Shown in pieces: positions 1 to 25,110 of a DNA stretch of 25,110 nt. Source of the DNA: Sulfurimonadaceae bacterium. GTDB taxonomy: Bacteria; Campylobacterota; Campylobacteria; Campylobacterales; Sulfurimonadaceae. The stretch covers positions 1-25,110 of the forward strand of contig JBFEXS010000020.1 in the NCBI GenBank assembly GCA_041562555.1, read 5' to 3'. The notes beneath the pieces are model-generated. The model was not told the origin of the DNA, searched no databases, and saw only the letters and a program-made list of their open reading frames with translations. A program made the translations under genes and the position numbers. The stretch's first letter is position 1. Every line of letters begins with the position of its first letter.

Positions 1-3
1 AAG

Positions 4-80
4 TGGTGGGTCCTGCGCGACTCGAACGCGCGACCACCCCGTTATGAGCGGGGGGCTCTAACCAACTGAGCTAAAGACCC
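4..80 (-). tRNA. tRNA with CAU anticodon, most likely tRNA-Ile2 (lysidine); elongator tRNA-Met not excluded
   Basis: Reverse complement GGGTCTT TA GCTC AGTTGGTTA GAGC C CCCCG CTCATAA CGGGG TGGTC GCGCG TTCGAGT CGCGC AGGACCC A CCA folds to a full cloverleaf with encoded CCA. The G1-C72 pair and absence of the GGG/CCC anticodon-stem signature exclude initiator tRNA. Confidence 0.95.
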
Positions 81-95
81 ATCTTGAAGGTCGAA

Positions 96-101
96 AGTAT
101 A
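96..101 (-). promoter_or_regulatory. Putative housekeeping-sigma -10 box for the tRNA
   Basis: TATACT on the minus strand 15 nt upstream of the tRNA 5' end, with TAAGC 10 nt further upstream in AT-rich context. Confidence 0.55.
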
Positions 102-167
102 AAGTTTATATGCTTATAGCTATCTAAAAACGGCAATTAAAAATAACTATTTTTTACAAAGTACTCT

Positions 168-1289
168 TTAATTGGCCAAAGGATCAATCAAACGTCGATC
201 AGAATTGTAAAAAAAGGTAAACCTAAATGCCAGAAGGTTTTGCAAGATTGCGATAATAATCATGAAATTGACAAAACTACTCCCGCCATAGGAAAACATT
301 GGCAAAGGAACACCTACAACAGGCGCAAAGCCTATTGTCATAGCAATGTTTACACTCATATAGATAAAGAATAAAAAAGCCAACGACAGACTTACCACCT
401 TTATATAATAATCACTATTGGACCATGAGATCGAGAATAGATGCAGGATCAATGCCGCATAAAGTGCTACCAACAACAAACCACCTAAAAACCCGAATCG
501 CTCAACCACATAGGCAAAAATAAAATCGCTTGAAGCGATTGGCAGGAACTTCATCTGTGTCTGAGTGGAACCCTCTACCGAATTACCCGTAAGACCACCC
601 GAACCAATAGCAATAATCGACTGCTGTACGTGATAGGAAGGCTTTTCACTTAAAAAATCATGTATACGTTTCTTTTGATAATCATGTAACTGTCCATAGA
701 GCAAAGGCGCGGCTAAAAGCAGTGTCACGCCTATGCTTGCCCATATCTTCCAATAGACGCCCACTACGAACAGCACGCCAAACCCAAGGAGTAAAATCAC
801 CATGGCTGTACCCAAATCAGGTTCACGGGCGATAAGATAAAAGGGCAAGAGAATAAAGAAACTCAGTTTGACAAAGGTCTTCAGGCGATATCCATCTTGC
901 GGGGGTGGATGTTTACTGATCAGATAGGCCAACATCAATACAAAGGCGGGCTTGATCAGCTCAGAAGGCTGAAGCGTAAAATTGATCAAAGGCAGTTCCA
1001 ACCAGCGTTTGGCTCCCAAACGGGATATCCCAAAAAACTCCACCGCGATCAACAGTACAATGTTAAGCCAATAAATAAATGGGATCATCCATGAAAAGCG
1101 CCGTATAGGAAAAAGAAAGAAGAATATAAAAGCCATCAGGGAGATCAAGACATACACCGTATGCTTTTGCGCCAGTGCAGGCACGATTTCGGCAATCAAC
1201 ATCCCAGAAACAAGGATAAGCGGTGTGACCAATGCGACAAGGATATAATCGAAATGTGCTATAATTCGGCGATCTATTTTTTTAAACAT
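168..1289 (-). CDS. rodA: Rod shape-determining SEDS protein RodA
   Basis: Multi-TM protein with GAKRWL, LQPSELIKP, EPDLGTA, SYHVQQSIIAIGSGG, DFIF and GVPLPMFSYGGSS SEDS motifs; divergent from rluD as in Campylobacter. Confidence 0.93.
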   Translation of the reverse strand: MFKKIDRRIIAHFDYILVALVTPLILVSGMLIAEIVPALAQKHTVYVLISLMAFIFFFLFPIRRFSWMIPFIYWLNIVLLIAVEFFGISRLGAKRWLELPLINFTLQPSELIKPAFVLMLAYLISKHPPPQDGYRLKTFVKLSFFILLPFYLIAREPDLGTAMVILLLGFGVLFVVGVYWKIWASIGVTLLLAAPLLYGQLHDYQKKRIHDFLSEKPSYHVQQSIIAIGSGGLTGNSVEGSTQTQMKFLPIASSDFIFAYVVERFGFLGGLLLVALYAALILHLFSISWSNSDYYIKVVSLSLAFLFFIYMSVNIAMTIGFAPVVGVPLPMFSYGGSSFVNFMIIIAILQNLLAFRFTFFYNSDRRLIDPLAN

Positions 1290-1295
1290 GTGCGA

Positions 1296-1304
1296 ATTAT
1301 ATCA
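1296..1304 (-). promoter_or_regulatory. Extended -10 promoter (TGnTATAAT) of rodA
   Basis: Minus strand reads TGATATAAT-TCGCAC-ATG: a perfect extended -10 six nt before the start codon. Confidence 0.7.
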
Positions 1305-1375
1305 CTATTTTAAAACGAAGGTGAAACCCCTACCCTTCCTGAAAATCGAACTATCTTAAAACTTGAGGCTTTAGT

Positions 1376-2341
1376 ATGCAAGAAACAAACAATTATATCT
1401 GTCCGACCCCTGAACGTCTCGATAAGTTTCTAAGTGAGGTCTTGGACACTACCCGTAATCAGGTCCTTTCTTTGATCAAAGACGGACATGTCAGTGTGGA
1501 CGGTAAAACCGTACATAAACCGGGTCTCAAACTTAAAACTGAGCAAAAAGTTGTTATAGAGTTTCCAGAACCGGTCATTACCGAACCTATGGAAATAGAC
1601 TTTGATGTTCCTATCCTCTACGAAGATGACGACATCTTGGTCATCAATAAACCCAAAGGGCTCACTGTTCATCCTGCCCCTTCCGTAAAAGAGGCCACGC
1701 TTGTAGACTGGCTTAAACACAAAGGCATTCGCCTCTCGACGATCAGTGGTGAAGAGCGACACGGTATTGTACACCGCCTGGATAAAGGCACTACGGGGGT
1801 GATGGTTGTCGCCAAGAACAATGAGACCCATGAAGCCCTCTCGAAACAGCTTCAAGACCGTACCATGGGACGTTTTTACCTTGCTGTCATCAACATCCCT
1901 CTTAAAGAGAATATCATCGTTGACAAACCCATAGGCCGAAGTTCGACCAATCGTCTCAAGATGGCAGTCGTCGACGGGGCCAAAGCCTCAAAGACAGAAT
2001 TTTCCAAGCTCTATCCTTCAATCGATGAGAAAAGCGAACTCATCGCCTGTAAACTGTACAGTGGCAGGACCCATCAGATCCGTGTCCACCTTGAAAGCCT
2101 TGGCAGAGGGATCATAGGTGACCATTTATACGGATTTAAGAGCAAAGAAGATAAAATCAACGAGATTTTCTTACATGCATATATATTATATTTCATACAT
2201 CCGACATCCGGAAAAAAGATGGAGTTTGTAGCCCCGATTCAAGAAGGCATGAAGAACTACCTAAACGATAATTTTGATATGGAGTTTATCAATGAAGCAA
2301 CTGATCCTGCCAACTTTAGTCGCCACTTTATTGCTCACTAG
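1376..2341 (+). CDS. rluD: RluA-family 23S rRNA pseudouridine synthase with S4 domain (RluD-like)
   Basis: ERLDKFL S4 start, INKPKGLTVHP, catalytic VHRLDKGTTG and GRTHQIRVH; GAGG RBS upstream. Confidence 0.9.
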   Translation: MQETNNYICPTPERLDKFLSEVLDTTRNQVLSLIKDGHVSVDGKTVHKPGLKLKTEQKVVIEFPEPVITEPMEIDFDVPILYEDDDILVINKPKGLTVHPAPSVKEATLVDWLKHKGIRLSTISGEERHGIVHRLDKGTTGVMVVAKNNETHEALSKQLQDRTMGRFYLAVINIPLKENIIVDKPIGRSSTNRLKMAVVDGAKASKTEFSKLYPSIDEKSELIACKLYSGRTHQIRVHLESLGRGIIGDHLYGFKSKEDKINEIFLHAYILYFIHPTSGKKMEFVAPIQEGMKNYLNDNFDMEFINEATDPANFSRHFIAH

Positions 2342-3545
2342 CGGTTGTACTCCTCAGCCAAGTGCTCCCGTAGAACCTACTATAGACCCTACGCTTCCGA
2401 AGGTAAATGTAAACGGACACATCGAATCCATGAGCAGTATCGCTTTCGAATGGAAACCGCTCAAAGACCCGCGTGTCAAAGGCTATTATATCTATCGTAA
2501 TGATCCTGAAGCAAATGATCATGAACTAAGCCGCCATTCCAGTGTAGAAAGCCGGTTTGCCTCACACTTCACCGATACCAAGCTGCAGCCGAACACGACC
2601 TATGTCTACCGTTTTTCAAGCTATGACGAACAGCTACATGAGTCAGATGCTTCTAAAACCTTTAGGGTAACGACCAAACCCGTGCTTACCTCTGTAAGCT
2701 TCTTTGATTCTGTGGGCAATCTGCCTCGTATGGCAAAACTGATCTGGCGTCCTCACGACGATTCGGGAGTCAAAGGATATATCCTGGAACGCCAAACAGT
2801 AGAGAAAGCGGATTGGGAAGAGATAGCCCGCATAGACAATCGTCTTCAAGCTGAATACATCGATACAGACCTCGATGACAACCGTGTCTATAAATACCGA
2901 CTACGGGCAATAACCTATACAAATGTCATCTCTACCCCGAGTGACATCGCCAAAGTAATCACCAAGCCCCTGCCAAAAGAGATCCAAAGTGTACATGCGA
3001 GTACTGATCAACCAAAACGCATCCAGATCACATGGACCGCAGCCAGTGAAATGGACATAGACTACTATAAGATCTACCGCTCAAGCAGCTCCGAGGGCGG
3101 CTACAGTTACCATGCCAAACTCAATGAGACCGAATTTACCGACGAAATTGACGAAGACGGAGAAAACTACTACTACACGATAACTGCCGTTGACAAAGAT
3201 GGGCTCGAAGGTCCGCAACAAAGTTCACCTGCCCATGGAAGTACCCTTGTGAAGCCGGAATCACCAAGTTTCATCGATGCCACTGTAACGAACAACTCAG
3301 CCGTCCTTAGTTGGAAAAACAATGACAGCCGTACCAAAAGCTATACGATCATCAAGACAACCAAGGAGTCCTGGATCAGCTCGACGACCCAAGAGATCAC
3401 AGGTGTGACGGAAACAAATTATACCGTCAACGACCTTCTCCCAGATACACAATACAAATTTCAAGTAATGGCTGTAGATGAGAACGACATCAACTCTGTA
3501 CCGACAGAGCCGGTTGACGTTCTATTCTCTACACCGGATAGATAA
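2292..3545 (+). CDS. flpA: Fibronectin type III repeat lipoprotein (FlpA/Cj1279c-like)
   Basis: ATG at 2292 after GGAG (2281-2284); lipobox LLTSG-C; about four FN3 repeats (W...Y.IYR...LQPNTTYVY, LLPDTQYKFQVMAVD); lies between rluD and trmB as in C. jejuni. Confidence 0.8.
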   Translation: MKQLILPTLVATLLLTSGCTPQPSAPVEPTIDPTLPKVNVNGHIESMSSIAFEWKPLKDPRVKGYYIYRNDPEANDHELSRHSSVESRFASHFTDTKLQPNTTYVYRFSSYDEQLHESDASKTFRVTTKPVLTSVSFFDSVGNLPRMAKLIWRPHDDSGVKGYILERQTVEKADWEEIARIDNRLQAEYIDTDLDDNRVYKYRLRAITYTNVISTPSDIAKVITKPLPKEIQSVHASTDQPKRIQITWTAASEMDIDYYKIYRSSSSEGGYSYHAKLNETEFTDEIDEDGENYYYTITAVDKDGLEGPQQSSPAHGSTLVKPESPSFIDATVTNNSAVLSWKNNDSRTKSYTIIKTTKESWISSTTQEITGVTETNYTVNDLLPDTQYKFQVMAVDENDINSVPTEPVDVLFSTPDR

Positions 3546-3552
3546 GAGATCA

Positions 3553-4719
3553 ATGCCACATATACAAATCAAAGAATTCAAAGAAGCAGTATTTCCTTTC
3601 CACCATAAGGGGATAGACTTCGACTTCATCGCCTCCAATGTAAACTACCCGGATGACAAGCTCATCTGTGTCAAGAGTGAAGACAAACGTTTCTTGCTGC
3701 ACTCCAAAAAAGGGCAGGAAAACTGGCTGCTAAAGAGTGATAAAGTCACTCGGGTTTCGCCAAACATTCATATCAAGAATGCCATCCAAGCCTATGCAGA
3801 TAAAGCCGGGCTGGATATTCTCTTCTCCAATCTTGCACAAAAAGAGATGCATCACAGGGAAAAAGAGTCTGCCCTTAAACCCATCGACTTTTTCGCTAGC
3901 TCTTTTCCAAAAGCCGAAGAGATCTGGATAGAAGTTGGGTTTGGATCAGGGGTACACCTTCTGCATCAAGCTGCCCAGAATCCAGATGTACTGCATATCG
4001 GTATTGAGATTCATAAAGCATCAATTGAGCAGGTACTGAAGCAGATCGCGATTCAGAAACTTGACAATGTATTACTCCTTGACTTTGATGCGAGGCTTTT
4101 TTTAGAGTTTGTACCATCTAACCTTGTCGGACGTATCTTCGTGCATTTTCCCGTACCTTGGGATAAGAAGCCTCACCGCCGTGTCATCTCCCATGCCTTT
4201 ATCTCCGAATCTATCCGAGCCCTTAAGGAGGGTGGAACCCTGGAACTCCGTACAGACAGCGAAAACTACTTTGCCTACTCCTTACAAACATTTTTAGAAT
4301 TAAACCAAAGTGATTTTCAGGTACGTAAAAATCAAAATATCGGTATTATCTCAAAGTACGAGACACGCTGGCGTAAAATGGAGAAGAATATTTATGACAT
4401 CACGTTGACCAATCACGAGATCTCCGAACCTATCGACAACGATTATGACTTTTCTCTTCCTGCAGGATGTAAAGCTGATCTTGAAAGACTGAATGGGACA
4501 ACCGAGCGTTTTGAAAACGGTTTCATCCACTTTGAGCGTCTCTATAAAATCCATACCGGTGGATACCTCATGCGTTTATCCATGGGATCTTTTGACAAAC
4601 CGGAACATTTGTTTATTATTGTCAGTGATGAGCATACGGCCTATTTTCCTGTCGCACCGATTGCCTCGCGTACCAATTTCACTTCTCATCTCAAACTCAA
4701 AGAGCTTTTATATGGATAA
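3553..4719 (+). CDS. trmB: tRNA (guanine-N7)-methyltransferase, long Campylobacterota form
   Basis: IEVGFGSG SAM motif, GIEIH, HFPVPWDKKPHRRV and LELRTD; start reassigned to ATG 3553 (MPHI), just after the flpA stop. Confidence 0.9.
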   Translation: MPHIQIKEFKEAVFPFHHKGIDFDFIASNVNYPDDKLICVKSEDKRFLLHSKKGQENWLLKSDKVTRVSPNIHIKNAIQAYADKAGLDILFSNLAQKEMHHREKESALKPIDFFASSFPKAEEIWIEVGFGSGVHLLHQAAQNPDVLHIGIEIHKASIEQVLKQIAIQKLDNVLLLDFDARLFLEFVPSNLVGRIFVHFPVPWDKKPHRRVISHAFISESIRALKEGGTLELRTDSENYFAYSLQTFLELNQSDFQVRKNQNIGIISKYETRWRKMEKNIYDITLTNHEISEPIDNDYDFSLPAGCKADLERLNGTTERFENGFIHFERLYKIHTGGYLMRLSMGSFDKPEHLFIIVSDEHTAYFPVAPIASRTNFTSHLKLKELLYG

Positions 4720-5383
4720 AGTAATCATCGCTAAAGACCTCAGTCTCTCCTATAATAACAGTGAGACCATCATCAATCAGTGCAGTTTTGATATAAACTC
4801 TGGTGACTTTGTTTTCATTACGGGTGCCAGCGGTAGCGGTAAATCCACTCTGCTAAAGTCTCTTTATGGTGCTTTGGAACCTAAACAGGGGGAACTTTCT
4901 GTTGGCGGAGTTCAGATGAACAATATCAGTACGAAGAAGCTCAACTTTCTGCGTCGCCATATCGGGATCGTCTTTCAGGACTACAAACTCATCAAAGAAT
5001 GGACAATTGAGAAGAATGTCATGCTGCCACTTATCATCTCGGGGTATGCCAAAGATGTCAGTGAAATTCAGGTACAAAAATTGCTAACCCATGTCAAGCT
5101 GAATCATCAACTTGGCAAATTCCCATTGGAACTCAGTGGTGGGGAGCAGCAACGTGTTGCTATGGCAAGAGCCTTGGCGCATAACCCCATCATTATATTA
5201 GCCGATGAACCAACGGGTAATCTTGATGACTATTCATCACAAGTGATCTGGAATCTATTGGAGGGTGCGTGTACGCAACTCAAGACAACCGTGGTTGTCG
5301 TAACACACCATATTCCAGAGACAATGAAGATCGATTATAAGCATTTTCACATCGAATATGGAAGTATCTATGAAGTCTCTTAA
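4712..5383 (+). CDS. ftsE: Cell division ABC ATPase FtsE
   Basis: GASGSGKST Walker [24 protein letters not shown] and [14 protein letters not shown] 4712 overlaps the trmB stop. Confidence 0.92.
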
Positions 5384-6182
5384 GAACCATTTTTCGCTCA
5401 TTGCAGCCCTCTTTACCATCCTTTTCACTATACAGATATACCAGGTACTTGAGCGTTCGATCAGCTCCTACGAGGAGACCCTGCGTGCGAATTACTCCAT
5501 CGTAATCATCTCCAATAGTCCACTGGAAGAAGCTGATCTTAAATCACGTTTTTCAATCTTGCGTTCTGTCACGGAGATCTCTCCTGAAAAGGTTATCAAA
5601 CGTCTGGAAGATGAGATGGACAAGACAAGCCTAGGACTTTTGCGTGCCACCCTGCCTAAGTTTTACAAGGTCACCTTAGAGCACTATCCACAGCCCTCAG
5701 AAGTAGAGATTCTCACTTCTCAACTGCAAAACCTTAAGATGATCAAACGTGTTGAGAGCTTTTCACAGACCCATGATCAGATCTATAAACTACTCTTGCT
5801 ATACAAGGGTGTGACTCAGGTATTTGCCTTTGCTATTTTCATTGTCACCCTTTTGCTTATTGCAAAGGAGATGCGTATCTGGCAGTTCCAACATGCTGAA
5901 CGTATGAACATTATGGCACTTTTTGGTGCACCTATCATGCTACGCTCAGCTGTGCTTTTCAGACTTGCCATTATCGATGCCATCATTGCTGCCGGTCTTA
6001 TCTTGGGACTCTTTAGTATTATCGACTCTAACGGATGGGCTGAACCATATTTTTCAGATATGAATATTAATGTCACCATCTTCGATTATGCCAAAGACAG
6101 CTTCATGCATTTTGCGATTGCCTTATCTTTATCTATTATGCTGGCACTGATGCTCATTATCAACCACAAAGAAGAAGTCTGA
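5370..6182 (+). CDS. ftsX: Cell division permease FtsX
   Basis: TM, periplasmic domain, then three TMs; ERMNIMALFGA motif; between ftsE and envC. Alternative ATG at 5358. Confidence 0.88.
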   Translation: MKSLKNHFSLIAALFTILFTIQIYQVLERSISSYEETLRANYSIVIISNSPLEEADLKSRFSILRSVTEISPEKVIKRLEDEMDKTSLGLLRATLPKFYKVTLEHYPQPSEVEILTSQLQNLKMIKRVESFSQTHDQIYKLLLLYKGVTQVFAFAIFIVTLLLIAKEMRIWQFQHAERMNIMALFGAPIMLRSAVLFRLAIIDAIIAAGLILGLFSIIDSNGWAEPYFSDMNINVTIFDYAKDSFMHFAIALSLSIMLALMLIINHKEEV

Positions 6183-7438
6183 TGCGCTTTGTACTTCTGT
6201 CATGCATCATCTTTACCCTGGTCGCTACAGCGAACACTAATATCGATGATAAGATCAAGACGACAAGCAAGCGCCTCAAAAAGTTTGACAAGACCTATTC
6301 CAAGCTTCATAAGAACCTTGCAAATACGGCCAAGCAGATCATCCAGCAAGAAAGAGCGACCCTTAAACAACAGAAAAAGCTGCAGGAACTACAACTGGAG
6401 CTGAGCCTCAAAGAACAAAGATACCAAGAGAACACACAAGAGTTAAAACTTCTCAAAGGCTCTCAAGAAAAACTCCAAAAGACACAGGATCAGCTGCGTC
6501 AAGACCTTGCCTTTATGCTGGCAAAAAATGTCTCGTTATCCCTGATCCTTGATGATGATAAGGCAAAAAACGATAACGCCCTGATTACTGAGGAGGTCTT
6601 TGAATCCCTGAATCAGATCACCCGTGCAAACATCTCCTCCCTACAAGGCAACTTCTCTTCCAACGCCCAAAAAATAGAAGTCATGGAAAAAAAGATCACT
6701 AGACTCAAAGAGGCCATCGAAGAGATCGATGCCAAACGCATAGAGGTTCTGAACATTACCCAGAAAAAGAAGAAGCAGCTTAGTAAACTCAAAAAAGAGA
6801 AAAACAGCTACCGCGCTTCTGTCAAAAAACTACTTAAACAGCAAAACAGTTTGAAGAACGAACTTTCAAAACTCAATATCATCAAAGAGGATGAAAAAGC
6901 CAAACGTATTGCAAGGGAAAAAGAGAAGCAACGTTTAGCTCAACTTGAACAGCAAAAACAGGAAAATGCCACTCGTGCCAAACCGACTAAGAACCTTCCA
7001 GAGGTTAAATCCCGTACCGATGCTTACCATTCGGTCAAAACAAAGAAATATCTTGGGAAAAAGACGATCTCTCCTCTTGATGATTTTACCGTGGTCAAAG
7101 AGTTTGGTCCTTATGAAGACCCTATCTATCATATCAAGATCTTTAATGAATCGATCTCTATGAAACCAAAAGTCACCAATGCAAAAGTCAAAAGTGTACT
7201 TAATGGTAAAGTCATTCTGGCAAAAGAGACCTCATTACTGAACAATATTGTCATTATTGAGCATGATAACGGCATGCATACCATCTATGCCCACCTGGAC
7301 AAGATCGCCCCTACCATCAAAAAAGGAAAACGTCTAAAACGCGGTTCGATCATCGGCAGAGTTAATGATGAACTGATGTTTGAAGTGACACAGAAGAACT
7401 ATCATATAAACCCCTTACACCTGATCGCTTCACGCTAG
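6182..7438 (+). CDS. envC: EnvC-like murein hydrolase activator (coiled coil plus M23/LytM domain)
   Basis: Signal peptide, long K/E/Q coiled coil and C-terminal IIEHDNGMHTIYAHL...FEV...INP domain lacking the canonical HxxxD Zn motif; TGATG coupling to ftsX. Confidence 0.85.
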   Translation: MRFVLLSCIIFTLVATANTNIDDKIKTTSKRLKKFDKTYSKLHKNLANTAKQIIQQERATLKQQKKLQELQLELSLKEQRYQENTQELKLLKGSQEKLQKTQDQLRQDLAFMLAKNVSLSLILDDDKAKNDNALITEEVFESLNQITRANISSLQGNFSSNAQKIEVMEKKITRLKEAIEEIDAKRIEVLNITQKKKKQLSKLKKEKNSYRASVKKLLKQQNSLKNELSKLNIIKEDEKAKRIAREKEKQRLAQLEQQKQENATRAKPTKNLPEVKSRTDAYHSVKTKKYLGKKTISPLDDFTVVKEFGPYEDPIYHIKIFNESISMKPKVTNAKVKSVLNGKVILAKETSLLNNIVIIEHDNGMHTIYAHLDKIAPTIKKGKRLKRGSIIGRVNDELMFEVTQKNYHINPLHLIASR

Positions 7439-7440
7439 AC

Positions 7441-8769
7441 TCAGATCTTTATATCTTTCCATTTGCCCTGGGCAAAAAAATACCAGAACAAGCCCCCTTT
7501 GATAAACGTCTCTGCGATCATGACAATATAGATCCAAAAGATATCCTGTGTGATCGTACTTACATAAACAGCGGGGATCACCCGTAAGAAAAGAAGAGAA
7601 CCCACATTCAGTTTCAATGTCATCTGTGTTGCCCCTGCCCCTCTAAACGCCCCACTAAGTACAAAGACAACCGCTAAGGGAACCTGGGAGATCCCCACCA
7701 GACGAAGGTACACCGAGGCCATCTCTATCGTCTTCAAGTCTTGGGTGAAAAAACTGCAAAAGAATTCCGGTACAAAGATTAAAAAAAGTCCTATAAAGCC
7801 CATGAACCCGGCTGCAATTTTAGTGACAGTTATCGCTTCTGCATGGGCCAGCGATGCGTTCTTCGCTCCAAGCCCCTGCCCGACCAATGCCATTGCTGCA
7901 ATTGAGAATCCAAAGCCGGGCATAAAAGCGATCCCCTCAATCCTAAGCCCCACCTGATAACCGGCCAAGGCTTCCGTACCATATTTGGTGATAACCATGA
8001 CAAAAACCATAAAGGAAAGCACTGAGATAAGACGTTCGATACTGGCAGGGATCCCGATCTTTAGGATACTTTTCATGCTTTCTAATGAGAAATAAGCATA
8101 AAATCTCAAAACACAACTTTTCTGTGAGACCAACACAAAATAGACAATTACGTTAAATCCATAGGAGATCACCGTTGCAATAGCAGCACCTTCTACTCCC
8201 ATTGCCTCAAAACCAAAGTGTCCAAAGATCAGCGTATAGTTTAACAAAACATTCAAGAGTGCGGATACTATTTTAATATATAAGGACACCTTTGTTTTTG
8301 AGGCAGCACTGAGTGCATTAAAAAAGAGTGCATCCAAAAAGATAAGCGGCATGCCCAGTGACAAAACCCCAAAATAGCCAAGACCCAAATCAGCAACATT
8401 CTCCCCCGTTCCCATCCAGAGGTAAAAATCTTTTGCACCAAGGTATCCGATCACCAAGGCAATCAGTGAAAGCCCTAAAGCCAAAAGCAAAATATTGAAA
8501 AAAGCGATATTGGCACGATGGAAACGTTTGCCACCGATATGGCGCGCGATCACTGCATTTCCACCGACGACATACAGGTTCATCACAGCGTTTAGGACCA
8601 TAATGAACTGCATGCCAAGACCGACAGCCGCAAGTGCGACTACCCCCAAAGAGCCAACCATCAAAAGATCTATAATGACCTGTACCATATCCAGAAGGTT
8701 TTTGAGTGCGGCCGGAAGGGCAATAGAAAGGATTTTGGAGAGCGAACTCTTACTTGCTGAAGAAGACAT
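7441..8769 (-). CDS. MATE family efflux transporter
   Basis: About 12 TMs; IALPA...DLLMVGSLGVVALAAVG, LNYTLIFGHFG...GVEGAAIAT and GAFRGAG motifs. Confidence 0.93.
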   Translation of the reverse strand: MSSSASKSSLSKILSIALPAALKNLLDMVQVIIDLLMVGSLGVVALAAVGLGMQFIMVLNAVMNLYVVGGNAVIARHIGGKRFHRANIAFFNILLLALGLSLIALVIGYLGAKDFYLWMGTGENVADLGLGYFGVLSLGMPLIFLDALFFNALSAASKTKVSLYIKIVSALLNVLLNYTLIFGHFGFEAMGVEGAAIATVISYGFNVIVYFVLVSQKSCVLRFYAYFSLESMKSILKIGIPASIERLISVLSFMVFVMVITKYGTEALAGYQVGLRIEGIAFMPGFGFSIAAMALVGQGLGAKNASLAHAEAITVTKIAAGFMGFIGLFLIFVPEFFCSFFTQDLKTIEMASVYLRLVGISQVPLAVVFVLSGAFRGAGATQMTLKLNVGSLLFLRVIPAVYVSTITQDIFWIYIVMIAETFIKGGLFWYFFAQGKWKDIKI

Positions 8770-9025
8770 TGACCTCTTGCATCACTGCAAAAAGTTCTTC
8801 TTTGCTATCACACTTCAACTCTTTTCGATTTGTCGGTACTTCTCCGATAGGATCAAAATCGAAAACGAGTACATAATACGCCAATGTAATCTTGTCTTGT
8901 TTTAGGTCTGCCCATTCCAAAGAAACCTGGGCCGTGTCTCCGCCGGGTACCTCAATGGTAGCCGCAGGATACAGGCGGGTGACCTTCGTTAAATCATACT
9001 CTTCATCTTTGTATCTGTAAATCAT
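8750..9025 (-). CDS. Small acidic soluble hypothetical protein (91 aa)
   Basis: Clean ATG-TAA ORF filling the gap; overlaps the MATE start by 20 bp; -10 box directly upstream. Confidence 0.75.
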   Translation of the reverse strand: MIYRYKDEEYDLTKVTRLYPAATIEVPGGDTAQVSLEWADLKQDKITLAYYVLVFDFDPIGEVPTNRKELKCDSKEELFAVMQEVNVFFSK

Positions 9026-9031
9026 AATGGA

Positions 9032-9037
9032 AGTATA
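9032..9037 (-). promoter_or_regulatory. Putative -10 box for the hypothetical-MATE transcript
   Basis: Minus strand reads GCTATACT-TCCATT-ATG, with no Shine-Dalgarno. Confidence 0.55.
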
Positions 9038-9060
9038 GCTAATTTATATATATACACTCT

Positions 9061-10272
9061 CTAAAGTGCCAGAAAACTCATCACGACAAGTGCTACATTT
9101 AAAAAGGTAGCGACCCATGGGACCCAAAGTGGGATACAGATCACACCTTCTATCACAGGTTCTTTTTTCTTGATCCGAATCAAAGCTACATTAACCAAGG
9201 TAAATACAATCAAGATCAAGACACTCGTAAAACCGGCCAAAAAGACAATATCAAAGAACATACTGAATAACAGTGCAATCAATCCAACAGTAAGTGTCGC
9301 TTTTACAGGTGTTTTTGTACGAGGAGAGACATCTGCAAAGGTAGATGGGAGCCATGAACGAGCAGCCATACCATAGACGACACGAGACGCCATGATGATC
9401 TGTATCAACGCACCGTTTAATACAGCGAACATTCCGATCAAAGAGATCAATACCGGATCGTTATCAGTAAACTGTTGATACATATCTGCAAAAGGAGCAC
9501 GTGAGTTTTTCAATTCCTCAATACTAAGGACATCAAAAGCAACCATCAAAATCAAGATATACAATACCGTAGAGATTCCCAGAGCCAGGGTTATGGCAAT
9601 AGGATAGTTCCTTCTTGGATCCTTGACCTCCTCTGCAATATTGACTATGTCTTCAAATCCGATAAACGCATAAAAGGCGAGAAAGGTTCCTAAAAAGACC
9701 ATAGAGATATCATTAAAACTGGGACTGGGTATAAATGCGTCCCATTCAATTTTCACATTTACAATACCATCAAACCCATGGTAAATCATCCATAGAAGAC
9801 CAAATACTTCAACCAATGTCAGAAGGGCTGCGACCATCACACTCGCCTTGATCCCTTTGATGGCAATGAGTACCAATATGCTGATCAACATGACAAGTAC
9901 GAGATACTCATTGATCTCAAAAAATTGCAATAAATAACCGACAAATCCGTGTGCTAATGTAGCCGATGAGACCAATGCAGCAGCAGCAATAAGTATCCCC
10001 ACTATCAAAGAGAGTGTTTGAGAACCAAAACCCTCATGAATATAGATAGCGGCTCCGGCACTGAAAGGATAACGTGAAGCGAGTTCCATATAACTCAAAG
10101 CTGTAAAGAAGGCAACCGTACACGCCAGTATAAAAGAGAGCAGACTGAAATAACCTGATACGCCGGCGACTTTACCCACCAGTACGTATATTCCTGCACC
10201 GAGTATATTCCCCAGGCCATACAAGACTAAAAAGGACAGTCCTACTTCACGAGAAAGTTTTACCTTAACCAT
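9061..10272 (-). CDS. APC family amino acid permease
   Basis: GLGNILGAGIY, YMELASRYPFSAG, FYAFIGFEDIVNIAEEVKDPRR and SRVVYGMA motifs; GGGAG RBS. Confidence 0.92.
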   Translation of the reverse strand: MVKVKLSREVGLSFLVLYGLGNILGAGIYVLVGKVAGVSGYFSLLSFILACTVAFFTALSYMELASRYPFSAGAAIYIHEGFGSQTLSLIVGILIAAAALVSSATLAHGFVGYLLQFFEINEYLVLVMLISILVLIAIKGIKASVMVAALLTLVEVFGLLWMIYHGFDGIVNVKIEWDAFIPSPSFNDISMVFLGTFLAFYAFIGFEDIVNIAEEVKDPRRNYPIAITLALGISTVLYILILMVAFDVLSIEELKNSRAPFADMYQQFTDNDPVLISLIGMFAVLNGALIQIIMASRVVYGMAARSWLPSTFADVSPRTKTPVKATLTVGLIALLFSMFFDIVFLAGFTSVLILIVFTLVNVALIRIKKKEPVIEGVICIPLWVPWVATFLNVALVVMSFLAL

Positions 10273-10292
10273 CTAAACTCCCTGACCTTGGT

Positions 10293-10556
10293 CTACTCTG
10301 TTGTCTCCTCTTTGGAAGAGCTATTCAGACTCTTGTTCATTTTCCCCGAACGCATCTTCATATATGCAAGAAATCCAAAGATCATGCCTGTCGTAATGAA
10401 TACTGCTCCGATATAGTCCTCTTTTTGCATTGCCATAAACACCCAGCAAACATCTGCAAAAAGATAAACAATAATGGCCTGAAATGCCAAACCTCTAAAC
10501 ATCAAAAAAGCTCCTACGTTTAAAAGTATCCCGCCTAAAATTGCCAAACTAAACAT
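10293..10556 (-). CDS. Small 3-TM membrane protein (87 aa)
   Basis: Start reassigned to ATG 10556 (MFSLAILGG), which overlaps the MFS stop (ATGTTTAG); three hydrophobic segments and a basic tail. Confidence 0.75.
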   Translation of the reverse strand: MFSLAILGGILLNVGAFLMFRGLAFQAIIVYLFADVCWVFMAMQKEDYIGAVFITTGMIFGFLAYMKMRSGKMNKSLNSSSKEETTE

Positions 10557-11742
10557 GATATGCCTTTGTGATATACCTGTAATACAACGAAGCCATAAAA
10601 AAGACTGTTCCCAACAGGTAAAGCACTCCTGAAATATCCCAATCCGATTCAAGCATGACTCCGATCACTATTGAGATCAATGAACTTGTCAATAGAAATA
10701 TCATATCATTATATGCCACAACTCTTCCATAATAATCTTTATCTGTATGTTTTTGTATCAGTGTATAGGTATAAGACCACAATGTCGTTGTACACAGGCC
10801 TGTAAAGAACGAACCTAACAGTGAAAGATAAAAATTCTCTATCAAGCTTCCCCAGATGATAATTCCCAAGCCTTGAAAAAGCAGCAGATATACCAGACGT
10901 TCGCTATTGATCCACTTGCCTAAAAACAGTGGGCCAACCACCAGTCCCAAAGCCCTAACTGCATGCAAGATGCCTATACCAAGGGGGATAGCCAAGAATG
11001 TACTGTATAAATTTTTCACCATGAGCGTGACCAAGGCATCAAAGACTGTAAAACCGACAGAGGCGTGTATCAATATCAGGTGAATAATTTTGGGATTATT
11101 CCTAAGGTAGACAAGTCCTTCCTTGAAGGTGTCTAAAAAATGTTCCTGTTTTTTTTGTGTAGGTACATTGATACCCAGGTCAAAGAGCATGACGAAAGAG
11201 AGGACAAAAAGCAAACCATCAATAATAAAAGCCGTCTGTACTCCCAGTTTATAAACAAGAAAACCGCTTAATGCCATACCTAAGGTATAAGAGAGTGACC
11301 AAATGATGGAATGAATCTCATTGGCATACTGTAGGGACTTTCCACTTAAAATCTTGGGAAGAAGCGACATCTCAAGCGTGAAATAAAAGCTTGCAGCACC
11401 CATACGGATAAAGATCAAGACAAAAAGTAGCCATAACCACGATGCAGATGTGACTAGGAGCAATGAAAAAGTACTCATTATCTCCACAAAAAGCAAAACA
11501 AGCATCAGCTTTTTTGCCGAGAACCTGTCAATCAGTACACCGGAAATCGGTGCCTGCAGTACACCAGGTAAAAAGTGAAACGAAGCGATTAAAGCGATGA
11601 TAAAAGCAGAGACATCCAAATGTACCAACAATGTATATATAGCTACGTTTGAGAACCAAGCTCCAAAGTACGAGATAAGCTGAATAAGGCTTAAACGTCT
11701 TAACACCGGCTCATCTATCAAAAGGGTCACATAGTGTTTCAT
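10549..11742 (-). CDS. MFS transporter (DHA3/MFS_3-like)
   Basis: About 12 TMs; motif A variant GVLIDRFSAKK; TFKEGLVYL and LIQKHTDKDYYGRV. Confidence 0.9.
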   Translation of the reverse strand: MKHYVTLLIDEPVLRRLSLIQLISYFGAWFSNVAIYTLLVHLDVSAFIIALIASFHFLPGVLQAPISGVLIDRFSAKKLMLVLLFVEIMSTFSLLLVTSASWLWLLFVLIFIRMGAASFYFTLEMSLLPKILSGKSLQYANEIHSIIWSLSYTLGMALSGFLVYKLGVQTAFIIDGLLFVLSFVMLFDLGINVPTQKKQEHFLDTFKEGLVYLRNNPKIIHLILIHASVGFTVFDALVTLMVKNLYSTFLAIPLGIGILHAVRALGLVVGPLFLGKWINSERLVYLLLFQGLGIIIWGSLIENFYLSLLGSFFTGLCTTTLWSYTYTLIQKHTDKDYYGRVVAYNDMIFLLTSSLISIVIGVMLESDWDISGVLYLLGTVFFMASLYYRYITKAYHV

Positions 11743-11792
11743 AATATTCTATCTTTCAACGCAATCCCGGCCTTATTACAATCTGATGTGAA

Positions 11793-11801
11793 AGTGTAGC
11801 A
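11793..11801 (-). promoter_or_regulatory. Putative extended -10 promoter for the MFS operon
   Basis: Minus strand reads TGCTACACT, 50 nt upstream of the MFS ATG. Confidence 0.5.
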
Positions 11802-11817
11802 TGGAACATTTAATGCT
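11802..11817 (+). promoter_or_regulatory. Putative sigma54 (-24/-12) promoter upstream of flaG
   Basis: TGGAACATTTAATGCT has exact GG-N10-GC spacing and the Campylobacterota-type TGGAAC; one mismatch (ATGC versus TTGC). Confidence 0.55.
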
Positions 11818-11862
11818 TGATAAGTCTTACAGGTTAAACTGTTTAAAAATTCCTATTTAGGC

Positions 11863-11889
11863 TAAAGTATATTTCATTTTTGTCGATCA
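11863..11889 (+). promoter_or_regulatory. sigma28 (FliA) promoter of flaG-fliD-fliS
   Basis: TAAA-N15-GTCGATCA matches TAAA-N15-GCCGATAA with exact spacing, 33 nt before the flaG ATG. Confidence 0.8.
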
Positions 11890-11922
11890 TAGAGATATAA
11901 CTCTATAAAAAGGCTTTAGGAC

Positions 11923-12297
11923 ATGGAACTGTTTAACAATATTGCAAAACAACAAACTACTCAGATCCACACAGAACAAAGGACTGTTCAACCTAATTCT
12001 ATCCCTGCTCAAGAGATCAAGACTCAGGTCGAAACAGCCCAAGAGAATGCAAACGGCGGCAAACCTGTCACCTCAGAAGTTGAATTGAGAGACCTTATTG
12101 ACTCACTCAATAAAGCACTTGATCCGTTTAATACTTCCATTCGTTTCGGATTTGACAATCGGGATGATGTTTTTTTTGTATCCGTCGTGGATACAAGTAC
12201 AAATGATATGATCCGTCGTTTTCCTGTAGAACAGGCACATACGCTTGCAGGAAAAATGAATGAAATAGTCGGTATTATCTTCGACGAAAAAGGATAA
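11923..12297 (+). CDS. flaG: Flagellar protein FlaG
   Basis: C-terminal LN...IRFGF...VSVVD...MIRRFP.E...GIIFDEKG pattern; first gene before fliD. Confidence 0.92.
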   Translation: MELFNNIAKQQTTQIHTEQRTVQPNSIPAQEIKTQVETAQENANGGKPVTSEVELRDLIDSLNKALDPFNTSIRFGFDNRDDVFFVSVVDTSTNDMIRRFPVEQAHTLAGKMNEIVGIIFDEKG

Positions 12298-12300
12298 AAA

Positions 12301-13698
12301 ATGGCTGGTACACTTAGCTCACTTGGTCTCGGCTCAAGTGGGGCCCTGACCGCAGACACCATCGAGAAACTTAAAGCCAACGATCAAAAGTTGCAATTAG
12401 ACCCAATTAGGAGCAAGATTGAGTTTGTATCACAACAGAATCAGGCCTATGACCTTATTTCGTCTTTAGTCTCTTCTCTTGGAGCAGTTACGGGGAGCCT
12501 AGGTGGAGACCTGCTTTATCTTGACCGTTCAACTTCCGTCACCGGTGATGCGGTGAACATCTCAGCTTCTTCTGGTGTATCGCCGCAAGATTTCAGTATT
12601 GATGTAGTCGATTTGGCGACCAAAGAGATTCAGGAGTCTGACGCATTCCTATCCAGAACTGCTTTTGTCGCTTCTGGGACAGGAACTATCAATATTGCCG
12701 TTGGAACATCCAGCTTTGATATCGATGTAACCTCAACGACAACGCTTGAGGACCTGTCTCAAATGATCAATGATCAAGCGGGAGGCGCATTAAAGGCACA
12801 GATTTTAAATGTAGCCGATGGTGATTACAGACTTGTCCTTACTTCCGGCGACACCGGTCTTGATCAGGATATTGTTGTAACAGATTCATCTGCGCTTCTC
12901 TTACAAAACCTTACCCAGGCAACTGCTATACAGGAAGGGAGTGATGCACATTTTAAATACAATGGCATTGACTTTACACGTAATAGCAATACCTTTGACG
13001 ATATTATCACAGGTGTTGAAATTACCTTGAATGAGACCGGTCTTAGTAATGTCACCATTTCGCAAGACAGTAGTAATATTGCCGAAGAGATGTCGAGCTT
13101 TGTTTCTGCCTATAATTCTCTGTTCAACGAGATCGACAATGCACTGACAGCAGACCCAGAAGAAGGAACCGTAGGCGTTTTTAACGGGGATAACACCTTC
13201 AAGTCTTTGGCAAGAGATATTAAAAACACTCTATTTGCCAGCAATACAGACAATCAATCTTTAGCTGGATACTTCTCTACAGTAAGTTCAGATGGCACCT
13301 TGACATCTGCTTTTGAACTGACTGAAACAGGCAGACTCATTTTTAATGAGAGTGTCTTTAAAGAGAAGTTCAATGAAGACCCTGCCGCTGCAGAAGCATT
13401 TTTAAAATACTCCACTAACGACAATGGTGAACAGGTTAATGGTGTCTTTAAGAACTTAGATGATTTTATTGACAATCAAGTTGGGTTCAATGGTATTTTA
13501 AGTAAATTTGGAGACAACCTTAACGATCAGATCACTCGTCTTGAAGAAGAAGGGGCTCGAGCACAAGAATTGATTGACTCGCGCTACGAAACAATGTTTC
13601 TGCGTTTTGCCGCTTATGACCGTATCATTGGTGGTTTAGAAAGACAATTCAGCGCCTTGAGCTTGCAGATTGAAGCTGCAATCAATGCGAAAAAATAA
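12301..13698 (+). CDS. fliD: Flagellar filament cap protein FliD
   Basis: MAGTLSSLGLGS N-terminus, DAHFKYNGIDFTRNSNTFDDII.GV, FVSAYNSL and C-terminal RY...F..YD..I helix. Confidence 0.93.
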   Translation: MAGTLSSLGLGSSGALTADTIEKLKANDQKLQLDPIRSKIEFVSQQNQAYDLISSLVSSLGAVTGSLGGDLLYLDRSTSVTGDAVNISASSGVSPQDFSIDVVDLATKEIQESDAFLSRTAFVASGTGTINIAVGTSSFDIDVTSTTTLEDLSQMINDQAGGALKAQILNVADGDYRLVLTSGDTGLDQDIVVTDSSALLLQNLTQATAIQEGSDAHFKYNGIDFTRNSNTFDDIITGVEITLNETGLSNVTISQDSSNIAEEMSSFVSAYNSLFNEIDNALTADPEEGTVGVFNGDNTFKSLARDIKNTLFASNTDNQSLAGYFSTVSSDGTLTSAFELTETGRLIFNESVFKEKFNEDPAAAEAFLKYSTNDNGEQVNGVFKNLDDFIDNQVGFNGILSKFGDNLNDQITRLEEEGARAQELIDSRYETMFLRFAAYDRIIGGLERQFSALSLQIEAAINAKK

Positions 13699-13709
13699 AG
13701 GATACCTAA

Positions 13710-14090
13710 ATGAACAACTCACTAGCTTATAATACATATGCTCAAAATGACATTGGTATCGAATCACCTCAAAAACTGGTTGAGATGCTGTATGAGGGTA
13801 TTTTACGTTTTAACATGCAGGCAAAACGTGCGATATTAGACAATGATATTGAAAAACGCACATACTGGATCAACCGTTCGGCTGCAGTTATCACCGAACT
13901 TCTTAATACACTTGACATGGAAGCAGGTGGTGATATCAGTACTTACCTACAAGGCTTGTATACCCATCAACTACAAACACTCGCAAATGCAAACAGCGAT
14001 AATAGCGCTGACAAAATAGACAGCGTTAACAGGGTCATCAAAGGCCTGCTTGAAGCATGGAGAGAGAGTACCCAAGTTGCAGTGGGCTAA
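13710..14090 (+). CDS. fliS: Flagellin export chaperone FliS
   Basis: AYNTYAQN...SPQKLVEMLYEGILRF...L.GLY...LLEAWRE; AAGGA RBS. Confidence 0.95.
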   Translation: MNNSLAYNTYAQNDIGIESPQKLVEMLYEGILRFNMQAKRAILDNDIEKRTYWINRSAAVITELLNTLDMEAGGDISTYLQGLYTHQLQTLANANSDNSADKIDSVNRVIKGLLEAWRESTQVAVG

Positions 14091-14331
14091 ACAACTAAAG
14101 ATAGCTCTGGCGGAAGAAGATGAGCTTAAGATTGAGAAGACGATTGAAAGTCTGCCTACTTTTGAAACTCTGGAGCAGATGAAAGAGGCAGCTCATTTAA
14201 TGCAGGAGGCATATGTTTTTTTGAATACCCGAAAAGAAGAATATGCTTCAAAACTCTTAAAACTCAAAAAACAAAGAGAATTTCTTAGTTCAAACATCAC
14301 TCAGACCAATTCATTCAATCAGAGTCATTAA
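14077..14331 (+). CDS. Small helical protein after fliS (FliT-like)
   Basis: Probable TTG start at 14077 after GGAGAG, overlapping the fliS stop; W..QLKIAL start and helical composition; occupies the fliT position. Start uncertain (14050 alternative). Confidence 0.65.
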   Translation: MQWAKQLKIALAEEDELKIEKTIESLPTFETLEQMKEAAHLMQEAYVFLNTRKEEYASKLLKLKKQREFLSSNITQTNSFNQSH

Positions 14332-14400
14332 CACTCTTTTCAGCAATTATCACACTCTCTTTTTTTCCTTCTCTTCAACTATTTATCATCTTATTTTAGA

Positions 14401-14406
14401 TAGAAT
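14401..14406 (+). promoter_or_regulatory. Putative -10 box for argG
   Basis: TAGAAT after a T-rich tract, 33 nt before the ATG. Confidence 0.45.
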
Positions 14407-14439
14407 CGCGATAATAAAATCCTCAAAAGAAGGTCTTTC

Positions 14440-15672
14440 ATGAAAAAAGAAGTAAAAAAAGTTGTTTTAGCCTATTCAGGCGGTTTAGATACAAGTGTTA
14501 TTTTAAAATGGTTACAAGATGAGTATCAATGTGAGGTTGTAACGTTTACAGCTGACCTGGGTCAGGGAGAAGAACTTGAACCGGCTCGTTTAAAAGCCCT
14601 CGAACTTGGTATCAAACCTGAGAACATTTTTATTGATGACCTTAGAGAAGAGTTTGTCAAAGACTTTGTTTTCCCAATGTTCCGTGCTAATGCAATTTAT
14701 GAAGGTGAATATCTCTTAGGTACTTCTATCGCCCGTCCGCTTATCGCAAAGCGTCAAGCAGAGATTGCCAAGATCACCGGTGCAGATGGTGTAGCGCATG
14801 GAGCGACAGGCAAAGGAAATGATCAGGTACGTTTTGAAATGGGTTACCTTGGTCAAGATTCTACATTGACAATTATTGCACCTTGGAGAGAGTGGGATCT
14901 AAACTCCCGTGAAAAGCTTTTGGCATATGCACGTGAACATGGTATTGCAATCGATAAGAAACATCTTGATGAGAACGGGAACCCTAAAGCAAGCCCATAC
15001 TCGATGGATGCCAACCTTCTACACATCTCCTATGAAGGGCTTCATCTAGAGGACCCGTTTGCCGAGCCTGAAGATGACATGTGGTTGTGGACCAATTCTC
15101 CGGAAAATGCTCCAGATGAACCGGAATACATCGAGATAGGTTATGCCCATGGTGATCCTGTAACCCTTAATGGGAATACGCTAAGCCCGGCCACTATGCT
15201 TAAAACATTGAATGAGCTTGGAAACAAGCACGGTATCGGACGTATTGATATTGTAGAGAACCGCTTTGTCGGTATGAAAGCGCGTGGATGTTATGAGACT
15301 CCGGGCGGGACAATCATGCTAAAAGCACACCGAGCAATCGAATCTATCACCCTTGATAGAGAAGCTGCCCATCTCAAAGATGAGATGATGCCGCGTTATG
15401 CGAAACTGATTTACAATGGTTTCTGGTTCTCTCCTGAACGTGAGATGCTACAGGCTTCTATTGACAAATCACAAGAGTTTGTCAATGGGGTCGTTCGCCT
15501 AAAACTGTACAAAGGCAATGTGATCGTTGTCGGACGCCAATCTGTCGACTCACTTTTCAATGAAGAATATTCAACCTTTGAAGAAGACGAAGTCTACAAT
15601 CAAAAAGATGCAGAAGGCTTTATCAAGCTGAATGCTTTACGCTTTATCATTGCAGGAAAAGCACGTAAATAA
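14440..15672 (+). CDS. argG: Argininosuccinate synthase
   Basis: [35 protein letters not shown] and YETPGGT motifs. Confidence 0.98.
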
Positions 15673-15678
15673 GCGATA

Positions 15679-15700
15679 GACAGATGCACTTGCATCGGTC
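15679..15700 (+). terminator. Stem-loop after argG (possible terminator or stabilising hairpin)
   Basis: GAC-A-GATGC-ACTT-GCATC-G-GTC, 6 nt after the stop; no clear U-tract. Confidence 0.35.
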
Positions 15701-15791
15701 AATAATTTAGACTTACAAAAGCCTGCTATGCATTTGCGTTGGGCACCTCTCATCTTATAAACTATCTTTTAAAAACAGAAGGTGAGTCATT

Positions 15792-15797
15792 TATAAT
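15792..15797 (+). promoter_or_regulatory. Putative -10 box for the FTR-rhodanese gene
   Basis: TATAAT 22 nt before ATG 15820, followed by the AAAGG RBS. Confidence 0.55.
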
Positions 15798-15819
15798 TTT
15801 TTACAAAGGTCATATCGTT

Positions 15820-16551
15820 ATGAGTACTGAAATGAAAAAAGTTGATCCGGAGTCAGCTGAATTTAAAATCGAGTTAGAAAAAACAATCAAGTTTACTGAT
15901 AAAGTCATTGCCCAATTTGGTTATGCCTATAACCCGGATACACAGATCAATGAGGGTATTCAAATGGGACTTACACGCAACAAACTCATCTATGACAAGC
16001 GTTATTGTCCCTGCTTTTTTGTGACAGGGAATAAAGAAGAAGACAGAATCTGCCCATGTAAACCTGCTATTGAGCATGAGATCCCTAACGACGGCGTCTG
16101 CCATTGTCAAATCTTCTGTACTCCTGAGTATGCTGCGGCCAAAGCATGTAAAGATGAACTTGAAGCGGTCACCCACGAGCATTCCCGTGGTTTGACCACT
16201 GCCGAATGTGAACTACTACTGAGTAAGACTGATATTGACACGGATGAGTTGACCTCTTTACTTGAAGCCCGTGAACTTGGTATGGTTGATTTTAATCTTG
16301 TAGATGTACGTGAATGGATGGAGCATCAAAGCGGTCACATCAAAGGAACTGACGCCCTCGTACCTACGACAAGCTTTTTTGATTCCCTTGCCAAAGCTGC
16401 ACTGGACACAGACAAAAGCTTGATCGTCTATTGCCATGTAGGTAGCAGAAGTGCCCATTGTCAACGTATTCTATCCGACAAGATGAACTTCAGATCTGTT
16501 ATCAATCTTGCCCACGGGATCTCCGGTTATAGAGGGGAAGTAATCCGTTAA
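15820..16551 (+). CDS. Ferredoxin:thioredoxin reductase catalytic-subunit domain fused to a rhodanese domain (243 aa)
   Basis: GL..NK..Y...YCPC, ICPC and CHC motifs typical of the FTR catalytic chain; C-terminal LVDVRE.ME...GHIKG...VYCHVGSRS...NL.HGI rhodanese. ATG 15820 has an RBS (alternative 15832). Confidence 0.88.
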   Translation: MSTEMKKVDPESAEFKIELEKTIKFTDKVIAQFGYAYNPDTQINEGIQMGLTRNKLIYDKRYCPCFFVTGNKEEDRICPCKPAIEHEIPNDGVCHCQIFCTPEYAAAKACKDELEAVTHEHSRGLTTAECELLLSKTDIDTDELTSLLEARELGMVDFNLVDVREWMEHQSGHIKGTDALVPTTSFFDSLAKAALDTDKSLIVYCHVGSRSAHCQRILSDKMNFRSVINLAHGISGYRGEVIR

Positions 16552-16574
16552 CAATTTACATCTAAGTGCAATTT

Positions 16575-16583
16575 TGATAGAAT
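16575..16583 (+). promoter_or_regulatory. Extended -10 promoter for the rplI operon
   Basis: TGATAGAAT, with TAAGT 10 nt upstream of the hexamer. Confidence 0.6.
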
Positions 16584-16609
16584 CACTGAAATAACTATAA
16601 AGAGAAAAA

Positions 16610-17056
16610 ATGAAAGTATTATTAATCAAAGATGTCAAAAGCCTTGGAAAAGCGGGTGAAGTCAAAGAAGTGAAAGATGGCTATGGTCAAAACTTCTTGA
16701 TTGCCAAAGGTTTGGCCAAAGCAGCCACCAATGCTGTTCTAAATCAGCACAAGGCTCATGAAAAGAAGAAAGCCGAAGATGAAGCAGCTGAACTGGAGAG
16801 GCTTAAAGAAGTAAAAGAGAAGCTAACAACACTGGTAACGACAATCAAGAAAAAAGTAGGAGAAAACGGACATCTTTTTGGTGCCGTAACCAAAGATGAG
16901 ATTGCCCATGCCGTTGAAGAACAACATAATATTCATATCGACAAAAAACACATTGTCCACAAACTTTCGATGAAAGAACTCGGAACACATGAAATTGATC
17001 TAAAACTCGGGCATGGATTACATGCTATGATGAAGATTGATATTGTCAGTGAATAA
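16610..17056 (+). CDS. rplI: 50S ribosomal protein L9
   Basis: [30 protein letters not shown] and GHLFGAVT. Confidence 0.98.
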
Positions 17057-17067
17057 GAAAGGTCAAG

Positions 17068-17604
17068 ATGTTTGATGCGACTACGATACTGGCATATAAG
17101 GGTAAAGACAAGGCAGTGATCGGTGGGGATGGACAGGTGACCTTTGGAGACTCTGTTTTAAAAAACAATGCCACAAAAATCCGCACCCTCTATAAAGGTG
17201 AGATTCTTGCCGGCTTTGCGGGTTCTACAGCTGATGCCTTCAATCTATTCGATATGTTCGAAGATTTTTTGGCCAATCGTAAGGGTGATCTTATCAAAGC
17301 TGTTATCGACTTTTCAAAGGCATGGAGAAAAGATAAAGTACTCCGTCGTCTTGAGGCCATGATGATAGTCCTGAACCGAGAACACATCTATATACTGACA
17401 GGAAACGGTGATGTTGTTGAACCTGAGGATGGGGAGATCGCATCTATCGGTTCTGGGGGAAATTTCGCTATTTCAGCTGCACGCGCGCTTAAACGACATG
17501 CTGATATGGATGAAGAATCTCTGGTACGAGAATCTCTACAGATAGCTTCCGAACTTTGTATCTACACGAATAATAATATTAAACTTCTTTCACTGGACAC
17601 CTGA
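17068..17604 (+). CDS. hslV: ATP-dependent protease peptidase subunit HslV
   Basis: [20 protein letters not shown] and SIGSGGNFA motifs. Confidence 0.98.
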
Positions 17605-18932
17605 TGAATATGACACCAAAAGAGACCGTTGCTTACTTAGATGAATATGTCATCGGTCAAGAAGATGCCAAAAAAACCATTGCGATTGCCTTACGTACCC
17701 GTTATAGACGCATGCAATTAAGTGAGTCTTTTCAAGATGAGATCATGCCTAAAAACATACTCATGATCGGATCTACAGGTGTAGGTAAAACAGAAATAGC
17801 GAGACGATTGGCAAAGCTGATGAACTTGCCCTTCATCAAAGTAGAAGCGAGCAAATATACAGAAGTCGGATTTGTCGGACGGGATGTGGAGTCCATGGTC
17901 CGTGACTTGGTAATGACTTCGATTGATATAGTCAAAAAAGAGCATCAAGAAAAAGACATCGAGCAAATAGGCAACTATGTCCTGGATAAGATTGTCGACA
18001 AGCTTCTCCCTCCTCTGCCTTTAATGGCCAGTGCTGAAAAAAAAGAGGAATATAAAAACTCCCGTTCTCGAATGAAAGAACGTGTCATGAATGGTGATAT
18101 GGACGAAAAAATCATTGAGATCGATATGCCAAAGAACAGCATTGATTTCAATGACACCAATATGCCCCCTGAAATGGCCAAGGTACAAGAATCCTTTTCT
18201 CAAATGTTTGCCGGACTAAGTAAAGAGGATCTTAAAAAGGAAGTCAGCGTCTTTGATGCGAAACATATATTAAAAGCAGAGGCAGGTGACAAACTCCTGG
18301 ACATGCATGCCATCCAAAATGAGGCACTAAAGCGTGCTGAAGAAGGTGGTATAATCTTTTTGGATGAAATAGACAAAATCGCTGTAGGGGCTAAGAATGA
18401 TGGACGCAGCGATCCAAGCAAAGAAGGAGTACAACGTGACTTACTTCCAATTGTAGAGGGTTCCAACGTCAGTACAAAATTCGGACAGATCAAGACAGAC
18501 CATATACTTTTTATTGCTGCAGGTGCCTTTCACGTCAGTAAACCAAGTGATCTTATTCCCGAACTACAGGGTAGATTTCCACTTCGGGTTGAGCTTAACC
18601 CAATGACCGAAGAGGCACTTTATCAAATTCTCACACAAACAAAAAGTTCTCTTCTTCGCCAATACAAAGCGCTGCTGAGTGTAGAAGATGTAGAACTTGA
18701 ATTTGATGACGAAGCTATACGAGCCCTGGCACAACTATCCCATACGGCCAATCAGAAGACTGAGGATATCGGTGCACGCCGATTGCACACAGTTATAGAG
18801 AAAGTTATTGAAGACATTAGCTTCGAGGCAGATGAAAAAGCAGGTGAAAAGATCGTTATCACCAAAGAACTTGTTCATGAAAAACTCGATATCCTCATTG
18901 AAGATGAAGATATCGCACGTTATATCCTATAA
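17604..18932 (+). CDS. hslU: HslU ATPase subunit
   Basis: PKNILMIGSTGVGKTEIARRLA, IIFLDEIDKI, EGVQRDLLP and IGARRL motifs. Confidence 0.98.
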   Translation: MNMTPKETVAYLDEYVIGQEDAKKTIAIALRTRYRRMQLSESFQDEIMPKNILMIGSTGVGKTEIARRLAKLMNLPFIKVEASKYTEVGFVGRDVESMVRDLVMTSIDIVKKEHQEKDIEQIGNYVLDKIVDKLLPPLPLMASAEKKEEYKNSRSRMKERVMNGDMDEKIIEIDMPKNSIDFNDTNMPPEMAKVQESFSQMFAGLSKEDLKKEVSVFDAKHILKAEAGDKLLDMHAIQNEALKRAEEGGIIFLDEIDKIAVGAKNDGRSDPSKEGVQRDLLPIVEGSNVSTKFGQIKTDHILFIAAGAFHVSKPSDLIPELQGRFPLRVELNPMTEEALYQILTQTKSSLLRQYKALLSVEDVELEFDDEAIRALAQLSHTANQKTEDIGARRLHTVIEKVIEDISFEADEKAGEKIVITKELVHEKLDILIEDEDIARYIL

Positions 18933-18942
18933 GGAAAAACAG

Positions 18943-19842
18943 ATGAGTGAGAAATCAATCGAAGACACAACCAAAAGTGGTTTTGTTGCAATTGTCGGTC
19001 GGCCTAATGCAGGTAAAAGTACACTTATGAATGCTCTGCTGGGTGAGAAGATTTCCATGGTCTCTCAAAAAGCCAATGCCACACGCAAGCGGATCAATGC
19101 AATCGTTATGCATAAGCATAATCAAATTATCTTTGTAGATACCCCTGGACTACACGAAAAAGAGAAGATGCTCAATCAATTCATGCTTGAAGAGGCGCTT
19201 AAGGCTATAGGTGATTGTGATCTTACTCTATTTTTAGCGCCCGTAACGGATTCGACGCAGGAATATGAGAAATTTTTAAAACTCACAAAACGCCCTCATA
19301 TTGTTCTGTTAAGCAAAATCGATCATGTAAGCAATGAAAAAATCTTGCAAAAGATCGAGGAGTATCAGGCTTTTCAGGAGCATTTTCTTGCCATTATCCC
19401 GGTCTCCGTGACAAAAGGTGGGATAGGCTTTGAATCCGTTCTGGATGAGATCTCCAAACATCTCCCTATATCTCCTTATTTGTATGATCCTGAAGATCTG
19501 ACAACGGAGATGTTACGTGATATCTACAAAGAGTTTATTCGAGAAGCGATTTTCAATAATATTTCGGAAGAGATCCCTTATGAGTCCGATGTACTTATCG
19601 ACAAAGTCGAAGAAGGAAAAAACCTTGAGAAAATCCGTGCTACGATTATTGTAGAAAAGCAGACCCAAAAAGGTATCATCATCGGTAAAGGTGGTTCAGC
19701 TATCAAGCGTATAGGCAAAGATGCACGTTTACAAATTGAAAACCTGATTGGAAAAAAAGTCTTCCTGGATCTTTTTGTCTCTGTGAAGAAAGGATGGACG
19801 AACGATAAGAAATTTTTAGAGGACATGGGCTATAAGTTTTAA
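18943..19842 (+). CDS. era: GTPase Era
   Basis: GRPNAGKS, DTPG, EEIPY and KH-domain IIIGKGG; start reassigned to ATG 18943 after AAGGA. Confidence 0.96.
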   Translation: MSEKSIEDTTKSGFVAIVGRPNAGKSTLMNALLGEKISMVSQKANATRKRINAIVMHKHNQIIFVDTPGLHEKEKMLNQFMLEEALKAIGDCDLTLFLAPVTDSTQEYEKFLKLTKRPHIVLLSKIDHVSNEKILQKIEEYQAFQEHFLAIIPVSVTKGGIGFESVLDEISKHLPISPYLYDPEDLTTEMLRDIYKEFIREAIFNNISEEIPYESDVLIDKVEEGKNLEKIRATIIVEKQTQKGIIIGKGGSAIKRIGKDARLQIENLIGKKVFLDLFVSVKKGWTNDKKFLEDMGYKF

Positions 19843-20801
19843 TGCGCATATTATTTCTATTGTATTTCACCTTGTCACTTTATGCAGACGAGTCCTTACT
19901 TGACACCTATCAAAAAAAAGGAGTTGAGAGTATTGAACAGTCCTTTGATCGGATATTATCCTCCAAAAAGTATTGGGATAGCAGGCTTGAGGATATCAAC
20001 ACAAGTTTTGGATACTTTGAAAGTATTGACTACCTGCTCTCTTGTGATAAGAACAGCTCGAGCCTAAGGTTTTATGTCAAAGACAAGAACAACAGTTTTC
20101 AATTGCATGAAAACTTTTCCGCCTTTGTCGGGGCCAAAAAAGGAGACAAGTACAAAGAAGGCGATCTAAAAACACCTATAGGCGTATACAAACTTATTCA
20201 AAAACTTGAAAAAGTTGACAGCTTTTATGGTCCCCTTGCCTTTGTCACTTCGTATCCAAATACCTTTGACAAGATAAAAGGAAAAAATGGTTCTGGCATT
20301 TGGGTACACGGTCTGCCTTTGCATCAAAAAAGAGATGACTTCACACGTGGTTGTATCGCTATTAACAATACAAGCCTTGAACATTTAGACTATGATATTG
20401 ACCCGAGCAGAACACTGGTATATATTGACGAGGCAGACTATCCGGTTGTTAAAAAAGAAGATTTGGCCCTTTTACTCAGTCAGTTGTATCAATGGAAAAC
20501 AGCCTGGAAAGAAAACGATATAGAGACCTACTTAAGCTTTTACGACAACCTTTTTAGACGTAGTGACGGACTTGATTTCAATGCTTTTTCAAGCTATAAA
20601 AAACGTATTTTTGCAAAACAGGAATATAAACAAATACACTTTTTTGATATAAATATACTGCCTTATCCGACAAAGGAAAACAACATATTCTTGATCAGTT
20701 TCAATGAGCAATACCGGTCTACTAACTACCAGTTTTCCGGGACTAAAGAGCTTTATGTAAAATTAACCGATGACCACTTTACAATCTTAGCCGAGAAATA
20801 G
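19842..20801 (+). CDS. pgp2: YkuD-family peptidoglycan L,D-carboxypeptidase (Pgp2/Csd6-like) with NTF2-like C-terminal domain
   Basis: Signal peptide; GDKYKEGDLKTPIGVY, SYPN.FD, GSGIWVHG and TRGCIA; W..AW...D...YL.FY tail; follows era as csd6 does in H. pylori. Confidence 0.85.
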   Translation: MRILFLLYFTLSLYADESLLDTYQKKGVESIEQSFDRILSSKKYWDSRLEDINTSFGYFESIDYLLSCDKNSSSLRFYVKDKNNSFQLHENFSAFVGAKKGDKYKEGDLKTPIGVYKLIQKLEKVDSFYGPLAFVTSYPNTFDKIKGKNGSGIWVHGLPLHQKRDDFTRGCIAINNTSLEHLDYDIDPSRTLVYIDEADYPVVKKEDLALLLSQLYQWKTAWKENDIETYLSFYDNLFRRSDGLDFNAFSSYKKRIFAKQEYKQIHFFDINILPYPTKENNIFLISFNEQYRSTNYQFSGTKELYVKLTDDHFTILAEK

Positions 20802-22103
20802 ATGAAAACACTTGTTCTATTAATCCTATTTGCCACATTATTGTTTTCCTTTGATCGCTTTAAACTGTACAAAAAAGAGGGAAAAGAAAAAGGACCCACT
20901 CTACTTATCTTTGCAGGGATACATGGAAATGAGCCGGGTGGTTATTTTGCCGCTTCCATACTAGTTGAACACTACACCATCAATCAAGGTGCTCTCTGGA
21001 TCGTTCCCAACACTAATAAAGAGAGTATTATTCGTTATAAACGCAGCATCAATGGGGATATGAATCGAAAATTCTCAAGTATATCCCATGACGATAAAGA
21101 CCTGCCTATTGTCAATGATATCAAGAATCTAATCACATCCGAAAAAGTCGACTTGATATTGAACCTGCATGATGGGCACGGTTTTTTTAGAGAAAAATAT
21201 CAAAACACTATCTTTAATCCCGGAGCATGGGGACAGACCTGCGTCATTGATCAAATGCAGCTTGATAATAACAATAGTTTCTCAAACCTTGGTTGTATCG
21301 CACAACAAGTGAGTGATAAACTCAATCAACATCTCTTACAGGATCATCATGGCTTTAATGTCCGTAACACCAAAACGAAAAAGAAAAAAAATGAGATGCA
21401 ACACTCCTTAACCTACTTTGCAATAAACAACAACAAACCTGCCTTTGCAATCGAAACAAGTAAAGAGCTTCAAACGACTGCGCAAAAAGTCTATTATCAA
21501 CTCCGTGCTATTGAGGCATTCATGCAAATCATGGGTATTGAATACCAAAGAGACTTTGATTTAGATTCTGAAAGTGTAAAAAATATCACAAAAAACAGTG
21601 GTAAAATCACAATTAACGGCAATATAAGCCTCAACTTGGACAATTTAAGAAAAAATTTAAGTTATATTCCGCTACAATCAAATAAGAACGAGTTATACTT
21701 CTCACATCCCCTTGGGGACGTGGTGAAGGGTGATGGGTTTATTGATTTATATGTTGGACACAAAAAGATCTCTCATTTGAAAACTTCCAAATTCCGTTTG
21801 GAAAAGTGTGAGGGGCCTTTTGAAGCAGTTATTGACGGGAGGGTGGAATCTATTCATTTACCTTCAGAAGTTAGAATAACGTCCGATATAGTCCTTAAGG
21901 CACCTCGGGATTACCGATTGAATGTGATCGGTTATACGGATCCGAGGTACAAAAATGAATTGGGAATAAAAATTGCTAGAACTTCACTGCTGAAACGGTT
22001 TTCGCTTGATCGCGAAGGACTTCGGTACAGGGCTGAGTTTTATAAACAAGACGCCTTTTGTGGAATGGTGATTTTAAATTATGCAGTTAGGAATAATGAA
22101 TGA
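20802..22103 (+). CDS. pgp1: M99-family D,L-carboxypeptidase (Pgp1/Csd4-like)
   Basis: Signal peptide; GIHGNEPGGY, GDMNRKF, LNLHDGHGF, WGQTCVIDQ, SLTYFA and AFAIETSKEL motifs. Confidence 0.87.
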   Translation: MKTLVLLILFATLLFSFDRFKLYKKEGKEKGPTLLIFAGIHGNEPGGYFAASILVEHYTINQGALWIVPNTNKESIIRYKRSINGDMNRKFSSISHDDKDLPIVNDIKNLITSEKVDLILNLHDGHGFFREKYQNTIFNPGAWGQTCVIDQMQLDNNNSFSNLGCIAQQVSDKLNQHLLQDHHGFNVRNTKTKKKKNEMQHSLTYFAINNNKPAFAIETSKELQTTAQKVYYQLRAIEAFMQIMGIEYQRDFDLDSESVKNITKNSGKITINGNISLNLDNLRKNLSYIPLQSNKNELYFSHPLGDVVKGDGFIDLYVGHKKISHLKTSKFRLEKCEGPFEAVIDGRVESIHLPSEVRITSDIVLKAPRDYRLNVIGYTDPRYKNELGIKIARTSLLKRFSLDREGLRYRAEFYKQDAFCGMVILNYAVRNNE

Positions 22104-23635
22104 AACAGAAGCAAGCCTTCTCCAGCACTATATCTGTCAATCCTTATAATAATAGCTTTTATACGGGAACAACGACGCAGATTAAAGTTGCTGACAAACC
22201 TCAATATCAAAAAGACCAGTACGCTACCTCTTACCTGAAGACACAGGACTTTATTACAACGCAGATTGGAATAAGCCAGAGCATATCAGAAGAAGATGTA
22301 GCCGATGCCATTGAGAACAAGATCTATGAAGAACTTGGTCTGGATATGGCCATTGAGTACCAGATAAGCTATGTAGAAGCTCCTGGAGGTGTGGAAGAAG
22401 GGAACAAAAACTATCATGTTTTTGTCGTTGATCCTTTAAGCATTGATGAAGCCTTTGCCGGTGCGATTGAGCAGATCAAGTATATTGATCAAATCACTCC
22501 AGCGCCTTTACTCTTGCGTACTTTATACAAAAAAGAGATTATCGAGGATAGTGGTACCCACTGTTTTATCTACTTTCAAAATGATGATGCCTATCTCACG
22601 CTCTATGATGACAGAGAGTTTTTATACACCAAGTCACTTAAATACTCTTTTTCACAGATGCATGACCGTTATTGCGAACTTTTGGGTGAGCAAGTTGAAC
22701 TGAGAGAGTTCATAAGGATTCTGTCAGAAGAAGGACTTCGCAGCGGCGAGAGTGAACATCAACAATATCTGATCAAGTTATTTGGAGAAGTTTTCTTACA
22801 CATCAATGATGTTATGACCTACTCTAAACGTGCCTTTGAACTTGACAGAATTGACAAGGTATATATTGGTTCAGAAGTTGGTGCCATTGTAGGAATGGAT
22901 GAATACTCACAAACATACCTAGGTCTTGATTCAAGTGATTTTGATTTCAACTACGGCTTTGAGACTGAAGAGTGGTATATTGATCAAATGCATTTGCTTA
23001 TGCATTTGACCGCACAGCTCGAAAGTGAAGATAAATATGAGTGTAACTTCACTCGATTTCATCGTCCACCTCCATTTGTCAAGCGTGCTAGCGGTCAGTT
23101 AATAATGACAGTAGCTGCTTCAGCTATCGTCGCTTTATTATACCCAGGAACATATTGGACGCTGGATGCTATTGAAGGTGTAAAGAAATCAGTCTTAGAG
23201 TCTGAATACCAGGAACTGCATATCAAACGACAAGACAGAGAAAACCGTGTCAATCACCATACTGCAGAAAAAGAGAAGGTAAAAACGTTACTGGATAACG
23301 AGCAGAAAGCTCTCGATGATAAAAAAAGTGTTCTCACTCAGATCCATGATGTAAAAGTCAATTATCCAATGAAGGCCAAACGCATTTCAGCATTAACCAA
23401 AGATCTCAACAAATACAAGGTCAAGCTTAATGAGATTACCTATAAAGAAGATGCTAAGACCAATGAAAAGAGCTTCACTCTTAATCTTCTTTCAAGCAAG
23501 GATAAACGTATCACCAACCTAATCGAGTGGTATACAAAAACGAAGTCGTCTCAATATACATTTTCGATTCAAAAAATCGAATATGATGAAGAGAAGAAAA
23601 TCTATTCAAGTCTGTTAAAGGTGGTACTAAAATGA
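22100..23635 (+). CDS. Type IV pilus/T2SS alignment protein, PilM-PilN fusion-like (GspL-like topology)
   Basis: About 330-aa acidic cytoplasmic domain, one TM (LIMTVAASAIVALLYP) and a coiled-coil periplasmic region; first gene of a cluster ending in a secretin. Confidence 0.6.
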   Translation: MKQKQAFSSTISVNPYNNSFYTGTTTQIKVADKPQYQKDQYATSYLKTQDFITTQIGISQSISEEDVADAIENKIYEELGLDMAIEYQISYVEAPGGVEEGNKNYHVFVVDPLSIDEAFAGAIEQIKYIDQITPAPLLLRTLYKKEIIEDSGTHCFIYFQNDDAYLTLYDDREFLYTKSLKYSFSQMHDRYCELLGEQVELREFIRILSEEGLRSGESEHQQYLIKLFGEVFLHINDVMTYSKRAFELDRIDKVYIGSEVGAIVGMDEYSQTYLGLDSSDFDFNYGFETEEWYIDQMHLLMHLTAQLESEDKYECNFTRFHRPPPFVKRASGQLIMTVAASAIVALLYPGTYWTLDAIEGVKKSVLESEYQELHIKRQDRENRVNHHTAEKEKVKTLLDNEQKALDDKKSVLTQIHDVKVNYPMKAKRISALTKDLNKYKVKLNEITYKEDAKTNEKSFTLNLLSSKDKRITNLIEWYTKTKSSQYTFSIQKIEYDEEKKIYSSLLKVVLK

Positions 23636-24258
23636 GTTTAGAAGACTTTTTAGGAGACATTGATAAATCTTTTGCAGAAAAAAAGCAGCAAGAGATTTAT
23701 ATGACCTATGTCATGATCGCAGCTGCACTTATCGCAGCATCTTATCTTTTATTGTGGGATCCTGCTGAACAGGGCTACAACCGAACAGTAGCCCAGACCA
23801 AGGCTGTTGAGAAAAAAATCAAAGATGACAACAACTACCTCAAGTGGAATCCAGAAAGTAAAATTTCACAACTTAAAGCTGATGTTGTCAACTACAAACA
23901 AGAGTTTATTAATGTTAAAGACCAGACTGAATACATCAAATATAAGATTGAGCAAATATCAAGTTTATATTATGATGAACAAGCTTGGGGTGAATTCATT
24001 GACTCTATTTCTGAAAATGCAAAGAAATATGGTGTTCAACTAAAATACCTGTCTAATGAATTTTCTGATGACAAGAGTACGTTCGGTCACGTACTTGACA
24101 TCCAAGTAAAAGCAAAAGGAAACTTTCATAAGACTATGAAGTTTGTCAACTCTTTGGAGCAAAGCTTTTTAGTAGTTGATATTCATGATGTCAATATGAG
24201 TTCGAGTGAACAAGTTGACAGTGACTTGCAAATTTCTGTTTGGGGGATCACATACTAA
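23632..24258 (+). CDS. PilO/GspM-like type IV pilus assembly protein
   Basis: N-terminal TM, coiled coil, then ISENAKKYGVQL...IQVKAKGNFHKTMKFVNSLEQ, a ferredoxin-like-fold pattern typical of PilO. Confidence 0.7.
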   Translation: MSLEDFLGDIDKSFAEKKQQEIYMTYVMIAAALIAASYLLLWDPAEQGYNRTVAQTKAVEKKIKDDNNYLKWNPESKISQLKADVVNYKQEFINVKDQTEYIKYKIEQISSLYYDEQAWGEFIDSISENAKKYGVQLKYLSNEFSDDKSTFGHVLDIQVKAKGNFHKTMKFVNSLEQSFLVVDIHDVNMSSSEQVDSDLQISVWGITY

Positions 24259-24782
24259 TGAAAACAATACTACTTATAACGACCCTAATATCGACTCTTG
24301 CCTTGGCTGAAGAAGCACCTTCAGCTGTTCAAGCCACTCCTACTCCCGCGGTAGTGACAAATAGTGTCAGTACATTGAACACAAGCTGGGTAGATCAGAA
24401 GATCGAGGAGATAAAGCCGCAGCGTCATGGACTCAACAAAGCAACGCTTGCTACTTTAAAAAGTCCATTTGTTATCATTAAACCGGAGCCTAAAGATGGC
24501 AAAGGTGTCAAAGGTGGTGCAATTAAACAATCACCAACAAATGCAAATGGCATCCTTCCTTCTAAGATGAAGAGGGATATGAGTAAAGAGCCTTTAACCT
24601 TACAAATTGTCTTAAACTCATCTGCATTAGTCAATGGAAAATGGCTTAAAGTAGATGACAGCTTCAGAGGTTATAAGCTCACACAGATTCAGAGGAATCA
24701 TGTTGTGCTAGAGAGAAAAAACAAAAAAGTAAAACTCTTTATTGCACAAAAAAGTAAAAATATCAATATCTCAACAAAATAG
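24258..24782 (+). CDS. PilP/MshK/CtsR-like periplasmic protein
   Basis: ATG 24258 in a TAATG overlap; signal peptide; SPF motif; C-terminal LQIVLN..ALVNGKWLKV....GYKLTQI....VVL beta domain; directly before the secretin. Confidence 0.6.
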   Translation: MKTILLITTLISTLALAEEAPSAVQATPTPAVVTNSVSTLNTSWVDQKIEEIKPQRHGLNKATLATLKSPFVIIKPEPKDGKGVKGGAIKQSPTNANGILPSKMKRDMSKEPLTLQIVLNSSALVNGKWLKVDDSFRGYKLTQIQRNHVVLERKNKKVKLFIAQKSKNINISTK

Positions 24783-24792
24783 GGAAAAACAC

Positions 24793-25110
24793 ATGAAACA
24801 GATACTAAAACCATTGAAAAAAACATTATTAGGCAGTGCAGTAGCGGCAAGCCTTCTAACTTCATCCGTAAGTGCTGATTGTACCTATCAGTTATTCACA
24901 ATTTCCTCTATTAAAGGGACACAGATTGGTGAATTTGTTGATCAATTAAGTGATGAGTGTTCTTTTACTGTTGTTGTAACAGATCCTGAGGCAGAAAAAC
25001 TCCTATCAAAAGAACTAAATAAGACTAATCTAAAAAATCTAACAGTAGATGAAGTTTTAGATTTAGTTTTAAAAGAGAACAACCTTTTTTATAACTTGGA
25101 AAATAATATC
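24793..25110 (+). CDS. Outer-membrane secretin N-terminus (MshL/CtsD/PilQ-like), truncated by the window edge
   Basis: Not in the ORF track. Hand translation MKQILKPLKKTLLGSAVAASLLTSSVSADCTYQLF...QLSDECSFTVVVTD...NLKNLTVDEVLDLVLKENNLFYNLENNI stays open to the end (106 codons); signal peptide and Cys pair resemble CtsD-type secretins. Confidence 0.72.
   Translation, partial: MKQILKPLKKTLLGSAVAASLLTSSVSADCTYQLFTISSIKGTQIGEFVDQLSDECSFTVVVTDPEAEKLLSKELNKTNLKNLTVDEVLDLVLKENNLFYNLENNI

Follow-up and report, generated by a model that had tools for sequence, protein, structure and literature searches.

What would a ferredoxin:thioredoxin reductase catalytic chain (FTRc) do when it is joined in one polypeptide to a rhodanese? 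The question is raised by a gene in a DNA stretch of 25,110 nucleotides (hereafter the window; GenBank assembly GCA_041562555.1, contig JBFEXS010000020.1, positions 1 to 25,110 of the forward strand) from a Sulfurimonadaceae bacterium of the phylum Campylobacterota. A sequence-only reading of the window had described this gene as one uninterrupted ORF of 243 aa, provided with its own -10 box and ribosome-binding site, and had proposed that its product is a ferredoxin-driven persulfide or polysulfide reductase. Taken as a whole, that interpretation was partly supported by the analysis presented here.

The FTRc-rhodanese protein and its conservation

The ORF listing and translation bore out the reading frame and its coordinates, with an ATG at 15820 and a stop codon at 16549-16551 (Table 1). 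An alternative TTG start at 15739 would give a protein of 270 aa. The ATG was preferred because orthologues begin at this point and share the N-terminus MSxxIKKIDPES. Both upstream signals were present, as consensus matches only. Promoter-like sites numbered six in the region 15500-16750, the TATAAT included, compared with an average of 2.8 in shuffled versions of the same region.

Table 1. Features of the fusion locus, in window coordinates
Feature	Position	Strand	Basis or remark
argG (argininosuccinate synthase), conserved upstream neighbour	14440..15672	+	Domain scan and synteny
TATAAT, promoter-like -10 hexamer	15792-15797	+	23 nt 5' of ATG; consensus match only
AAAGG, possible ribosome-binding site	15805-15809	+	10 nt before ATG; consensus match only
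CDS of the 243-aa FTRc-rhodanese protein (P0001)	15820..16551	+	Stop codon counted in
FeThRed_B (FTRc) domain, residues 18-115	15871..16164	+	Pfam PF02943
Cysteine cluster C63-P-C65...C78-P-C80...C94-H-C96...C100, residues 63-100	16006..16119	+	Presumed 4Fe-4S ligands and redox-active disulfide
Inter-domain linker, about residues 114-126, motif H119-x-H121-S-R-G-L	16159..16197	+	Low pLDDT
Rhodanese domain, residues 146-238	16255..16533	+	Pfam PF00581 and PDB rhodanese matches
Rhodanese active-site loop C205-H-V-G-S-R-S211	16432..16452	+	Conservation
rplI (ribosomal protein L9), conserved downstream neighbour, then hslV, hslU	16610..17056	+	Domain scan and synteny

A Pfam scan recovered both domains above their curated cut-offs: FeThRed_B with an E value of 1.2e-31 (109.3 bits, cut-off 22) and Rhodanese with 5.4e-12 (46.5 bits, cut-off 22.2). 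Both matches are far beyond chance. The motifs C63-P-C65, C78-P-C80, C94-H-C96 and C205-HVGSRS were located exactly where they had been reported. For the FTRc half, profile searches of the PDB returned 4tpu (FDR), 7pwe and 1dj7/2pu9 (FTRc), and fold searches returned 7pwe, 4tpu, 7bzk and 1dj7. The earlier placement of cluster ligands and an active disulfide among the six FTR cysteines appears reasonable, judging from motif homology to solved FTRc/FDR chains and from the invariance of these residues; the roles of individual cysteines are presumably those known from Synechocystis FTR. Both redox-active positions of this half are encoded as Cys, not as TGA. In the rhodanese half, the predicted catalytic residue C205 opens the active-site loop, suggesting a rhodanese of the active type and not an inactive homology domain; the loop aligned with the Cys loop of PDB 6mxv.

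The linker postulated between the domains coincided with residues 114-122, the only segment with pLDDT below 50 in an AlphaFold2 model of the full protein (pTM 0.65). When residues 1-113 (FTRc, supplied with a 4Fe-4S cluster) and residues 123-243 (rhodanese) were submitted to complex prediction, the scores were 0.03 and 0.07, for which the mark was 0.32.

Homology searches yielded 1694 near-length homologues at E ≤ 0.001, and both Pfam domains were present in each of the 120 best. Conservation was assessed in 219 non-redundant fused homologues with identities down to about 45%. All of them contained C63, P64, C65, C78, P79, C80, C94 and C96, as well as an additional Cys, C100, and H95 was kept in 218. 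The sequence-only reading had considered that homologues might usually be split or devoid of C205; instead, they were mostly fused, and C205, like G208, R210 and S211, was invariant (219/219), with S209 retained in 218.

C205 was the sole invariant Cys of the rhodanese half, since C130 occurred in 204 and C214 in 198 of the 219 sequences. This excludes an intradomain disulfide as the universal basis of redox chemistry in this half and leaves a persulfide or a mixed disulfide, the latter formed either between the domains or with an external partner. The linker residues H119 and H121 were found in 211 and 214 homologues, respectively. The possibility that H119, H121, C130 and C214 make up a Zn site or a disulfide was considered and rejected, because C130 and C214 were lost independently of one another and the HxH motif was absent from the fusions of one family (f5). 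As weak evidence on possible partners, no larger fusion that would name a donor or acceptor was detected at E ≤ 1e-10 among proteins of 427-2000 aa.

Occurrence, split gene pairs and genomic context

The intact fusion was identified in 68 of the 86 sampled Campylobacterota genomes that lie outside two large small-genome families (f2 and f3), and in none of the 214 sampled genomes of these two families. It is a strongly conserved, real gene of free-living sulfur-associated Campylobacterota. Within the window's own family, 19 of 23 sampled genomes had the fusion as their single FTRc match at E ≤ 1e-10; more than one match was found in G254, G263 and G276, and also in the window's own genome (outside the 23), which encodes a second, stand-alone FTRc elsewhere. 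An FTRc/TusA-like fusion occurs in Campylobacterota, too.

Separate but adjoining genes for FTRc and rhodanese were detected in several sampled genomes (G289, G291, G297 and G269, family f4; G296, family f5). The FTRc-adjacent rhodaneses matched the fused rhodanese domain at E values of 1e-17 to 1e-21; other rhodaneses of the genome failed to reach 1e-10 against this domain and had very long branches in the tree. Because such unfused adjacent pairs are present in two lineages, separate from the fusion, they support the view that FTRc and the rhodanese are functionally linked, as the sequence-only reading had supposed. The rhodanese-domain tree was too poorly resolved to tell whether the split rhodaneses represent fission of a fusion. 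Additional rhodanese genes adjoined the fusion in G130, G274 and G007. Five genomes (G014, G032, G034, G040 and G091) had only a stand-alone FTRc and no close rhodanese paralogue, and in G216 an FTRc without rhodanese was present at the syntenic site.

The gene order argG-X-rplI-hslVU is of a housekeeping type, and argG, rplI and hslVU flanked the fusion in 105 of 122 loci. No sulfur-energy or sulfur-metabolism neighbours were found in the 17 loci that lack argG/rplI synteny, where the neighbours include DsbD, DsbH-like, DksA, gyrA, RuvB and CiaB/DUF7897. These housekeeping neighbours make sulfane-sulfur homeostasis or sulfide supply a more likely physiological role than respiratory S0 reduction. 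The role in S0 reduction that had been suggested for the protein was without contextual support in the 105 loci and also in a transcriptomic source: among the entries listed in the regulated-gene tables of a Sulfurovum indicum supplement (for example, S0 versus thiosulfate oxidation), neither gene names nor Pfam numbers pointed to a member of the FTR family, and neither PF02943 nor "thioredoxin reductase" appeared (PMC10045233). The same study has two or three adjacent up-regulated rhodanese genes, which are annotated as PF00581 only (PMC10045233). The supplements of PMC9948710 contained no match, and those of PMC13609358 contained no FTR entry; two rhodaneses named in the latter could not be mapped to the fusion family.

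We further checked other redox genes. The window had been described as lacking thioredoxin, ferredoxin and the FTR variable subunit, and indeed none of them (FeThRed_A for the last) was detected at E ≤ 1e-5 in the 25 window ORFs scanned. Outside the window, the genome had 11 thioredoxin-family matches, 9 of which were above the cut-off, and it encodes a 2-oxoacid:ferredoxin oxidoreductase, which indicates that ferredoxin-linked metabolism exists. The FTR variable subunit (FeThRed_A, PF02941) had no match in this genome, which is 88.9% complete, and was detected in a Synechococcus positive control. The best match to NADPH-type thioredoxin reductase (TrxB) in the same 88.9% complete genome had 53.5 bits, compared with a cut-off of 343. 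However, each of the 300 other genomes sampled from the phylum has TrxB at E ≤ 1e-40, so that its lack here is probably an assembly gap and thioredoxin reduction should be independent of the fusion protein. For the same reason, the idea that FTRc substitutes for an absent NADPH-thioredoxin reductase was rejected.

Proposed mechanism and alternative functions

The reading that we favour, to which we give not quite an even chance, is that ferredoxin would reduce the 4Fe-4S/C65-C96 centre and that this centre would in turn reduce sulfane sulfur, or a mixed disulfide, on C205. The protein would thus be a cytoplasmic redox enzyme of two modules. By homology, its FTRc module would hold one 4Fe-4S cluster via C63, C78, C80 and C94, next to which C65 and C96 would form a redox-active disulfide. 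A ferredoxin-type donor would supply this module with electrons one at a time, and no variable subunit would take part. In the single-cysteine rhodanese, C205 would collect sulfane sulfur as a persulfide, the possible sources being thiosulfate, polysulfide and low-molecular-weight or protein persulfides. Two ferredoxin electrons would open the C65-C96 disulfide; the exposed C65 thiolate, brought near by the flexible linker, could then attack C205-S-SH or a mixed disulfide of C205; finally, H2S would be released or the sulfur handed on, and C65-C96 would be re-formed. Overall, sulfane sulfur would be reduced at the expense of ferredoxin and independently of NAD(P)H, and the protein would be the ferredoxin-driven counterpart of the flavin CoA-disulfide-reductase-rhodanese persulfide reductases. 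Precedents for both halves speak for this scheme: FTRc-like domains combined with a redox or thiol partner (4tpu, 7pwe), and rhodaneses combined with a persulfide-processing catalyst (3icr, 3nta, 8a56, 5ve3).

That the rhodanese takes the place of thioredoxin as the target of FTRc, as the sequence-only reading had it, is plausible. Two observations make such a replacement less certain: thioredoxins are encoded in the genome, and fused and stand-alone FTRc were intermingled in a domain tree (114-column alignment), in which at least 4 changes are required by the starred branches. Fusion may therefore make no difference to the partners of the FTRc module, which are possibly thioredoxin-like. In one alternative, the protein would be chiefly a ferredoxin:thioredoxin (or other disulfide) reductase and the rhodanese would be accessory, either as a stand-in for the variable subunit or as a sulfane-sulfur sensor that gates FTR. 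Such a function would agree with the completeness of the FTRc module, with the several thioredoxins of the genome, with a tree in which the two forms look interchangeable, and with the fusion being the only FTRc match in most sampled genomes of the window's family (19/23, E ≤ 1e-10); in addition, the Methanosarcina FDR has been reported to reduce an atypical thioredoxin (PMC6262447). We nevertheless consider it unlikely, because a purely structural or shielding domain would need no invariant catalytic Cys and loop, yet these were kept in 219 of 219 homologues, because NADPH-type TrxB was found in all 300 other sampled genomes of the phylum, and because FTRc and rhodanese genes remain adjacent in two lineages even when separate.

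A second alternative, biosynthetic sulfur trafficking, seems to us still less probable. Here the sulfur of the rhodanese persulfide would go to a carrier (a MoaD/ThiS-type thiocarboxylate, tRNA thiolation and Fe-S assembly being examples), and the FTRc dithiol would reductively resolve an acyl-disulfide or protein disulfide intermediate. The housekeeping neighbourhood fits a biosynthetic role, Uba4 (6yub) was among the fold matches, and the best NCBIfam matches of the rhodanese half were rhodanese domains of MoeZ/MoeB adenylyltransferase-sulfurtransferases (E 6.7e-10 and 2.5e-9), far below the cut-offs. However, these matches are at the domain level only: the MoeZ/MoeB equivalog scored 38.4 bits against a cut-off of 647, with the rhodanese part alone aligning and not the ThiF-type adenylation domain. 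Moreover, no sulfur-carrier or adenylyltransferase gene was linked to the fusion in the loci examined, and none of the 214 genomes from families f2 and f3 yielded the fusion, although these are organisms that are assumed to make the same cofactors.

Reduction of another chalcogen or metalloid bound at the rhodanese Cys (selenium delivery from selenite or perselenide, or reduction of arsenate or tellurite) is highly improbable, given an active-site loop of six residues, which we take to be the sulfurtransferase length as opposed to the longer Cdc25/Acr2 type, and given Cys throughout the protein and a window in which neither selenium nor arsenic genes are linked to it. A selenoprotein form of the FTR catalytic subunit, with both redox-active Cys positions occupied by Sec, has been described in marine metagenomes (PMC2398784), and selenoprotein-related models gave weak matches to both halves of the fusion (rhodanese_LYCAU, E 6e-5; NCBIfam FtrB_double_U, FtrB family double-selenoprotein, 67.1 bits versus a cut-off of 160), but every one of them was below its cut-off. 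ArsC/Spx-family genes occurred near split FTRc/rhodanese pairs only, across gatC and on the opposite strand.

If ferredoxin-driven reduction of sulfane sulfur is indeed the function of the fusion, it would be an NAD(P)H-independent route to sulfide that links low-potential ferredoxin directly to persulfide chemistry. In addition, rhodanese would be paired with a new kind of catalyst, and the FTR-type 4Fe-4S/disulfide centre would act on a new class of physiological substrate. The Campylobacterota concerned belong to the main primary producers and sulfur cyclers of vents, sulfidic waters and aquifers, and their cytoplasmic handling of sulfane sulfur is poorly known. The hypothesis is directly testable, because the protein has 243 aa, is soluble, and offers obvious Cys-to-Ser controls and natural split versions.

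The architecture is already named in databases. We found no paper in the open literature that describes or characterises the FTRc-rhodanese fusion, and its earlier cataloguing in print is possible; the survey of FTRc diversification by Balsera et al. (2013, Planta 237:619) may mention variant architectures. A wider proposal, which we regard as doubtful, is that FTRc-rhodanese constitutes a third class of rhodanese-tethered persulfide-processing enzymes that arose independently of the others. This class would be strictly ferredoxin-driven and free of flavin and pyridine nucleotide, and it would occur in almost all free-living, sulfur-cycling Campylobacterota but have been lost from host-associated ones. 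Taken with the split pairs and the FTRc/TusA-like fusion, it would imply that bacterial FTRc is primarily a sulfur-relay reductase and that the FTRc family was only later specialised for thioredoxin reduction in cyanobacteria and plants.

Comparison with known systems

The catalytic chain of plant and cyanobacterial FTR (1dj7, 2pu9, 7bzk) shares with the fusion the FeThRed_B domain, the CPC...CPC...CHC pattern, including the His that separates the final Cys pair, and presumably the same ferredoxin-driven chemistry of a 4Fe-4S cluster and an adjacent disulfide. However, the variable subunit that characterises classical heterodimeric FTR was not detected in the window's genome, and the fusion protein additionally contains the invariant C100 and has a covalently attached rhodanese, not a free thioredoxin, as its obvious thiol partner. 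The host of the fusion is chemolithotrophic, whereas those of plant and cyanobacterial FTR are photosynthetic.

Fused partners also occur in the FDR of Methanosarcina acetivorans (4tpu), in which an FTRc-like domain is combined with rubredoxin, and in the Desulfotalea psychrophila protein 7pwe, a glutaredoxin/FDR fusion. Like the protein studied here, the former has a second small domain and no variable subunit, and the latter has an FTRc-like domain that lacks a variable subunit and is fused to a redox/thiol domain. Profile E values were 9.6e-11 for 4tpu and 6.1e-8 for 7pwe, and Foldseek E values were 1.5e-5 for 7pwe_B and 9.6e-5 for 4tpu. In contrast to the electron-transfer domain or glutaredoxin of these proteins, the partner here is a rhodanese, that is, a persulfide carrier. 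The third motif is CHC in the fusion and C-Y-C in the aligned residues of 4tpu, and the C-terminal rubredoxin of the Methanosarcina-type FDR is absent from the fusion.

The rhodanese half resembles GlpE (1gmx), PspE (2jtq) and YgaP (5hbl), which have the same single catalytic Cys, short C-x-x-G-x-R/S-S loop and rhodanese fold of ~100 residues. The acceptor of these proteins is free thiols or thioredoxin. They stand alone, whereas the fusion has a built-in dithiol-generating module.

Finally, the same design logic, in which a rhodanese Cys presents sulfane sulfur to a tethered S-S catalyst, is seen in CoADR-RHD (3icr), the Shewanella NADH-dependent persulfide reductase (3nta) and CoA-persulfide reductase (8a56), and the persulfide dioxygenase-rhodanese fusion PRF (5ve3) likewise joins a rhodanese to a catalyst. 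Only the rhodanese halves of 3icr, 3nta and 8a56 matched in profile and fold searches, and no FAD/NAD(P)H pyridine-nucleotide disulfide oxidoreductase domain was detected by Pfam in the fusion protein. Its catalytic module is an Fe-S/disulfide FTRc of about 100 residues, as compared with a FAD/NAD(P)H pyridine-nucleotide disulfide oxidoreductase in the flavin persulfide reductases and a metallo-beta-lactamase-fold dioxygenase in PRF, and its presumed donor is ferredoxin, as opposed to the NAD(P)H or O2 used by the known rhodanese-tethered enzymes. FTRc-rhodanese thus lies outside the flavin persulfide reductase and PRF families, although by analogy it may work like them.

Domains and conserved residues of the fusion

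The two halves that the sequence-only reading had assigned to this protein, an FTR catalytic domain (FeThRed_B, hereafter FTRc) and a rhodanese, both scored above their Pfam cut-offs (see table), and the cysteines lay where it had placed them (C63-P-C65, C78-P-C80, C94-H-C96 and C205-HVGSRS). No NCBIfam model exceeded its own cut-off; the top scores were those of FtrB_double_U (67.1 against 160) and, for the rhodanese part, MoeZ (38.4 against 647). The ORF listing also offered a TTG start at 15739, upstream of the ATG, which we preferred because orthologs begin at an ATG-type N-terminus. As had also been stated, neither thioredoxin, ferredoxin nor the FTR variable chain was found among the 25 window ORFs scanned.

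Coordinates of the fusion and related features
Feature	Position	Strand	Remark
Fusion ORF	window 15820..16551	+	single open frame, 243 codons
FeThRed_B	residues 18-115		Pfam E 1.2e-31, 109.3 bits, cut-off 22
Rhodanese	residues 146-238		Pfam E 5.4e-12, 46.5 bits, cut-off 22.2
TATAAT	window 15792-15797		before ATG; consensus match only
AAAGG	window 15805-15809		before ATG; consensus match only
Stand-alone FTRc, window genome (G000)	contig C1:71741-72067 (L001 1459..1800)	+	about 113 aa
Broken fusion, genome G043	L122 3179..3893		overlapping ORFs, 66 aa + 175 aa
Rhodanese-less FTRc, genome G216	L137 3318..3761	-	
FTRc/fusion cluster, family f5	L121 3291..7134		
FTRc/fusion cluster, family f5	L125 3338..7377		
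FTRc/fusion cluster, family f5	L129 3265..5769		
Third FTRc fusion family	L168 2697..3374	+	
Third FTRc fusion family	L169 2735..3382	-	
Third FTRc fusion family	L170 2664..3284	+	
Third FTRc fusion family	L171 1128..1787	-	
Cell-shape peptidase-like pair	window 19842..22103	+	two adjoining genes
423-aa ORF	window 2274..3545	+	

A near-length search with the fusion yielded 1694 proteins at E <= 0.001 (2006 candidates), and each of the best 120 (64-100% identity) contained both Pfam domains. Together with fused ORFs from fetched loci these made 244 sequences, or 219 after removal of duplicates of the last 200 residues. All 219 kept C63, P64, C65, C78, P79, C80, C94, C96 and C100, as well as rhodanese G208, R210, S211 and C205, on whose retention the sequence-only reading depended. 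H95 and S209 were each conserved in 218, H121 in 214, H119 in 211, C130 in 204 and C214 in 198 sequences. A universal metal site or disulfide built from the HxH linker motif, C130 and C214 was rejected, because the two cysteines were lost independently of one another and the HxHSRGL motif was absent from fusions of one family. Since C205 is the only cysteine of the rhodanese half present in every sequence, persulfide or inter-domain mixed-disulfide chemistry is favored over an intradomain disulfide.

An AlphaFold2 model built on a 62-sequence alignment (mean pLDDT 88.7, pTM 0.65, pLDDT < 50 at residues 114-122) predicted two confident domains whose relative placement is uncertain. Foldseek matched the rhodanese to 2kl3, 3tp9, GlpE (1gmx) and YgaP (5hbl), and the FTRc part to a glutaredoxin/FDR fusion (7pwe), FDR (4tpu) and FTR (7bzk and 1dj7); no solved chain with both domains was present among the profile and Foldseek matches. 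As the linker comprises about 13 disordered residues, it appears sterically plausible that C205 could reach C65 or C96.

Distribution and gene order

The nearest named relatives of the fusion came from Sulfurimonadaceae, Sulfuricurvum, Sulfurimonas and Campylobacterales MAGs, and further named carriers included Sulfurospirillum, Sulfurovum and Nitrosophilus; among 80 loci, one was labeled 'Pseudomonadota bacterium' and two 'Arcobacter sp.'. We surveyed 301 Campylobacterota genomes, of which 84 had a match at E <= 1e-10: 69, including the window's own, showed an unbroken match over both domains, 14 had FTRc-only or rhodanese-only matches, and in G043 alone the fusion was split into two ORFs. 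Leaving out the window's own genome, intact fusions occurred in 23/23 sampled genomes of its family (f1), 15/15 of f7, 10/12 of f4, 7/11 of f11, 5/7 of f5, 3/4 of f12, 2/6 of f8, 2/2 of f9, 1/3 of f6 and 0/1 each of f10, f13 and f14. None was found in the two big families f2 (0/90) and f3 (0/124), with genomes of 1.4-2.6 Mb, which we presume to be the host-associated Campylobacter-like and Helicobacter-like families. G043 is a complete genome; its broken gene could be a frameshifted gene or pseudogene, or could stem from a sequencing error.

A search of 1.84 billion representatives clustered at 50% identity gave 1441 matches at E <= 0.001; in the best 150 of these the full-length two-domain matches were only P0121, P0122, P0124, P0125 and P0128, plus truncated ones, and all two-domain matches kept the motifs. 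Eight ESM Atlas clusters had both Pfam families, with Campylobacterota the commonest phylum in the three displayed. A search for larger fusions (427-2000 aa) gave no match at E <= 1e-10, a negative result that carries little weight.

The order argG-fusion-rplI(-hslV-hslU) was kept in 105 of 122 fused-gene loci, and the remaining 17 contained no sulfur-energy genes. G216, the only f2 genome with any match, had an FTRc without a rhodanese domain directly upstream of rplI-hslV-hslU; the position matches that of the fusion by synteny, which suggests domain loss.

Elsewhere in the window, two adjoining genes resembled helical-cell-shape peptidoglycan peptidases of Campylobacterota, the first with a YkuD L,D-transpeptidase-type and a Cds6 C-terminal NTF2-like domain and the second with Peptidase_M99 ('carboxypeptidase controlling helical cell shape'); the pair was followed by a 511-aa ORF that matched no family and by a PilO-like ORF. 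The 423-aa ORF had fibronectin type III and purple-acid-phosphatase N-terminal-like domains, and its end overlapped the start of a 413-aa Methyltransf_4 ORF (called from first starts), so start codons there are probably mis-set.

FTRc and rhodanese outside the fusion

Split but adjoining FTRc and rhodanese genes were detected in four f4 genomes (G289, G291, G297 and G269) and one f5 genome (G296); the first three had the fusion elsewhere as well, and in G130 and G274 a rhodanese gene adjoined the fusion. The stand-alone FTRc of the window's genome, located between aspS (opposite strand) and nadK-recN, has a longer insert between both CPC motifs and shares the CHCGIFC ending with the fusion; its orthologs in the four f4 genomes are followed by the separate rhodanese gene. 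FTRc-adjacent rhodaneses matched the fused domain at E 1e-17 to 1e-21. None of the nine other rhodanese matches of the window genome reached 1e-10 against it, and these formed branches of 1.3-6.5 changes per site in the rhodanese-domain tree. Because fused and stand-alone forms intermingled in the FTRc-domain tree (114 columns), whose starred branches forced at least 4 changes, fusion, fission or domain exchange took place repeatedly. This supports a persistent FTRc-rhodanese partnership, and the chemistry of fused FTRc need not differ from that of the free form.

In f5 the conserved gene order was FTRc, fusion, two small ORFs (97 aa and 107-120 aa, without family matches), an extra rhodanese in G007, and a CiaB/DUF7897 gene (580-590 aa). 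The cluster was divergent from glnB-amtB in L121 and L129; in L125 an RNase T/ExoX-like gene and two ORFs without family match lay upstream.

A third FTRc fusion family (206-225 aa; FeThRed_B E about 1e-16 to 1e-17) occurred in some Campylobacterota genomes; in the FTRc tree it formed a clade of its own on a long branch (100/100). The C-terminal domain of this family lacked a Cys at the usual CPxP position; of two members scanned, L169 gave a weak TusA match there (E 0.0096, below cut-off) and L171 no second family beside FeThRed_B. No sulfur-related neighbors were found.

Proposed reaction and known relatives

By homology, C63, C78, C80 and C94 are putative 4Fe-4S cluster ligands and C65-C96 the putative active disulfide, with residue roles taken from the literature on Synechocystis FTR. 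In the most economical reading, reduced ferredoxin would open the C65-C96 disulfide, and the C65 thiolate would then attack the C205-bound sulfane sulfur or mixed disulfide, yielding H2S or handing sulfur on. The genome encodes a 2-oxoacid:ferredoxin oxidoreductase. Given its housekeeping gene neighbors and its presence in nearly all free-living members, the fusion more likely serves sulfane-sulfur homeostasis or sulfide supply than respiratory S0 reduction.

In one rival reading, the protein would be a thioredoxin/disulfide reductase whose rhodanese domain is regulatory. Of 11 thioredoxin-family matches in the window's genome (88.9% complete), 9 exceeded the cut-off, and no FeThRed_A match was found. 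NADPH-thioredoxin reductase (TrxB, TIGR01292) fell below cut-off there (best 53.5 bits), probably through an assembly gap, and was present at E <= 1e-40 in all 300 other sampled genomes; thioredoxin reduction in Campylobacterota thus does not depend on FTRc. Other rivals to ferredoxin-driven sulfane-sulfur reduction are a biosynthetic sulfur relay and chalcogen or metalloid reduction. The ferredoxin-driven hypothesis is readily testable.

The sequence-only reading had known of no characterized enzyme of this architecture. We found no paper on an FTRc-rhodanese fusion in an open literature search that did not extend to the main relevant surveys, though annotation pipelines name the architecture (JGI 'ferredoxin-thioredoxin reductase catalytic subunit/rhodanese-related sulfurtransferase'). 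We therefore class the fusion as uncharacterized, with FTRc/FDR fusions and rhodanese-tethered persulfide enzymes as the nearest known kinds. The rhodanese halves of flavin CoADR-rhodanese/persulfide reductases and of PDO-rhodanese fusions match that of the fusion, and the proposed reaction would parallel theirs; however, the catalytic module and the donor differ from those of both.
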